Positions 1 through 64,000 of a stretch of DNA of 64,000 bases are shown here, one piece after another; within the stretch, counting starts at the first letter, position 1; each line of letters starts with the position of its first letter. Source of the DNA: Verrucomicrobiota bacterium (GTDB lineage Bacteria; Verrucomicrobiota; Verrucomicrobiia; Chthoniobacterales; UBA10450); assembly GCA_041167505.1 (NCBI GenBank), contig JBEEHR010000023.1, forward strand, positions 21,214-85,213. The letters are read 5' to 3'. Position numbers and translations under genes: made by a program. The notes beneath the pieces were generated by a model, which ran no database searches, had not been told where the DNA came from, and saw only the letters and a program-made list of their open reading frames with translations.

Positions 1-345
1 CCAGGCGCTCCGAAGAACATGACCGTCACCTACGCGGCGGCCGGCGATCAAATCAAAGTGACCGTCGATGGCACCGACGCGGACGGAAAACCCGCTCACT
101 CGGAATGGACGGGCAAATTCGATGGCAAGGATTATCCGGTGACCGGCGATGCGACGGCCGATATGCGCTCCTATAAAAAGGAAGGGAAAGACACCGTCGA
201 GCTGACGAACAAGAAAGACGGCAAAGTCACGGTGAGCGGTAAAGTCGTGGTGTCGGCTGACGGCAAGACGCGCACGGTGACGCTCAGTACAACGGACGCG
301 AAGGGCGCGAAGGGCACGAGCACCGCGGTTTACGACAAGTCGTAG
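1..345 (+). CDS. hypothetical protein, C-terminal part (beta-rich, lipocalin-like?); 5' end outside window
   Basis: Frame 1 is open from nt 1 into the listed ORF 19..345. The sequence is Gly/Lys/Thr/Asp-rich and strand-like (KDGKVTVSGKVVVSADGKTRTVTL). I cannot name a motif with certainty. Confidence 0.45.
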   Translation, partial: PGAPKNMTVTYAAAGDQIKVTVDGTDADGKPAHSEWTGKFDGKDYPVTGDATADMRSYKKEGKDTVELTNKKDGKVTVSGKVVVSADGKTRTVTLSTTDAKGAKGTSTAVYDKS

Positions 346-350
346 GAAAT

Positions 351-656
351 TCAACGCCAGTGCCGGAGCACGCGATGCTCCGGCACGGCAGTTGGATGAT
401 CGCTGACGGTGCTAATCAGTTCCCGGCGGCGCAACAGATCGAGCGCGGTTTGAACGGCGCTTTTGGAAAGGCCCGTCTCTTCGGCGAGCGCGCGTAAACT
501 CGCGGCAACCGGTTTCCATCTTTGCCGCGCCGCCTGGCCGTAGAGGTAAATGTACACGAGATACGCGGCCGGTTGGCGGTCGTGGCCGACGATATCGCGT
601 ATGAGGACGTCGAGGACGTAGTCGTCGATCGGAATGGTCTGGCGAAAACGGGGCAT
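351..656 (-). CDS. small winged-helix/HTH DNA-binding protein, family unassigned
   Basis: 101-aa ORF. The segment LAEETGLSKSAVQTALDLLRRRELI reads as an HTH recognition region. It is divergent from the 853 gene. Confidence 0.5.
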   Translation of the reverse strand: MPRFRQTIPIDDYVLDVLIRDIVGHDRQPAAYLVYIYLYGQAARQRWKPVAASLRALAEETGLSKSAVQTALDLLRRRELISTVSDHPTAVPEHRVLRHWR

Positions 657-660
657 GGTT

Positions 661-737
661 ATCCGCAGATTACACAGATTTCCGCAGATTCATTTTGGCA
701 AATCTGCGTGAATCGGGACCATAGGGCATCTGCGGAT
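661..737. repeat. intergenic palindromic element (ATCCGCAGAT ... ATCTGCGGAT)
   Basis: 10-bp perfect terminal inverted repeat plus an inner GCAGATT/AATCTGC pairing. It lies between divergent gene starts. Confidence 0.6.
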
Positions 738-852
738 AAGAACACGCAGGAGGAAACTTGTTCAGCTATACCGATAAACGGACAACACTTTTTGCCGCGG
801 AGACGCGACTGGCGCTGGACGGCGTAACGGGCGCGGATTTAGCGTCGGCGCC

Positions 853-1218
853 ATGATTAAACAAGTTAAATTCGTTAGTATCCCAGTCGCCGATCAGAAC
901 CGGGCGCTGGATTTTTATACGGAGAAACTCGGGTTCACCATCATCACCGATCAGCCGTTCGATGAGAAACAGCGCTGGATCGAGCTGCGCGTGCCGAAGG
1001 CGGAGACGCGGGTGGTGTTGTTCACCGCCGAGGGCGAGGAGAAGCGGATCGGGTCGATGATGCCGATGTCGTACGCGTGCGACGACATCGACAAGACCTA
1101 CGAGGAATTGAAAGGGCGCGGCGTGGAGTTCGAAGGCCCGCCGCAGAAACAGCCCTGGGGCAAATACGCGATGTTCAAGGACAGCGAAGGTAATCGCTTC
1201 GTGCTCTCGGCGGACTAA
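853..1218 (+). CDS. VOC (glyoxalase/bleomycin resistance/dioxygenase) family protein
   Basis: 121 aa. FYTEKLGF near the N-terminus and GVEF..PWG..A.FKDSEGNRF.L at the C-terminus are typical of VOC modules. Confidence 0.8.
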   Translation: MIKQVKFVSIPVADQNRALDFYTEKLGFTIITDQPFDEKQRWIELRVPKAETRVVLFTAEGEEKRIGSMMPMSYACDDIDKTYEELKGRGVEFEGPPQKQPWGKYAMFKDSEGNRFVLSAD

Positions 1219-1228
1219 CAGTCCTAAT

Positions 1229-1249
1229 GGGACGGACAGAGCCCGTCCC
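1229..1249. terminator. GC-rich stem-loop between convergent genes (GGGACGG-loop-CCGTCCC)
   Basis: 7-bp stem seen directly, 11 nt after the VOC stop. No clear U-tract on either strand. Confidence 0.35.
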
Positions 1250-1266
1250 TCCAATGATCTGGCGAA

Positions 1267-1965
1267 TCACCACGGAATGACCTTGCGGTCTTTCACGAAT
1301 TTGCCGGTGAGATTGTGCGGCGCCTCGGTGGCGAGCCAGACGATGGTGGCGGCGCCTTCGCCGACGGAACGCGCGGCGCCGGGACCGCCCATGTCGGTCC
1401 GGACCCAGCCGGGACAGACGCTGTTGACGGTGCATTTCGGCAGCGCGGCTGCGAGTTGCACCGTGACGCCGTTCAACGCGGTCTTCGACACGCAATAGAC
1501 GGGCGCCCAGCCATCGGCGCCGTCCTCGAGCTGGCCGCCGCCGCTCGAGACATTCACGATCCGCGGCGCCTGGCTTTTTCCCAGGAGCGGCGCAAACGCC
1601 TGGGCAACGAGCCACGGGCCGAGCGTATTCGTGCGCAGTGTCGTCTCGAAAATTTCCGGCGTAAGGGTCAGCGCGGATTTGTCTTCATCGAGCAGGATGC
1701 CTGCATTGTTCACGAGCACATCGAGGCGGTCGCTTTGCCGGGAAAGTTCTTCCGCCGCGCCGCGGATGCTATTGGCGTCCGAGATATCGATCTTAAGAAA
1801 AATGACGTTGCCTTCCTCGCGCAACTTTTCCGCCGCCGCGCCTCCCGCCTTTTCATTTCGCGCTCCGAGAAAAACCCGAAAGCCCTGCCGCGCGAGCTGC
1901 CGCGCCACTTCAAACCCGATGCCCTTGTTTGCGCCGGTCACCAGCACCGTCTTCTGGTTTCTCAT
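1267..1965 (-). CDS. SDR family oxidoreductase (carbonyl-reductase-like)
   Basis: TGANKGIG cofactor motif, NNAG, and catalytic YCVSK (YxxxK). Confidence 0.85.
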   Translation of the reverse strand: MRNQKTVLVTGANKGIGFEVARQLARQGFRVFLGARNEKAGGAAAEKLREEGNVIFLKIDISDANSIRGAAEELSRQSDRLDVLVNNAGILLDEDKSALTLTPEIFETTLRTNTLGPWLVAQAFAPLLGKSQAPRIVNVSSGGGQLEDGADGWAPVYCVSKTALNGVTVQLAAALPKCTVNSVCPGWVRTDMGGPGAARSVGEGAATIVWLATEAPHNLTGKFVKDRKVIPW

Positions 1966-1976
1966 AGCAGATTAAC

Positions 1977-2062
1977 CTCACACAAAGGTCTCAAAGGGAC
2001 ACAACGGATTATCTTCAAATCCCGTTCTTCCCCTCGGTGAACCTTTGTGACCTTTGTGTGAG
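1977..2062. repeat. palindromic element, CACAAAGG word family
   Basis: CTCACACAAAGGTCTCAAAGG pairs 20/21 with CCTTTGTGACCTTTGTGTGAG across a 44-nt loop. A homologous copy lies at 51228-51305. Confidence 0.65.
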
Positions 2063-2068
2063 ATTTCC

Positions 2069-4099
2069 TCAGGGCGTAGCTGGTTTCGGCGTGATCCACT
2101 TGGCGTACCAATCGAGGTAGCGCTTGTAGCGGTCGATGATGTAGCTCGGCTTTCTCAGGCCGTGATTTTGGCCGGGATAAATCACGAGCTCGGTCGGCAC
2201 ACCCTGGCTGCGCAGCGCTTGATACATCTGCTCGCTGTTGAGAAGCGGCACATTGAAATCGGCTTCGCCGCACAGGAAGAGCGTGGGCGTCTTGATTTTG
2301 TCCGCGTGCAGGAACGGATACGAAAGGCGCATCCAGGTCTCTACGTTTTTCCAAGGAACCCCCAGTTCGTTTTCGTAATCGAGGATGTATTGGTCGGTCC
2401 CGTAACCGGCGAGGACGTTCGAGATCGACGCGCCGCTGGTGGCGGCCTTGAAACGCGTGGTCGTGGCGATCAGGTAGTTCGTGGAAATGCCGCCGTAACT
2501 CCAGCCGCCGACACCGAGCCGGTCCGGATCGGCGAGGCCGCGGGCCACGGCGTCGTCAACGGCCGCGAGGTCATCTTCCACGTCGCGATGTCCCCAATCG
2601 GCGTAAATCCCCAGGGCGAATTTCTCGCCGCGCCCTGTGGAACCGCGCGGGTTCGGCAGGATGACGGTGTATCCGTTGGCCGCGAAAAGTTGTGCGTCGA
2701 AGCTGAATTCGCAGGCGTACTGTGATTGCGGTCCGCCATGCGGCCGGAGCAACGCGGGCGGTTTAGTTCCCACAGCAGGCGACTCGAGTGGATTGACGAT
2801 GAATCCGTGAATCTCCGTGCCGTCTGCGCTTTTGAATTTCGTCTCGTCGACACGAGCAAGCCGAAGATCTTTCAGGAACGCTTCGTTGTGTTTCGTGAGA
2901 TCGCGGAGCTTATCTTTCTCGACCGCAAAAATTTCGTAGGGGCGATCGGGCGTGCTGGCGCGCACAACGATTTTTCCATCACGGCTCATATCGTAGGCGG
3001 TTACTTTCCGGCGACCAGTCGTGACCGGTTGAGGCGCGCCGCCATCAACCGGCACGCGAGTGAGCTGCTCCGCGCCGTCGTCTTCGACCACGATAAAGAT
3101 CGATTTCCCATCGGAGGCCCAATGCGGTTGGACCACGTTGCGATCGAGCTTTTCTGTCAACACTTTCGCCTGGCCGCCCGCCGCCGGAATGATCGCAAGG
3201 GAATGGACGGCGTATTCGATCTTCTTCGGATCGCCGCCGTGAATGTAAGCGATCCATTTCCCATCGGGACTCCAGGCTGGAGCGCTATCCCAATTCGGAT
3301 CTGGATCGGCCTCGGGCGAAGTGGTGAGCTGGCGCTCCTTCGCGCCGGGTTCGGAGCCAATCACCCAGACATCCCAGTTGTCGGTCCTGTCGGAATCGTC
3401 CCCGCGTTTGGTAACGAACGCAATCTCCTTCCCATCCGGGGACCACGCTGGCCAAAGGTCGTCGTGTTTGCCGGAAGTAAGCGGCTCGATCTTTCGCGAC
3501 GCGAGGTCGAGCAACTGCAAATGCGAATAGCGCTCCGTCAGATAGCCGTCCATGTCCTTCTTGAAAAAGAGGCGGTTGATCACGAGTGGAGGCACCGTCT
3601 TTTTCTCCTTCTCTTTCTTCTCGGGCTCGCGCGGATCGGGATCATGCAAAACGAGAGCGATCCGTTTCGAATCCGGCGACCAGGCAAAATCTTCGACGCC
3701 GCCTTTGGCATCAGTAACTTTTTCCGCTTCGCCGCCGCCGCTCGGCAGAATCCAGAGTTGATCGTTCTCGTTGTCGTCCTCGCGGCCGGAAAGGAAGGCG
3801 ATCCATTTTCCATCCGGACTCCAGCGGGGATGCTTCTGGCCTTTGTTCCCGAAAGTCAGGGCGCGATTCTCAGAGCCGTCCCACTTCGCGAGCCAGATAT
3901 TCCCGGGCCGTTTATCCTTCTCTATGTCGGTCGTCTTAACGACATAGACGATGTAGTTGCCGTCTGGCGAAATATTCGGTTCATCGACTTCACGCAACGC
4001 GGCCCAGTCTTCGGGCTTCGGAGCTCGGGGTGGGTCGGCCAGCGCGGAGGTCGCTACGATGAAGGTTAACAAAAAGAAGCGAAACGGAGAATGGTTCAT
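2069..4099 (-). CDS. S9 family serine peptidase (prolyl oligopeptidase/acylaminoacyl peptidase type) with N-terminal beta-propeller
   Basis: GWSYGG nucleophile elbow. Repeated SPDGK-W-AF propeller motifs. I chose the start at the internal MNHSPFRFFLLTF signal peptide (ATG at 4099) rather than the ORF maximum at 4204. Confidence 0.85.
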   Translation of the reverse strand: MNHSPFRFFLLTFIVATSALADPPRAPKPEDWAALREVDEPNISPDGNYIVYVVKTTDIEKDKRPGNIWLAKWDGSENRALTFGNKGQKHPRWSPDGKWIAFLSGREDDNENDQLWILPSGGGEAEKVTDAKGGVEDFAWSPDSKRIALVLHDPDPREPEKKEKEKKTVPPLVINRLFFKKDMDGYLTERYSHLQLLDLASRKIEPLTSGKHDDLWPAWSPDGKEIAFVTKRGDDSDRTDNWDVWVIGSEPGAKERQLTTSPEADPDPNWDSAPAWSPDGKWIAYIHGGDPKKIEYAVHSLAIIPAAGGQAKVLTEKLDRNVVQPHWASDGKSIFIVVEDDGAEQLTRVPVDGGAPQPVTTGRRKVTAYDMSRDGKIVVRASTPDRPYEIFAVEKDKLRDLTKHNEAFLKDLRLARVDETKFKSADGTEIHGFIVNPLESPAVGTKPPALLRPHGGPQSQYACEFSFDAQLFAANGYTVILPNPRGSTGRGEKFALGIYADWGHRDVEDDLAAVDDAVARGLADPDRLGVGGWSYGGISTNYLIATTTRFKAATSGASISNVLAGYGTDQYILDYENELGVPWKNVETWMRLSYPFLHADKIKTPTLFLCGEADFNVPLLNSEQMYQALRSQGVPTELVIYPGQNHGLRKPSYIIDRYKRYLDWYAKWITPKPATP

Positions 4100-4124
4100 A
4101 GCGTTACTTGATGCCGGATCAATC

Positions 4125-4143
4125 GGACGGGCGGCGCCCGTCC
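4125..4143. terminator. stem-loop GGACGGG-CGGCG-CCCGTCC downstream of the helicase gene
   Basis: 7-bp GC stem seen directly, between the helicase stop (4158) and the peptidase start (4099). No U-tract. Confidence 0.3.
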
Positions 4144-4157
4144 CTCCAGAGAAGAAG

Positions 4158-5375
4158 TTAGCGGCGGCGCCGGCCGAAGGAATAGCCGCGATGCGTCCGG
4201 CCACCGCCGATCGCGCGCTTACCGCCGGTCGTTGATTCGGGCTCGAAGAGAGCGGTGTAAAGATACGGGAAGCCGTCCAGTTTTAAGCGAGGAATCTTCT
4301 GTCCCATGAAGCGCTCAATCGAGTGGAGCGACGCCAGCTCTTCGCCGTTCATCAGGGTGAAAGCATCCCCGACGTTTTGGGCGCGGCCGGTCCGGCCGAT
4401 CCGGTGCACGTAGTCTTCGGGATGTTCGGGCACATCGTAATTGATGACGTGACTGACGCCGGCGATATCGATGCCCCGCGCCGCGATGTCGGTCGCGACC
4501 ATGATTTCGTATTTGCCGCTCTTGAACCCTTCGAGCGCTTCGACGCGCTCGCGCTGGGTGCGGTTCGAATGCATCACCGCGACCGAATGCTTCCCGGATT
4601 TCAACTTCACCGCGATCTTATCCGCGCCGTGTTTCGTCCGGCTGAAAATCAGGGCGCTGTCGAAATTCGTGCGTTCGAGCAACGCCATGAGCAGATCGAA
4701 TTTCTGTTCGGCCGCGACGGGATAAACCGCGTGGGTGACGGTTTCGGCGGGCGAACGCCGTGCGCCGATCTCCACCATCTCCGGCTCGCGCAAGACCCAG
4801 GCGGCCAGCCGCTCGATTTCCGGCGGGAGCGTTGCGGAAAAAAGTAACGTCTGCCGATCGCTGGAAATTTGCTCCACGATCCGGCGCACATCGGGGAGAA
4901 AACCCATGTCCAGCATGCGATCGACTTCATCGAGCACCAGGATCGTGACGTGGCGAAAGTTGAGTGAGCCTTGCTCGAGCAGATCGAGCAGCCGGCCCGG
5001 CGTGGCGACCACGATGTCCACGCCGCGTGCGGCTTCCTCGCGTTGTTTCCCGTACCCGACCCCGCCGTGGACAACGGAGACTTGCAAGTCGGTGAAGCGC
5101 CCGTAATCGCGAAAAGCGGTTTCGACTTGGGCGGCCAGTTCTCGGGTAGGCTCGAGAACCAGGCAGCGGAAATTCTTGTGCTTGGCCAGCACCGTGAGGA
5201 TCGGCAAGGCAAACGCGGCCGTCTTGCCAGTGCCGGTCTGCGCGGTGCCAATCAGGTCTTTTCCGGCGAGAACGATTGGGAAGGCGCGGAGCTGAATGGG
5301 CGTGGGCTCGCTAAATCCCATTGCCTGGGTCCCGCGGACGACTTCATTCGACAGGCCAAAATCTTTAAATGACAC
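4158..5375 (-). CDS. DEAD-box ATP-dependent RNA helicase (RhlE-like)
   Basis: Q-motif region, AQTGTGKT, DEVD (DEAD variant), SAT, HRIGRTGRA, and a basic RG-rich tail. Confidence 0.9.
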   Translation of the reverse strand: MSFKDFGLSNEVVRGTQAMGFSEPTPIQLRAFPIVLAGKDLIGTAQTGTGKTAAFALPILTVLAKHKNFRCLVLEPTRELAAQVETAFRDYGRFTDLQVSVVHGGVGYGKQREEAARGVDIVVATPGRLLDLLEQGSLNFRHVTILVLDEVDRMLDMGFLPDVRRIVEQISSDRQTLLFSATLPPEIERLAAWVLREPEMVEIGARRSPAETVTHAVYPVAAEQKFDLLMALLERTNFDSALIFSRTKHGADKIAVKLKSGKHSVAVMHSNRTQRERVEALEGFKSGKYEIMVATDIAARGIDIAGVSHVINYDVPEHPEDYVHRIGRTGRAQNVGDAFTLMNGEELASLHSIERFMGQKIPRLKLDGFPYLYTALFEPESTTGGKRAIGGGRTHRGYSFGRRRR

Positions 5376-5416
5376 GGGGCCAATCTACGCGTTGTTAGGC
5401 CCTCACACAACGGGAC

Positions 5417-5477
5417 TGTAGCCACGGCCGTCCGGGGAACGTCGGAAGAGGAAACGGCCCACAGGGTCGTGGCTACA
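5417..5477. repeat. palindromic element, CTGTAGCC family
   Basis: TGTAGCCACG ... CGTGGCTACA 10-bp inverted termini. Preceded at 5401-5413 by a CCTCACACAACGG fragment of the CACAAAGG family. Confidence 0.6.
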
Positions 5478-5487
5478 ACATGCGTTT

Positions 5488-5955
5488 GTGCGAGAATCTC
5501 GAATGCCAGGGTTGTTGCAGATATTCGTCCTCGCCGACACTCACGATAAACTCCCGCCGAAGATCGAGCCCATGGCAGCCTCGGCGGACGAAATCTGGCA
5601 TCTCGGGGATGTTTGCGACCCGGCAATCCTAAAAGCGATCGAGACGTTTGGGCCGCCGGTCACAATCGTGCGCGGGAATTGCGACGGCCAACCGGACTGG
5701 CCGCTAGTGGTTGACCTGAAGCGGAACCGGATTCGATTCCGGCTCGTTCACATTCCACCGGATCACGCGCCGGACGGCGTCGATGTGGTTTTGCACGGTC
5801 ATACGCACGTGCCGCGGGATGAACGTGTGGCGGGAGTGCGTTTCCTGAATCCGGGATGCGTGACGCGGCCCAACCGCGGAGCCGCGCCGAGCGTCGGGAT
5901 TCTGGAGATTGCCGCGGAAGGAAAAATGACGTGGCGGCTGCAGACGCTGCGCTGA
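5488..5955 (+). CDS. metallophosphoesterase, YfcE/MJ0936 family
   Basis: Motifs ADTHD, HLGDV, RGNCD and LHGHTH. A GTG at 5488 or the ATG at 5503 are both possible starts. Confidence 0.8.
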   Translation: MRESRMPGLLQIFVLADTHDKLPPKIEPMAASADEIWHLGDVCDPAILKAIETFGPPVTIVRGNCDGQPDWPLVVDLKRNRIRFRLVHIPPDHAPDGVDVVLHGHTHVPRDERVAGVRFLNPGCVTRPNRGAAPSVGILEIAAEGKMTWRLQTLR

Positions 5956-5999
5956 CTCGCGCGCCACTGACCGGACGCCCAGCGGGGCACGCGGCGAAA

Positions 6000-6218
6000 T
6001 TAACTGCCGGACACGACCTGAGTCGTAACGTTAGGGTCGGTGTTAGCGAACGGCGTGGGCACGCGCAGATGGGCGAATTGCCAGATGCCGACAACCGCGC
6101 TCAGGATGAGGAGGCCGTAGATTAAGGTCTCAAAAAGACCGCGTTCCTTTTCTTCCGCCTGCACGAGCATCGCGTAGGTCGATTTCCGAACTGGCTTGAG
6201 GGAGTTGTTTGTTTTCAT
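6000..6218 (-). CDS. small hypothetical membrane protein
   Basis: 72 aa with one hydrophobic helix (LIYGLLILSAVVGIWQF). No recognizable family. Confidence 0.35.
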   Translation of the reverse strand: MKTNNSLKPVRKSTYAMLVQAEEKERGLFETLIYGLLILSAVVGIWQFAHLRVPTPFANTDPNVTTQVVSGS

Positions 6219-6402
6219 AAGATTGCCCTCTCCTAATGCAATGGCCGTGCCAACAGCTAAGACAAAGTCTGAGCTCGCTCGCGTTAAGCGACTTAGAGAC
6301 GAATCGCAATCTCGCGAGGAACGGAATTTATTCCGTCGACGGGATCAGGCCGTTCCGATTTCGGGACGATAGATGCAGGTCCGGCAGGGCCACGGAAAGC
6401 GT

Positions 6403-6562
6403 GTCAGCCCGAGGCCGGCGAAGCGCGCCGAGGGACCTCTCAGGCGCTCAACCGCTTCCGCGCAACGACTGACATACACCGTCAGTGTGCGCGTGATGTT
6501 TCGCGGTAACGCAAGTTGCAAGTGCGAGGTCCCTCGGCGCGCTGTCGCCAGCCTCGGCATGC
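6403..6562. repeat. long hairpin element, GTCAxCCCGAGGC..CGCCGAGGGACC family
   Basis: The 35-nt arms GTCAGCCCGAGGCCGGCGAAGCGCGCCGAGGGACC and GGTCCCTCGGCGCGCTGTCGCCAGCCTCGGCATGC pair at about 29/35. It abuts the rplQ stop codon and has an inner ACTGAC/GTCAGT hairpin. Confidence 0.65.
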
Positions 6563-7036
6563 CTACTTCTCGTCGCTTTTCTTCGCCTTCTTTTCGGACT
6601 TCGGCTCCGAATCAGCGGCGGGCTTTTTGCCTTTGGCCTTCTTGCCCTTTTCTTCGGTTTCCGGTTCTTCGAGGACCAGCGGCGAGTCAACCCATTCAAT
6701 AAAGGCGACCGGCGCAGAATCGCTCTTCCGTGCGCCGAGCTTCACGATGCGCGTGTATCCGCCTTTGCGATCAGCGGAACGCGGCGCGATATCGTCGAAC
6801 AATTTCTTCACCGCGCCTTTTTGGCGGAGCACGGCCAGCGCGGTGCGCCGGGCATGGAGCGAACCTTTTTTCCCGAGCGTCACCATTTTTTCGGCGAGCG
6901 GGCGGACGGCTTTCGCCTTGGCCAGCGTCGTCTTGATGCGTTGATGCTCGATCAAACTGCAGACCTGGTTCGCCAGGAGTGCTTTCCGGTGCTCGGCCGT
7001 GCGGCCGAGTTTAACGGTTTTCTTTTGATGTCTCAT
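6563..7036 (-). CDS. rplQ: 50S ribosomal protein L17
   Basis: [24 protein letters not shown]...[14 protein letters not shown] is canonical L17. It carries an extra ~40-aa Lys/Glu-rich C-terminal tail. Confidence 0.95.
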
Positions 7037-7074
7037 GGGTTCGTCCTCGCGGCAGACTCTCGCCTAACGACCGC

Positions 7075-8115
7075 TTATTTCTCTTCTTCCGTTGCGCCGC
7101 TGGTGCTGGCGCCATCCACGGAAACCGGCGTCTCCACCAGACCCGGATCGAATTTCATTCCAAGGCCGAGCTGCAATTGCTGGAGCTTGTCCTTGATTTC
7201 GTTGAGCGATTTCTTGCCGAAATTCCGATACTTGAGCATCTCGGCTTCCGTCTTCTGGGCAAGCTGGCCGACGGTGGTGATGTTCGCGTTGTTCAGGCAG
7301 TTCGCCGCGCGCACGCTCAAGTCGATCTCGTTGACACTCATGTTGAGCAGCTTCTTCAGCTTCATGTTTTCCTCGCTCACACCGGCTGGCGTTTCGTCGA
7401 ACTCGATGATGTCTTCGTTGAAGTTCACGAACACATCAAGGTGATGGCGCAGGATCGCCGAGGCCTGGAGCAGCGCGTCGTCCGGGGTGAGACGGCCGTC
7501 GGTCCAGACTTCGAGGATGAGCTTGTCGTAATCGGTCCGCTGACCGACGCGGGTGTTTTCGACCGCGTATTTCACGCGGGTCACCGGCGAGAAAATGGAA
7601 TCGATCGGGATCAGGCCAATCGGCTGATCGGCACGCTTGTTTTCATCGCCGGTGGCAAAGCCGCGGCCCACGCGCACTTCGAGTTCGGCGTCGAACTTGT
7701 GCTTCTTGTCCATCGTGCAGATGAGCTGCTTGGGATTCAGAACTTCGTAGCCTTGGACGAGCTGGATGTCGCCGGCGGTGACTTCGCCTTCCTTATTGAC
7801 CGAAAGCGAGAGCTTGCGCGGCTCGTGCTCGGTCGCCTTGAACTTGATCCGCTTCAGGTTGAGAACGATATCGGTCACGTCCTCGACAATGCCGGGCAGG
7901 GTGGCGAACTCGTGCTGCGCGCCGGTGATTTTGATCGCGGTGATGGCAGCGCCTTCCAGGGAAGAAAGAAGGACTCGGCGAAGCGAGTTGCCGACCGTGT
8001 GGCCGTAGCCGGCCTCAAAAGGTTCCGCGACGAAGCGCGCGTAGGTTTCCGTGGCGCCGTGCTCGTCCTTGACGAGGGTCTTCGGCATTTCAAAACGACC
8101 GTAATGAACTGGCAT
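7075..8115 (-). CDS. rpoA: DNA-directed RNA polymerase subunit alpha
   Basis: N-terminal dimerisation domain (GYGHTVGNSLRRVLLSSL) and alpha-CTD (IDLSVRAANCLNNANITTVGQL). Confidence 0.97.
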   Translation of the reverse strand: MPVHYGRFEMPKTLVKDEHGATETYARFVAEPFEAGYGHTVGNSLRRVLLSSLEGAAITAIKITGAQHEFATLPGIVEDVTDIVLNLKRIKFKATEHEPRKLSLSVNKEGEVTAGDIQLVQGYEVLNPKQLICTMDKKHKFDAELEVRVGRGFATGDENKRADQPIGLIPIDSIFSPVTRVKYAVENTRVGQRTDYDKLILEVWTDGRLTPDDALLQASAILRHHLDVFVNFNEDIIEFDETPAGVSEENMKLKKLLNMSVNEIDLSVRAANCLNNANITTVGQLAQKTEAEMLKYRNFGKKSLNEIKDKLQQLQLGLGMKFDPGLVETPVSVDGASTSGATEEEK

Positions 8116-8303
8116 ATGCTAATTTTCGATTGTTAGATCGAAATTCCTCCAAGCACCGGGTTACCCCTGACGAGTGCGGCCTCACGTCCAGCGACGGAAA
8201 CCCAGGGACCAACGGCGCAACTTCAAAAACTCGTTGCGGGACGGGAATGAACACCGCCGCGACGGCTTTGCAAGCGGGTTTTAGAATGCGTTCGGAGATT
8301 CTT

Positions 8304-8382
8304 CTGTAGCCGCCGCCCTGTGGGCGGCGTGAGGTGCGCCAACGCGCCTTTTCTCACGCTTCGCATAGCGAAGCGGCTACAG
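8304..8382. repeat. palindromic element, CTGTAGCCGC family
   Basis: CTGTAGCCGC ... GCGGCTACAG termini. Inner hairpins are GCCGCC-CTGTG-GGCGGC and CGCTTCGCATAGCGAAGCG. Near-identical organisation at 50402-50491. Confidence 0.7.
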
Positions 8383-8820
8383 CTACCCTTCCACGATTTC
8401 GTCCGGCAATTCGTTTGCCGACGGCCCAGTTTTCGGGAAATAGCGGGCCAGCAACTCCCCGGCCGATTCTATCCCTTCCACTAAAGCGTCCGTGAATTCC
8501 TCCCTCAGAAAATGGAGCCGCATCTTCTCGACCAGCGCCTGCCAAAATTTCTCGCCGCACTTCTGGTGAACGCCTTCGTCGCCGACTACTGCAAATTTCT
8601 GCGCTCGCGGCGCCACCAGGATCAGAATCGCGTTCCGTTCCTTTGTTTTGTGCATCCCGAGCTGGATGAATTTCTCTTGCGCCCGCTCCAAGGCGTCTTC
8701 CTCGAATTTTCCGCGCTGAAGGAAAACGCGGATTTGTCCGGAAGTCTTCGCTTCGGCCTCCTTGATGGCGCGAGTGATTCGATCGTGCTCGAGCTCGCGA
8801 ATGAATCTGTGGGTGCGCAT
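8383..8820 (-). CDS. TPM (TLP18.3/Psb32/MOLO-1) domain protein
   Basis: RITRAIKEAEAKTSGQIRVF...AILILVAPRAQKFAVVGD is TPM-like. The ATG at 8820 lies 4 nt after the upstream stop. The longer ORF to 8937 overlaps the upstream gene. Confidence 0.7.
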   Translation of the reverse strand: MRTHRFIRELEHDRITRAIKEAEAKTSGQIRVFLQRGKFEEDALERAQEKFIQLGMHKTKERNAILILVAPRAQKFAVVGDEGVHQKCGEKFWQALVEKMRLHFLREEFTDALVEGIESAGELLARYFPKTGPSANELPDEIVEG

Positions 8821-8824
8821 CAGG

Positions 8825-9625
8825 TTACCAGCTTCCGCTTGAACCGCCGCCACCGAAACTACCGCCGCCGCCGCTAAATCCACTGAACCCGCCACCGGAG
8901 GACGAAGAGGAAGAACTGGAACCGCTCGACCAGCCACTACCCCAGCCGCTGCTGACGAAAGGTCCGCCCAGGCCGGTATAACCGTAGCCGCCCTTCCGTC
9001 GTCCGAGCCGGATGATCACCAGCACGACGATCAGCATGACGAGGAATCCCAGCGGGCCGCAGCCGCTGGATGCGCCGGACGTTCGTCGCTTTTCGAGCGC
9101 CGTCTCGCCATCTCCCCTGTATTCGCCGCGGATCGCCTTGCAGATGAGATCGATTCCTTCCTCCAATCCACCCTCGTAATCGCCGTTCTTAAAATGTGGG
9201 TTTATGTGACGGGAGCGAATGTCGAACGCGGTCACGTCGGGCAACGTGCCTTCCAATCCATAGCCAACCTGGATCGACATTTTGCGATCATCGATAAAGA
9301 CCAGGAGGACGACGCCGTTCCCTCCGCTCTGGGATTTCTGGCCGACGCCCCACGCCTGTGCGATTCGCTGGGCGTAATCCTCGATCGAGGAGTCGCTCTG
9401 CATTTTCCGAAACACCGCCACGAGCACCTGGTTCGATGTCTCGCGTTCGAACTGCGCGAGCTTTTCGTTCAGCACGCGCGCTTTCTCCTTCGAAACGACG
9501 TTCGCGTAGTCGTTGAAATACGCGGGCGGCTTCGGCGGAACGACTTCGGCGGCGGATGCAGCTTCGGCGGCGAGAACAACGCAGAAAAGAATAGGTCCTA
9601 GAAACCGCCGCCGAAGAAATCCCAA
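8825..9625 (-). CDS. TPM domain protein with signal peptide, C-terminal TM helix and Gly/Ser-rich tail (YgcG-like)
   Basis: TPM core (NQVLVAVF...GNGVVLLVFIDDRKMSIQVGYGLEG), TM helix LGFLVMLIVVLVII, and a GS-rich tail. There is no in-frame ATG upstream of the signal peptide. My best candidate is the TTG at 9625, inside the repeat arm, so the start is uncertain. The 481-aa ORF maximum overlaps lemA and is rejected. Confidence 0.6.
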   Translation of the reverse strand: MGFLRRRFLGPILFCVVLAAEAASAAEVVPPKPPAYFNDYANVVSKEKARVLNEKLAQFERETSNQVLVAVFRKMQSDSSIEDYAQRIAQAWGVGQKSQSGGNGVVLLVFIDDRKMSIQVGYGLEGTLPDVTAFDIRSRHINPHFKNGDYEGGLEEGIDLICKAIRGEYRGDGETALEKRRTSGASSGCGPLGFLVMLIVVLVIIRLGRRKGGYGYTGLGGPFVSSGWGSGWSSGSSSSSSSSGGGFSGFSGGGGSFGGGGSSGSW

Positions 9626-9749
9626 ACCCCAAGCTCCAAATCCCAAGGAAGCACCAAGCACCAAGCTCCAAGAGCGATTGCGCACGACAGTATTGGGATT
9701 TGGAATTGGGAGTTTCTTTGGAGCTTGGGGCTTGGGATTTGGAGCTTCC
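9617..9749. repeat. low-complexity palindromic element, CCAAGCTCCAAA word family
   Basis: The left arm is built from CCAAG/CTCCAAA words and the right arm from TTGGAG/CTTGGG words. It is homologous to 46303-46439 in the same orientation. It lies inside the LemA-TPM operon. Confidence 0.7.
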
Positions 9750-9756
9750 CGCGCCG

Positions 9757-10383
9757 CTACGGAGTAGCGGCCGGGCTCGGTTTGTTGAAGTCGAATTTCA
9801 CTTCCGGCGCTTTCTCGGCGCCGGGCGCGGCAGTGAAGAAGGGGCGCGCCTTGAAGCCAAACATTTTGTTCAACATGTTGGTCGGGAACCGCTCCAGCGC
9901 GGTGTTGTACTCCTGCACCGCCGTGTTGAAATTGTTTCGCTCCACCGAGATTCGGTTCTCCGTCCCCTCGAGTTGTGCTTGTAATCCTTGGAAACTCGCA
10001 GTCGCGCGGAGCTGTGGATAATTTTCGCTCACTACCAGCAGCCGCGACAACGCCGTGCTCAATTGCCCTTGGGCCTGTTGGAATTTTTCCAGCTCGGCGG
10101 CATCGGTCGGCGCCTTGCTTGGATCGAGCTTCACCTGGCCGACGCTGGCCCGCGCGTTGGTCACTTCCGTGAGCGTCGATTTCTCGAAATTCGCCGCGCC
10201 GGCCACCGTGCTGACGAGGTTCGGGATCAGGTCGGCGCGTCGTTGGTAAACCGACTGCACATCGGCCCATTTCTTGTTCACGGTCTGTTCGAGGGTGACG
10301 AGCCGGTTATAGGTGCCGCAGCCCGTCAGGCTGAACAACGAGACCAGCAGCAGGAGTTTACCGAATCCGAGAGATGTTTTCAT
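9757..10383 (-). CDS. lemA: LemA family protein
   Basis: N-terminal lipoprotein-like anchor (LTGCGTYN) and the LemA core (YNRLV.LEQ.V...WADVQSVYQRRADLIPNLV). Confidence 0.9.
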   Translation of the reverse strand: MKTSLGFGKLLLLVSLFSLTGCGTYNRLVTLEQTVNKKWADVQSVYQRRADLIPNLVSTVAGAANFEKSTLTEVTNARASVGQVKLDPSKAPTDAAELEKFQQAQGQLSTALSRLLVVSENYPQLRATASFQGLQAQLEGTENRISVERNNFNTAVQEYNTALERFPTNMLNKMFGFKARPFFTAAPGAEKAPEVKFDFNKPSPAATP

Positions 10384-10434
10384 AGGCAGGCGCGCAGTCC
10401 CGCGCGGAGAAGCGTCGTCAATGTAAACGCCAAG

Positions 10435-11070
10435 TCAATCCTGCGCCGGGGCCGGTTCGGCCGGCGCGGGTTCTGTCGGCGCGTCCGCCTCTTTTCGCGG
10501 CGCCGTCGGAAGGTAACGCGTGCGCAATTCCACCGCGTTCGGGAGTTCGTCGAGATCGCGTAATCCGAAGTGTTCGAGAAAAAACTGGGTGGTTTCATAC
10601 AGGAGCGGACGACCCGGCACTTCCGCTCGCCCACCGATCTTCACCAGGCCGCGCTCCATCAGATTTTGGAGCACACCGTCCACCGCCACGCCGCGCACAG
10701 CCTCGACATCCGCGCGCGTGATCGGCTGGCGATAGGCGATGATGGCAAGCGTTTCCAGGGACGGTGGCGTGAGCCGCGCCGGCTTCACAGCGGGAAATAA
10801 CTGGCGAACCCAGGGCGCGTAAGCCGGATCACTGACCAGTTGCCAGCCCTCCGCCTTTTCGGTCAGCTGGAACGCGCGGCCTTGCTGGACGTATTCGATC
10901 TTCAATTGCTCCAGCGCCGCAGCGACCTGTGCCTCGGTCGTCTTTGCAAATTCGTTAGGCATGAGTTCGTCTTCGCCGCCCGCGCCTTTGATAGCACTCA
11001 CCAGCTCGCGCGCAGTGAGCGGTTTTTGCGCGGCGAATAACAGCGCTTCGATGACCTGGCTGAGACTCAT
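10435..11070 (-). CDS. scpB: SMC-Scp complex subunit ScpB
   Basis: MSLSQVIEALLFAAQKPLTARELV and later ETLAIIAYRQPITRADVEAVRGV are typical ScpB winged helices. The start at 11070 avoids overlap with glmM. Confidence 0.85.
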   Translation of the reverse strand: MSLSQVIEALLFAAQKPLTARELVSAIKGAGGEDELMPNEFAKTTEAQVAAALEQLKIEYVQQGRAFQLTEKAEGWQLVSDPAYAPWVRQLFPAVKPARLTPPSLETLAIIAYRQPITRADVEAVRGVAVDGVLQNLMERGLVKIGGRAEVPGRPLLYETTQFFLEHFGLRDLDELPNAVELRTRYLPTAPRKEADAPTEPAPAEPAPAQD

Positions 11071-11093
11071 ATGTCCTATACGACTTATACGAC

Positions 11094-12476
11094 CTATATC
11101 CCGATCGCGCTCTGAATCGCTTCCGCGATCCCGTTTGCGTGGCGGTCGATTTGTTCCAGCTCGCGGCCTTCGATGAGCAACCGGATCTTCGGCTCCGTTC
11201 CCGAATAGCGGAGCAGCACCCGCCCTTTCCCGGAAAGCTCTTTCTCCGCCTCGCCCACCAGCTTCATCACCGCGGGCAGTTCTTCGAGCGGCCGCTTTTC
11301 CTTCACCCGCAGGTTCCGTTGCGCCTGTGGATATTTTTTCAGGCATTGCTTCAGTTCGCTCAACGGCTTCCCGGTCGACTGCATGATTTGCAAAACCTGA
11401 AGCGCGCTGATGATCCCGTCGCCGGTCGTCGTGAAATCCCGGAAGATCATGTGGCCGCTTTGTTCGCCACCGAGGTTCAGGTTTCGCTCCACCATTTCCT
11501 CGATGACATAACGGTCGCCGACTTTCGCGCGGATGACCTTCCCGCCGAGCGAACCAAGCGCCTCATCGAGCCCGAAGTTGCTCATGACGGTGGCGACGAG
11601 CGTTTGCTCGGCGAGCCGGCCTGATTTCAAAAGATCGACGGCCGCGATCGCGAGAATCTCGTCGCCATCGACCAGCTCTCCTTTTTCGTCGCAAAGCAAA
11701 ACCCGATCGGCATCGCCATCATGCGTGATCCCGATTCGCGCACCCGTTTTCTTGACGGCACGTTGAATCTCCGCGGGGTAAGTGCTGCCGCACTCCGCGT
11801 TGATGTTGGTTCCGTTCGGCTCGTCGTGAAACACCGTCACGTCCGCGCCCAGCTCGCGCAGAATGCACGGCGTCGATTTGTAAGCAGCGCCATTCGCCAC
11901 ATCGACAGCGATGCGCATTTTCTCGAGCGACATCTTTCTCGGGAAACTTGCCTTGGCGAATTCCACATAGCGGCCGAGCGCGTCATCGATCCGGCGCGCT
12001 CGCCCGATCTTTCCCGCCGTCGGCCGGATCGAATCAATCTCGCCGCTGAAGACCAGGTCCTCGATCTGTTGCTCCACCTGGTCGTCGAGCTTGTAGCCGT
12101 CGTGCCGGAAAAACTTAATGCCGTTGTCTTCGTACGGATTGTGCGAAGCGGAGAGAACGATGCCGGCATCCGCGCGCAACGACCGCGTGATGTAGGCCAC
12201 GCCGGGCGTCGGCAGCGGTCCGATCAGCAGCACGTCTACGCCAAGTGAAGTGATGCCGGCCACGAGCGCGTTCTCGAGCATGTAACCGGAAAGACGCGTG
12301 TCTTTGCCGAGAACGATTTTCGGCCGCGCGCCACTCGGATGCTCGCGCGGATTCAGTTTCGTGAAAATGTGCGCAGCCGCGCGACCGAGCTTAAGCGCGG
12401 TCTCCGCCGTCACCGGCTCGACGTTCGCCACGCCGCGTACGCCGTCCGTCCCGAAAATTTTCTTTTCCTGCGCCAC
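11094..12476 (-). CDS. glmM: phosphoglucosamine mutase
   Basis: FGTDGVRG N-terminus and the phosphoserine loop SASHNPYEDNGIKFF. I prefer the GTG at 12476, giving (M)AQEKKIFGTDG, because the longer ORF to 12554 runs into the repeat element. Confidence 0.88.
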   Translation of the reverse strand: MAQEKKIFGTDGVRGVANVEPVTAETALKLGRAAAHIFTKLNPREHPSGARPKIVLGKDTRLSGYMLENALVAGITSLGVDVLLIGPLPTPGVAYITRSLRADAGIVLSASHNPYEDNGIKFFRHDGYKLDDQVEQQIEDLVFSGEIDSIRPTAGKIGRARRIDDALGRYVEFAKASFPRKMSLEKMRIAVDVANGAAYKSTPCILRELGADVTVFHDEPNGTNINAECGSTYPAEIQRAVKKTGARIGITHDGDADRVLLCDEKGELVDGDEILAIAAVDLLKSGRLAEQTLVATVMSNFGLDEALGSLGGKVIRAKVGDRYVIEEMVERNLNLGGEQSGHMIFRDFTTTGDGIISALQVLQIMQSTGKPLSELKQCLKKYPQAQRNLRVKEKRPLEELPAVMKLVGEAEKELSGKGRVLLRYSGTEPKIRLLIEGRELEQIDRHANGIAEAIQSAIGI

Positions 12477-12525
12477 GTTGCCTATTGAAAGGCCAGTCAC
12501 GCTATCCGTAAACGGGAAACTGCTT

Positions 12526-12600
12526 CTGTAGCGGCGGTCTGTGACCGCCGGCAACGTTGAACACGTCGCGATGATCGGCGGTCATAGACCGCCGCTACGG
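12526..12600. repeat. palindromic element, CTGTAGC(G/C)GC family
   Basis: CTGTAGCGGCGGTCT / AGACCGCCGCTACGG termini pair 14/15. Two inner GGCGGTC-NNN-GACCGCC hairpins. It contains the stop codon of the sigma-54 activator. Confidence 0.65.
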
Positions 12601-13992
12601 TGAAGATTCCCCCGCCGCTTTCATTTCGTTGATCTTCCGATGCAACGTTCGCCGGCTGATCCCGAGCTTCTTGGCGGCTTTCGTGATGTTCCCGTTCGTC
12701 GTTGCCAGCGCCTGCATAATGAGGCGCTTCTCGGTCTCGTGCAGATCGAGCGCACTCGATTTTTCACCGAACGCTTTCGCCGGTGTAATGCCGCCGGGCA
12801 GTTCCGCTCCCGTCGCGGCGCGGACGTTCGGCGGCAGATCGCGCAGCGTCAGCTTCGTCCCGCGCGCCATCACCACGCCGTGCTCGATTGCCGTCCGCAA
12901 TTCGCGCACGTTGCCCGGCCAGCTGTAGGTAAGGAGCGCGTTCGTCGCGTCGGCCGTGAGTTCAAGCAGCGGCTTCTCGTTCACCTTGCAGAAGTGGCGG
13001 AGAAAGCTGCGCACCAGTAGCGGAATGTCTTCCTTCCGCTCGCGTAACGGCGGCATCGTGACGTGCACCACGTTGAGGCGGAAATAGAGGTCGTCCCGGA
13101 ATTTCCCCTCGGCCACCAGCTTCTCCAGGTTCTTGTTCGTTGCCGCGATCAGGCGAACGTCCGCGCGCAAGGGCTGGTTCCCGCCCACGCGTTCGAAGGC
13201 GCGCTCTTCACTGATCACGCGGAGCAATTTCACCTGCGTGCTCGCGTCGATCTCGCCGATCTCATCGAGGAAAATCGTGCCGCCGTTCGCCTGCTCGAAC
13301 CGCCCGATGCGACGTTCGTGCGCGCCGGTAAATGCGCCCCGCTCGTGGCCGAACAGCTCGCTCTCGAGTAATTGCGGCGAGAGCGCCGCGCAATGGACCG
13401 TGACGAACTTCGCCTTGTTCCGCCGGCTCAGGTTATGGATTGCCTGCGCCGCCAGTTCCTTGCCTGTCCCGCTTTCGCCTTCGATCAGCACATTTGCCGA
13501 TGAGGGCGCGACCTGGCGGATGGTGTCGAGCACTTCATGCAACGCCGGCGATTCGCCGATGATGTTCTCCAGCCCGTAACGTTCATCAACCTGCTGGCGC
13601 AAGGTTCGATTCTCCTGCTCCATTTTCCGGCTGGCGAGCGCGCGGGCGATGAGCATCTCCACCTTGTCGAGGTTCAGCGGCTTGGTGACGAAATCGTAGG
13701 CGCCGCGCTTCATCGCTTCGACCGCGGTATCGACCGAGCCGTAGGCCGTCATCATGATGCAGATCGGCGGATGCGGCAGTTTTAATGCGCGTTCGATCAA
13801 CCCCATGCCGTCATCGCCGCCCAGGCGAAGATCGGTGAGCATCACATCGATCGGCTCCCGCTCGAGCACATCCATCGCGCCTCGAATATCCTCCGCGACG
13901 TAGGTGTCGTATTCGTCTTCGAGCAAACGCCGCAATCCGTCTCGCGTGTGCTTCTCGTCGTCGACGATCAGGATGGTGGGCTGAGGAGCCAT
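12595..13992 (-). CDS. sigma-54-dependent response regulator (NtrC family: REC + AAA+ + Fis-type HTH)
   Basis: REC domain (ILIVDDE...DLRLGGDDG), Walker A GESGTGKE, the GAFTGA sigma-54 contact loop, and a C-terminal HTH (KAAKKLGISRRTLHRKI). Confidence 0.92.
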   Translation of the reverse strand: MAPQPTILIVDDEKHTRDGLRRLLEDEYDTYVAEDIRGAMDVLEREPIDVMLTDLRLGGDDGMGLIERALKLPHPPICIMMTAYGSVDTAVEAMKRGAYDFVTKPLNLDKVEMLIARALASRKMEQENRTLRQQVDERYGLENIIGESPALHEVLDTIRQVAPSSANVLIEGESGTGKELAAQAIHNLSRRNKAKFVTVHCAALSPQLLESELFGHERGAFTGAHERRIGRFEQANGGTIFLDEIGEIDASTQVKLLRVISEERAFERVGGNQPLRADVRLIAATNKNLEKLVAEGKFRDDLYFRLNVVHVTMPPLRERKEDIPLLVRSFLRHFCKVNEKPLLELTADATNALLTYSWPGNVRELRTAIEHGVVMARGTKLTLRDLPPNVRAATGAELPGGITPAKAFGEKSSALDLHETEKRLIMQALATTNGNITKAAKKLGISRRTLHRKINEMKAAGESSP

Positions 13993-14005
13993 TTAGTGTA
14001 GTGGT

Positions 14006-14113
14006 GTCATCCCGAGGCTAGCGAAGCACGCCGAGGGACCCCGCAGTCGTAGGAACCGCTTTCGCGAAAGTCTTAGTGTGGCGCGCTGATGACGTCGAAT
14101 GCCTCGGGATGAC
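14006..14113. repeat. hairpin element, GTCATCCCGAGGC..CGCCGAGGGACC family
   Basis: The left arm GTCATCCCGAGGCTAGCGAAGCACGCCGAGGGACC is homologous to 6403-6437. The outer 13 nt pair with GCCTCGGGATGAC at 14101-14113. Confidence 0.6.
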
Positions 14114-14135
14114 GCGCGCTGCGACACGGCTCGTG

Positions 14136-16226
14136 TCATTTCGCGCCGGTCCACTGATCGACCCAGTCGTTCACGGTCTTGTACCAGAGCCGCGAGTTCT
14201 GCGGCTTCGAGACCCAGTGGCCTTCGTCGGGGAAGTACAACATATTCGAAGGCACGTTCAATCGTTGCAGCGTCGTGAAAAGCTGGAAGCCTTCGCTGAC
14301 ATCGAGCCGGAAATCGAGCTGCCCGTGCACCACCAGTGTCGGCGTTTTGAATTTGTCGGCGAACAAATGCGGCGACCATTTCCGGTAAAGCTCGCGGTTC
14401 TTCCAGGGCGGTCCCTTGAATTCCCACTCGTTGAACCAAAGCTCTTCGGTGGTTCCGTAGGCCGACTCGGTATTAAAGACGCCGTCGTGCGAGACGATGC
14501 ACTTGAAGCGATCGGTATGGCCGAGCACCCAGTTCGCCATGTAACCGCCGTAGCTCGCGCCCATCGCCGCCTCGCGGTTCTTGTCGATGAAGGGATACGT
14601 TTTCTCCACGTAATCGAGGCCTTTCATTAAATCGTCATACGGCTTTCCGCCCCAATCGCCGCTGATCGAGTCGGTGAACTTTTGTCCGTAGCCGGTCGAG
14701 CCGTGGAAGTTGATCATGACGACGACGTAGCCACTGGCCGCGAAGAGCTGGGCGTTCCACCGATACGTCCACGAATTTCCCCAAGCCCCCTGCGGCCCGC
14801 CGTGGATCAAAAACTTTAGCGGATATTTTTTCGATGAGTCGAACCCCGGCGGCCGGAGGATGAAGCCTTCAACTGCCTCGTTGTTTGCGCCAGGGAATTG
14901 GAACGATTCCATCGGCTGCATGTCGACCTGCGAGAGCAACGCGTCGTTCATGTGGGTCACGGCGATTGGAGTCAGGTTTGCGCTCTTCGGCTTATCCGCG
15001 ACATCGAGGCGGGCGATCTCGCTCGGCGCGCCGATCGAGACGCGACTAAAAAAGAGCGAGTTCCCGTCCTTCGAGAAAACGAGATCGTCCGCATGAAGCC
15101 GCGCGACTTGCTTCGGTTGTTTGCCGTCCATCAACAACACCCAGATGGGCGCTTCGCCGTGATCCTCAGCCGTGAAACAAATCCCTTTAGAATCGGGCGT
15201 CCACGCCATGCTGCCGACCGAGCGATCGAAATTGATCGTCGCGTTCCGGCTCTGCCCGACTTTGCGCTGATAGAGGATGAGCGACTCCTTGTCCGCTTCG
15301 AACCCGGCGCGGGCCATCGAGCGCCACGCGATGTATTCCCCATCGGGCGAATAGAGCGGTGTGTTGTCGTTCCCCGGGCTCATCGAGATCTTCTTAGGGG
15401 TGCCGCCAGCCATCGGAACGAGAAATATTTCGTTATTCGTGCTGGTCGCTTCGACTTCGTCGACATTGCTCGTGTAGGCGAGTTCCAGTCCGTCGGGCGA
15501 AACCGAATACAGGTCCTGGCCGCCGAGATTAAAGGGCGGCACGTCGTGATCGCCGGGCGTGAGGTCGCGGGCCGCCTCGTTCCCGTCCGCGCTCACCGCG
15601 AACAAATGGCTCCGCTTGTGTTCCGTGTAGGAAGTCCAATGCCGGTAGAGCAGCTTCGTGAAGATCTTCGCCTTCACCTTGCTCTTACCCAGCTCGTCGT
15701 CGCGCTTCTTGTTTTCCGCGTCGTCTTTCGCCTCCGGATAAACCGAAGAGAGGAACACGATGCTCTTTCCGTCCGGCGACCAGATGCCGCCGTCCGCTCC
15801 CGTGGAAATGTTCGTGACCTGATGCGGCTGGCCGTCGAGACCGCCACTCTCCGGCGTAAAGTTGGACATCCAGATTTGGGTGGGGTCGGTCGCTTTCGAA
15901 ACCCAGGTCAGGCGTTTGCCGTCCGGCGAAAACCGCGGGCGCTCTTCGTGGTTCGGCGTCTGGTTCAACCGCCGCGCGTCTCCGCCCGCCGCCGGCACGA
16001 TCCAGAGATGCGAGACCTTGGTGTTCGCTTCCAGATCGACATCGACCGCATCGAACACAACCCATTTCCCATCCGGCGACGGCACCGCCGCACCGACCCG
16101 CTTCAGTTTCATCATGTCCTCGAACGTGAATGGGTGCTTCGCCGTCGTGCTTGTAGCCGGTGTCGGCGTTTGGGCGGTTGCCGAACTCGCGATCGCGAAA
16201 CAAAGAATCAGGATTTTCCAATGCAT
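14136..16226 (-). CDS. S9 family serine peptidase with N-terminal beta-propeller (second copy)
   Basis: GASYGGYMANW nucleophile elbow and SPDGK repeats. The start is at the MHWKILILCFAIASSATA signal peptide (16226). Confidence 0.85.
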   Translation of the reverse strand: MHWKILILCFAIASSATAQTPTPATSTTAKHPFTFEDMMKLKRVGAAVPSPDGKWVVFDAVDVDLEANTKVSHLWIVPAAGGDARRLNQTPNHEERPRFSPDGKRLTWVSKATDPTQIWMSNFTPESGGLDGQPHQVTNISTGADGGIWSPDGKSIVFLSSVYPEAKDDAENKKRDDELGKSKVKAKIFTKLLYRHWTSYTEHKRSHLFAVSADGNEAARDLTPGDHDVPPFNLGGQDLYSVSPDGLELAYTSNVDEVEATSTNNEIFLVPMAGGTPKKISMSPGNDNTPLYSPDGEYIAWRSMARAGFEADKESLILYQRKVGQSRNATINFDRSVGSMAWTPDSKGICFTAEDHGEAPIWVLLMDGKQPKQVARLHADDLVFSKDGNSLFFSRVSIGAPSEIARLDVADKPKSANLTPIAVTHMNDALLSQVDMQPMESFQFPGANNEAVEGFILRPPGFDSSKKYPLKFLIHGGPQGAWGNSWTYRWNAQLFAASGYVVVMINFHGSTGYGQKFTDSISGDWGGKPYDDLMKGLDYVEKTYPFIDKNREAAMGASYGGYMANWVLGHTDRFKCIVSHDGVFNTESAYGTTEELWFNEWEFKGPPWKNRELYRKWSPHLFADKFKTPTLVVHGQLDFRLDVSEGFQLFTTLQRLNVPSNMLYFPDEGHWVSKPQNSRLWYKTVNDWVDQWTGAK

Positions 16227-16323
16227 AGGTGTGTCTCCGCTGAATGCGCAAACTCCCGCCGAACCCGCCTCCATGCAAACCCACCCTGATCCGCCATTGG
16301 CCCGTCGGCGGTTACACTGTTTG

Positions 16324-17025
16324 CTAATACTTGAATCTTAACCTCAGGACACCCCAGACAGCTTCCCGCATCACACGCCAGCCCAGTTTCGACTGGCCGT
16401 GCTTTCGCTCGACAAAGATAATGGGTGTCTCCGCGGACCGGAGACCTTTGCGGTACGCCTTGTATTTCATCTCCACGAGGAACACGTAACCGATCGAAAA
16501 TACGTCGTCGAAACCGATCGATTCGAGGGCGGCCCGGCGCCAGCAGATAAATCCACTGGTCGGATCGCTCAAGGGCATTCCAGTAATTAAGCGCACGTAA
16601 TTGGAAGCGAGCTTGCTCAGGACAAGGCGCTTCAAATTCCAGTTCACGACGCTAATCCCCTGGAGATACCGCGAACCGACCACCAGGTCATGATTGCCGA
16701 TCGCCTCAAGGAATCGCGGCAGATAGAGCGGATCATGCGAAAGATCGGCATCCATCTGGAGAATGTATTCATAGTCTTTCTTAAGGACCTGCGTGAAAGC
16801 GGCGACATAGGCCTTTCCCAGGCCTTCTTTCTTTTGCCGATGAAGGACGAAAAGTCTTTCCGGATCTTGTCGGGCTAGCTCGTCCGCTAATTCGCCCGTG
16901 CCGTCCGGCGAATTGTCGTCGACGATGAGCATGTGCAGGGCAGGCGCAAACTGGCGAATCTTCTCGACCAGCTCGGCCAGGTTGGCCCGCTCATTGAAGG
17001 TTGGGATGAGAACGATGGCCCGCAT
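16324..17025 (-). CDS. GT2 polyprenol/dolichol-phosphate mannosyltransferase-like glycosyltransferase
   Basis: LIPTFNE...IVDDNSPDGT...MDADLSHDP matches the Dpm1/Ppm1-type GT2 pattern. Confidence 0.82.
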   Translation of the reverse strand: MRAIVLIPTFNERANLAELVEKIRQFAPALHMLIVDDNSPDGTGELADELARQDPERLFVLHRQKKEGLGKAYVAAFTQVLKKDYEYILQMDADLSHDPLYLPRFLEAIGNHDLVVGSRYLQGISVVNWNLKRLVLSKLASNYVRLITGMPLSDPTSGFICWRRAALESIGFDDVFSIGYVFLVEMKYKAYRKGLRSAETPIIFVERKHGQSKLGWRVMREAVWGVLRLRFKY

Positions 17026-17178
17026 TTAGGACGATCTCTTTATCGACACAAGAAGCCGAGGTTAGTCTCGTGGGCGATAAACGTAAATTGAGTTCCGATG
17101 ACCGCTTCGGGAACACGGGCGCGGCGATCGATCTTTCTATTCGCCCCGGCTTTGGTAAAAAAGGGCGATCCACTTTCT

Positions 17179-18582
17179 ATGAAACGCCTTCCACTCCTCG
17201 CTCTCGTCGCCGCTTCCACCGCCTTCGCCACCCCATCGGGCACCACCGTTATCCTCAACGGCACCGCCATCGATCCCGGCACCGGAAAGATCATGCCGAA
17301 TGCCGCCATCACGATCGAGGGCGGCCACATCACGGCGATCAAGGAAAACAGCACTGACACCCCCAAGAAAGGCGACGTAGTCATCGACGCGCGCGGCAAA
17401 TTCATCCTGCCGGGTTACATCGACACCCACGTCCATTTCTTCCAGTCCGGCGGTCTCTTCACGCGGCCCGATGCCGTCGACCTGACCAGCGTCCGTCCCT
17501 ACAAGGACGAGATTGCGATGATCAAGCACAACTTGCCGGACACCTTCGCGCGTTACCTGCGCAGCGGGATCACTTCGGTGCTCGATATCGGCGGGCCGCT
17601 CTGGAATTTCGAAATGCGCAAGATCGCGACTTCCACCGCGAAAGCGCCGCGGGTGGCGGCCGCCGGTCCGCTCATCTCGAGTGTATCGCGTCCCCAACTC
17701 GATCTGGGCGATCCCCCGATCGTGAAGATCGATACGCCAGAGCAAGGAACCCAGATGGTCCAGAAGCTCGCGCCGCAAAAGCCGGACTACATCAAGATTT
17801 GGTACATTGTGAATGCCGAGAACCCCGTGGAGAAATTCCGGCCGGTTGTTCGTGCCGTGATTGCGGAAGCGCACCGGCTGAAGTTGCGCGTCGCCGTTCA
17901 CGCCACCGAGCTGGAAGCCGCGCGCGCTTCCGTGGAGGAAGGCGCCGATCTTCTGGTCCACAGCGTCACCGACAAACCAGTCGATGACGCTTTCGTGAAA
18001 CTCCTCAAGGAAAAGGGAACCATCCTTACGCCCACGCTCGTCGTCTTCGAGCGCTACAGCCGCACGTTCGCGAACAAGCTCGAACTGACTCCGGAAGAAA
18101 AGGCGTGGGGCAATCCCGAGGTGATCGCGACTCTCGACGTGACGAAACTGCCGCCGGACAAAGTCCCCGATCGCATCAAGACCGCGATGGCGAATCCGCA
18201 ACCGGCCCTCGATCGCATCCAGCAGACCTACGACATCGCGCTGAAGAATTTGAGAACGCTCGAGGACGCCGGCATCACCATCGCCACCGGGACCGATGCC
18301 GGGAACATCGGTACGATCCACGGCCCCGCGATCTTTCGCGAGTTCCAGCTCATGAGACAGGCCGGCCTTACCCCGCTGCAAATCCTCCAGTGCACCACCG
18401 CGAACGCCGCCAAAACTTTCGGCGGCGACACCGGCGCGAAAATCGGCTCGCTCAAGCCCGGCAACTTCGCCGACCTCGTCATCCTGAAATCGAACCCGCT
18501 CGACGACATCAAGAACGCTTCCGATATCGACAGTGTGATGAAGAACGGCCTGGTTTATCCGGCAGATTCGATTTTGAAATAG
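17179..18582 (+). CDS. amidohydrolase family protein (secreted)
   Basis: Signal peptide MKRLPLLALVAASTAFA, metal-binding GYIDTHVHF, and later GTDAGN. I chose the ATG at 17179 over the ORF maximum at 17098. Confidence 0.8.
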   Translation: MKRLPLLALVAASTAFATPSGTTVILNGTAIDPGTGKIMPNAAITIEGGHITAIKENSTDTPKKGDVVIDARGKFILPGYIDTHVHFFQSGGLFTRPDAVDLTSVRPYKDEIAMIKHNLPDTFARYLRSGITSVLDIGGPLWNFEMRKIATSTAKAPRVAAAGPLISSVSRPQLDLGDPPIVKIDTPEQGTQMVQKLAPQKPDYIKIWYIVNAENPVEKFRPVVRAVIAEAHRLKLRVAVHATELEAARASVEEGADLLVHSVTDKPVDDAFVKLLKEKGTILTPTLVVFERYSRTFANKLELTPEEKAWGNPEVIATLDVTKLPPDKVPDRIKTAMANPQPALDRIQQTYDIALKNLRTLEDAGITIATGTDAGNIGTIHGPAIFREFQLMRQAGLTPLQILQCTTANAAKTFGGDTGAKIGSLKPGNFADLVILKSNPLDDIKNASDIDSVMKNGLVYPADSILK

Positions 18583-18583
18583 G

Positions 18584-18889
18584 ATGAAGCGAGCCGCGAT
18601 CATCGTCGCTGCTGCACTTCTGGCGTTCTCGGTTCGCGCCGGGGACAAGAAAGTCGACGTTTCGAAAATCCGCGGGCGCATCCAGTACGTGAACAGTTTC
18701 CCCGACTACAAGGTGCAGGCCGTGACCAGCTTCGCCGATTTGCACGTCCAGATCGTGACCAGCTTTCCTGATAGACCCGGCCAATGGCAGATCGTCGATT
18801 CCTTCCCAGACTACAAAATCGAGATGGTGAAATCCTTCCCAGATTTCACGATCCAGTTCGTGACAAGCTTTCCCGGCCCGGCAAAATAG
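18584..18889 (+). CDS. small secreted tandem-repeat protein (six ~11-aa SFPD-type repeats)
   Basis: Signal peptide followed by IQYVNSFPDYK / VQAVTSFADLH / VQIVTSFPDRPGQW / QIVDSFPDYK / IEMVKSFPDFT / IQFVTSFPGPAK. The start is 1 nt after the amidohydrolase stop. Confidence 0.55.
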   Translation: MKRAAIIVAAALLAFSVRAGDKKVDVSKIRGRIQYVNSFPDYKVQAVTSFADLHVQIVTSFPDRPGQWQIVDSFPDYKIEMVKSFPDFTIQFVTSFPGPAK

Positions 18890-18893
18890 GTCC

Positions 18894-19913
18894 ATGAGTC
18901 CGATCCGACCTATTTCTGTTTTCGCCGCGCTCCTATTCCTAAACACCGTTGCCCCGGCCCAACCGCCCGTCACCATGAAAGCGATCGTGGCCCATGAGTA
19001 TGGCGCGCCCGAGGTGTTGAAGTACGAAGATACGCCGCGGCCGAAGCCGAAAGAAAACGAACTGCTGGTGCGCGTGATCGCGTGTGGGGTGAATCCGGCG
19101 GATCCGCTCGTGATCTCCGGGCGGTTCGCGAAGGAATTCGGGACGCACTTGCCGCTTATTCCTGGTTATGACGTGGCCGGTCTCGTGGAGGAGACCGGCG
19201 CGAAAGTCACGAAGTTCAAGAAAGGTGATGCGGTTTACGGGTATGCGCTGTTTGGCGGCGGCTGGGCCGAGTATGCCGTCCTCGCGGAGAAAGAAGCCGC
19301 GCTCATACCGAAGTCAGCCACGTTCGTTGAAGCGGCCGCGGTGCCGATGGGAGCATTAACCGCGTGGCAATCGTTGATCGATGCGGCGAAATTGAGCGCT
19401 GGGCAGACCGTCCTGATTCACGGCGGCTCCGGCGGGGTGGGAAGTTTTGCGATCCAGATCGCAAAAGCGAAGGGCGCGAAAGTGATTGCGACGGCATCGA
19501 CCGCGAATCAGGACTTGCTCAAGCAACTCGGAGCCGACGTGGCGATCGATTATACCAAGACAAAGTTCGAGGAAGTGGCGAAAGACGTGGACGTGGTCTT
19601 TGACGCGGTCGGCCGGGATACCCTCACGCGGACCTACCCGATCGTGAAGAAGGGCGGCATCATTACGACGATAGTCGACCGGCCGGATCCAGCGCAGCTC
19701 GACAAGTACGGCATCCGCGGCACCTCAATCGCCAGCCACCCCGACGGGAACGAACTTGGCGAGATCACGAAGCTGATCGAAGCCGGCAAGATCAAGCCGA
19801 TCGTCAGCGAGGTAATGCCGTTAACCGACGCGGTGAAAGCGTCGCGCCAGGCCGAGACGCATCACACTCGCGGCAAGCTGGTGCTCAAGATCGCCGAGGA
19901 GCCGAAGCGCTGA
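18894..19913 (+). CDS. zinc-type alcohol dehydrogenase/quinone oxidoreductase (MDR) family protein
   Basis: MKAIVAHEYGAPEVLKYED...GGSGGVGSFAIQIAK is MDR/Qor-like. The homology-consistent start would be the ATG at 18975. The ORF extends to 18894 with a hydrophobic 27-aa extension. Confidence 0.8.
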   Translation: MSPIRPISVFAALLFLNTVAPAQPPVTMKAIVAHEYGAPEVLKYEDTPRPKPKENELLVRVIACGVNPADPLVISGRFAKEFGTHLPLIPGYDVAGLVEETGAKVTKFKKGDAVYGYALFGGGWAEYAVLAEKEAALIPKSATFVEAAAVPMGALTAWQSLIDAAKLSAGQTVLIHGGSGGVGSFAIQIAKAKGAKVIATASTANQDLLKQLGADVAIDYTKTKFEEVAKDVDVVFDAVGRDTLTRTYPIVKKGGIITTIVDRPDPAQLDKYGIRGTSIASHPDGNELGEITKLIEAGKIKPIVSEVMPLTDAVKASRQAETHHTRGKLVLKIAEEPKR

Positions 19914-19930
19914 GGCAGCGCTGCTGCGGT

Positions 19931-20042
19931 CCTCGTTCCCAAACTCTGTTTGGGGAACGCGATTGTCCGGCAACACTGTTGCCCCGCAGCGAAACAGAGT
20001 TTCGAAGACATTGTCATTCCCAGACAGAGTTTGGGAACGAGG
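19931..20042. repeat. composite palindromic element (CCTCGTTCCCAAACTCTGT ... ACAGAGTTTGGGAACGAGG)
   Basis: 19-nt perfect outer inverted repeat plus inner hairpins (GGCAAC/GTTGCC, CGAAAC/GTTTCG). It lies between convergent stops. Confidence 0.65.
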
Positions 20043-20108
20043 GAGACGACGAGGTTGGGAACGCGAGAACACTGCTCGCGAGATTAGCTGGGGTAGTGAG
20101 CCTCGAAC

Positions 20109-20600
20109 TTACTTCTTCGTGCCGCGCGGATCGTCGGCGGGATTGACGTATTTGATCTCGAAGGGGCCGGTCGACTCGACTTGCAACACGCATCCGGTTT
20201 TGCTGCCGGCGAAATGTTGCATGCCGACAGGCATGACGACAAAGCCGCCCGCGGTAAGGTCATGCGCCGTCGCGTCGTCGAACTTTGGGCCAGCCCCGAA
20301 CTGAGCCGTCCCGGAAATGACCGTGATCCGTTCCTCGGTCGGATGAGTGTGGGCCGGCACTTTGTATCCGGCAGGCAGCTGGAGGCGGATGGTGAATGGT
20401 CCGGCCTTTCCCGGATCGCCTGACAACACCGCGGCCTTCGCGCCCGCCGGCAAGAACGGCGGAGCATCCCCCCACTTCAGGTCGGCGGCCGAATACATGA
20501 CGTGGTCTGACTTGGCCGCCGGTTTTTCGTCGACGGCGAGAGCGAGTGAGCAGATGGCCGCAGCCGCGACCAGGAAAGCAACGGAGATGATCTTTTTCAT
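20109..20600 (-). CDS. cupin domain protein (secreted)
   Basis: Signal peptide MKKIISVAFLVAAAAICSLALA and cupin motif GYKVPAHTHPTEERITVISG. Confidence 0.7.
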   Translation of the reverse strand: MKKIISVAFLVAAAAICSLALAVDEKPAAKSDHVMYSAADLKWGDAPPFLPAGAKAAVLSGDPGKAGPFTIRLQLPAGYKVPAHTHPTEERITVISGTAQFGAGPKFDDATAHDLTAGGFVVMPVGMQHFAGSKTGCVLQVESTGPFEIKYVNPADDPRGTKK

Positions 20601-20801
20601 AGTCCGATCAGGATGACGAACGGGACAAGAAAACGTCAAGCTGCATGTTGGCGGCGGCGCAAAAGCCTAACGAGTCGTTGGAGTCACAGGCCCGCTCGCG
20701 GAAACAATCTTGAATTTCCAGTCCGCCAGGTGCGTCCCGGCGGTTTTGAGATTCGAAGGACCTCTCGATATTTTCTGCGCGGAATGACCGGGAAAGAGTT
20801 A

Positions 20802-20829
20802 GAGATCCTTCGACTTCGCTCAGGATGAC
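20802..20829. repeat. single arm of the GTCATCC(T/C)GAG(C/G)GAAG repeat class
   Basis: The reverse complement reads GTCATCCTGAGCGAAGTCGAAGGATCTC. This is related to the arms at 6403 and 14006, and no partner arm is present. Confidence 0.45.
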
Positions 20830-20865
20830 AACAAACAGCGGAGTGCGCTACAGTGTTCGCGGCCC

Positions 20866-21960
20866 ATGAAGAATCTCGCCGCCGCACTTCTGTTCTTGTT
20901 TCCGCTTGCAGTCATGGCGGAAGAAGCGGCACCGACGTTCGATGAGAAAGCGGCGGAACGTTTTGCGAATCTCGCCCTCGCCTGTGTCGGCAAGGAATAT
21001 CCGAATAAGATCAGCCATCTCCTCAACAGTGATGCCGACGTGGCGCCGCCGCGAAAACTGACGCCGGCCTTCTGCGGCTGTTACGATTGGCATTCCTCCG
21101 TGCACGGTCACTGGCTGCTCGTGCGGCTGGTGAAAACATTTCCGGACGCGCCGTTCGCGAAGCCGGCGCGGGAAGCGTTGCGCAAGAGTCTGTCGAAAGA
21201 GAATTTGAAACAGGAGGCCGTCTACTTGCGCGGGGAAGGTCGCGCCAGTTTCGAGCGGCCCTACGGAATGGCGTGGCTGCTTCAGCTGGTCAGCGAACTG
21301 GCACAGTGGGACGATCCCCAAGGGCGCGAAATGTTGACTAACCTCGCGCCGCTCGAGGATGCGGTCCGCGATCGGTTGAAGATATGGCTGCCGAAACTTT
21401 CTCACCCGGTCCGCATCGGCGAGCACAACCAGACCGCGTTCGCGCTCGGTCTTTTGATCGATTACGCGCGGGCGACGAAAAACGAGGACGTCGGCAAGAT
21501 CGCCGCGAACAAGACCGAAGAATTTTTCCGAAAGGACAAGGATTGCGCGCTGACCTACGAGCCATCCGGAGAAGATTTCCTTTCTCCGTGCCTCGGCGAA
21601 GCCGACGCGATGAGGCGGGTGACGACTCCGGACGAATTCGCGCAATGGCTCACAGAGTTCCTGCCGCGCATTCCAAAAACCGCGTCTACGGATTGGCTGC
21701 CGGTCGCGGTCTCACCCGACCCGAGTGACCCAAAGCTGGCACATCTGGACGGATTAAACCTGAGCCGGGCCTGGATGCTGGAAGGGATCCTGTCGAACCT
21801 GCCGGAGAATGATCCGCGGCGACCGGCCTTGATGGCGACCGCCGAAGCCCATCGCCGGGCCGGGCTCGCCGCGGTTACGGGAGCGCATTACGAAGGCGGT
21901 CACTGGCTGGGCAGCTTCGCCGTTTATCTCGTCACCAAGCGCAGCCTCATCGGGAAATAG
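20866..21960 (+). CDS. DUF2891-like secreted protein
   Basis: Signal peptide. ACVGKEYPNKISHLL...CGCYDWHSSVHGHWLLVRL matches my recollection of DUF2891. Not verified. Confidence 0.6.
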   Translation: MKNLAAALLFLFPLAVMAEEAAPTFDEKAAERFANLALACVGKEYPNKISHLLNSDADVAPPRKLTPAFCGCYDWHSSVHGHWLLVRLVKTFPDAPFAKPAREALRKSLSKENLKQEAVYLRGEGRASFERPYGMAWLLQLVSELAQWDDPQGREMLTNLAPLEDAVRDRLKIWLPKLSHPVRIGEHNQTAFALGLLIDYARATKNEDVGKIAANKTEEFFRKDKDCALTYEPSGEDFLSPCLGEADAMRRVTTPDEFAQWLTEFLPRIPKTASTDWLPVAVSPDPSDPKLAHLDGLNLSRAWMLEGILSNLPENDPRRPALMATAEAHRRAGLAAVTGAHYEGGHWLGSFAVYLVTKRSLIGK

Positions 21961-21971
21961 GTTTCGTCCGC

Positions 21972-22859
21972 ATGCGCCGCCGATTTCGATTCGCGACAAC
22001 CTTCAGTATTGTCATTCTGCTGCTGGCGGGACGGTTGATGTTTGCCGCCGAGGAAAAGGAACTCACTGCTCTCGAGATTTTCGACCGCACCCTCGCCGCG
22101 TTCGATAGTCAGCGAACAGCCCTGCGAGAGTGGCAATACTACCAAACCCTCATCACTCATCAGTTCGATGGTTCCGGCAACGTGACGGCGCGCGGCGTCT
22201 GGCAATCGATTGTGCGCCCCGGGGATTCGCGGCCGCTCGAATACTTCGCCGAACGCATGGAAGGCAAACTCTCCTTCTTTAAATCGGAAAGCTCTCCCAC
22301 TCCCGTTCCTTCGTCCTCCGCGTCCGCCACCCCTGCGCCCAAGGCGAAAACGCATGACGAGGTGGAAGAAAAAAACCAGGCGGAATCTGCGGTGGAAGCC
22401 GTCCGCAAGTACAACCTGCGGGAGCGCTACAACTGGAAACGCCTGCCGGACGAAAACGTCGGTGGCGAGGGCGCCTGCGTTATCTCGTTCGAGCCCAAGC
22501 CGCGGCAGAACACGCGCTCGCGCGAGGAACGTTTTTTCGGCCTGTTGGCTGGCAAGATTTGGGTGAGCCGCAGTGATTTCATTGTCCTGAAGATGGACGT
22601 CGCGCTGCAATCGCCCTGCCAGCTTTTCTGGATCCTGGCGCGGGTCACGACCTTCCAATTCACCTACGTTCTCGAGCCGTCGCGCGGCCCGCGCCTTTTT
22701 CGGTTGAGCAGGGGAACGGCGAAGACCGTCGTCAGCTTTCCATTTTACGCCGTGCGGCAGAAGCACTGGCTGACCATCGACAAATATGAACCGCGCACCG
22801 CTCGCGGAACCGCCCCGAAGAATTCGCGCCCCAGTTTGTCTCCGCGAGGAGAAGAATGA
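21972..22859 (+). CDS. hypothetical secreted protein (LolA-like/outer-membrane lipoprotein-sorting fold?)
   Basis: Signal peptide and a low-complexity Ser/Pro/Ala linker. The stop overlaps the next gene's start (ATGA). The fold assignment is a guess. Confidence 0.45.
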   Translation: MRRRFRFATTFSIVILLLAGRLMFAAEEKELTALEIFDRTLAAFDSQRTALREWQYYQTLITHQFDGSGNVTARGVWQSIVRPGDSRPLEYFAERMEGKLSFFKSESSPTPVPSSSASATPAPKAKTHDEVEEKNQAESAVEAVRKYNLRERYNWKRLPDENVGGEGACVISFEPKPRQNTRSREERFFGLLAGKIWVSRSDFIVLKMDVALQSPCQLFWILARVTTFQFTYVLEPSRGPRLFRLSRGTAKTVVSFPFYAVRQKHWLTIDKYEPRTARGTAPKNSRPSLSPRGEE

Positions 22860-23770
22860 TTCACATTCTCGATACCCAACATCTCGGCCGGCCTGGGATC
22901 ATCGCGGCGACTCTGCTGAAGAGTGATGAAGGCCCGGTCCTTTTCGATACCGGGCCGGAGTCAACCTTCAGGAATATCGAGGACGAACTCGGCAAACTTG
23001 GATTCGCTCCCGGCGATATCCGGCACGTTTTCCTCAGCCACATCCATTTCGATCATGCCGGCGCGGCCTGGCGTTTCGCCGAACTCGGCGCGACCATCTA
23101 CGTCCATTCGCGCGGCGCGCCGCACCTAATTGACCCTGCGAAACTGGTCGCGTCCGCCACTCGTCTTTATGGCGACGACATGGACAGGCTGTGGGGGAAA
23201 TTTTCGGGGATCGCGCCGGAACGCGTTCGCATCCTGGAGGACAACGATGTGGTCGGTGTCGCTCCTTTCGAGATTCGCGCCATCGCAACGCCAGGGCACG
23301 CGAGCCATCATCACGTCTATCATTGGGACGATATTGTTTTCGGTGGCGACGTCGCGGGCGTTCGGTTGGGTAGCGGGCCGCCAGCCCCGCCTTTCGTTCC
23401 CCCCGAGCTCGACATCGAAGCGTGGTGCGAATCAATCGCCAAAATTCGTGCGCTGAATCCGGCGAAACTCTACCTTCCGCATTTTGGATTGGTCCCCGGC
23501 GACATCTCCGTGCACCTCGATTTACTCGAAGCGCGCATCGTTCGCTGGTCGCTTTGGTTCCGCGATCGCCTCCGCGCCGGAGACAGCGAACAGAAGATGA
23601 CGTCGGCGTTTGCCGATTACGTGCTTACGGAACTGCGTCAGGCCGGCGCCACTGAGTCCGAGCTGGCCGCCTATGAACAGGCCGACCCGAGTTTCATGGC
23701 TGTCAGCGCCGCGCTTCGCTACTGGCGGAAGCGACATCCCGAGGAAGTTGGATTGCCAGGCGCTGCCTAA
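22856..23770 (+). CDS. MBL-fold metallo-hydrolase
   Basis: HIHFDHAG (HxHxDH) and downstream His/Asp ligands. Confidence 0.82.
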   Translation: MIHILDTQHLGRPGIIAATLLKSDEGPVLFDTGPESTFRNIEDELGKLGFAPGDIRHVFLSHIHFDHAGAAWRFAELGATIYVHSRGAPHLIDPAKLVASATRLYGDDMDRLWGKFSGIAPERVRILEDNDVVGVAPFEIRAIATPGHASHHHVYHWDDIVFGGDVAGVRLGSGPPAPPFVPPELDIEAWCESIAKIRALNPAKLYLPHFGLVPGDISVHLDLLEARIVRWSLWFRDRLRAGDSEQKMTSAFADYVLTELRQAGATESELAAYEQADPSFMAVSAALRYWRKRHPEEVGLPGAA

Positions 23771-23783
23771 CTGATCGCCAGCC

Positions 23784-24002
23784 CTAGCGCGGCGAAGAAT
23801 CCGCGGACGATGACGGGGATGGCGAGGCTTTGGTGCTCGGGTCTCCCAAACCTGGAGTCGGGCTAGCGTTCTTAGTCGCAGCGGCCACTTCCGGGCGGAG
23901 TTTGCCGTCGTCGGTTCCCGAATCGGATTGCGCCCGTTTTCGGCACGAGACGCTGATCAAAGCTATCGTCAGCAGACAGAGCAGGAGGCGGTATGTTTTC
24001 AC
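23784..24002 (-). CDS. small lipoprotein, low-complexity
   Basis: Lipobox LISVSC after a hydrophobic leader. The remainder is Ser/Pro/Asp-rich. Confidence 0.4.
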   Translation of the reverse strand: MKTYRLLLCLLTIALISVSCRKRAQSDSGTDDGKLRPEVAAATKNASPTPGLGDPSTKASPSPSSSADSSPR

Positions 24003-24143
24003 AGGAGAGCGAATAGCTCGTTCAAGAAACTCCCGCTTCGGGAACCGTCAACCAGCAGTGACAGGCTTGATGCGAATTGCCAAAGCCGGGAGGTTCCGAT
24101 ACCTCCTTGGCTTCGGGAGCGGACGACCTGGCCCGCCGCATCA

Positions 24144-24257
24144 ATGAACCCAAAGAACTTCTTCGCCGAGCTGAAGCGGCGCAACGTTTACAAGGTGGCA
24201 GTCGCTTACGGCGTCATCTCCTGGCTGCTGAACCGTTACCTCACACTCTATTCATGA
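24144..24257 (+). CDS. 37-aa mini-ORF or remnant carrying an FFAELKRRNVYKVAVAY membrane-anchor motif
   Basis: MNPKNFFAELKRRNVYKVAVAYGVISWLLNRYLTLYS. Its TGA overlaps the ATG of the serine hydrolase (ATGA). The motif normally opens much larger proteins. Confidence 0.3.
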   Translation: MNPKNFFAELKRRNVYKVAVAYGVISWLLNRYLTLYS

Positions 24258-26038
24258 AAACAAAAACGCTCGTCTGCCTTGTTCTCTTTCTCGTTATTCG
24301 GCTGAACGCGAAAGAGCCACCTCCGGCCGAAGCCCTCAAGGGCATTGATTCGGTCATCGAACAGGAGTTAAAAACATTTCAGGTTCCCGGCGTCGCCGTG
24401 GCTGTAGTGGTGGGTGATGAGGTAGTGCTATCGAAGGGATATGGTCTGCGCGACGTCGAAAAGAAATTGCCGATGGCCGCGGAAACCCAAATGCCGATCG
24501 CCTCGGTGACCAAGCAATTCACGGTGGCGGCGCTCGCCACCCTGGTGCGGCAGGGGAAACTCGATTGGGACAAACCGGTCCGGGAATACCTCCCGGATTT
24601 CCGGGTGAACAATGAATACGCCACTTCGCACCTCACTCCGCGCGACCTGGTGACGCATCGCAGCGGACTGCCGCGGCACGATGCGATCTGGTACGGGACC
24701 GACCTGAGCCGCGAACAGATTTATCATCGTCTTCCCTTCTTCGAGTTCAGCCGCGATCTCCGGGTGCGCTTTCAATACAACAACCTGATGTTCATGACTG
24801 CCGGTTATTTGGGCGGCCAGATCGCGAAAAGCACCTGGGAAGATCTGGTCAAGAACGCGCTCTTCACGCCGCTCGGGATGAAGCGCTCGAATTTTACCGT
24901 GGCCGCGATGCACGCCGACTCGAACTACTCCCAGGCCTACGAGTTGAACACCAAGCGCGAGGTCGTCCGCATCGAACACACCGGCCTCGACGCAGCCGGG
25001 CCGGCCGGAGCGATTAATTCCTCCGTGGATGAGATGGCGCGTTACGCGCGGATGATGCTGGCGGGCGGGATGTTCGAGGGCAAACGCGTTCTCCTCGAAG
25101 CCGACGTCCAGGCGATGACCGAACCGTGGATGCCCATCGGCAAAGATCTCTTTTCGGATCTGTTCGGCTTCCGGAACTACGGGATGGGCCTGTTCGTGCA
25201 GACCTATCGCGGCATCGAGATCGCGCATCACGGCGGCAACATCGATGGCGTCAGCGCGCTGATTGTGTTCGTGCCGTCCAAGAAAATCGGCGTGGTCGTT
25301 TTGGCGAACCGATCCGGCACCCGGCTGCGCGATGCTCTTCCGTTCGAGATCATCGATCGTCTTCTGGGCCTGGAAAGCTCCGGCCTTCTGGCGCGCGAGC
25401 GCCAGCTCGAAGAAAAAGGGTTCGCGGGTGAAGACGCCGCCAAAGCCGCGGGAACGACCGATCGCAAGCCGAACACCAAGCCGGCGCGTCCCCTAAGTGA
25501 GTATGCGGCGGAATATTCGCATCCCGGTTACGGCCCAATGAAAGTGCGGCTGGAAAAGGATCGCCTCATGCTGAGCTACAACAAATTCACCACGCCGCTC
25601 GATCACTGGCACTACGAAGTTTTCCAAGCCCCCGCGGACCGGCAGAACCCGCTGGAGCTGACGCGGGTTCAATTCAACAGCGACTTCAGCGGTGAGGTCG
25701 CGAGCATTTCGGTCCCGCTTGAGCCAAACGTCGAGCCGATCGTGTTTATCCGCCAGCCGCCGGCCGAGATGCGCGACCCGAAATTCCTCGAGCCGCTCTC
25801 CGGCGAGTACGATAACGGCGGGGTGCCCGTGACGATCGCGGTGCGGGAAGACAACGTGCTCCAATACATCGTGCTCGGAAACGCCCGGGAGTTGGTCCCG
25901 GTCCGGGGAACTTATTTCCGACTCAAGGATCTCACCGGGGTCGCCGTCGAATTCATGAAAGACTCGGCCGGGAAATACGACCGGATGGCCATCTACAGCG
26001 CGGGCTCGGAAAACTTGATCGCTCCGCGAAAGAAGTAG
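24254..26038 (+). CDS. serine hydrolase (class C beta-lactamase/PBP family) with C-terminal extra domain
   Basis: Signal peptide MKTKTLVCLVLFLVI and the SxxK motif ASVTKQF. A ~150-aa C-terminal beta-rich domain looks DUF3471-like. Confidence 0.85.
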   Translation: MKTKTLVCLVLFLVIRLNAKEPPPAEALKGIDSVIEQELKTFQVPGVAVAVVVGDEVVLSKGYGLRDVEKKLPMAAETQMPIASVTKQFTVAALATLVRQGKLDWDKPVREYLPDFRVNNEYATSHLTPRDLVTHRSGLPRHDAIWYGTDLSREQIYHRLPFFEFSRDLRVRFQYNNLMFMTAGYLGGQIAKSTWEDLVKNALFTPLGMKRSNFTVAAMHADSNYSQAYELNTKREVVRIEHTGLDAAGPAGAINSSVDEMARYARMMLAGGMFEGKRVLLEADVQAMTEPWMPIGKDLFSDLFGFRNYGMGLFVQTYRGIEIAHHGGNIDGVSALIVFVPSKKIGVVVLANRSGTRLRDALPFEIIDRLLGLESSGLLARERQLEEKGFAGEDAAKAAGTTDRKPNTKPARPLSEYAAEYSHPGYGPMKVRLEKDRLMLSYNKFTTPLDHWHYEVFQAPADRQNPLELTRVQFNSDFSGEVASISVPLEPNVEPIVFIRQPPAEMRDPKFLEPLSGEYDNGGVPVTIAVREDNVLQYIVLGNARELVPVRGTYFRLKDLTGVAVEFMKDSAGKYDRMAIYSAGSENLIAPRKK

Positions 26039-26047
26039 CCCGGTTCG

Positions 26048-26470
26048 CTACTCGCCTTTCACCCGGGTGATCCAGCCGTCGCGGAGTGCTTTCCAGTTTC
26101 CATCGACGGCCTGCCAGCGGACGTTCTGTTCAAACTCCAACAAGAGCTTGGCGGCCTCGTCCCGGGTGGTTGCGCCTTTGCAATCGCTTATCCATCCGCT
26201 TCTCCGGTTTTTCCAGGCTGCGTCCACTGCTTTCCATTGCACGTGGGATTCCAGCTCCAACAATTGCGCCATGAAACAGGCGGCACTGTCGCAGGTCGCG
26301 GTCGTTGTCACCCAAGTCGCTCTTAGATTTTTCCACGCATTGTCCACCGCGCTCCACTTGATATGAGATTCAAGGTCCACCAGTTGTTTGTTCAACGAGG
26401 CTGCCCTTGCTGTGGTTGCCACGGCCATGGCGAGCCCCAGCAGCATCAATGAAATTCTCAGCATTCTCAT
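26048..26470 (-). CDS. secreted protein with three ~38-40-aa Trp-rich repeats
   Basis: The pattern L..LE.H..W.AVD..WK..R..W occurs three times. The start is at MRMLRISLMLLGLAMA (26470). The longer ORF runs into the repeat element. Confidence 0.55.
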   Translation of the reverse strand: MRMLRISLMLLGLAMAVATTARAASLNKQLVDLESHIKWSAVDNAWKNLRATWVTTTATCDSAACFMAQLLELESHVQWKAVDAAWKNRRSGWISDCKGATTRDEAAKLLLEFEQNVRWQAVDGNWKALRDGWITRVKGE

Positions 26471-26514
26471 TCGAGATGGCCTAACAAAATCCAAAGTATG
26501 GCATAAACACCAAA

Positions 26515-26590
26515 GCGCTGTAGCCGCGCCGCTCTGTCGGCGCGTCCCGCTGACGTTGCGCACGGCGACAGAGCGCCGCGACTACAGCGC
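26515..26590. repeat. palindromic element, CTGTAGCCGC family
   Basis: The 25-nt arms GCGCTGTAGCCGCGCCGCTCTGTCG / CGACAGAGCGCCGCGACTACAGCGC pair 23/25. Confidence 0.7.
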
Positions 26591-26603
26591 TGGATGCGAC
26601 CCG

Positions 26604-27143
26604 CTACGCCTTCGGCGCCACGCTTTTCGCCGCTTCCGTCACCATTTTCTTGAACGCTTCGGTTGATGCTTTCACCACCGCGTTCGGCCCGGTCATCTTG
26701 ATGAAGACGTTGCCGGCGGCGCTTTCGAGAATCGCGCCGCAAAGCGCATAACTTTCCATTGGCGTCGTCGGCCCGCCGGGCATCCCGCTGCTAAACGTGC
26801 CCTCGGTCATCGCGAACGTGACCTTCACCGGACCGATCTGAACATGCTCGGTGATGCGCTTGTCCTCGCTGCCGGGAAACTGCGCGTACCAACGTGCAAC
26901 GTTGTCCTCCGCAGTCCCGCCCTGCTCGGCGCCGAAATGGAAGAAGGTCACTTCCGCTTTCTCCGGGCCGCGCGCGATCTCGAGCTGCGCCTTGCGCATC
27001 GGCGACGAAGGCGTCACCGATTTCCATCCTTCCGGCACAGCGAAGGTGAATGCCTCCACTTTGACCGACTCAGCGCGCGTTTCCGCAGGAAGAACCGTAG
27101 CGATGAAGGCGATAAATCCTGCGGCGGCAAGTGCGGTTCTCAT
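26604..27143 (-). CDS. hypothetical secreted protein
   Basis: 179 aa with signal peptide MRTALAAAGFIAFIATVLPAETRA. No recognizable family. Confidence 0.55.
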   Translation of the reverse strand: MRTALAAAGFIAFIATVLPAETRAESVKVEAFTFAVPEGWKSVTPSSPMRKAQLEIARGPEKAEVTFFHFGAEQGGTAEDNVARWYAQFPGSEDKRITEHVQIGPVKVTFAMTEGTFSSGMPGGPTTPMESYALCGAILESAAGNVFIKMTGPNAVVKASTEAFKKMVTEAAKSVAPKA

Positions 27144-27262
27144 GAGGAAGTTTAATCAGGAACGCAGGAAAACAGGAAAGAGATTTTTCGGGACAAGCAT
27201 GCCGGATCTCAGTCCTGCTTAATTCTTTTTTTCCTGCTTTCCTGATTCGTTCCTGCTTCCTC
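27144..27262. repeat. low-complexity palindromic element, AGGAA/TTCCT word type
   Basis: GAGGAAGTTTAATCAGGAACGCAGGAAAACAGGAAAG faces CTTTTTTTCCTGCTTTCCTGATTCGTTCCTGCTTCCTC. It lies between divergent starts. Confidence 0.6.
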
Positions 27263-27322
27263 ATCACAGCGCCCCCTCGACAGCACGTCACAAGGAGCGC
27301 TACATTACTGTCCTTCGCACGT

Positions 27323-29080
27323 ATGCGTTTACGATTCTTCATCCCGGCGTTTTGCCTGTTTCTAAGCGGCATTTGCCTCGCCCAAAACGCCGACATGCCG
27401 ACGGCGGATTCCTCGTCACTCGATTTCAAGCAATGGGGGTTGCTCGCCATCCAGGACGGCGGGCGGCGCAAACCGGTCGATACCTTTGCGCGCGAGACCC
27501 TGATCAAGATCACGGGCCGCTCGACCTACACCTCCGGCGCGAAAACCTGGCAGGCGACCGATTTCATCCTCTCGATGCTGCTCGACACGCACGATTGGAA
27601 AAAGGAGCCGATGATTTTGGTGTCGTTAGGCGATCTGCGGCGGCGGCTCGGGTTGGCGGAAGAGCAACGGCTCTTTTCTTTCAATCAGCTAACGGCGTTG
27701 CCGGAGTTGAACACGCTGGCTAACCAGGCCCACGCGCTCCGGAAAGCCGAGAAACCGCTTGATCGTGTCCAAAATGAAGTGATGAGCGTGACCGAGCGGC
27801 TCTCGCTATTCGCCCGCGTCATGGACGGAAGCGCGTTTCTCCTCGCACCCGCCCCGGAGAAAACGACCGATCCGTGGATCGTGCCGCCCGCCTTCGCGCA
27901 GTACTATAATGAGCAGCAGTTCGTGCCGGTGCAGACGCAGTTGCAGACGATGGCGAACGCTTACGTGAAAGGCGATTCGTTCGCCTTCGGTCGCACCGCG
28001 AATCAACTGCGGGATGGCCTGCGGCAGCTAAGCCCCAAAATTTATCCTGAGGAATCTCAGCTCCGTCTCGAATACTTCTACAATCATTGGGACGGTTTTT
28101 ATCGCGCCGCGTGGTGTTATGGGATCGCGCTGCTGTTGCTGGCCATCGCGCATTTCCGCAGCCGGTCTTCTGTAGCCGCTTCGCTGCGCGAAGCGACTGG
28201 AAAGCGGAGCTACATAAGAATCATTGGCGTCATTCTCGCCATCGCCGGCCTGCTCTTCCACGCCAGCGGAATCGCGATGCGCTGCCTGATCGCCGGACGT
28301 CCCCCGGTGACGAACATGTATGAGTCCATCATCTGGGTCTCTTTCGCGGTTTCGTTCTTCGGCATGATCTTTTTCGCGCGTTACCGGACACCGGTTTATC
28401 TGCTGGCCGCGCTGCCCGTTTCGCTCGTCGCGCTGTTGCTCGTTCACCAAATGCCGATAGCCATGCCCTCGAGCATCGATCCGCTCGTCCCGGTTTTGCG
28501 CGATAATTTCTGGCTGACGATCCACGTCCTGACCATCACGTTGAGTTATGCCGCCTTCGCGCTCGCCATGGGGTTCGGCCACATCCTGCTTTTCCGTTAC
28601 GCGCGCAACCCGGTCTCCGCTCGCGCCGATCAATCGATGCATTTCTGGCTCTACCGCGTCCTTCAGCTCGGCGTGATTCTGCTCGCCGCCGGCACCATTC
28701 TTGGCGGCGTCTGGGCGAATTATTCGTGGGGCCGGTTCTGGGGCTGGGACCCGAAGGAAACCTGGGCGCTGATCGCACTCCTTTGCTACATCCTGACTTT
28801 GCACGGACGCCTCGCCGGCTGGTGGACCCAGTTCGGTTTGGTGGTCGCGAGTGTTGTCTGTTTCCTCGCCGTGTTGATGGCGTGGTATGGCGTGAACTTT
28901 GTCCTCGGCAAAGGACTTCACAGTTACGGCTTCGGCATTGGCGGCGAAAATTACGTCGGCGGTTTCGTCATCGCCGATCTGCTCTTCGTCGGCTTCGCCA
29001 TCTGGCGTTATCGCAGCACCAAGTCACCGCGCCCACCGGCTACGCCGACGGCCGTCGTCGCGGAACAAGTTGCCGTCTAG
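27323..29080 (+). CDS. ccsA: system II cytochrome c biogenesis protein CcsA/ResC type with long N-terminal periplasmic extension
   Basis: Trp-rich haem-handling motif WGRFWGWDPKETWALI. There are multiple TM helices in the C-terminal 330 aa, and an N-terminal ~250 aa soluble domain (GGRRKPVDTFARETL). Confidence 0.8.
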   Translation: MRLRFFIPAFCLFLSGICLAQNADMPTADSSSLDFKQWGLLAIQDGGRRKPVDTFARETLIKITGRSTYTSGAKTWQATDFILSMLLDTHDWKKEPMILVSLGDLRRRLGLAEEQRLFSFNQLTALPELNTLANQAHALRKAEKPLDRVQNEVMSVTERLSLFARVMDGSAFLLAPAPEKTTDPWIVPPAFAQYYNEQQFVPVQTQLQTMANAYVKGDSFAFGRTANQLRDGLRQLSPKIYPEESQLRLEYFYNHWDGFYRAAWCYGIALLLLAIAHFRSRSSVAASLREATGKRSYIRIIGVILAIAGLLFHASGIAMRCLIAGRPPVTNMYESIIWVSFAVSFFGMIFFARYRTPVYLLAALPVSLVALLLVHQMPIAMPSSIDPLVPVLRDNFWLTIHVLTITLSYAAFALAMGFGHILLFRYARNPVSARADQSMHFWLYRVLQLGVILLAAGTILGGVWANYSWGRFWGWDPKETWALIALLCYILTLHGRLAGWWTQFGLVVASVVCFLAVLMAWYGVNFVLGKGLHSYGFGIGGENYVGGFVIADLLFVGFAIWRYRSTKSPRPPATPTAVVAEQVAV

Positions 29081-29130
29081 GCGAAGATCCGAAGCGACAA
29101 GGCAAGCAGCATGATCATTGGAGGATAACT

Positions 29131-29916
29131 ATGGACGAAAGAAATCGGGACCTCGTTGCCAAAGTACCGGAGGTAACGCTTCTCTTCTGGATCATTAAGA
29201 TCCTCGCGACCACCCTCGGCGAGACCGGAGGCGATGCTGTCACCATGTCGTGGCTCGGTGAAACGACTTCCGAAGCCAAAGGCACCGGCTATCTGATCGG
29301 CACGGCGATCTTCGGGGTGATTTTCGTCGTCGCGGTGCTCGTGCAAATCAAGGCGAAGAAATTTCATCCGTTCCTCTACTGGCTCACGATCGTCGCCACG
29401 ACAACGGTCGGGACCACCCTGGCGGATTATTGTACCCGGTCGCTCGGCATCGGCTACACCGGTGGTTCGACGATCCTGCTGATTTGCGTGATTGCGTCGT
29501 TGCTCATCTGGCGTTGGTCGACCGGGAGCATCTCGATCGAAACGGTGAATACACCGAAGATCGAGATGTTCTACTGGGTGACGATCATGTTCTCGCAGAC
29601 CCTCGGCACGGCGCTCGGTGATTGGGTCGCCGATACGAATGACATGGGCTACCTCGGCGCGGCCGCAGTGTTCGGCGGTCTGCTGCTGTTCACCGCTCTT
29701 CTCTATTACTTCACGAGCCTTTCCCGCGCCGCCTTGTTTTGGGCGGCGTTCATTTTGACGCGCCCGCTGGGCGCGGTCGTCGGCGACTTTCTCGATAAGC
29801 CGCATGCCCAGGGCGGGCTGGCGCTCAGCCGTTACGCGGCTTCAGCCGGGCTCTTGGTGGTAATCGTTGCGTTGATCCTGATTTTCCCGCAGAAGCCGGC
29901 TTCGAAAACGCACTGA
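29131..29916 (+). CDS. uncharacterized polytopic membrane protein (COG4705-like)
   Basis: The ATG at 29131 is preceded by GGAGGA. KVPEVTLLFWIIKILATTLGETGGD and a second TLGTALGD repeat are present. The 396-aa ORF maximum overlaps ccsA and is rejected. Confidence 0.65.
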   Translation: MDERNRDLVAKVPEVTLLFWIIKILATTLGETGGDAVTMSWLGETTSEAKGTGYLIGTAIFGVIFVVAVLVQIKAKKFHPFLYWLTIVATTTVGTTLADYCTRSLGIGYTGGSTILLICVIASLLIWRWSTGSISIETVNTPKIEMFYWVTIMFSQTLGTALGDWVADTNDMGYLGAAAVFGGLLLFTALLYYFTSLSRAALFWAAFILTRPLGAVVGDFLDKPHAQGGLALSRYAASAGLLVVIVALILIFPQKPASKTH

Positions 29917-29931
29917 AGAAAGAAGCGAGCT

Positions 29932-30027
29932 GGTAGGGACGCCGCGCTGCGGCGTCCGCGTCATCTCACACAGCTCCTCACGTTCCGATTTTCAGCGCCG
30001 CGGACGCCGCTGCGCGCCGTCCCTACC
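29932..30027. repeat. palindromic element, GGTAGGGACGCCGCGCTGCGGCGTCC family
   Basis: ~29-nt arms, each itself a hairpin (GGACGCCGC-GCT-GCGGCGTCC). It lies between convergent stops. A single-arm copy is at 41117-41143. Confidence 0.65.
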
Positions 30028-30034
30028 TCTCGTA

Positions 30035-30787
30035 TCAGAACAGCAACTGCATCCCGAAGTACCCGATCGTCGCGAGCGGATCGGGCGAACGAATCTCGCG
30101 ACCGAGCGATACGATCAGAATCCGCGTCTCGGAAAATTCGTGATGGACGCCGACGTTTACGGTCAACGCGTCGCGCTTGAAGCTCATCCGCGACGTGCCG
30201 TGAAGCTCCGCCATTAACAGTGTCGCCTTCGAGACATCGAGCCCGCCGACCACGCCATAGAGCCATTCGCTCCGGCCGATGCTGCTGATATGCGGTCCGA
30301 ACTCAACGTCCGCGTGCCACCGGCCGAATGCCTTCGCCATCTGAAACGGGATTTGAAAACGGGTTCCGGGCTCGGAAAGTCCGCGCCGCGGTGAGGAACG
30401 GACGATGTTGAAGATCACCCGCGGAAACATCGACATGTCGAACCCTTCGCCATTCTTTTGCTGGTCGAGGAACCGCCATTTCACCGCGGCCTCGGTGCCG
30501 CCGAGTCCGCCGATCAAGCCGTGTCCTTCGCGTTTTAAAAGTACCGGCGCTGTCTGCAAGGTGAGCTGGATGTGTTCGCCGACTCCGTAGTTCAAATCGA
30601 TCGCGGGAACGTCGGCCGCCGTCTCGCCCGACCGATGCTCGAACGCGACCGCCAGGTTGATCTCCCATTTCTTGTCGCCCGGCGTGCCGGGATCATCGGT
30701 GATCATCGGCGGCCCGCCCTGGGCCCGCCCCTCGTGCGCAGCGAAGGCGCATAGCGCCAGCGCGATGAAAAGCGATTTACGTTTCAC
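30035..30787 (-). CDS. outer-membrane beta-barrel protein (MetA-pathway/transporter-like?)
   Basis: Signal peptide, alternating beta-strand pattern, and a terminal aromatic residue (..GMQLLF). The family guess is weak. Confidence 0.5.
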   Translation of the reverse strand: MKRKSLFIALALCAFAAHEGRAQGGPPMITDDPGTPGDKKWEINLAVAFEHRSGETAADVPAIDLNYGVGEHIQLTLQTAPVLLKREGHGLIGGLGGTEAAVKWRFLDQQKNGEGFDMSMFPRVIFNIVRSSPRRGLSEPGTRFQIPFQMAKAFGRWHADVEFGPHISSIGRSEWLYGVVGGLDVSKATLLMAELHGTSRMSFKRDALTVNVGVHHEFSETRILIVSLGREIRSPDPLATIGYFGMQLLF

Positions 30788-30814
30788 GGCGCCGGGTTTC
30801 CCGTTCTCGAAAAA

Positions 30815-31171
30815 CTACTTCTTCTCTTTTTTGTCGGCCGCCGATTCCTTCGCCTGATCCTTCGGCGTCTCTATCTTGACGGAGACGATCTTCCCGGTTT
30901 TCGCGTCCACCTGCACCTCAGTGATGTTTTTCGCACCCGGCGTCGAGATATCGAACGACCAGACGAGTTTGCCGTGCTCCCTCTCCAGTTCGCTGGATTT
31001 GATTTTGCCGTTTGCGACTTTGGCGAGCGCGGTTTTCTGGGCGGCTGCCTGCGTCACTTTCGCTTCCGCCTGCAACTGCGCCTGTGTCTCTTTCGATGCG
31101 GCCCGGATAGAAGTCGTTGCACCCGCGACCAGGATCGCCGCGGCGATGGATAGAACAGTGATTGTCTTCAT
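30815..31171 (-). CDS. PepSY domain protein
   Basis: Signal peptide. AAQKTALAKVANGKIKSSELEREHGKLVWSFDI...VDAKTGKIV is PepSY-like. Confidence 0.7.
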   Translation of the reverse strand: MKTITVLSIAAAILVAGATTSIRAASKETQAQLQAEAKVTQAAAQKTALAKVANGKIKSSELEREHGKLVWSFDISTPGAKNITEVQVDAKTGKIVSVKIETPKDQAKESAADKKEKK

Positions 31172-31191
31172 AAGCGCACGCTACACCCTAA

Positions 31192-32220
31192 CTATTGCGG
31201 TCCGTAAACCAGCAGCTTCTGGGTATTCGGCAAAATCGTCGGCCGCCCAGGCGATGCGCCCGGCGATGGCGATGGCGCCGGCTGAAATTGCGCGGTCGGC
31301 AAATAAATCCGGTGCGTCGCCGGATCGATCGCGATGGTTCGCGCTCCGCGTTCCGTCTTGAGCGTTTGCACCACGGTCAGCTTGTCCGGCCCTTCTTCTT
31401 TCGCGATCGTAGTCGTCCCGTCGCCGCACGAGGCGAACGCGAGCTGGCTCGCATCGTCGAACGCCGCGCCGTCCACACCGGTGCCGATCGGCACGCTTCC
31501 CACTACCTTGCCCGATTCGGTGTCGACCATCTCCATCATCTTGTTATGGCAGGTGGTGAACAAACGGTGATGCGCCGCATCGAGGGCAATCCCGCTCGGC
31601 TCTTCGCCGGGTGCGAGCGGCCAGTGTGCCGTCACTTCATGTTTCGCCGCGTCGATCACCTCCACCTCGCTCTTGTCCTCGATATTGATATAGATCCGGC
31701 CAGCCGCGCTATCGACCGCCGCGAACTCCGGGCTGCCCCCGAGCGGGATCGTGGCCACTACCTTGACCGTTTTTGCGTCGATCACCGTCGCCGAGTTTCC
31801 GCTGTGATTGAAAGCGTAAACCTCGCCTCGTTTCGGATCGTAGACGATCGCGTCCGGGTTCTTACCGCTGTCGAGTCTTGAAATCGTCTTCAGCGTCTTG
31901 AGATCGACCACGCTGATCTTGTCTTCCTTGCCGTTGGTGGAAAACCCGAAGCCGGCTTCCGGCGCCGCGACGAACCCATGCACCCCCGGCGTATCCGTGA
32001 TCTCACCTGCTACCGCGTTCTTCTCCAGATCGACCACGACCACTTTCGTCGCGTGCGACAGGTAAAGCCGGTGCGCCGCCGAATCGACGGTCAGAATATC
32101 CCAGCCCCCTTCGCCGCCGATCGGAATTTCGTTGAGGAATTTGTAAGGCCCATCACCCGCGCCCATCGCATTCTGAAGACCGAGAGCCCACGCCACCGCC
32201 AGTAAAGTTCGAAAACGCAT
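31192..32220 (-). CDS. YncE/YVTN-type beta-propeller repeat protein
   Basis: Signal peptide and repeated hydrophobic-D-x-x-x-x-R-hydrophobic-Y blades (HRLYLSH, GEVYAFN, GRIYINI, HRLFTTC, HRIYLPT). Confidence 0.7.
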   Translation of the reverse strand: MRFRTLLAVAWALGLQNAMGAGDGPYKFLNEIPIGGEGGWDILTVDSAAHRLYLSHATKVVVVDLEKNAVAGEITDTPGVHGFVAAPEAGFGFSTNGKEDKISVVDLKTLKTISRLDSGKNPDAIVYDPKRGEVYAFNHSGNSATVIDAKTVKVVATIPLGGSPEFAAVDSAAGRIYINIEDKSEVEVIDAAKHEVTAHWPLAPGEEPSGIALDAAHHRLFTTCHNKMMEMVDTESGKVVGSVPIGTGVDGAAFDDASQLAFASCGDGTTTIAKEEGPDKLTVVQTLKTERGARTIAIDPATHRIYLPTAQFQPAPSPSPGASPGRPTILPNTQKLLVYGPQ

Positions 32221-32456
32221 TCAGCGTACTATCACAATTTCCCGAAAACGCAGGTGCGCTCCGGCTTCCGGTTGAAAAGCGCATCCGGGCGATCCGGTTT
32301 TTGATTCCAATTCCGGCTTGTCCGGAGCCAGCGCGCCGGTCAACATCCTGAGCATGTTCCCCGGGCCGAAAACCGTTCCCCTGAAATACATTCCTGATAG
32401 ATGGGAAAATCCCGCCTTTGAATGCGGGATTTTCAGATCTACTTCTCGTTAGGCGT

Positions 32457-32825
32457 ATGACAACCCTCTTGCGAAGAACCTCGCTTTGCATCGTTGCCGC
32501 GGCTGCACTTGGCGCCTGCCCAGTGGTTGCCGCTGACGCGTGGATCCCGGTTGTCGCGGACTCTCGCCTCAAGTATTCGATGAGTGCGCGCGACCAGCTT
32601 CAGATACGACGGCTTATCAGCTCCCTCGGCATTTGTGAGCCGATCAGCACTATCGACATGGATTCCGCACACCGCGCGACCGTAAACTGCGGTCCAATTG
32701 ACGCGCACCCTAAGAAGGGCCGCGACCTTGGGCACTGGATAAAGGTCACCGTTGTCCGCAGACATGGTCACTGGTTCGTGGACAGGCCTTCCATACACAT
32801 GACAGAGCGCCTATGGGGTATGTAG
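32457..32825 (+). CDS. cassette 1 ORF: hypothetical secreted protein
   Basis: The ATG lies 2 nt after GTTAGGC. Signal peptide MTTLLRRTSLCIVAAAALGACPVVAADA. No recognizable family. Confidence 0.6.
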   Translation: MTTLLRRTSLCIVAAAALGACPVVAADAWIPVVADSRLKYSMSARDQLQIRRLISSLGICEPISTIDMDSAHRATVNCGPIDAHPKKGRDLGHWIKVTVVRRHGHWFVDRPSIHMTERLWGM

Positions 32826-32843
32826 AGTGTTCACGCGCGAAAC

Positions 32844-32967
32844 GCCTAACCATGCGATGGAGCGAACGGTCTGGCAGCTTTGATTCCTCACCTTCCATGA
32901 AATTCCACCCTCAATCCGCAGCGACGCGCTCTCCCGCCAGCCGTCGCTCATCTTGTTCTCGTTAGAT
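32844..32967 (+). repeat. attC site 1 (124 bp)
   Basis: R'' is GCCTAAC and R' is GTTAGAT. L'' GATG-G-AGCGA-A-CGG pairs with L' CCGTCGCTCATC, leaving two bulged bases. The stem extends through CTGGC/GCCAG. Confidence 0.8.
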
Positions 32968-32970
32968 CGC

Positions 32971-33525
32971 ATGGCCACTCGTCCTAGCATCGCATTAGCG
33001 GTTGCACTTCTCGCGTTGCTTAACGGGACAGCTCGCGCTGATGTCGCACTTCACTCGCAGCGCCGAAACATTTCCATTCGCGTCACTCCTCCGTCCGGCT
33101 GGGTTGGTCCCGGTTATGATGCTCGGCCGAGCTACGATTCCTTCGGCTGGAGCCACGGGAAGGATCCCGCAGCATGTTACCTGCAGGTTCGCTTCGATCC
33201 ATACACAGACGAGCCCGGTGACCGCCACTCTGCCGAGGACATCGCCGTGCACTGGAACACCACTCCATTGGCCAAGATTCGGGAGCAGTACAAAAGAGAG
33301 TTCCAGAAGTCTCAGGTTGATTTTATTGCGATCGTCACGCTCGCGGGCAAGCCCGCTCGCGTTCATGCCGTTTACAGCGCGGACGGAAATTTCTATGCGG
33401 CCGAGATACTCGACGAGGGCACAGTCATTTCGTTTGAGCTTCGTTCCCCGAGTCGTCACGAGTTGGAGCGTCACAAGGCAGGCTTTCTCTCGTTCCTGCG
33501 CTCAGTCCAAATCCGTGCGATCTAA
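32971..33525 (+). CDS. cassette 2 ORF: hypothetical secreted protein
   Basis: The ATG lies 3 nt after GTTAGAT. Signal peptide MATRPSIALAVALLALLNGTARA. The stop lies inside R'' of attC 2. Confidence 0.6.
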   Translation: MATRPSIALAVALLALLNGTARADVALHSQRRNISIRVTPPSGWVGPGYDARPSYDSFGWSHGKDPAACYLQVRFDPYTDEPGDRHSAEDIAVHWNTTPLAKIREQYKREFQKSQVDFIAIVTLAGKPARVHAVYSADGNFYAAEILDEGTVISFELRSPSRHELERHKAGFLSFLRSVQIRAI

Positions 33526-33643
33526 CCATACGATGGAGCGAACGGCGGACCGCCGTACGCTCCACTTTTGAGATGATTTCCACACTTCCACTCCGAGCTA
33601 CGCACGCCCTCGTCCGCCGTCGCTCATCTTGTTCTCGTTAGGC
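33520..33643 (+). repeat. attC site 2 (124 bp)
   Basis: R'' is ATCTAAC, the complement of the preceding GTTAGAT, and it contains the cassette-2 stop TAA. R' is GTTAGGC. The L''/L' pair is identical to site 1. The stem extension is CGGAC/GTCCG, which co-varies with site 1. Confidence 0.8.
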
Positions 33644-33650
33644 CTACGCC

Positions 33651-34712
33651 ATGGCAACCGACGCCATCCAATACGGAGGCTTCTGGCGACGCTTTGCGGC
33701 GTTCTGGCTGGATTTCCTCGTCCTTCTGCCACTTGGCGCCGTCGCTCTTTGGGGCAGCCAACATTATCGCCTATTCTCCGTCTACTATGCGCTGCCCGGT
33801 ACACTCGTTGGATTGTTTTACCACGTATATCTTGTTCGCCGCTTCGGTGGCACTCCCGGGAAGCTCATCATGCGCCTACGCATCCGGAAAGTATCGGGCG
33901 AACTCGTGGGCTATCGCGAGGCGCTCCTAAGATATGCTCCCGAGATTCTGCTCGGTTTATTGATGTCCCTCGCTCTCATCTCTCCTCTTCTCCAGATGAC
34001 GGATGCAGAGTTTCATGCTCTCTCATTTATGGAGCGCTCGAAGCATTTGGTCGACCTTGCGCCGAGGTGGTTCAAGTCCGTTCAGATTCTTCAACATGTC
34101 TGGATCTCGAGTGAGTTTATTGTGCTGCTCAGCAACAGAAAGAGACGAGCCTTGCACGACTTCATCGCTGGTACCGTCGTTATTCTCGACGGGCCTGGTG
34201 AAGCGATGGAGCGAACGCCGGACCTCCCTGCGTCCACGTTTCGAGACGACTCCCACCCTTCCACTGCGAGCGACCCGAGCCCTCGTCCGTCGCCGCCCAG
34301 CTTGTTCTCGTTAGGCCCTAACGCCACATCGGTTTATCGCCTGCTCATCGGACTCCGAGGATGCTGGCTCCTCGTCGAGTGGCTCTTTGACTGGGGAGCG
34401 AGATCGCACGTCACGGCGTTTACGTCGACCCAGTCCTTTGCCCCCCTGATCGCGGATAGTATCGCAGTCGCGGTCTGGCTCACTTTGCTCGCAGGGATGT
34501 GGTTCTTCCAGCGCTGGGCGCGCGTCGTATTCGTCCCGTTTAGCGCATTTGCGGTGCTGTCGATTCCGTTCTGGTGGCACAGATATTCGCTATCGTCGCC
34601 GCCGTCCTTCGTGCCGGTCCTCGGTGTAATTATGCTGCTCGCGACCGGTGCCATTCTCGCGATGTCCTTTCTGCCTCCGGTGCGGGATGAGTTCGCCACC
34701 CAACAAGCCTAA
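33651..34712 (+). CDS. cassette 3+4 read-through ORF: RDD-family membrane domain fused via translated attC to a second polytopic membrane module
   Basis: RDD hallmarks are present (WRRFAAFWLDFLV ... GTPGKLIMRLRI ... RRALHDFIAGTVVI). Residues ~182-222 are the translation of attC 3. The C-terminal ~130 aa has 3-4 hydrophobic helices. Confidence 0.6.
   Translation: MATDAIQYGGFWRRFAAFWLDFLVLLPLGAVALWGSQHYRLFSVYYALPGTLVGLFYHVYLVRRFGGTPGKLIMRLRIRKVSGELVGYREALLRYAPEILLGLLMSLALISPLLQMTDAEFHALSFMERSKHLVDLAPRWFKSVQILQHVWISSEFIVLLSNRKRRALHDFIAGTVVILDGPGEAMERTPDLPASTFRDDSHPSTASDPSPRPSPPSLFSLGPNATSVYRLLIGLRGCWLLVEWLFDWGARSHVTAFTSTQSFAPLIADSIAVAVWLTLLAGMWFFQRWARVVFVPFSAFAVLSIPFWWHRYSLSSPPSFVPVLGVIMLLATGAILAMSFLPPVRDEFATQQA
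34193..34316 (+). repeat. attC site 3, degenerate (R'' lost, L' altered)
   Basis: Same length and same central sequence as sites 1 and 2. R'' reads GCCTGGT and L' reads CCGTCGCCGCCCAGC. R' GTTAGGC is intact. The whole unit lies inside ORF 33651..34712. Confidence 0.65.
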
Positions 34713-34743
34713 CCAGCCAATGCAGCGAACCGCTGACCGCTCC
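34707..34743 (+). repeat. attC site 4, 5' half only
   Basis: R'' GCCTAAC contains the stop TAA, and the left arm CAGCCAATGCAGCGAACCGCTGACC is homologous to the other sites. No complementary right arm or GTTRRRY follows within 130 nt. Confidence 0.55.
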
Positions 34744-34867
34744 GCGTTCTAGTTTTCGATGACTTTCACATTCAATTTGCAGCGGGCGGACCTGAAACCC
34801 GGCGACCTCCTTCAACCCGGCAAGGAGCCCATCGACGACTGAGCTGCTTCCGGCGGGACGGCAGGCC

Positions 34868-35443
34868 CTATTTCTTTCCGCCGAGCAGACCTTCCTTCAG
34901 CCCGGAGTTCGGCGGATTCTTTCCGATCCAGCAACGAATGAGCTGGTGACTGAACGCCTTGTCGCCGACCGAGGCCGCCTTTTGCCCGCGGATCATGAGA
35001 TCCACGCCGTCTGCGAGGAAACGAACGGACATGGTTTCGCCTTTCTTCATGTCTTTGAGGAGGCCTTGCAGCTTGCTGAGGTGCGGCTTGAGTTCGGTGC
35101 ATCCGGCCACGCAGTTCTTCTCGAACCCTTCCCCAAACGCTTCCGCCATTTGCTTCGCACTCACGTCGCGCATGAAGACCATGTCGATGCTCTTGGCCTG
35201 GTCGGAATTCGCGATCGCCTCACCGTCGCCTGACGGTTTTTCCAGATAGAGCCCGGCGGCGTAGACATTGACCTTGAGAATGGTCGCCTGGCGCAAGCCG
35301 GCGCCGTTCAGCTTCAGGCTTTTCCCTCCGACGGAAACCTGGTCGGGCAATTTCACGCCGCTGATCTCGGCGGCTGACGCGTTGCTGGCCAGGAAAGCCA
35401 GCGCACAAACGCCGGACAGAACGAATTTGGTTTTGGATTTCAT
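34868..35443 (-). CDS. chalcone isomerase-like (CHI fold) family protein, secreted
   Basis: Signal peptide. KLNGAGLRQATILKVNVYAAGLYLE is typical of bacterial CHI-like proteins. Confidence 0.7.
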   Translation of the reverse strand: MKSKTKFVLSGVCALAFLASNASAAEISGVKLPDQVSVGGKSLKLNGAGLRQATILKVNVYAAGLYLEKPSGDGEAIANSDQAKSIDMVFMRDVSAKQMAEAFGEGFEKNCVAGCTELKPHLSKLQGLLKDMKKGETMSVRFLADGVDLMIRGQKAASVGDKAFSHQLIRCWIGKNPPNSGLKEGLLGGKK

Positions 35444-35550
35444 GGTTGGGTCTCAGTGGGTTGGTAGGTTGACGCTAGCGTTAGAGGGTCGCGGAGTTCG
35501 AGAAGAATCTTTGCGCGCGGCGATTCAACCGGGCGCGAATTCATTTCATC

Positions 35551-36477
35551 ATGGCGATAAAATTTTTCGGCGGCAGTGCGGGCGGCAAGAACAGCCGGCG
35601 CCTGGAGGGGAAAGTGGCGATTGTCACAGGCGGTGGCACCGGCATTGGCGAAGCCATTGCCCACAAGTTCACCCGGGAAGGCGCGCGCGTGATTGTGTGC
35701 GGGTTGCCCGACGATCCGGTCGAGGACGTGGCGAAAGCGATCCGCGACCATGGCGGCAAAGCATTCGCGTTCGGCGCCGATATCTCGGAAGAACACGCGG
35801 CCAAGGAGTGCGTCGATTTCGCGGTCAGGAAATTCAAACAGCTCGATGTCCTGGTGAACAACGCTGGCGTTTTCCTCGATAACGCCATGACCCAGGATTA
35901 TCCGGTCGCAGATTTCGATGAGACGATCCGGATGAACATTCGGTCCGCCTTCCTGATGACGCGGTTCGCGCTCCCGCATTTGCAGAAGACCCGCGGCAAC
36001 ATCATCTCGGCTGGCTCGGAATCGGGCATGATCGGCCTGGCGCAAAACACGCCGTATGGCGGGACGAAAGGCTGGATGCACGCGTTCATGCGCGGCGTGG
36101 CGGTGGAGCAGGCGCAGAACGGCGTGCGCGCGAATTGCGTTTGCCCGGGTCCGATCGACACGGCCTGGACGCACAAGGAGACGGGCCCGATGGACAAGGA
36201 GATGGAGAAAAGCCTGATCCAGGCGGTGCCGCTCGCGCGCCGCGGGACGCCGGAAGAAGTGGCGAACGTCTACGCGTTCCTGGCATCGGACGAAGCGAGC
36301 TACGTGACCGGCGCTCTCTACGTGGTGGATGGCGGAACGACAATCGCGAAAGGGCCGGTTGGCGATTTGGTGCCGCAAAAATTACGGAAAGAACCGAAGG
36401 GGAAGCTGACTCTGGAACATTCCCGCGATGGCCTTCGCAACAAGACGACGCATCGAATCAAGCCGGGAAAGAAATAA
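35551..36477 (+). CDS. SDR family oxidoreductase with ~50-aa C-terminal extension
   Basis: TGGGTGIG, NNAG and YGGTK motifs. The basic C-terminal tail is not typical of SDRs. Confidence 0.85.
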   Translation: MAIKFFGGSAGGKNSRRLEGKVAIVTGGGTGIGEAIAHKFTREGARVIVCGLPDDPVEDVAKAIRDHGGKAFAFGADISEEHAAKECVDFAVRKFKQLDVLVNNAGVFLDNAMTQDYPVADFDETIRMNIRSAFLMTRFALPHLQKTRGNIISAGSESGMIGLAQNTPYGGTKGWMHAFMRGVAVEQAQNGVRANCVCPGPIDTAWTHKETGPMDKEMEKSLIQAVPLARRGTPEEVANVYAFLASDEASYVTGALYVVDGGTTIAKGPVGDLVPQKLRKEPKGKLTLEHSRDGLRNKTTHRIKPGKK

Positions 36478-36499
36478 TCTCCCAAGATCGCGCCTTCCA

Positions 36500-36526
36500 A
36501 ACTCGACGGCTTTAAGCCGTCGAGTT
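36500..36526 (+). terminator. intrinsic-terminator-like hairpin between convergent genes
   Basis: Perfect 11-bp stem AACTCGACGGC-TTTAA-GCCGTCGAGTT followed by CCGTTTGTGATTT. Confidence 0.55.
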
Positions 36527-36579
36527 CCGTTTGTGATTTGCTAATCTCGACTTCCGACTTCCGACTTCTGTCTTCTGTC

Positions 36580-37548
36580 CTACCCTTCGAGCGCTTTCAT
36601 CTGCGCTTCGGTCAACCGCAGTTTCCCGGCCGCGACATTCTCTTCGACGTGTTTCACCGATGACGTGCCCGGGATTGGCAACATGACCGGCGACTTCTGG
36701 AGCAGCCACGCGATCGCCACCTGATACACGCTCGCGTTCAGTTCCTTCGCGACCGTTTCGACTGCGCTGCTCATCTTCGACCTGCCACCGCCGATCGGCG
36801 CCCAGGGCATGAATCCAAGACCTTCCTTCTCGCAATACTTCAGCGCGTTGTCCCACTTGCGGTCATCAACGTTGTAACGGTTCTGGATCGTCGCGATTGG
36901 CACGATCTTCCGCGCGCTCTCGATCTCCGCCGGCCCGACTTCCGATAATCCCACGTGCCTGATTTTGCCGGCGTCGCGCATTTCCTTGAGCGCGCCTAAC
37001 GAGTCCTCGGCCGGCACCTTCGAATCGATCCGATGTAACTGGTAAAGATCGATCCGCTCCAGTTTCAGCCGCTTCAGGCTCTTATCGACACATTGCTTGA
37101 GATACTCGGGGCGTCCATCCGGCACCCATTGGCCGGGGCCGGGCCGGGTCAATCCGCCTTTCGTCGCGATAACCAGTCCTTTCGGATAAGGATGGAGCGC
37201 TTCCGCAATGAGAAGCTCACTCGTCTCGGGGCCATAAGCGTCGGCCGTATCGATCAGGTTCACGCCGAGCTCGACCGCGCGTTTGAGAACTTTGAGCGCT
37301 TCGCCTCGATCTTTCGGCCAACCCCAGACGCCATCGCCCGTGATCCGCATCGCGCCAAACCCCAGTCGATTCACTGATAAATCTCCGCCGATTTTGAACA
37401 TGGTAGCCTCCGTGCTGGTGGCCGCGTAAAGGATCGGCCATTGCCCCGCCACAATCGCCGCACCGCTGCCGATGGTCAGCCCGACAAATCGCCGCCGCGT
37501 CAGGCGATCGGATAAGGATGGTTGATCTGCCTTGCGTTCGTTCTTCAC
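36580..37548 (-). CDS. aldo/keto reductase with Tat signal peptide
   Basis: Twin-arginine leader TRRRFVGLTIGSGAAIVAG. AKR motifs include GVNLIDTADAYG. Confidence 0.85.
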   Translation of the reverse strand: MKNERKADQPSLSDRLTRRRFVGLTIGSGAAIVAGQWPILYAATSTEATMFKIGGDLSVNRLGFGAMRITGDGVWGWPKDRGEALKVLKRAVELGVNLIDTADAYGPETSELLIAEALHPYPKGLVIATKGGLTRPGPGQWVPDGRPEYLKQCVDKSLKRLKLERIDLYQLHRIDSKVPAEDSLGALKEMRDAGKIRHVGLSEVGPAEIESARKIVPIATIQNRYNVDDRKWDNALKYCEKEGLGFMPWAPIGGGRSKMSSAVETVAKELNASVYQVAIAWLLQKSPVMLPIPGTSSVKHVEENVAAGKLRLTEAQMKALEG

Positions 37549-37669
37549 GCTTACACTCTGACTGTCTTGTGCTCACAGGGCAAGGCAGCGGGGTAAGCAG
37601 TGACGTGTGACAAGTGACATGTGACGAGTTGTGAGACAGGAGGGAAAACTCCGCGACCGACGCGATGGA

Positions 37670-39586
37670 TTATCGCAGGTTGTAAACCTCGATGGTGCCG
37701 ATACCGATGCCGCCGTTTTTCCCGGCGAGAATCGCGGTGAATTGCCCGGCGGGCAGCGTTGTGAAGATGGCTGATTCCCGTGGGTCGGACAACGCGAGAC
37801 CATTTGCGCGCAAGAGATCGGCGGCCGCCGAATCGTCGGCCCAGTTATCGTTGGCGATCAAGATCGCGCCATTCCCGTCATGCAGCTCGAGCGTGGGATC
37901 GGCCAGGAGATTGGTTAATCCGAACTGGCTCAAGGATGGTCCAAGACCGCGCACGGCTACGCGCGTGTTGTTATTTCCGCCGAGGATGAATCCGCCAATC
38001 AGGACATTGCTTTGCGCGCCGACAAATCCGCGGGTGCTGATGTTTTGCAATTCCGAGTCGGCTGCCTGGTCGCGATCGTAGATCTCAATCAAGCCGATAC
38101 CGGTCGTCTGATTTTTGCCGGTTAGAATCGCGGTATAAGCGGCTGGTGGCAGGGAAGCGACGATGACTGGTTCGCGGTCATCGGTGGGCTGGAACGCGGT
38201 GCCTTCGATCTGGGTTCGTTGATTGTCTTTCCAATTATCGTTCTGGAAGAGCACTGCGCCGTCGGCCCCGCGCAATTCGAGAACCGGATCAAGAAGCACT
38301 CCGGTGAGACCGAGATTACTCAAGGACGGTCCAAGGCCGCGGATCAGAACGGACTTGGAACTATTTCCCTTAATAATGAAGCCGCCGATCATGACGTTGT
38401 CGCCGGTGCTAACTTCGAGGCGCGTGGAGATGTTCAATGCCTGGGCTGGCATCGCGCCCGGGACGTTCGTTAAAGTGAGGGTCCCGTCGGCGCGAAATGG
38501 GTCCGACCATTTCGGGTCGGTGTAAAGGGCGTTGCCGCTGAGCGTGAGGAGGAAGCTCTCCAGGTCGAGGCGTTGCTGGGCGGTAAGATTCAGGGTTTGA
38601 ACGCCGCCTCCGGGACGCTGGAGTCGCGGATCGAGATTCGCATTGTCGCCGGGGATGGCGGCGTAATGATCGATCACCTGGGCGAGCGTGGTAAAGGCGC
38701 CGTTGGGCATCAACGGCCCATTCAACTGTCCGGTGGGCCGGGCCAGGTTCCGGAGCGACGGCGCGCGCGTATTGGTCAGGTCGGTGCCGCCGCCGATGGC
38801 GGTGATGACGCCGTTATTGCGGCTGTTCGGATCGATGTCGAACTCCGGCGGGCGATGGCAAACGGCGCAACCGGCTCCGCCCTGGTTCGGTGCCGTGATG
38901 AAAAGTTGTTTCCCGTTATTCTCGCTGTTGGTGAAGTTTGGGAACGGCTTGGAATCCGCCACGAACGCGCGGCCGTTGTCGTACTTTGAATCAAAGGATT
39001 GAATGCTGCGAATGAACTGGGCGACGGCGCTTTCGATGCCCCCCTCGTCAATCGTGGAAGAACCAAACGCCAGCTTGAAGAGGATCGGATATTCCTGGGT
39101 GGCGGAGAGCTTCGCGACGAGATCGGAAAAAGCCGGGTCGCCGCCGGCGCCGCTGAACCCCATCTCGATCGCGTTTCGAATTGGGTCGGTAATCTGGTTT
39201 TCGAGAAAGGTGACGCGTTCGTCCCAAAAATAATGTGATTCGTTGCCGAACTTCTCGTTGCTCAGGCGCATGGCATGGCGCCCGGTCATCCCGGCGACGC
39301 CGGTGCTGGCGATCGATGGATCGCTGAATCCGTGCGCCTGCTGATGGCAGGAGGCACAGCTCACGGTGTTATTTCGGGAGAGCCGCTTATCGTAAAAGAG
39401 CACGCGGCCCAACGTCGCCCCGTAATCCGAAATCGGGTTTTCATCCGGTGTGTTGTCTTTGAGGATGTAGGCCGGCACTTTCTGATTGGCGTAATTCGGC
39501 AACGCCGCGAGATCGATGACGCCGTTCTGCGCGCAAACAGTGAGTCGCGCGGAAAAGAACGCGACCAGCGCGAAGAGACGTCTCAT
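37670..39586 (-). CDS. di-haem cytochrome c peroxidase/MauG family protein with two C-terminal ~125-aa repeat domains
   Basis: Two CxxCH motifs (CASCH, CAVCH). The start is at the MRRLFALVAFFSA signal peptide, by arithmetic on the ORF track. The C-terminus has a duplicated ISTR..IGGFI..RGLGPSL..DP.LEL..NDNW domain. Confidence 0.8.
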   Translation of the reverse strand: MRRLFALVAFFSARLTVCAQNGVIDLAALPNYANQKVPAYILKDNTPDENPISDYGATLGRVLFYDKRLSRNNTVSCASCHQQAHGFSDPSIASTGVAGMTGRHAMRLSNEKFGNESHYFWDERVTFLENQITDPIRNAIEMGFSGAGGDPAFSDLVAKLSATQEYPILFKLAFGSSTIDEGGIESAVAQFIRSIQSFDSKYDNGRAFVADSKPFPNFTNSENNGKQLFITAPNQGGAGCAVCHRPPEFDIDPNSRNNGVITAIGGGTDLTNTRAPSLRNLARPTGQLNGPLMPNGAFTTLAQVIDHYAAIPGDNANLDPRLQRPGGGVQTLNLTAQQRLDLESFLLTLSGNALYTDPKWSDPFRADGTLTLTNVPGAMPAQALNISTRLEVSTGDNVMIGGFIIKGNSSKSVLIRGLGPSLSNLGLTGVLLDPVLELRGADGAVLFQNDNWKDNQRTQIEGTAFQPTDDREPVIVASLPPAAYTAILTGKNQTTGIGLIEIYDRDQAADSELQNISTRGFVGAQSNVLIGGFILGGNNNTRVAVRGLGPSLSQFGLTNLLADPTLELHDGNGAILIANDNWADDSAAADLLRANGLALSDPRESAIFTTLPAGQFTAILAGKNGGIGIGTIEVYNLR

Positions 39587-39708
39587 TGGCAGATAAACCC
39601 CAGCTTTTTTTACTCGTCGAGCGCGGGAACAGGAACACTTTTGGGGTCGCGCGCCAAGGCCAGTTGGCGATTGCTTGTAAGGCCACTTCTGCGCGGCCGC
39701 ATCCCCGA

Positions 39709-41094
39709 TCACGCGCGCGCGCGACCGATTTTGTGTCCTTTCCAGCCGTAGAATGCGACGTAAGCGTAAGCCACGAGCGGGACCAGGTAGGATAACTGCA
39801 AGCTCCAGCGATCGGCGAGATGACCCTGGAGCGGCGGCAGGATCGCGCCGCCGAGAATGGCCATAACCAAGAGCGAGGACGCCTGGCTTTTGTAAATGCC
39901 GGTGCCCTCAATCGCCAGCGAGAATGTGTTCGACCAACCGATGGAAGTAAAAAGGCCGACCCCGATGACGGACCACATCGCGAGCTTGCCGCCCGCGATG
40001 ATGGCGGTGGCGAGGAGCGCGCAGACCGTCAGGGAAAAAATCATCAGCGTGCGGCCGGCCAATCCTTTTCCGCCCTGGAACAAAAGCCAGCAAAGCAGAA
40101 GCGCCGGCAGATACATTTGTGCCGTGGCCCATCCCCGGATCGCGACAACGATGGCGCCGCCGATGAGTGGAATGGCAGCGAGCAGGAGTTGCTTCGCCCG
40201 CGGCGACAGGTCGCTGAGTTCGACCGCGCCCATGAAACGACCGATCAACATGCCAAACCAGAAGAGCGAAACATAACCGCTGGCCTGCAGCTGGGTGAGA
40301 CCGGCGACCTCCGATTGCCCAAGAAAGTTGATAATGGAACTGCCGACCGCGACTTCACCGCCGACATACATGAAGATCGCGAGCATCCCGAGAGCGACGT
40401 GCGGAAACTTCAGCGCGGCGAAACCGGGCGCGATTTTTCCTTCCCCGACGTCCGGCAGGCGAATGAAGAAAAACAGCGCGGCCAACAGAACGAAAACGAT
40501 GAAGAAAGCCAGGTAAGGCATTTTCACAGAGTCCGCGCCATGCGCACCGGTGCGGACGAAGTATTGAAAGATCAGATAGCCACCGACCAATGGACCGAGG
40601 GTGGTGCCGAGTGAGTTAAAAGCCTGGGCGAGATTCAGCCGGCTTGAGGCTGTCCGTTCCGGCCCGAGAATTGTCACGTAAGGATTGGCCGCGATCTGGA
40701 GCATGGCGAATCCGAGACCGACGACGAAGAGCGCCGTTAAGAAAAGCGGGTAGGAAAGCAACGCCGCCGCCGGCCAGAAAAGGCCGCTGCCCACCGCGGC
40801 GATGCCCAGGCCGATGACGACACCGTTCTTGTAACCAAGCCGCGCGATGGGATCGCCGAGACTGGCGGAGATCCCGAAGTAAATGAGCGAACCGATGAAG
40901 TAGGCTCCGAAGAACGCGAACTGCACGAGCATGGCGTGGAAGTAATCGAGGGTGAAAGCATCCTTGAAGCGCGGGATGAGGATGTCGTTGAAGACCGTCA
41001 TGAATCCCCACATGAAGAAGAGGACCGTCATGATCGCGAAGGGACCGCGGTAAGTCTGGCGTGGGAGAGTGGGAAGCGTGGGCGGATTTTCCAT
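39709..41094 (-). CDS. MFS sugar:H+ symporter, FucP/GluP (FHS) family
   Basis: 12-TM profile. FFMWGFMTVFNDILIPRFK is the FHS-family N-terminal signature. Confidence 0.85.
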   Translation of the reverse strand: MENPPTLPTLPRQTYRGPFAIMTVLFFMWGFMTVFNDILIPRFKDAFTLDYFHAMLVQFAFFGAYFIGSLIYFGISASLGDPIARLGYKNGVVIGLGIAAVGSGLFWPAAALLSYPLFLTALFVVGLGFAMLQIAANPYVTILGPERTASSRLNLAQAFNSLGTTLGPLVGGYLIFQYFVRTGAHGADSVKMPYLAFFIVFVLLAALFFFIRLPDVGEGKIAPGFAALKFPHVALGMLAIFMYVGGEVAVGSSIINFLGQSEVAGLTQLQASGYVSLFWFGMLIGRFMGAVELSDLSPRAKQLLLAAIPLIGGAIVVAIRGWATAQMYLPALLLCWLLFQGGKGLAGRTLMIFSLTVCALLATAIIAGGKLAMWSVIGVGLFTSIGWSNTFSLAIEGTGIYKSQASSLLVMAILGGAILPPLQGHLADRWSLQLSYLVPLVAYAYVAFYGWKGHKIGRARA

Positions 41095-41116
41095 GCGATT
41101 ACTGCTCGTGATTCGG

Positions 41117-41143
41117 CGGACACCGCAGCGCGGCGTCCCTACC
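41117..41143. terminator. single-arm copy of the GGACGCCGC..GCGGCGTCC hairpin overlapping the GH47 stop codon
   Basis: GGACACCGC-AGC-GCGGCGTCC forms a 9-bp stem with 1 mismatch. It is homologous to the arms at 29932-30027. Confidence 0.4.
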
Positions 41144-42485
41144 AGGTCCGTCGCAGAGGATGCGCCTCGGTGTTGAAGACGACCTTGTCGAAGTCGAGCG
41201 CGTCAGCCGGAGCGAAGAGGAGGTAGAAATATTTAAAGGTCTCGGCGAAGACGAAGCTCTCCATCTCGTCCCGCTTCTCTTTCGTGATCACATTCTGGAG
41301 CGCGGCGTAGCCAGTCTCGACGCGACAGTGTTTCACGAAGTCGCCGAACATGTTTTCGGCCTTCCGCCGATACTCAGGATCGCGCGTGTAATGATAAAGG
41401 TAGTAAGTTGATTCGATAATCTCAGGGCGCAGGTGATAGGTAAGAGTGGTCGCCTGCATTGTTTTGTAATCGATCTCTTCCGGCTCGATCCAATGCATGT
41501 TCCACATGTTGATCGAGGAGGCGTGGAGGCGGCGGGCGCGGTCGACATCGCCGGCCGACGCAAGCAAGGCAGGAAAGAAAGCGTCGAGCGCGCCGTAGGT
41601 CGTGGCGGTGCGCTTGCCGGTATTCATGTCGGCGTGGCCGTACCAAAGTTCAGTTCCGCGTTCGTCGGCCAGGTACTTATGGACCGCGGGAATGCTGGCG
41701 TTCCACATTTCCAGGCACTCCTTGTCGCCGAACAGGAGCCAGCACTTCCAAAGGTATTCGTAATAGGAATCGATCCCGCCGCTGATGTGACTGTCGGGAT
41801 CGATCCAGGCGCCGGTCTCGACATTGATGCTGGAGCCGACGAGACCAATCGCGGAGCGGCGTTTGTAGGTCTCAACCAAAGCGCGTTTGGCCTTGTCGTA
41901 GAATACTGGTTTGCCGGTCAGCTTACTGAGCGTGCCAAACTCGAGGAGCAGCGTGCCGGTTTCCGCGGGGTTGGAAATCGGATCGCGCACCTGGCCGGTG
42001 CGGAGGTTGACGTAGACGTAAGGAAGGCCGGTGGGGGAATTGAAGGCGGGCAGCAATCGGTTCCCCAAGTCCTCGGCTAACTCGAGCAAATGCTTGTCGC
42101 CCGTGAGCTGATAACTCGAGAGCAATCCGCCGAGCAGCCGGATCGTGATCTCGAAATTCTTGACGTAGATGTCGCGATCGAAAGAGAGCTCGGTCGTGAT
42201 AAGCGCGCGTGCTTTGTCCGCTTCAGCATCGAGCTTCATGAGGATGAGAGTGTCGAGCGCATCGACGGGCGTCATGAGGAGCGACTGGCCATACCAATCG
42301 TGCGACGTCTTGCTCAACGGTTTGAGCGCGTCGTGTCCCCAGGCATAGCGCTCGTAATTGTTCCAGGCGTGGAGGAATTCGGTTTTGACGCGAGCGGCTG
42401 TTTCGGCAGAGTGCTCGCGCTCGCACGCCGGCAACGCGAGCATGAGAAGAGATACGGCTGCGATCGTTCTCGTTTTCGCGATCAT
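41139..42485 (-). CDS. glycoside hydrolase family 47 (class I alpha-1,2-mannosidase-like), secreted
   Basis: FEITIRLLGGLLSSY, EFGTLSKLTGKPVFYDKA and C-terminal FAETFKYFYLLF match the conserved GH47 blocks as I recall them. N-terminal signal/lipobox (LALPAC). Confidence 0.85.
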   Translation of the reverse strand: MIAKTRTIAAVSLLMLALPACEREHSAETAARVKTEFLHAWNNYERYAWGHDALKPLSKTSHDWYGQSLLMTPVDALDTLILMKLDAEADKARALITTELSFDRDIYVKNFEITIRLLGGLLSSYQLTGDKHLLELAEDLGNRLLPAFNSPTGLPYVYVNLRTGQVRDPISNPAETGTLLLEFGTLSKLTGKPVFYDKAKRALVETYKRRSAIGLVGSSINVETGAWIDPDSHISGGIDSYYEYLWKCWLLFGDKECLEMWNASIPAVHKYLADERGTELWYGHADMNTGKRTATTYGALDAFFPALLASAGDVDRARRLHASSINMWNMHWIEPEEIDYKTMQATTLTYHLRPEIIESTYYLYHYTRDPEYRRKAENMFGDFVKHCRVETGYAALQNVITKEKRDEMESFVFAETFKYFYLLFAPADALDFDKVVFNTEAHPLRRTW

Positions 42486-42528
42486 GGCTGAAGGCTCGGA
42501 TGTGCTGGGGAAGAGTGTCGAGTTAAAA

Positions 42529-42680
42529 CTCGAAATCCGAATTCCGAAGCTCGAAACAAATTCGAATTAGGAAAACCCGAAAGGCTCGAAACGGGGAGCC
42601 TCCGTTTCAGTCATTCCACAATATTCGGTGATTCCTCTTTGCTTCGGATTTCGAGCTTCGAGATTCGGATTTTCGGTTTC
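42529..42680. repeat. low-complexity palindromic element, TCGAAATCCGAA word type
   Basis: The left arm CTCGAAATCCGAATTCCGAAGCTCGAAAC faces GCTTCGGATTTCGAGCTTCGAGATTCGGATTTTCGG. There is a central 7-bp hairpin GAAACGG/CCGTTTC. It lies between divergent starts. Confidence 0.65.
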
Positions 42681-42693
42681 AGTATGCAGGGCG

Positions 42694-44409
42694 ATGTGCC
42701 GCTCGAAGCAACTACTCGTCTTTTTCCTCGGCGTTTGCCTAACGACAGCTGAAACCGGCGCGGCCTGGCGCGAGCCGGTCCGGGCGCCACATGGGATGGT
42801 GGCATCCACGGAGCGCGCGGCCTCGCAGATCGGCGTCGATGTGCTGAACCGCGGCGGGAACGCGATCGACGCGGCGGTGGCGGTGGCGTTTGGGCTGGCG
42901 GTCCTCTATCCGCAAGCGGGCAATCTCGGCGGCGGCGGGTTCATGATGATCCGGCAGAACGACGGCGCCGCGACAGCGATCGATTATCGCGAGACCGCAC
43001 CGGCGGCCGCGACCCGCGAGATGTTTGTCGGCCCTGATGGCCAACTCATCAAAGGCAAGGAGTCGTCCACGCTCGGTTACCGCGCTTCTGGAATTCCGGG
43101 AACGGTCGCGGGGCTCGCCTTCGCCCTGAAAAAATATGGCTCGGGGAAACTGACCTGGGCGGAGCTAATCGAGCCGGCGCGAAAGCTGGCGGCGGACGGC
43201 TTTCCCCTGTCGAAGCGGACCGCCAACCTCTTGCAGGATACTCAGGCGATCCTTTCGCCGTTTACCGAGAGTCGCCGGATTTTTCTGCGCGCCGGAAAAT
43301 TTTATCAGGAGGGAGAAACGCTGCGGCAACCGGAGCTGGCGGCCACGCTCGAGCGATTGCAAAAGAAGGGACCGCGCGAGTTCTACGAAGGGGAAACAGC
43401 GCGATTGATCGCGGAAGACATGAAGCGCTCTCACGGGTTGATCACCGCCGATGACCTGCGGAACTACACGCCGAAGGAGCGCACACCGTTGCGCGGAAGT
43501 TACCGCGGGTATGCAATCATCTCGATGCCGCCGCCTACTTCCGGCGGCCTGGTCCTGCTCGAGATGCTTAACATTCTCGAAGGCTTCGAACTGAAGAAGC
43601 TCCATCCGTTTTCGGCGGAGCGTTACCATCTCCTCGTCGAAACAATGCGACGGGCTTACGCGGACCGCGCGGAATACATGGGAGACACCGACTTCGCTCC
43701 GGTGCCGGTCGCTGGGTTGATCGACAAGGTCTATGCGGAGCGGCAGCGAAGCACGATCAATCCGGAGCGCGCCTCGACGAGCGCCGAAGTCCATGGAGGC
43801 AAACCGGCGAGGAGCGAGTCAAAGCAGACAACGCACTTCACGATCGTGGACCCGGCGGGGAACGCGGTCGCAAACACCTATACGTTGAACGGCTGGTTTG
43901 GTTCCGGCGTTGTCGCGAAAGGAACCGGGGTGCTGCTCAACAACGAGATGGACGACTTCACCAGCAAACCGGGAGAACCGAATATGTTTGGCGCGATCCA
44001 AGGCGAGCCGAACGCGATCGCGCCGGGGAAACGGCCGCTCTCATCCATGACGCCGACTTTTGTCGTCAGGCCGGACGGGACCCTTTACTTCGCGCTCGGC
44101 TCGCCGGGTGGCACGACGATCCCGAACACTGTGTTGCAAGTGATTAGCAATGTGATCGATCACGGGATGAATCTGCAGGAGGCGATCGATGCGCCGCGCC
44201 TGCATCATCAATGGGTGCCGGACGAGATCCGCGACGAACCCCGCGGATTATCGGGAGACACCCGCCGGGCGCTGGAAGCTCGCGGTCACAAGTTCACGAC
44301 CACGCTGGAAAACATGGGGGACGTGCAAGGCATCATGATCGAGGAGAAAACAAACGTGCGCCTGGGCGCGAGCGACGCGCGACAGGACGGCGCGGCGATC
44401 GGTTTTTAG
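42694..44409 (+). CDS. ggt: gamma-glutamyltransferase
   Basis: GGGGFMMIR, the autoprocessing/nucleophile site ..QTTHFTIVD, and GSPGGTTIPN. I chose the ATG at 42694 because the ORF maximum starts inside the repeat. Confidence 0.9.
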   Translation: MCRSKQLLVFFLGVCLTTAETGAAWREPVRAPHGMVASTERAASQIGVDVLNRGGNAIDAAVAVAFGLAVLYPQAGNLGGGGFMMIRQNDGAATAIDYRETAPAAATREMFVGPDGQLIKGKESSTLGYRASGIPGTVAGLAFALKKYGSGKLTWAELIEPARKLAADGFPLSKRTANLLQDTQAILSPFTESRRIFLRAGKFYQEGETLRQPELAATLERLQKKGPREFYEGETARLIAEDMKRSHGLITADDLRNYTPKERTPLRGSYRGYAIISMPPPTSGGLVLLEMLNILEGFELKKLHPFSAERYHLLVETMRRAYADRAEYMGDTDFAPVPVAGLIDKVYAERQRSTINPERASTSAEVHGGKPARSESKQTTHFTIVDPAGNAVANTYTLNGWFGSGVVAKGTGVLLNNEMDDFTSKPGEPNMFGAIQGEPNAIAPGKRPLSSMTPTFVVRPDGTLYFALGSPGGTTIPNTVLQVISNVIDHGMNLQEAIDAPRLHHQWVPDEIRDEPRGLSGDTRRALEARGHKFTTTLENMGDVQGIMIEEKTNVRLGASDARQDGAAIGF

Positions 44410-44414
44410 AACGG

Positions 44415-45356
44415 CTAACTGACGGAGGGCGATTGCTCAGCGCGCGGATGACCCTTGCCGAACTTCGGCAGATCGGGATCGAGAAAACCGAGGGCGTGCG
44501 GCGGTTTGATGACGCGAACTCCCGCGGCGCGCTGTTGATCGACAATCTGGTCGCGAAAGGCCTGCATTCGGGTCCAATGCACCTTGGGCCGGAAATGATG
44601 TTCGGCGTGGTAACCGTTGAAGAACCAGATCCAGTTGTAGAGCTTGTCGTAGCTGCTCACGCCCCAGGCGATCGGCTCGTCGGGGTTGCCGCCGTAATGG
44701 CGGTAGTAGCCGTTCAGGTAGGAGAGGCAATGGCCGAAATACCAGAAGCCGGTGAGGAAAATGATGTAGTGCCAGTTCAGGATGCCGAGGGTGACAAACG
44801 TTCCAAGGAAGAGAACGACCTCGACGACGCCCCAATAAGCTTCCCGGGTATTCTTCCGCTTTACCGATTGGAAAATGGCCTTAGGATCGTCGCGGAAAAA
44901 ACTGAGGAACATGTAGCTCAGTGGATGTTCGGCTTCGCCGTCATGCCCATGCTTGTAGATCGAAAGCCAGTCGATGGTCTCGCCGTGTGCGTCCGGCCGG
45001 TCCGCGTTTCCCTTGTGATGCTGCATGTGAACGCAATCGTAGAACGTCTGGCTGAAACCGATTGTGGCCGACTCGAGAAGGGTAAAGAGGCGGTTGAGGA
45101 ACGCGGAACGGAAATAGGGGTTGTGAATGAAATTGTGGGAGATGCCGTTGATGTTCCAGGAGATGCTGATCGAATAAAGAAAGCCGAGGATCAACATCAC
45201 CCAGAGCGGCACGCGCGAGAAAAGGAAGAACATCCCGAAGAAATAGGTGCAGTGGAAAAGCGCGGCCGCGACGGGGATGATGTCCCAGCGGGTAAACGCG
45301 AAGATCCGGGAGTCGGTCTGGAGCCGCTCGGAGGCGACATCGTTAACGGCATGCAC
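44415..45356 (-). CDS. fatty acid desaturase family membrane protein
   Basis: Three His boxes: HNFIHN, HMQHH and HAEHH. The start is a GTG at 45356. Confidence 0.8.
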   Translation of the reverse strand: MHAVNDVASERLQTDSRIFAFTRWDIIPVAAALFHCTYFFGMFFLFSRVPLWVMLILGFLYSISISWNINGISHNFIHNPYFRSAFLNRLFTLLESATIGFSQTFYDCVHMQHHKGNADRPDAHGETIDWLSIYKHGHDGEAEHPLSYMFLSFFRDDPKAIFQSVKRKNTREAYWGVVEVVLFLGTFVTLGILNWHYIIFLTGFWYFGHCLSYLNGYYRHYGGNPDEPIAWGVSSYDKLYNWIWFFNGYHAEHHFRPKVHWTRMQAFRDQIVDQQRAAGVRVIKPPHALGFLDPDLPKFGKGHPRAEQSPSVS

Positions 45357-45413
45357 AGGGAAAAGAATGGTAGCTGAAAACGAGCGTTTCGCACGAGCGA
45401 AATGCCGGGGAAA

Positions 45414-45488
<75 letters not shown>

Positions 45489-45552
45489 GGATTCGCGAGG
45501 ATGGATTATGAGCGGCGGGAAACCGAATGCAAGTTGATCGCGCCCTACGCGA

Positions 45553-46104
45553 TCAGGCCGCGAGCTTCGCCGCGTCTTTGTGGCCGAGAATGCGGACGGT
45601 CTGCTGAAGCTGCTCGACCTTGAGCGGCTTTTTCAAAACCGTGACCGGGCCGCGCGAGAGAATGCGATCGAGCATCTCACTATCGGGATATCCGGTGATA
45701 ACGACGATCGGCAAATCCGGGTCGGCTTCCTTGGCCGCGTCATAAACGTCGTCCGCCGGGCCATCCGGCAATTTCAAATCGAGAAAGAGCAGATCGAACT
45801 TTTGTTTCGCCAAGGCGACGAGCGCTTCCTTCACGGTGCCAACGACCACTCGGCTGAACCCAATTTTTTTGAGGAAAATCTTGAATAGGCTCTGGAGACT
45901 CTCGTCGTCGTCGACGACCAGCACGGTCGGCTGGCCGGACTTGTCTTCCTTCAAAATATCCTTGTCCAGCGACGCCTTTTTGATGCGCCAGCGGCCGCCG
46001 ATTTGGATGGCGGGAAGCTGGCCGCGCTGCACCAGATAGTAAACGGTCGGCAACGGAATCCGAAGGTATTTGGCCGTTTCTTTGACCGTTAACAGGTTAT
46101 GCAT
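45553..46104 (-). CDS. response regulator with N-terminal excisionase/MerR-type HTH (HTH + REC)
   Basis: LTVKETAKYLRIPLPTVYYLVQRGQLPAIQIGGRWRI is an HTH_17-like module. It is followed by a REC domain (VLVVDDDESL...DLKLPDG). Confidence 0.8.
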   Translation of the reverse strand: MHNLLTVKETAKYLRIPLPTVYYLVQRGQLPAIQIGGRWRIKKASLDKDILKEDKSGQPTVLVVDDDESLQSLFKIFLKKIGFSRVVVGTVKEALVALAKQKFDLLFLDLKLPDGPADDVYDAAKEADPDLPIVVITGYPDSEMLDRILSRGPVTVLKKPLKVEQLQQTVRILGHKDAAKLAA

Positions 46105-46302
46105 TGGAGAAAAACAGCAACTTGCGCGTCGATGGGCAAGCCTTTTCCGCTTGGGAGAGGATTATAACTTTTATAGTCAATGTCAATGCTTCATTCAGGT
46201 TTTCTCCTACCTGGGACTAAGGGTGCGAGCCGGATGAGACATTCCGGCCTAACGAAAACGGCTGTCAGGTCGAGCCGCGCCGTGGTGAAGGGCAGAGTAA
46301 AA

Positions 46303-46439
46303 GCTCCAAATTCCAAGCTCCAAAATCCAAGGAAGCTCCAAGCACTAGACAAACAGACCGTGCGGCTATTGGAGCTTGGGTGTTTGGACTTTCTCTGGTG
46401 CTTGGTGCTTGAAGTTTGGAGCTTCGAGCTGGTTGAGCT
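46303..46439. repeat. low-complexity palindromic element, CCAAGCTCCAAA word family
   Basis: GCTCCAAATTCCAAGCTCCAAAATCCAAGGAAGCTCCAAGCAC ... TTGGAGCTTGGGTGTTTGG...GGAGCTTCGAGC. It is homologous to 9617-9749. Confidence 0.7.
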
Positions 46440-46493
46440 TCCACATCGCGACTGGACAAGGGGTAGGCGGCGGTTGACTGTTTCCCCTTTTCG

Positions 46494-47120
46494 ATGAGCG
46501 CCCTGTTCTTCAAGCGATTTCTGCAGCGTCCGTTTCAGGTCGCTTCCATCATCCCCAGCTCCAAGGCGCTGGTGAAAAAAGTCGCGCGCAAAATGGATTT
46601 CACCGGGCCGCGCGTGATTGCCGAGTACGGCCCGGGCGAAGGTGTCCACTCCCGCGAGATCGCGCGGCGGATGTCGGCGGATTCGCAATTGCTCCTGTTC
46701 GAATTGGACGCCGCCTTTTCCCGGGACCTGCAACGGCAATTCGCGGACGATCCGCGGGTGCACGTGATCAACGGCGATGCGGCCCGGCTTCCGGAAGAAC
46801 TAAAACGCTGCGGCATTCCGAAGTGCGATTACATCCTTTCGGGAATCCCATTCAGCATTCTCGAGATCAAAAAGAAACGGGCCCTCCTGGAGAAAACCTA
46901 TGAAGCTCTGGCCGATGGCGGCAGTTTCATCATTTACCAGGTCACGAACGAGCTCCGGCAACACGCAACCCTCTTCGATCGCGCCGAATCCCAGTACGTC
47001 CTCCAAAATATTCCGCCGATGTTTATCACCGTCTTCCATAAGGTAACTCGGCGGAATGGCCACCACCGTCCGCTCCGCCCCGCCGCGGTTCTCTCGACCA
47101 ACAATCATCACGCGGCATGA
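46494..47120 (+). CDS. class I SAM-dependent methyltransferase (phospholipid N-methyltransferase/rRNA adenine dimethylase-like)
   Basis: SAM motif I is EYGPGEG. The N-terminal FLQRPFQVASIIPSS matches COG3963-type enzymes as I recall them. Confidence 0.7.
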   Translation: MSALFFKRFLQRPFQVASIIPSSKALVKKVARKMDFTGPRVIAEYGPGEGVHSREIARRMSADSQLLLFELDAAFSRDLQRQFADDPRVHVINGDAARLPEELKRCGIPKCDYILSGIPFSILEIKKKRALLEKTYEALADGGSFIIYQVTNELRQHATLFDRAESQYVLQNIPPMFITVFHKVTRRNGHHRPLRPAAVLSTNNHHAA

Positions 47121-48535
47121 AAGCCGGAGCCACTCGAGTGGAAAAGGACTCGATGGGCGAAATGTCCGTCCCTGAGTCCGCGCTCTACGGCGCTTCAACC
47201 CAGCGCGCGGTCCTGAATTTTCCGATCAGCGGCCAGCGCTTTTCCCGGCCATTCATTCGCGCGCTCGGCCTCATCAAATGGGCCGCGGCCCAGGCGAACG
47301 CCGATCTCGGCCTGCTCGATTCGCACCGGAGCGCGTTCATCGTCCAGGCGGCCGAGGAAGTGGTGGAAGGAAAACTCGACGACCATTTTCCGCTCGATAT
47401 TTTCCAGACCGGTTCGGGGACGAGCACGAACACGAACGCGAATGAGGTAATCGCGAACCGTTCCTGCCAGCTCGCCGGCAAACCGATTGGCGCCAAGGAT
47501 CCGGTCCATCCGAACGATCACGTCAACATGGGGCAATCGAGCAACGACGTGATCCCGTCCGCGATCCATGTCAGCGCGGCGGAGCAGTTGCAGGAGTGTC
47601 TCGATCCGGCCTTGGAGAAATTGCACGGCGCGCTGGAAGCGAAAGCGAAAGAGTTCTGGGACATCATCAAGATCGGCCGAACCCATTTGATGGACGCGAC
47701 GCCAGTCCGGCTCGGCCAGGAATTTGGCGGTTATGCGCGCCAGGTTTTTTACGCGCGCGAACGGGTGCGGCGCGCGGTTGATGTTCTGTCGGAATTGCCG
47801 CTCGGCGGAACGGCGGTCGGCACCGGGCTGAATCGGCACCTCGAATTTCCGGGCAAAGTGATGCGGCACCTGAAACAGCGCACTGGGATTGAATTTCGCG
47901 AAGCGGAAAACCATTTCGAAGCGCAAGGTGCGAAAGACGGCGTCGTGGAAGCGAGCGGCCACCTGAAAACGATCGCGGTCAGTTTGTTCAAGATCGCGAA
48001 CGACATTCGCTGGCTCGGGAGCGGCCCGCGATGCGGGATTGGCGAGATCCGGTTGCCGTCGACCCAGCCAGGCAGTTCGATCATGCCTGGCAAAGTGAAC
48101 CCGGTCATGTGCGAAGCGCTCATGATGGTGTGCGCGCAAGTGATCGGGAACGATGCCTGCGTCACCTGGTCCGGCGCGAACGGCAACTTCGAGTTGAACG
48201 TGATGATGCCGGTGATGGCGCACAATCTTCTCGAGAGCATCCGGCTTCTCGGCAACGCCTGTGATGCGTTCTGCGAGAAATGCGTGATCGGGATCGAAGC
48301 GAACGAAGAGCGTTGCCGCGAATTGGTGGAACTATCCATGGCGATGGTCACGAGCCTGGCGCCGAAGATCGGGTACGATCGCGCTGCGGAGATCGCGAAA
48401 GAAAGCGCGAAGACGGGCAAGACAGTGCGCGAGATTTGTCTCGAGAAAAAAGTGTTGCCGCCGGCAGAACTCGAGCGCGCTCTCGATCCCGTGGCGATGA
48501 CCGAGCCCGGCGGCGAAGGTTCGGGCGGAGGTTGA
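47117..48535 (+). CDS. fumC: class II fumarate hydratase
   Basis: GSSIMPGKVNP signature and full-length fumarase/aspartase layout. The start overlaps the upstream stop (ATGA). Confidence 0.95.
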   Translation: MKAGATRVEKDSMGEMSVPESALYGASTQRAVLNFPISGQRFSRPFIRALGLIKWAAAQANADLGLLDSHRSAFIVQAAEEVVEGKLDDHFPLDIFQTGSGTSTNTNANEVIANRSCQLAGKPIGAKDPVHPNDHVNMGQSSNDVIPSAIHVSAAEQLQECLDPALEKLHGALEAKAKEFWDIIKIGRTHLMDATPVRLGQEFGGYARQVFYARERVRRAVDVLSELPLGGTAVGTGLNRHLEFPGKVMRHLKQRTGIEFREAENHFEAQGAKDGVVEASGHLKTIAVSLFKIANDIRWLGSGPRCGIGEIRLPSTQPGSSIMPGKVNPVMCEALMMVCAQVIGNDACVTWSGANGNFELNVMMPVMAHNLLESIRLLGNACDAFCEKCVIGIEANEERCRELVELSMAMVTSLAPKIGYDRAAEIAKESAKTGKTVREICLEKKVLPPAELERALDPVAMTEPGGEGSGGG

Positions 48536-48540
48536 CGGTC

Positions 48541-49044
48541 ATGCGGAGAACGATCGCGGGCGCTGTGGTGCTGGCGGTTTCCCTGCTTCCTCTCATTTCC
48601 AGCGCGGAGGATAACCGGCTCGATCTCGCCGCGGTAATCACAAAGGCGGACGCCCTGACAGCGCTGGGCGAACCGGTGAAAGATCCGCAGGCGCGGAGCG
48701 AGGAAGGCGCGGACGGGCACTATTCCCGCTGCAATTATTACAGCGAGAACCCAGGGAAATCGCTGGTGTTGCGAATCCGCCAGGCGTCTCCCGGCCAGCT
48801 CGAACCGAAGAAGCAGCTGGAAGAAATGAGCGCGGGGAACGCCAGATTCAAAGCGGTCGCCGGGCTCGGTGACAAAGCAGCGCTGGTAAAGGAAGGCCCG
48901 GACAAAGGGCCCGGGCACGCGGTCATGCTTTATGTCGCGAAGCAAAGCGCGTTCATCACGGTCGGGATCAGCGGGATCGACGACGAGAAAAGCGCGACGG
49001 AAAAAGCAAAGACGCTCGCGCGAAAGATTCTCGGCAAGCTATAG
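48541..49044 (+). CDS. hypothetical secreted protein
   Basis: MRRTIAGAVVLAVSLLPLISSA signal peptide. The start was derived by frame arithmetic from ORF 48280..49044. No recognizable family. Confidence 0.55.
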   Translation: MRRTIAGAVVLAVSLLPLISSAEDNRLDLAAVITKADALTALGEPVKDPQARSEEGADGHYSRCNYYSENPGKSLVLRIRQASPGQLEPKKQLEEMSAGNARFKAVAGLGDKAALVKEGPDKGPGHAVMLYVAKQSAFITVGISGIDDEKSATEKAKTLARKILGKL

Positions 49045-49050
49045 TGCCGG

Positions 49051-49425
49051 ATGGTTGCCAACGTCCACGGCCCACAATTTTCCGGCGGCGCGAACATCGC
49101 CATCAAATGTCCAAGCCACACCTATGAGCAGACGGTGCGGTTCTATCGCGATACCCTCGGGCTGCCGCTCATCGAGGAAGAAGCGGAAGGCTGCATTTTT
49201 CAGTTCGGTCCGAATCGCCTTTGGGTCGACCGGGTGCCGAACCTGAGCCATCCCGATATCTGGCTCGAGCTGGAAACGAACGACACCGAAGCGGCCTCGT
49301 CCTATTTGAAGATCAACGGCGTCCCGCGCCGGGACGAAGTGGAACAGCTCCGGGAAGATTTCGACGGCTTCTGGATTTCCGATCCCGCCGGCGTGATCCA
49401 TCTCGTCGTCGGCGACGAGGAGTAA
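49051..49425 (+). CDS. VOC/glyoxalase-like family protein
   Basis: 124 aa. TVRFYRDTLGLPL and a C-terminal F.I.DPAG..I.L pattern. Confidence 0.65.
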   Translation: MVANVHGPQFSGGANIAIKCPSHTYEQTVRFYRDTLGLPLIEEEAEGCIFQFGPNRLWVDRVPNLSHPDIWLELETNDTEAASSYLKINGVPRRDEVEQLREDFDGFWISDPAGVIHLVVGDEE

Positions 49426-49452
49426 TCTGGAGACCGCCTGCCCTCAGGCCGT

Positions 49453-50325
49453 TCATGCCGCGCGGATCGCGCGATCGGGCGCCGGCGTGGTCTGGAAAAA
49501 GATATTGTCGAACGTGGGTTGAAAGGCACGTCCTGCTGTTTGCCCGATGGTAAACCGGACGCTGATCTGGCTCTGGGCCGCGCAATGCACTTCGATCTCG
49601 CTGCGCCCGCGCAGCGCGAGCATGGCGCGAATCGCGCCCGCCGCCAGCTCCGGCGTGTTGCAATCCCGGCTCAGATGGCCGAGCACGACGCGCTCCAATT
49701 TCCCGCCGAGGAGTTGTTCGATCACCGTCGCCGCGGCCGTGTTCGACAAATGGCCGTGACGCGATTGGATCCGCTGTTTGACCGGCCACGGCCGATGCGG
49801 ATCGGCCTGCAACATTTTTTCGTCGTGGTTGGTCTCGATCACGAGCGTGTGCACTTTCCGCAATCGCTCGACCACCATCTTCGTCGCATACCCGAGATCG
49901 GTGATGAACCCGAGCGCGCTCTCCCCGGAATGAAACGCATACCCGACGGGATCGACCGCGTCATGCGGGACGGAAAACGTCTGGACATGAATATCGCAAA
50001 TCGAGAAGTCAGCGCCGGTCTGGAACAACCGCCAGTTCCGGTGGTCGCCTAACGACCCACACCGGATCGCCTCCGCCGTGAGCCGGTTGCAATAGATCGG
50101 GACATGAAATTTTCGGCAGAGCACTTCGAGCCCGCAGACATGATCGCCGTGCTCATGGGTGAGGAGCACGCCATCGAGCTGTCCCGGGGTGATCCCGCAT
50201 TGCTCGAGCCGGACCACGATCTGCCGCGCGCTGAGCCCGCCATCGACCAAAATCCGGCAATGATCGGTCGCGACCAGCGCGCTATTCCCCGCGCTGCCGC
50301 TGCCGAGCATGGTCAATGTGAACAC
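49453..50325 (-). CDS. MBL-fold metallo-hydrolase (YycJ/PhnP-like)
   Basis: MLGSGSAGNS...LLTHEHGDH...TNHD. Confidence 0.82.
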   Translation of the reverse strand: MFTLTMLGSGSAGNSALVATDHCRILVDGGLSARQIVVRLEQCGITPGQLDGVLLTHEHGDHVCGLEVLCRKFHVPIYCNRLTAEAIRCGSLGDHRNWRLFQTGADFSICDIHVQTFSVPHDAVDPVGYAFHSGESALGFITDLGYATKMVVERLRKVHTLVIETNHDEKMLQADPHRPWPVKQRIQSRHGHLSNTAAATVIEQLLGGKLERVVLGHLSRDCNTPELAAGAIRAMLALRGRSEIEVHCAAQSQISVRFTIGQTAGRAFQPTFDNIFFQTTPAPDRAIRAA

Positions 50326-50401
50326 GCTTCGATTAGTAGCGGACGCGGGCGCGTTTCACAAATCGGAAATGGGAATTGAGGCGTAAAATTGCGTGTCGCC
50401 T

Positions 50402-50491
50402 CTTCTGTAGCCGCTGCCCTGCGGGCAGCGTGTGAGCGGTACTCGATGCAGTATTAGGCCCGCGCTTCGCACAGCGAAGCGGCTACAGAAG
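50402..50491. repeat. palindromic element, CTGTAGCCGC family
   Basis: CTTCTGTAGCCGC ... GCGGCTACAGAAG termini. Inner hairpins are GCCCTGCGGGC and CGCTTCGCACAGCGAAGCG. It is the closest relative of 8304-8382. Confidence 0.7.
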
Positions 50492-50504
50492 ATCAAGCTC
50501 GGCG

Positions 50505-51215
50505 CTATTTCAGTAATCCGGCGATCTTCCTGTTTGGCAACGCCAGCACCCGCGCCTTTTTCGCGCCGTAATCGAGGGAGCGAAAGGTGCGGATTTCCTC
50601 GAGCCGGCGCATGGCGTTGAGGGTGTCGAGAAATTCGGTGTAACGCGCGGCCAGCTCGGTACTCTCGAGATAACGGCTTCGCAAATTGATCGATTGAAAC
50701 GCCCCCGGGTTCTCGGCGGCGAAAAGATGAAAGCGCAACCAGCGCCGGTCGGTCCGCGAAACCTTTTGGGTCTTGCGAAAGAAAGCGACGAACAGGAGCA
50801 GGACGAGATAGGTATCGACGCGCGCCTGAAGTTCGAGGTTCCGCGCGAACTTTTCTGACGCAATCTCGCGCTCGCCTTTCTTGAATTGAAGCGCGGCGTG
50901 CAACGCGTGATTAATCTCCTCCACGAACGCGATCAACGACCGGATGTTGCGATCGCTCAGGCCAGCACGCGGATCGTGCCGCTCGAGCTGTTCGATTAGC
51001 CAGCGCGAATAATAAATGCCGACGTAGAGCTGGTCGTCCGCCCGGCGCAGGAACGTGCGCGCCAGTTCGCTGAGTTCGCGCGCGTTGGCGCCGGCGAGTT
51101 TCGACAACTGCGCGCAACGCACCTGATCGATTAGGCAATCTTCCAGGTTGATGCCGACCTGGGCGTAGGTCCGCTCGAAGAGCTTCTGGATCTGACTGAA
51201 GAGCGTCTCGTTCAT
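50505..51215 (-). CDS. hypothetical protein (helical, no family recognised)
   Basis: The ATG at 51215 gives MNETLFSQIQKLF. The GTG at 51236 lies inside the repeat arm. Confidence 0.55.
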   Translation of the reverse strand: MNETLFSQIQKLFERTYAQVGINLEDCLIDQVRCAQLSKLAGANARELSELARTFLRRADDQLYVGIYYSRWLIEQLERHDPRAGLSDRNIRSLIAFVEEINHALHAALQFKKGEREIASEKFARNLELQARVDTYLVLLLFVAFFRKTQKVSRTDRRWLRFHLFAAENPGAFQSINLRSRYLESTELAARYTEFLDTLNAMRRLEEIRTFRSLDYGAKKARVLALPNRKIAGLLK

Positions 51216-51227
51216 GCCGGAGAATTC

Positions 51228-51305
51228 CTCACACAACGGTCACGAAGGTTCACAACGGCGGCGAAGATTTTCATTTCGTTGCGATCCTTTGTGACCTTGG
51301 TGTGA
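51228..51305. repeat. palindromic element, CACAAAGG word family
   Basis: CTCACACAACGGTCACGAAGG pairs about 17/20 with CCTTTGTGACCTTGGTGTGA. It is homologous to 1977-2062. Confidence 0.6.
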
Positions 51306-51307
51306 AA

Positions 51308-51997
51308 TTAAAATTGCAGCGCAGCCGGACCGTCATCGAGATTCAGCAGGGAGTCGGAGAGGCGGTTCAGCGCGAGCCGGACTTCGTGGAAACGCCCGGC
51401 GAGACCTTCGTAAACGTCGCTGAGATCGCACCGGCGCGCGGTGGCGTGGGAAGCAACGAGCTGATAATTCGTGCGGCCGACCTGCTCGTAGAACGCCAGG
51501 TCCGGCGCGCCGCGGAGACTGCGGTGTTGCGTGTTCTCGTGAAAAATCCCGCTGAGAAAAAGCGAGTAATTCCCGACGTGTGCCCGGAGCAGGAACGCCT
51601 GCTCGGGCGTCGCGCGGGTCAGCGCGATCAGCATATCGGAAACATATTGGCGTTCGCCTTCCGCCGTCATGTGCGGTGCGCGCAAACCGCTCGCGCGCGA
51701 GAACGCCTCGAGCAGCGATGCGACGTAGTCGCACAGTTTCCGGTCTTTGATCCCGACGTCGTTCAGGACATGGCGCGCGAGGACATAAAAATAAAAATGC
51801 GACGAGATCTGGAGCTGACCCGCGTTGGAAAGAATCGCATCGACCAGCCGCGGATTATCGAGCACCGCATCGCGAGTTTCGGCGTCGCTGAGCAGGTCGA
51901 CCAAAGAAACATGATCGGTCTGGGACCGGGCCAGAATGCGCACGACAAAATCGAAATCCGCCGCCGTGAACCGCGCCCGACAATTCGCCTGGATCAT
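51308..51997 (-). CDS. hypothetical protein (helical, no family recognised)
   Basis: I chose the ATG at 51997 (MIQANCRARFTAADFDF) because the longer ORF to 52273 overlaps the divergent gene. Confidence 0.5.
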   Translation of the reverse strand: MIQANCRARFTAADFDFVVRILARSQTDHVSLVDLLSDAETRDAVLDNPRLVDAILSNAGQLQISSHFYFYVLARHVLNDVGIKDRKLCDYVASLLEAFSRASGLRAPHMTAEGERQYVSDMLIALTRATPEQAFLLRAHVGNYSLFLSGIFHENTQHRSLRGAPDLAFYEQVGRTNYQLVASHATARRCDLSDVYEGLAGRFHEVRLALNRLSDSLLNLDDGPAALQF

Positions 51998-52103
51998 CGG
52001 GAATCTATCATGAGCATCAGCGATGCCGCGTGGCAAGTCTGTCGTCTCGCCTCGGAACATCGCACTTGTTTGCGCATTGTTGTTTCTCCTACGCTCGTCG
52101 CCG

Positions 52104-53459
52104 ATGAATACGCAGCGGCTCTTGATCTTGGTGGTGTCTATCCTTGTTTTTGCAAACACCCAATTGTTCGGAAACGGCGGGGCGTGGCAGACGGGCGTGC
52201 CGGTGACGGGCAACGCGTCGGCATCGGACCAGAGGAAGTCGACGAACGTGACCATCGAGGACGAGAAGCTCACGATCGATCTGCACCAGGAATTCGCGGC
52301 CGTGGAAGTGCGTTACCGGATGAAAAACACCGGTGGGCAGGTCGCGCAGGATTTCTTTTTCCCGGTGGAACGCTGGGCCGAATCCGATGGGGAAACCAGC
52401 GACCACATGCTGACGGATTTGGACGGCTACGCGATCGCGGCGGACAGCGCGGAATTGAAGTTCGAGAATGTGGACGCGAAGGGCGAAAAACCGGAACCGG
52501 AGAAAGATCCTAGCTGGGGAGAGTTCAAGGCGGGAACGCGGCTCTGGAAAAAATCGAGCATCCCGTTTGCTCAGGGGCAAACACGGGAAATTCTGATCCG
52601 TTACCATTCCCCGTACGCTGCGATCCAAAGTTCGGTCTCGGAGGATGGGCATTCCGGAGAGGCGTATTTTCGTTATTCGCTTTCGCCCGCGGCGACCTGG
52701 AAGGGGCCGATCGGGAAAGGGAAAATCACGGTGAATTACTTACACCCGCGCCCGGAAGAGATTGCGATCGCTAAACCGAAAGATCGTTTCAAAAAGATCA
52801 ACGCCACCCAGTTCGAATGGGAATTCCACAACCTGAAACCGACGCTGGCGGACGACATAAAAATTATCGTTCATCCGGCTTACGACACCTATCCGGCGAG
52901 AGCCTACACGGGGAACGACGAAGGCCCGAAGTTCCGGGCGGATTACGTCATCGAGAGCAACCGCTACTTCTTTCAGCACAGCGATTACGACGCGGTGGCG
53001 AGTTCGACCCTGCCGCCCAAGGGCGAAGAGAAATACGACGTGGTGAATCTCAAAGGCCTCGAATCAAACCATACCTGGGCCGAGGGCGCAGAGGGCGATG
53101 GCGTGGGCGAAAGCATCAGCCTGAATGTGAACCGGCCGCTTCCCCTTGACGCGATCCTGATCATGCCCGGCTATCGCGCGATGGATGATACCAACACGGA
53201 TTTCTGGGGAAACAATAACCGGGTCGCGGAACTGGAGGTGACTCTGAACGGCGAGCACAGCTTCACGGCCGCAATTCCAGACGAGAAATTTGGAGAACCG
53301 TATCCCATTCCGGTGCGGGACTACTCGAAGCCGGTCAACACCGTGAAGCTCACGATCAAGGCGGTTCACCGCGGCACGGCCACACACGACACCTGCATTT
53401 CGCTCCTCGAGTTGCGTGGCAAGCTCACGCAAAAACCAAAAATCCAGCACGCCCGGTGA
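52104..53459 (+). CDS. secreted protein: DUF4424-like N-terminal region + discoidin/galactose-binding-like C-terminal domain
   Basis: Signal peptide MNTQRLLILVVSILVFA. The C-terminal NHTWAEGAEGDGVGESISL...VKLTIKAVHRG...CISLLELRG resembles glycan-binding jelly-roll domains. Both assignments are from memory. Confidence 0.6.
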   Translation: MNTQRLLILVVSILVFANTQLFGNGGAWQTGVPVTGNASASDQRKSTNVTIEDEKLTIDLHQEFAAVEVRYRMKNTGGQVAQDFFFPVERWAESDGETSDHMLTDLDGYAIAADSAELKFENVDAKGEKPEPEKDPSWGEFKAGTRLWKKSSIPFAQGQTREILIRYHSPYAAIQSSVSEDGHSGEAYFRYSLSPAATWKGPIGKGKITVNYLHPRPEEIAIAKPKDRFKKINATQFEWEFHNLKPTLADDIKIIVHPAYDTYPARAYTGNDEGPKFRADYVIESNRYFFQHSDYDAVASSTLPPKGEEKYDVVNLKGLESNHTWAEGAEGDGVGESISLNVNRPLPLDAILIMPGYRAMDDTNTDFWGNNNRVAELEVTLNGEHSFTAAIPDEKFGEPYPIPVRDYSKPVNTVKLTIKAVHRGTATHDTCISLLELRGKLTQKPKIQHAR

Positions 53460-56161
53460 GCTGGCGCTGGGCGGCTCTGGTTCTGTTCGCCGTCGCGACG
53501 CGCTGGGCGACCGCGGCGCCGATCGCGCTCCCTGTCTATATAGAGGACAACCACGCCGGTTCTTTTTACTGGCTGGCCGCGCATCTCGACCTCGATGAAG
53601 AGTACACGCTGATCCACTTCGACGCGCACAGCGACGCGTCGGCCATCTTCGATTCGGATAAATTCCGGGAGCGTTTGCGCCGGGTTGGGTCGCTCGAGGA
53701 ACGCCGCCAACTCTTGGAGCGCTGGCGGGAGGCGGGTGCGATTCAATGTTTCAACTGGATTGAGCCGCTCATGCCGGCGCCGATCTCGCACGTGATCTGG
53801 GTGCGCGCCGGGGATCTTTCGAAACACCAGGCGCACATTTTGGAGACCGAAGCGGCCGACCAGCTCAACGGGCATCTAGAAGCAGCGCCGCGGGCGACGG
53901 GTTCGTTCCGGGAGCGGTGCCGCGTGACCGGATTCGATCAACTCCGCGCCACTTGGAAAAAGGAGCGTCCGGTCGTCATCACGATCGACCTCGATTATTT
54001 CGCCGATGTTCCCGCGAGCAAACGCGCCATCGAGTTCGAGAAGGTTTGGAAGTTCGTAACGGAATGCCAGAATCTGGGCGCGGTGACGATCGCGATTTCA
54101 CGGCCGTATCTGAAGAGCGACGAGCAGGCAAACGATCTTCTCCGGCTGGCGCTCAAGGCGTCGTTATCGTTGCCAACGGCAAACGTCCAGTTCGAGCCGT
54201 TCGCGACGGTGGCGAACGACCGGTCGTTGCGCGCTCGAGAATTCCAGAAACGCGGTGACGATGTGCCGGCGTTCAAGCTGGCCGAAGCGCCGGAAGAGTT
54301 GCGCGCGCTTTTGCTGGCGAACCGCGACCGCATCGCCGTCCAAACCGAATTTGCGTCCTGGGAAAAACAACTGGCCGAATGGGAAAACGAGACGCCCAAG
54401 GTTCGGCTCGCGATCAAAGATCGCGAACGCTCGACGGACAATGTCTGGCGAGTGCCGGCCTCTGAGCCGGCGACAATTCAATTAGAGACCGAGCCGTGGG
54501 ATGCATCCGCGGCGCGAATCGAGTGGATCGCAATCACGCCGGAATACGCCCGCTGCAATTTGACCGCGAACCGCGCGGACGAAAATGGTTTCGCGAGCGG
54601 CGCGCCGCCGCGGCCGCGCTGGCGCGAGAGGAAATTGCCGGGGAAAGATCGGACGCTTTCTCTCGGCGTCGCCCGGAAGGCGAAAGAAGAAATCGGTGCG
54701 ATCCGGGTGAAGGCGCGGGTCGAGATCGCGGGTCACGTACGCGAAACGCCTCCGATCGAGATTCGGCGCTTTGCGGGCACCGGTTTTCGCGCCGCGATCA
54801 CGGAACAGTTCGGCCTGCCTTATCTTTTTGGCAGCGGCGAATTAATCGATGGCGATAATACCGGCCCGGAAACCGGGTTCGGCGCAGACTGCGCGAACTT
54901 TGTCGTCTACGCGCTTCGCCGCCAGGGCCGCGTCGTGCCGTGGTCGAATCCGAAGCAGCTGCGGAAATATTTGGAACCGCTCGCGCAAAATATCCGGCCC
55001 GGAGAAGCGAGAATCAGCAACGACGATATCGCCGACGGACTCTTCGTTCACCTGGGTAGTCATGTCGCGGCAGTCATGGAAGACCGGCCGCCGTTCGGCG
55101 TGCTCGACCCCAGCGATCTCGTCGCGCACCAGCTCGAAGGCGTGCCGGAAATCCTCTCGTTAGGCCAGCTTCTCGAGGCGAGGAAAACCGATCGCTTCGA
55201 TCTTTTGCGCGCTCCGCATCATTCTGGAAACGTCGATATCCTCGTGGGCGGCGACGTCATGCTCGGCCGGACGGTAGGAACTGCGATCGCAGGCGGCGCG
55301 GATCCGCTGGACGGCGTTCGGCCGGTGCTCGCCCGCGCAGCGGCGAAGGTGGTGAACCTGGAATGCGTTCTTTCCGATAAGGGAACAGCCGACACCGCGA
55401 ACCGTTATTCCCTGCGCGCTCCGCTCGACGCGATCCGGGTGCTGGGCGCGGCCCGAATCAGCGCGGTCAGCCTGGCGAACAATCACGCGAATGATTTCGG
55501 GCGCGAGGCGCTCCTGGACTCGATCGCGCGTTTGCAGGCGGGCGACATCACGGCGGTCGGCGCTGGCGAAACGATCGAGCGCGCTTACGCGCCCCATTTC
55601 TTTACGACGCGCGATGGAACGAAAGGGGCAGTCATTGCGCTCGACGATGTGGATCAGGCGCCGCGAAACAATTTGATCGCGCGAACCCAGGACCGGGAGC
55701 GTGTCGCCGCGGCGATCGCGGAAGCGCGCGGGGGTGCCTCCTACGTTCTGGCTTTCGTGCACTGGGGCAATGAGAACACGGACAAAGTCAGCGACCGCCA
55801 GCGGGAACTGGCGCGGTGGTTAATCGATCACGGCGTGGACGCGGTGGTGGGCAGCCACCCGCACTGCATTCAACTGCCCGATGCCTATCATGGCCGGCCG
55901 ATTATCTATTCGTTAGGCAACCTGGTCTTCGACGGCGCGCCTACTCTGCCAGGTTGGAACCGGGGTCAGCTTCTTGAGATCGATGCCGGCCAGCGCGGCG
56001 TGCGACAGGGTTCGTTTCGGCTGGTGCCAGTACAACTGGATGCCCGCGGATTTCCACAGCTCGCGGAAGCGAATCAGGCACCCGAACGGCCGAAGAGTGT
56101 GGCCACCGCCGGTGCGGCCTTTTCGCGTAACCGAGTAAAGGGCGCTTCGAAGAATCGATAG
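53456..56161 (+). CDS. secreted three-domain fusion: UPF0489/arginase-fold-like + NlpC/P60-like + CapA (PGA_cap metallophosphatase-like)
   Basis: The GTG start overlaps the upstream stop (GTGA). The N-terminus has IEDNHAGSFYW..LIHFDAHSD..ITIDLDYF. The middle has LPYLFGSG..GADCANFVVYALRRQG..HLGSHVAAV. The C-terminus has the CapA blocks GGDVMLGR..NLE..SLANNHANDFG..FVHWGNE..GSHPH..SLGNLVFD. Confidence 0.75.
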   Translation: MSWRWAALVLFAVATRWATAAPIALPVYIEDNHAGSFYWLAAHLDLDEEYTLIHFDAHSDASAIFDSDKFRERLRRVGSLEERRQLLERWREAGAIQCFNWIEPLMPAPISHVIWVRAGDLSKHQAHILETEAADQLNGHLEAAPRATGSFRERCRVTGFDQLRATWKKERPVVITIDLDYFADVPASKRAIEFEKVWKFVTECQNLGAVTIAISRPYLKSDEQANDLLRLALKASLSLPTANVQFEPFATVANDRSLRAREFQKRGDDVPAFKLAEAPEELRALLLANRDRIAVQTEFASWEKQLAEWENETPKVRLAIKDRERSTDNVWRVPASEPATIQLETEPWDASAARIEWIAITPEYARCNLTANRADENGFASGAPPRPRWRERKLPGKDRTLSLGVARKAKEEIGAIRVKARVEIAGHVRETPPIEIRRFAGTGFRAAITEQFGLPYLFGSGELIDGDNTGPETGFGADCANFVVYALRRQGRVVPWSNPKQLRKYLEPLAQNIRPGEARISNDDIADGLFVHLGSHVAAVMEDRPPFGVLDPSDLVAHQLEGVPEILSLGQLLEARKTDRFDLLRAPHHSGNVDILVGGDVMLGRTVGTAIAGGADPLDGVRPVLARAAAKVVNLECVLSDKGTADTANRYSLRAPLDAIRVLGAARISAVSLANNHANDFGREALLDSIARLQAGDITAVGAGETIERAYAPHFFTTRDGTKGAVIALDDVDQAPRNNLIARTQDRERVAAAIAEARGGASYVLAFVHWGNENTDKVSDRQRELARWLIDHGVDAVVGSHPHCIQLPDAYHGRPIIYSLGNLVFDGAPTLPGWNRGQLLEIDAGQRGVRQGSFRLVPVQLDARGFPQLAEANQAPERPKSVATAGAAFSRNRVKGASKNR

Positions 56162-57231
56162 AGGAGCGCGCTTAGGAGAATCGCGCCGCCGATCTGGAGC
56201 GCGAAGGAAAGGAGCGCCTTCGCCAGCGGCATGGGAGCATCGGCGCCAAAGCCCGCGCGACTAACGAGGAGAAAAACCGGCAGGTGGACGAGATAAAGCC
56301 CGTACGACCAGAGCGCGATCTTGCGGACCGCGGTGCTCCCGAAATTTTCACCGGTTAACTTCCATTCGGAAGCCCAGGGCAGGAGCAGCGCGAACCCGAT
56401 CGAGACGAGGGTGAAACGAACGGTGCGCGCGAAATAGTTGTCATCGCCGAACGCAAGGTGGCCGTTCTCGATGCCCCAGAGCGTCGCATACATTGCCACG
56501 AGCAGAACGATTCCGCCGAGCGCGCAGAGAAACGCGGAGCGCCGCCACCGTTGCGGATAACGAATGGACAGCCACGCCCCGATCACCCCAATCATCAGGG
56601 CGTCAAAGCGATAGATGACGACCATGCGCAGGCCTTCCGACCAGGTAGCGGACGGATCCGAAGCGGTCACCATTCGGGCGAGGGTGGAAAAGGCGAGGAA
56701 GGTGAAAGCGGCCGCGAGAAAGACGGCATCGAAACGTTTCGTCAATTTCAGCCCCAGCCAGAGCGCGGCGGGAAACAGGAGATAAAACCATTCCTCGATC
56801 GCCAGGCTCCAGGATTCGGGGAAGAAGGTCATGTGAAATGCGGTCAGGTTTCGCAAAAAGAAGCCATGCGACAGCGCCTCGCCGAGGCCGACCGGATGCG
56901 CGCGGAAGAAACGCTCGAGCGCGATGTTGACGATGAGGAAAAGAAAAAAGAGCGGCAACGTCCGGAACCAGCGGCGCACATAAAAGAAGGCGACGTTCCC
57001 GGCCTGGCCGAGATCGCTGCCGGTCCGGATCAGGATTTGCCCGATCAGGAATCCGCTTAGGACGAAAAACAATTCCACGCCATAGAACCCGCCGTGACCG
57101 AAGACGGCGAGGGCGTCGCCGAAGTGCGGGTAGAGCACGACGAAACCATGCGCGCAGATCACCATGAGAATGGCCGCGGCCCGGAGGAGATCGAGGCCGA
57201 AGACGCGGCCGGATTCGTGAGATGTCTTCAC
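56074..57231 (-). CDS. acyltransferase family 3 (OafA/NolL-like) membrane protein
   Basis: GLDLLRAAAILMVICAHG and about 10 TM helices. The GTG start at 57231 overlaps the upstream stop (GTGA). The 3' end overlaps the convergent 53456..56161 gene by 88 nt. Confidence 0.75.
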   Translation of the reverse strand: MKTSHESGRVFGLDLLRAAAILMVICAHGFVVLYPHFGDALAVFGHGGFYGVELFFVLSGFLIGQILIRTGSDLGQAGNVAFFYVRRWFRTLPLFFLFLIVNIALERFFRAHPVGLGEALSHGFFLRNLTAFHMTFFPESWSLAIEEWFYLLFPAALWLGLKLTKRFDAVFLAAAFTFLAFSTLARMVTASDPSATWSEGLRMVVIYRFDALMIGVIGAWLSIRYPQRWRRSAFLCALGGIVLLVAMYATLWGIENGHLAFGDDNYFARTVRFTLVSIGFALLLPWASEWKLTGENFGSTAVRKIALWSYGLYLVHLPVFLLVSRAGFGADAPMPLAKALLSFALQIGGAILLSALLYRFFEAPFTRLREKAAPAVATLFGRSGA

Positions 57232-57857
57232 GCCTTTTTGCGGTGGCCGACCATTTCGCTGTCCCACGTCCGCCGATCGACGCGGGTGAGATGTTTTTCC
57301 AAGCCGCGCTTGAGCAAAGGCCGGTGCGGAATGTCGCAAAGATATTCGGCGACGAACCAGATATCTTTGTCCGAGGTCATCCAATGGCGATCGTCGAACC
57401 GGGCGAGATTCACCGGCTGCGAATAACGCCGGAGCGTCCGTTCGCCGCGGAGATTGAAATAAGTGTTAAAATAACTCAGCGCCAGTTCACGCAACGTCCG
57501 ATACACCGGCTCGCGATAACGACAGCCGGCGAAGTTCGATTTCGCGATCGCGCCCCAGTGCCCGCGCATTTTGAAAATCGCCAGGACGTGGTCGGTGTCC
57601 TGGTCCGCTTCCAGATCGAAGATGAGCGGCGGGAATCCGAGAACCCGGAGCGCGGCCGCGGCAAAGATCGCACCTTCCAGGCAGTGCGCGGTTTTCTCGC
57701 GCAGGACAGTGCGAGGTGACCAGGCAGTGCCGGCGAGATGATAGGGAATAGCGTCGAGAAAACGCTGGATCCCGGCGGGCGACTTAAGCGCGCGCAAAGC
57801 CCGGAGTTCCGACGGCGTGAATTCACCCGGTTCCGCGGCCGTTGCAGTTTTCTTCAT
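57228..57857 (-). CDS. hypothetical protein, transglutaminase/papain-like Cys-His fold suspected
   Basis: Candidate catalytic residues are Cys in KTAHCLEGAIFAAAALR and His in DTDHVLAIFK. The ATG at 57857 overlaps the upstream stop (TGATG). Confidence 0.5.
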   Translation of the reverse strand: MKKTATAAEPGEFTPSELRALRALKSPAGIQRFLDAIPYHLAGTAWSPRTVLREKTAHCLEGAIFAAAALRVLGFPPLIFDLEADQDTDHVLAIFKMRGHWGAIAKSNFAGCRYREPVYRTLRELALSYFNTYFNLRGERTLRRYSQPVNLARFDDRHWMTSDKDIWFVAEYLCDIPHRPLLKRGLEKHLTRVDRRTWDSEMVGHRKKA

Positions 57858-58174
57858 CAGCGCCGAAGAAACGCGTAAAGCCCGTCGGAGCAATTCCCGC
57901 CGCGGAAGAGAATCTCGTCATCGGGTATCTCACGTTTCGCCCAACCTTTCAAGATCCGATCGACCTGCTGGGCGCGGATCAGGGTCGAGTCGCCTTTGTA
58001 ATCGGATACCTGTTTGGCGAGCCACTGGAACAACTCGTGAGGGGCGGGTGTGTCCGGGAGCAGATAAGTCGAAATCTTTTTGATCTGGATCGCGCCCGAT
58101 TTCTGGAGCTTCCGCCAGCTGGCCACTCCCGCCGTCTTATGCGTTGCCGGCATGCAGAGAGCAGCAAAAGCCAC
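57857..58174 (-). CDS. small ChrB N-terminal-domain-like protein
   Basis: WRKLQKSGAIQIKKISTYLLPDTPAPHELFQWLAKQV fits the pattern W-R-x-L-x-x-x-G-A..Y-L-L-P..E-x-F-x-W-L that I recall for ChrB_N. The start is the GTG at 58174 or the ATG at 58153. Confidence 0.45.
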   Translation of the reverse strand: MAFAALCMPATHKTAGVASWRKLQKSGAIQIKKISTYLLPDTPAPHELFQWLAKQVSDYKGDSTLIRAQQVDRILKGWAKREIPDDEILFRGGNCSDGLYAFLRR

Positions 58175-58399
58175 GAGCGATCGGGATTGGGAAGATGTTT
58201 TTCACCAAGAAAGTTGGTACAGGTAGCGCAGCATCTATTTCAAGGAAGTGAATTGTATTACATTTGTGTCAAGGCTTTGCGTCTGTTCACCTCTTGCGGG
58301 CGGCGCGGAGCGAATACGCGAGGCTCGAAAAACGGCTCGCCGCCTCCGAGATCGGAGACTGGCGTGAGCAGGTCGCGGCCTTCAGGCCTACGATAAAAC

Positions 58400-58491
58400 T
58401 GGCGGAAGGGGTGGGATTCGAACCCACGGTGGGTTTAACCCCACGCTCGATTTCGAGTCGAGTGCCTTAAACCGGACTCAGCCACCCTTCC
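58400..58491 (-). tRNA. tRNA-Ser (anticodon CGA), long variable arm, CCA encoded
   Basis: The reverse complement folds as GGAAGGG/CCCTTCC acceptor, CTCGA-CTCGAAA-TCGAG anticodon arm, a 19-nt variable arm and a TGGG-TTCGAAT-CCCA T arm. Confidence 0.9.
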
Positions 58492-58810
58492 TGTGACGCG
58501 TGATTTCCCGCGCGATTTGCAACGGCCATTATGGGGTGGGCGGCCGGGTTTGTAAACCAGCGGGTGAAAGAAGGCGCCGGAGGACGTTCTAGCGACAAAG
58601 ATTGGGGGCTAAACCACTGAAAACCAGCCGGTAAAAATGTTACAATTTTCGGCTTGCCGGGCGAACGCCGAGCACTTCATCTTGTGGGTCTGCTGAGTCA
58701 GCTCCGCTAGTAATTGTTGTTGGATGCAGTTCGCCGTCATTCACAACTTATTCGCGGCGCTGTTCACTATTATTCACCGCCATTCCCAATTCTGCTGACC
58801 TAACGCCGCC

Positions 58811-61800
58811 ATGATCCAACTTAAACCCGGTCTCACGCCATCCTCGCTCAATCGCCCCCGTAAATCGTCGCTTCGGACGAAAAATCGAGTGACGAAAAAG
58901 AAGAGCAGAGGCACGGGACTCCGGTTCCCGCGCGTTTTCAGCGACGCGGACGTGGCGCCGTTCGACCAGGTCGATTGGGAACGGCGCACAGCTGAAATCA
59001 CAGACGACAGCGGCAAGGTGATCTTCAAGCAGGAGAATATCGAGGTGCCCAAGAGCTGGAGCGCGCTGGCGACGAAGATCGCGGTCTCGAAATATTTCTA
59101 CGGCGACATCGCCAACGGCACGGATCCGCATAAGGGCGGGCGGGAAACTTCTGTGCGGCAGCTGGTGAATCGAGTGACGCGCACGATTACGGACTGGGGC
59201 ATTGCGGACGGCTATTTCGCGAATGCCGAGGCGGCGCAGATTTTTTACGACGAACTGACCTGGCTTTGCGTGAATCAGCACGGTGCGTTCAATTCGCCGG
59301 TCTGGTTCAACGTTGGGTTACACCACCAGTACAGGACCGGGCGTGATGCCGGTCTGGGCAATTATTTCTACAATCGCACCACCGGCCAGGCGGATCGGGC
59401 GGCGACGCAATATGAGTATCCGCAAGGGAGCGCCTGTTTCATCCAGAGCGTGGAGGACACGATGGAAGACATCATGCGCCTCGCGATGAGCGAAGCGATG
59501 CTCTTCAAGTACGGCAGCGGCACGGGGAGCGATTTGTCATCGCTGCGGAGCACGCGGGAAAAATTGAGCGGCGGCGGGAAGCCGAGCGGGCCGCTTTCGT
59601 TCCTGAAAGTTTACGACCAGGTAGCGAATGTGGTGAAGAGCGGCGGCAAAACCCGGCGGGCCGCGAAGATGAACACGCTCAAAGATTGGCACCCCGACAT
59701 CGAGGAGTTTATCGACGCCAAGCAGAAGGAAGAGAAAAAGGCGTGGGCGCTGATCGAGCAAGGTTACGACGGCAGTTACAACGGCGACGCCTACGGCTCG
59801 GTCATGTATCAAAACGAAAATCTGAGCGTCCGGGTGAGCGACGAATTCATGGACGCGGCGGTCGAGGATCGCGAATGGTGGACCAAGCGGGTTCGCGACG
59901 GCAAGCCGTGCGAACGCAAGGAGGCACGGACGCTTCTGCGCAAAATCGCCGAAGGGACGCACATCTGCGGCGACCCCGGAATGCAGTTCGATTCGACCAT
60001 CCACAAATGGCACACCTGCAAGGGAACCGACCGGCAGAACTCCACGAACCCGTGTTCGGAATATCTCTTCCTCGATAACACGGCGTGCAATCTCGCTTCC
60101 TTGAATCTGATGAAGTTCAAGGGCGAAGACGGCGTCTTCGATGTGGAGCGTTTCAAAGCGGCCGCACGGGTTTATATCACCGCGCAGGAAATTCTCGTCG
60201 ATAACGCGAGTTACCCGATCAAGGAGATCGCTGAGAACTCGCACATTTTTCGGACGCTCGGGCTCGGCTACGCGAACCTCGGTTCGCTCATCATGAGCTA
60301 CGGCTACGGTTACGATAGCGTGGAAGGCCGCGCGATTTGTGGAGCGATCACCTCGATCATGACGGGCGAGGCCTACGAGCAGAGCGCAAAGATGGCGCGA
60401 GCCATGGGACCGTTTCCGGGATATCGCGACGCGCGTTGCAGCGGAGTGCCGAAGCCGGTCGCGAAGAACAATGTCGCGCCGATGCAGGAAGTGATCGAGC
60501 TCCATCGCTCGGCGGTGAGCGAGATCGCCGCGAACGAGGAATTTGCTTACCTGAAAGAGGAAGCGGCCCGCGTCTGGGATAGCGCTTCTGCGCTCGGCCG
60601 GAAATACGGCTATCGCAATGCGCAGGTCACTGTCCTCGCTCCGACCGGCACGATCAGTTTCCTCATGGATTGCGACACGACGGGGATCGAGCCCGACATC
60701 GCGCTGGTGAAGTACAAGCTGCTCGCGGGTGGCGGCATGTTGAAGATCGTCAACCAAACAGTCACGCCCGCGCTGGAGAAGCTCGGTTACAATTCCGAAG
60801 AGATCGAGCGGATCATCGCGCACATCGACGCGTTCGACACGATCGAGGACGTGGCGGATTCCGACGGCTCGACGATCACGTCCGGATTGAAACCCGAGCA
60901 CATCGCGATCTTCGATTGCGCGTTCAAGGCGCACAAAGGCGAGCGGAGCCTGGGTTACATGGCGCACCTGCGAATGATGGCGGCGGCCCAGCCGTTCCTG
61001 AGCGGCGCGATTTCCAAAACGGTGAATATGCCCGCTACGGCAACCGTGGACGAGATCATGAACACCTACGTCGAGGGTTGGCGCCTCGGGCTGAAAGCGA
61101 TCGCCATTTACCGGGATGGATCGAAACGCTCGGCGCCGTTGAACACCCGCAAGACAAAAGACATGGGCGGGATGAAGGACGAGGTCGGGCTCGATATCAC
61201 CGTCGACAGCGAAGAATTGCATAAACGGATCCTCGAGCTGGAGAGCGAAATCACGATGCTGCGCAGCCGCATGAACCAGCCGGTCCGGCATCGGATGCAG
61301 GACACGCGCATGTCGTTGACCCATCGGTTCGAGATCGCGGGCCACGAAGGTTACATTACCGTCGGCTTGTACGAAGATGGCCAGCCGGGCGAGCTGTTCA
61401 TCACGATGGCGAAGGAAGGCAGCACCATTGGCGGATTGATGGATACCGTCGGCACCCTGACCTCGATCGCGCTGCAATATTGCGTCCCGCTCGAGAGCCT
61501 GGTGAAAAAGTTCGCGTATCAGCGGTTCGAGCCGAGCGGGTTCACCAAGAACCCCGATATCCGGAGCGCGACCAGCATTACCGATTACGTGTTCCGCTGG
61601 CTCGGTTGCCAGTTCATCAAAGGTTATAAGGAAGCGATCTCGCCTTCACGCGGACAGGCCGAACTCCCGATGAAAGAAATCGGCGAGATGGAAAAGAAAG
61701 CCGTGAACCGCCCGGTCTCCGACCTGCCAAGGACCGCGGATAAGGAAGTGCTCGACGTGATCACCAATCATATGCCGAACGAAGGCAGCCCGCACGTGAC

Positions 61801-61954
61801 GAGCAACGGCCACACCCACGCCGACCGCGTGGCGGAAGCGCTCGGCAACATGTTCATGGACATCATTTGCTCGCATTGCGGCAGCAACAAAGTGGTACGT
61901 GCCGGCGCCTGTGGCGTCTGCACCGAATGCGGGACGAGCCAGGGCTGTAGCTAG
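58811..61954 (+). CDS. nrdJ: adenosylcobalamin-dependent (class II) ribonucleotide reductase
   Basis: Class II RNR blocks are present (GLRFPRVFS.., [47 protein letters not shown]). The C-terminus has a Cys-rich tail, [28 protein letters not shown]. Confidence 0.93.
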   Translation: [1047 protein letters not shown]

Positions 61955-61988
61955 GAAATCGATTCGTTAGGCCGCGGGCGGCCACTTC

Positions 61989-62390
61989 ATGCAACTGGAA
62001 ATTTTCACGCTCTGCGACGCGGCCACGGAGCACGCGGGGAAGCTGAACATCATCGGGACGTTCGATGCGTTGCGGGCGTTCGAGGCGCCAATCGCGCATC
62101 CGCAATGCGCCATTGCGGGCCGGCTCCGGTTTGAGCAAATCGAGGAGGGCGAGCATCGAGTGGCGCTGACGTTTGCGGATGAAGACGGGAACATCGTGAT
62201 GCCGAAGTTCGATTCGAACCTGGCGGTGAGTTTTTCGCCGGGGCAGCGGACGGTGACTTCGCATTTCGTGATCCTGATCCAGCAAATCCGACTGCCGAGG
62301 TTTGGCGAATACACGGTCGACCTGGCGGTCGATGGCCGGCAATTAGGTTCATTGCCGCTGTATGTGACGAAGCTGGAACGCGCCGGCTGA
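61989..62390 (+). CDS. hypothetical protein (beta-rich, 133 aa)
   Basis: Complete ORF 34 nt after nrdJ. No motif I can name. Confidence 0.5.
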   Translation: MQLEIFTLCDAATEHAGKLNIIGTFDALRAFEAPIAHPQCAIAGRLRFEQIEEGEHRVALTFADEDGNIVMPKFDSNLAVSFSPGQRTVTSHFVILIQQIRLPRFGEYTVDLAVDGRQLGSLPLYVTKLERAG

Positions 62391-62530
62391 ACAAAAATAT
62401 CGGTTGTCAGCAGGGGCAGAATCCACGATCTAGTCCCGCGCAATTGAGCATGGTCTCTTGCGGCAAACCCCCGCTTCCAACAGAGGAACCGGGCCGGGGG
62501 TAACCTTCAAAGCGATTCAGGAATGTAGTT

Positions 62531-64000
62531 ATGAACGAAGTGGAAATTCAGCGGCAAAGGGAAATCAAGGAGGCCGAGGAGCTTCTTTTCACAGGGCCGC
62601 AGGCGCTCGGTTTCGCCAAGGGACTTTTTCTCGGGCAGTTCGTTTCGGATTGGGCGATGCCGTACCCGCGGATTCCCGCCGCACAACAGGCAGAGCTGGA
62701 CAAGTCGCTCGCCGAAATTCGCGCGTTCCTGGATGAGCATCTCGATCCGGTCGCGATCGATCGCAACGCCGACATCCCTCGTCATTTGATCGATGGCCTG
62801 GCCCAAACCGGTGTGCTCGGAATGACGGCGCCGAAGGAGTATGGCGGCCGTGGATTTTCGCAACGGGCCTACTGCAAGATTCTCGAGGAAATCGGCGCCC
62901 GCTGCGCGTCGACATCGGTTTTCACGAACGCGCACCACTCGATCGGCATTCGGGCGCTGCTCTTGTTCGGGACGCGGGAACAGAAACAGCGATGGTTGCC
63001 GCCGCTTGTCTCGGGGGAACAGCTCGCGGCGTTCGCGTTGACCGAAGAACAAGCGGGTTCGGACGCGGCGAACGTCCAGACCACGGCCACCCCGAGCCCG
63101 GACGGCTCGCATTTCATTCTCAACGGCGAAAAGCGCTACATCACGAACGCGTCGATCGCGCATGTGTTGACCGTGATGGCGCGGACGCCGGTGCCCGGAT
63201 CGGACAAGACGTCGATCACGGCGTTCCTCGTGACGCCGGACATGCCGGGATTCACGATGCTCGAGCCGCGGATGGAAAAGCTCGGCATTCGCGGGACGGC
63301 GACCGGCCGGTTCGCGATGCAGAACATGGCGGTGCCGAAGGAAAATATCCTGGGGCCGATCGGCAAAGGATTGAAGGTGGCGCTAACGGTCCTCGATTTC
63401 GGACGCACCACGTTCGGGGCGTGCTGCACGGGCGCTGCGAAGACATGTTTGGAATTGGCGGTAAGCCACGCGAACAAGCGCAAGCAATTCAAGAAAACGC
63501 TGGGCGACTTCGACTTGGTAAAGAAAAAGATCGGGCGCATGGCGGCGGACGTTTACGCGATGGAAGCGATGACGGCGGTGACCGCATCGCTGATCGATCG
63601 CGGCCTCGAGGATTACATGCTCGAGACGGCCATGCTGAAAGTTTTCACAACGGATCGGCTTTGGGAAGCGGTCAACGACGCGTTCCAGATCCATGGCGGG
63701 TCCGCTTATTTCACGACCTCGCCCCTCGAGCGGATGTTGCGAGACGCGCGAATCAATCAGATCGGCGAAGGCAGCAATGAAGTGCTGACGTCATTCATCG
63801 CACTCGTCGGGATGCGCGGACCGGGCATGGAGTTCAAAGAGATTTACGACACGATGTTCAATCCTTCGCGCGGCCTCGGCAAAGCGTGGACGGCGGGAAT
63901 GAATCGGCTCGGCGCTGCGGTGAAAATTTCGAGTGTGCCGGTGAAGAACGAGAGCCTGCGCTCGCACGCATCGCAACTTGGGCGCTTGATCTGGCGCTTT
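62531..64000 (+). CDS. acyl-CoA dehydrogenase (long-chain/ACAD9-VLCAD-like), 3' end outside window
   Basis: This ORF is absent from the track because no stop is reached. My own translation from the ATG at 62531 gives MNEVEIQRQ..GVLGMTAPKEYGGRGFS..FALTEEQAGSDAA..GEKRYITNA..IHGGSAYF..RDARINQIGEGSNEV, and the frame stays open to nt 64000. Confidence 0.85.
   Translation, partial: MNEVEIQRQREIKEAEELLFTGPQALGFAKGLFLGQFVSDWAMPYPRIPAAQQAELDKSLAEIRAFLDEHLDPVAIDRNADIPRHLIDGLAQTGVLGMTAPKEYGGRGFSQRAYCKILEEIGARCASTSVFTNAHHSIGIRALLLFGTREQKQRWLPPLVSGEQLAAFALTEEQAGSDAANVQTTATPSPDGSHFILNGEKRYITNASIAHVLTVMARTPVPGSDKTSITAFLVTPDMPGFTMLEPRMEKLGIRGTATGRFAMQNMAVPKENILGPIGKGLKVALTVLDFGRTTFGACCTGAAKTCLELAVSHANKRKQFKKTLGDFDLVKKKIGRMAADVYAMEAMTAVTASLIDRGLEDYMLETAMLKVFTTDRLWEAVNDAFQIHGGSAYFTTSPLERMLRDARINQIGEGSNEVLTSFIALVGMRGPGMEFKEIYDTMFNPSRGLGKAWTAGMNRLGAAVKISSVPVKNESLRSHASQLGRLIWRF

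Follow-up and report, generated by a model that had tools for sequence, protein, structure and literature searches.

We asked whether a series of ~124-nt repeats, each following an open reading frame, is an integron cassette array without an integrase and, if so, what kind of element it represents. The sequence that we analysed, hereafter the window, is a 64,000-nt stretch of contig JBEEHR010000023.1 (GCA_041167505.1) from a Verrucomicrobiota bacterium of the lineage Chthoniobacterales. An initial annotation had read the repeats as attC sites of an integrase-less array, and this reading was supported by a covariance model built from foreign copies, by relatives with intI-linked arrays, by the consensus of the core sites, by the complementarity of cores within each cassette, and by empty sites in relatives. 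Within ~2.6 kb, the block contains four gene cassettes with their attC sites, headed by an attI-like site, but no integrase gene (Table 1). We conclude that the locus is very probably the remnant of a chromosomal integron of the type carried by soil Verrucomicrobiota of the Chthoniobacterales, with intI gone and its sites and cassettes left behind.

Table 1. Features of the integron remnant and its flanks, in window coordinates.
Feature	Position	Strand	Details
YncE-like beta-propeller gene	31192..32220	-	Native left flank, outside the element; weak Pfam matches to YNCE and Cytochrom_D1
Native upstream region of the YncE-like gene	32221..32261		Conserved in relatives without the array
Integron remnant, window-specific segment of ~2.6 kb	32262..34868	+	32-50 nt in its place in three relatives, with flanks 83-90% identical
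Possible stub of deleted intI	32308..32354	-	ATG at 32354-32352, up to ~16 codons; homology breaks at the start codon
intI-attI spacer	32355..32392		Expected place of integron promoters; 79-85% identical to the spacer of L131, L132 and L134
attI-like site	32393..32454	+	Inverted repeat with homology to relatives; hairpin arms 32398-32418 and 32421-32441, CTACTTCTC; core GTTAGGC at 32448-32454
Cassette 1 (513 nt)	32449..32961	+	ORF 32457-32825, 122 aa; opening GTTAGGC exactly complements R'' GCCTAAC
attC1, intact	32844..32967	+	R'' GCCTAAC ... R' GTTAGAT; model R1 105.4 bits, E 1.9e-27
Cassette 2 (676 nt)	32962..33637	+	ORF 32971-33525, 184 aa; stop TAA inside R''
attC2, intact	33520..33643	+	R'' ATCTAAC ... 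R' GTTAGGC; model R1 126.3 bits, E 2.6e-33
Cassette 3 (673 nt)	33638..34310	+	RDD-family membrane protein (Pfam RDD, PF06271); ORF starts at 33651, no stop before attC3
ORF of 353 aa	33651..34712	+	RDD protein, attC3-encoded linker and cassette-4 membrane protein; called one gene by JGI
attC3, decayed	34193..34316	+	R'' GCCTGGT (AAC triplet lost), L' mismatched; model R1 75.7 bits
Cassette 4	34311..34803	+	Membrane-protein ORF lacking a start codon of its own; stops at 34712 with TAA inside R''; homologues elsewhere
attC4, truncated	34707..34803	+	R'' GCCTAAC and L'' present with most of the loop, L' and R' missing; model R1 14.1 bits, E 0.07
Junction sequence	34804..34867		From truncated attC4 to the stop codon of the CHI-like gene; no homology in relatives or the attC family
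Chalcone-isomerase-like (CHI-like) gene	34868..35443	-	Native right flank, outside the element; Pfam Chalcone_3, E 6.6e-41

The three longer units were found where they had been annotated, in a single orientation and each 3' of a + strand ORF, with start-to-start spacings of 676 and 673 nt. The core-to-core cassette lengths of 513, 676 and 673 nt were likewise confirmed. At 123-124 nt the units fall inside the attC range of 57-141 nt, and the 13-mer GATGGAGCGAACG occurs exactly only at these three places in the window. The sequences with which units 1 and 2 had been said to open and close are correct and conform to RYYYAAC and GTTRRRY, whereas attC3 departs from this consensus in its R'' and attC4 has no R' at all. 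The opening and closing cores had been paired as GTTAGGC at 32448 with GCCTAAC at 32844, GTTAGAT at 32961 with ATCTAAC at 33520, and GTTAGGC at 34310 with GCCTAAC at 34707, and all three pairs are present. Such complementarity follows from integron biology, because the integrase recombines at G/TT, so that a cassette opens with a core complementary to its own closing R''. The description of four homogeneous attC sites, three of them full-length, stands only in part: the four belong to one family, but only attC1 and attC2 are intact. In attC3, for which the intact homologue in L059 was used for comparison, non-canonical pairs were flagged in the R and L boxes. The fourth unit is indeed partial, but is more than the 37-nt 5' half first noticed; up to 34784 it shares 87% identity with the 5' portions of family members, and family homology reaches ~34784-34803 before L' and R', which are missing. 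Upstream of cassette 1 we found a fifth site, an attI-like hairpin followed by GTTAGGC.

The stem of the units and its co-varying segment (CTGGC/GCCAG in unit 1, CGGAC/GTCCG in unit 2) were verified. The bulged stem bases were borne out as well: there are two, invariant across the family, at bottom-strand positions 16 (C) and 23 (T), with a 6-bp stem between them. Described attC sites carry extrahelical bases on the L'' arm at about bottom-strand positions 16 and 23/24, also separated by a 6-bp stem, and the first of these bases is usually G and the last is the conserved T (PMC5027507). The family thus shares the bulge positions and the stem with described attC sites, but has C instead of G at position 16. 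On the bottom strand the R'' arm has a central spacer of 5 nt (GCATG), whereas that of the R' arm, at 8 nt (GAGAACAA), slightly exceeds the usual 5-6 nt. When the bottom strands of the three longer units were folded as DNA, the canonical bulged hairpin was the minimum-energy fold for attC1 only, and the folding energies (z = -0.4, -2.4 and +0.07) were not better than those of shuffles. Because these z-scores are not significant, the structural evidence rests on covariation and not on thermodynamics.

The unit belongs to a family of 417 copies at 119 loci from other genomes, almost all of them Chthoniobacterales or Verrucomicrobiota MAGs. The copies at each locus lie on a single strand (both strands were used in 0 of 120 loci), with roughly one ORF per interval and a median copy spacing, or cassette length, of 534 nt. 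RYYYAAC, which was not imposed by the search pattern, is present in 90% of the 417 copies; GTTRRRY is present in 94%, although here GTTAG was imposed by the pattern and only the last two bases were free. At the three variable core bases, the R' that opens a cassette agreed with its own closing R'' in 224 of 292 cassettes (77%). As a control, R'' and R' of the same linear unit matched in 133 of 417 (32%). Double compensatory changes were found in 13 of 18 L-box pairs, and L-box cells were paired in 89% of cases compared with 26-38% when the partners were slid; none of 500 shuffles reached the observed values. We built a covariance model (R1) from 100 foreign copies, without any sequence from the window, as a lineage-specific surrogate for the attC model suggested in the initial annotation. 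In the 64-kb window, R1 gave 126, 105, 76 and 14 bits at the four units, with E-values of 1e-33 to 1e-19 for the three full-length ones, and it found no other copy of the family. A scan of the region against Rfam, with E up to 10, returned two chance-level matches only and no attC family. From these results we conclude that the units belong to an attC family that is specific to Chthoniobacterales (Verrucomicrobiota).

At nine loci, a full-length integron integrase lies beside the array. These proteins score 455-493 bits against TIGR02249, for which the cut-off is 265 bits, over positions 1-314 of 315, and one of them is named 'integron integrase [Chthoniobacterales bacterium]' by NCBI. The arrays next to intI in relatives hold at least 13-19 cassettes, and OY970345.1, a complete chromosome of the same lineage, carries an intI-linked array and at least two other attC clusters. 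The arrays that abut these nine integrases and the cassette-wise complementarity of cores indirectly suggest that the attC units may be recombined by an integron integrase. Searches of the 64-kb window with IntI1 and XerC sequences, and then with nine IntI relatives, found no tyrosine recombinase, in agreement with the initial annotation; as a positive control for the first two queries, IntI1 matched XerC with E 3e-25. The term integrase-less is therefore accurate for the 64-kb window, which is the extent covered by this result.

The start of the array resembles the intI-proximal end of the arrays in relatives. The attI-like element heads the array, and its GTTAGGC is complementary to the R'' of attC1. 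Its identity is 87% with the L115 site situated between intI and the first cassette, and 90-97% with L077 and L137. An equivalent architecture adjoins intI in L053, L010, L014 and L043, where the core is again the complement of the R'' in the first attC. The homology extends past the site itself: over window positions 32352-32460, identity to the intI-proximal region is 79-85% for L131, L132 and L134 and 87% for L115. DNA homology to L131, L132 and L134, all of which bear intI, stops at 32352-32354, about at the intI start codon. In tblastn the match to the L115 IntI segment reaches 32308, but its score comes mostly from the translated attI part, and no significant IntI protein remnant was found in 32101-32460 with the IntI queries of nine relatives at a permissive threshold. 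What the window holds is thus short of a complete integron, with no intI in 64 kb and at most a stub of ~16 codons beside the attI-like site. A scan for sigma-70-like promoters gave no match from the attI-like site to the spacer, and matches were no more frequent than in shuffles. Because the attI-like site still heads the array, we regard the locus as an integron that lost intI and not as a random piece of an array.

The attI-like element differs from described attI sites in having a covarying hairpin, which is unusual for those. It resembles a short attC, with the hairpin lying between a ..CAAC motif and GTTAGRY, and its position varies by genome: in some it lies at the 5' end of intI, in others exactly on the stop codon of that gene. 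If the site recombined as a folded strand at either end, this could explain both how intI flips and how whole arrays relocate. The window shares an exact 23-mer of the attI type with ten metagenome contigs, which amount to roughly eight distinct sequence contexts, most of them without an intact intI. We consider it unlikely that attI-headed arrays without an integrase form a recurrent and possibly mobile unit in Chthoniobacterales instead of a one-off deletion.

The genes on either side had been called ordinary chromosomal genes, YncE-like on the left and CHI-like on the right, and comparison with relatives agrees, placing the block between two housekeeping genes. In L121, L125 and L124, YncE-like orthologues that are 90-95% identical directly adjoin the CHI-like gene, and the proposed test for presence and absence came out positive: the whole ~2.6 kb is absent from these three close relatives. 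BLASTN alignments with the empty-site relatives extend as far as 32257-32263, and the left boundary of the segment carries an uncertainty of ~45 nt. The region upstream of the YncE-like gene contains the conserved block GCGCACCTGCG(T/C)TTTCG.GAAA.TGTG.TA.TACG. A possible 7-nt repeat, GCCGGAA, occurs at both junctions; its small length and the variability of the native spacer do not allow us to claim a target-site duplication or microhomology. We also considered an ancestral integron common to the window and L050, which has an array upstream of the orthologous YncE gene, but the attC sites of that array are oppositely oriented and nothing else is in common with the window.

The cassettes differ in how well their proteins can be assigned. 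The cassette-1 and cassette-2 proteins both have a hydrophobic, signal-peptide-like N-terminus, and a Pfam search returned no family for either; the former has weak homologues (31% aa) in L139 and L038. The cassette-3 protein matches Pfam RDD with E 7.8e-16 over aa 8-174, and its cassette recurs in the L059 array, 80% identical in nucleotides and there with an intact attC. Homologues of the cassette-4 protein (41-44% aa) are separate cassettes in L117, L130 and L136, where they start with their own ATG or GTG just past the attC; this start has been lost in the window. The RDD ORF reads through because attC3 has no in-frame stop, and the decayed site is predicted to be translated in frame as a linker of ~42 aa between the two membrane proteins. 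We had considered that the read-through resulted from loss of the TAA inside R'', and we rejected this explanation, since the TAA is out of frame in the L059 homologue.

These features are consistent with the following history. An integron integrase would have built the array, by recombining bottom-strand-folded attC sites with attI or with another attC at the core G/TT. Loss of intI, beginning at about its start codon, would have preceded or followed the arrival of the block at its present position; we infer that a deletion in place and the insertion of a fragment already lacking intI fit equally. The array would now be decaying, with the AAC and stem pairs of attC3 lost, attC4 truncated, and cassettes 3 and 4 merged into one frame. 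As judged from their sequences, the attI-like site, attC1 and attC2 look intact, and cassettes 1 and 2 could still excise, provided that another part of the genome supplies an integrase in trans, whereas cassettes 3 and 4 are presumably fixed.

The intact sites also allow a different account, in which the locus is a still-active satellite of a complete integron elsewhere in the genome and a resident integrase exchanges cassettes in trans through attI, attC1 and attC2. In OY970345.1 an intI-linked array does coexist with other attC clusters, and about half of all CALIN elements are found in genomes that encode IntI (PMC4889954). However, the decay of one attC site, the truncation of another and the fusion of two cassettes argue against ongoing turnover at the distal end of the array, and the 64-kb window yielded no integrase. 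We therefore hold this account to be possible, though clearly the less probable one, and prefer that of a decaying remnant. An integrase could also have inserted circular cassettes directly at a secondary genomic site (attG), with no ancestral integron at this place. That route is documented (bioRxiv 10.1101/2022.09.11.507474; PMC4889954), and the block is an insertion relative to the relatives. Circular cassettes lack what lies at the left end, namely ~100 nt homologous to attI, the intI-attI spacer and the intI start codon, and the right end shows a truncated attC and 64 nt of unrelated sequence where a clean G/TT junction would be expected. Direct insertion is thus very unlikely to account for the locus.

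We also weighed whether the units are unrelated to integrons, being either generic dispersed repeats of the REP or MITE kind or a structured RNA such as a terminator or regulator. The units are intergenic, palindromic and repeated, and covariation alone would suit an RNA structure as well. The one-strand arrays with their regular ORFs, the integron integrases that adjoin them and the core complementarity by cassette all speak against this, as do the lack of another copy in 64 kb, the lack of an Rfam match and a T-run terminator signal that is not above shuffles. Solitary copies in both orientations, with neither ORF periodicity nor integrase linkage, as typical of REP or MITE elements, were not what we found. 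An origin outside integrons is consequently the most improbable reading of all. Taken together, we conclude that the remnant of an intI-deleted integron best explains the locus.

In general terms little here is new, as the locus adds one more case to the known integrase-less attC clusters. It is, however, a cleanly documented case of the origin and decay of such a cluster, combining a retained attI-like site and spacer, a break at the start codon, empty-site relatives, mutated and truncated attC sites, and fused cassettes. The analysis also provides a well-supported attC family for the Chthoniobacterales, an abundant soil lineage, and its alignment and model could improve the detection of cassettes in soil metagenomes. 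The invariant C at position 16 in these attC sites, in place of the usual G, may have a bearing on integrase specificity.

Clusters of attC sites without an integrase are an established category. A CALIN element is defined by at least two clustered attC sites and by the absence of an integron integrase for 4 kb around them (Cury et al. 2016, PMC4889954), and integrons as well as integrase-less clusters are known in many phyla, Verrucomicrobia included (PMC4889954). Most CALIN elements (83%) have fewer than six sites, loss of intI is among their proposed origins, and recognisable intI pseudogenes were nearby in only 5% of them in the 2016 survey (PMC4889954). The window holds two intact and two decayed attC sites within 2 kb, and IntI or any other tyrosine recombinase is absent for ~30 kb on each side. 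The array is therefore a CALIN in the terms of IntegronFinder, a class assignment that rests on the surrogate lineage-specific attC model, and more precisely it is an intI-deleted integron remnant. Like other CALIN elements it is small and its cassettes are of unknown function. Unlike the typical one, it keeps an attI-like site and the intI-attI spacer, with the break at about the intI start codon, and its empty site can be seen in close relatives.

The array can also be compared with sedentary chromosomal and with class 1 integrons. As in sedentary chromosomal integrons with homogeneous long attC sites, such as the Vibrio cholerae superintegron, whose VCR sites measure ~123-129 nt, the attC sites are long (~123 nt), mutually similar and chromosomal, and the cassettes are mostly of unknown function. 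In contrast to these, the array has only four cassettes, lacks an integrase and is not shared by close relatives, and its first bulged base is C and not G. In class 1 integrons, gene cassettes become fused when the attC between them is lost or decays. Cassettes 3 and 4 have similarly become one unit across an attC3 that is without its recombination determinants; the difference is that, as predicted from the ORF, the decayed site has itself become the in-frame linker of two membrane proteins. We conclude that the locus is a known kind of relic and not a new system.

The window is part of a 506-kb contig from JGI soil metagenome 3300044810. A repeat search of the window recovered a 114-nt family starting at 32855, 33531 and 34204 (spacings of 676 and 673 nt) and a shorter 5' family with an additional fourth copy at 34707. 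This is the family that the initial annotation had described, on the + strand throughout and with every copy after a + strand ORF. Unit 1 starts with GCCTAAC and ends with GTTAGAT, unit 2 starts with ATCTAAC and ends with GTTAGGC, and unit 3 starts with GCCTGGT, having lost the AAC triplet. Unit 4 had been taken for a partial copy, and its 5' arm is indeed present, but the copy is longer than noted, reaching through much of the loop as far as about 34803 and missing the 3' arm. Exact occurrences of the 13-mer GATGGAGCGAACG in the 64 kb are confined to the three full units. An Rfam scan of the units gave no matching family. Folding of single unit sequences was no better than shuffled controls and, as a result, we tested the structure by comparing other copies.

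One genome per species was scanned with the pattern GATGGAGCGAACN{70,100}TCTCGTTAG, which found at least 119 stretches with the unit; those listed are nearly all Chthoniobacterales, 'Verrucomicrobiae' or Candidatus Udaeobacter MAGs. At the listed loci, an 8-kb block held up to 11 exact-pattern matches and up to 15 copies with a looser pattern, no locus had copies on both strands, and the median cassette length was 534 nt. With this slightly looser pattern we gathered 417 copies among the matches listed, mostly 123-124 nt long. RYYYAAC, a motif absent from the search pattern, opens 90% of these, and GTTRRRY closes 94%, of which GTTAG was imposed by the pattern, so that only the final two bases test the motif independently. 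Sites of about 192 nt occur at L135 (3346-3538), L137 (4058-4250) and L080 (4943-5134 and 5642-5834), all loci from other genomes or metagenome contigs, owing to a ~70-nt insertion in the variable loop. Part of the inserted sequence (…GATTCGC…CTCAGCCTTCGGCCTAGGGTCCATGTCGC…) is shared by different genomes, as might be expected of a small nested element.

Alignment A2 comprises 100 non-redundant bottom strands, all taken from outside the window. From A2, RNAalifold predicted the L-box stem, with double compensatory changes in 10 of 13 pairs. When the full attC structure was specified by hand, 89% of cells were paired, compared with 26-38% when partners were slid by 1-3 columns. Double changes were found in 13 of the 18 L-box pairs of this structure, and none of 500 shuffles reached any observed pairing measure. 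The hairpin pairing proposed in the initial annotation is thus upheld by covariation across foreign copies, but not by single-sequence folding. The L'' arm in A2 has two invariant unpaired bases, C at position 16 and T at position 23 (numbered as by Nivina et al., PMC5027507), with a 6-bp stem between them, and the unpaired spacer measures 5 nt along one arm and 8 nt along the other. The unpaired bases follow the canonical extrahelical geometry given by those authors, except that position 16, 'usually a G', is a C here. A covariance model (R1) was then built from A2 and the full specified structure. Searched against both strands of the 64 kb, R1 gave only four matches, so that the covariance-model check proposed earlier, run with this lineage-specific model, returned the window units and nothing else. 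In attC3, non-standard pairs were flagged in the R box and L box.

Features of the array, with matches to covariance model R1
Feature	Position	Strand	R1 score (bits)	E value	Description
attI-like element	32393-32454	+			21-nt inverted repeat, then CTACTTCTC, then GTTAGGC; just upstream of cassette 1
attC1	32844-32967	+	105	1.9e-27	
attC2	33520-33643	+	126	2.6e-33	
353-aa ORF	33651-34712	+			RDD-family protein, translated decayed attC3 and second membrane protein
attC3	34193-34316	+	76	3.9e-19	
attC4	34707-34803	+	14	0.07	

The integrase crossover point is the G/TT of the core, and therefore the last six bases of R' belong to the following cassette. Direct inspection of the units confirmed the earlier observation that, in three pairs in the window, the core opening a cassette exactly complements the inverse core closing it. 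The same relation extends to the listed arrays, where all three variable bases of the opening R' complemented those of the R'' closing that cassette in 224 of 292 cassettes (77%). Within one linear unit, R'' and R' were complementary in 133 of 417 copies (32%) among the matches listed. Generic repeats unrelated to integrons would lack this cassette-wise core complementarity.

Translated ORFs of the listed loci included many strong IntI homologues. Nine full-length integrases scored 455-493 bits over the whole TIGR02249 'integron integrase' profile (cut-off 265), and NCBI and JGI records already label such proteins 'integron integrase'. The intI gene lies beside the array, divergent from the cassettes in L053, L010, L014, L115 and L043, and co-directional with them in L057, L071, L087, L106 and L117. 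Taken together, the anatomy, the integrase association and the core complementarity bear out the reading of the array as integron cassettes with attC sites. Within the window, a protein search that recovered its positive control found no tyrosine recombinase anywhere, and the searches for recombinases and IntI relatives agree with the initial annotation on this point.

The attI-like element heading the array is 87% identical to the stretch of L115 that separates the intI start codon from the first cassette. In L053, L010, L014 and L043, a matching architecture adjoins intI, and in all of them the core is complementary to the R'' of the first attC. An exact 23-mer of the element matched ten metagenome contigs. 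Compared with L131, L132 and L134, which have intI sequence beside the site, the window is homologous (79-85%) from the core leftwards to 32352-32354, a CAT on the + strand that, read on the minus strand, gives the intI start codon; the homology ends there. Beyond it, tblastn against IntI gave a weak extension of about 16 codons, to 32308, and found no significant IntI remnant beside the site. Because it has an attI-like head and homology ending at the intI start codon, the array does not appear to be a random piece of a larger array. Judged from its sequence, it is an integron that lacks its integrase gene from about the first codons onward. A minus-strand 56-aa ORF (32221-32391) covers the putative intI stub, and its stop codon abuts the ATG of the YncE-like gene that forms the left flank (TGAATG; 32221-32223 / 32220). 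This contact is probably fortuitous, since the final ~40 nt belong to the native upstream region, which relatives conserve.

An attI-like hairpin of the same kind is found some 40 nt away from the intI start codon in L115 (1930-2028), L053, L010, L014 and L043, and directly after the intI stop codon in L087, L106, L071, L057 and L136 (8090-8395); thus, related genomes have intI in opposite orientations relative to the site. In the co-directional layout, the intI stop (TGA/TAG) falls within a c[cg]TGATAGA motif opening the hairpin, and intI plus hairpin resembles a cassette with a short attC. Among the metagenome loci L130-L139 and L077, the attI type of the window has some eight distinct contexts. 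It adjoins intI stubs of 50 aa (N-terminal, L132) and 78 aa (C-terminal, L130/L136), and is found without any intI in L135/L077, L137, L133, L138 and L139, the last of which has the element abutting a truncated M48-peptidase-like frame (HEIAHIAARH). From ten contigs and visual comparisons of junctions, it could be proposed that arrays with an attI head and no integrase recur in several contexts owing to recombination of the attI-like hairpin as an attC-like substrate, which we regard as quite improbable.

The YncE-like proteins of three relatives, L121, L125 and L124, are 95, 92 and 90% identical to that of the window, and all three have the chalcone-isomerase-like gene, the right flank of the array, directly beside the YncE-like gene. 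By BLASTN, both flanks are 83-90% identical, with 32-50 nt in the relatives in place of window 32262-34868. Given the empty site in three relatives, the block was either inserted or lost three times. Threefold loss is the less parsimonious account, and we prefer to regard the block as a putative lineage-specific insertion. The proposed comparison of related genomes has therefore shown the array to be absent from these relatives, and the missing block agrees almost exactly with the extent first assigned to the array (32221-34867). Variation of the native spacer among relatives leaves an uncertainty of about 45 nt in the left junction. If the block was inserted, it may have come either as a complete integron that subsequently lost intI or as a fragment already without intI. 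Insertion of cassettes at a secondary genomic site is also documented (bioRxiv 10.1101/2022.09.11.507474), but would leave the retained attI and spacer unexplained.

Other differences were seen nearby. The relative L050 shares synteny over the YncE-like, OMP-like and DUF347 genes, and upstream of its YncE-like gene (1362-2386, CAWHRN010000004.1) there are attC sites, one only 71 nt, oriented opposite to the window's array; L122, another relative, has one decayed attC upstream of its YncE-like gene. This region seems prone to hold integron-derived DNA. A second, likewise small, presence/absence difference near the array concerns a short PepSY-domain gene (window 30815-31171) that separates the YncE-like gene from the OMP-like gene: the window, L122, L124 and L125 have it, whereas L121 and L050 do not.

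Cassettes 1 and 2 encode products of 122 and 184 aa, both with hydrophobic N-termini and neither with a Pfam family. The product of cassette 3 is an RDD-family membrane protein, whose counterpart in the L059 array (80% DNA identity) is flanked by two intact attC sites. The product of cassette 4 is a membrane protein. In L117, L130 and L136 its homologues (41-44% aa) form cassettes of their own, and in each an ATG or GTG start follows closely on the attC. In the window the cassette 4 start codon is lost and attC3 has no in-frame stop, so the two proteins form one 353-aa ORF, which is a single gene in the JGI annotation. By our own estimate, the chance of an open frame in the correct phase is roughly a few per cent; hence, a fusion protein of cassettes 3 and 4, predicted from this ORF, is plausible only. 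A scan of the retained spacer, made with an E. coli-type consensus, found no sigma-70-like promoter.

By established integron biology, the cassettes would have been acquired when folded bottom strands underwent attI x attC recombination, and an integrase encoded at another locus could still act in trans on attI, attC1 and attC2. In one complete chromosome of the lineage, an intI-linked array coexists with other attC clusters. On the same grounds, attC3 and attC4 would no longer be recombinable, which would leave cassettes 3 and 4 fixed. Our literature search found no paper specifically on Chthoniobacterales attC sites. Clusters of attC sites lacking an integron integrase (CALIN) were defined as a category by Cury et al. 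2016 (PMC4889954), who include Verrucomicrobia among integron-bearing phyla and intI loss among possible CALIN origins. The array, an attC cluster without an integrase in the window, fits the CALIN category. Because this category is already defined, we conclude that the array is a known kind of element, correctly identified, with some instructive details.
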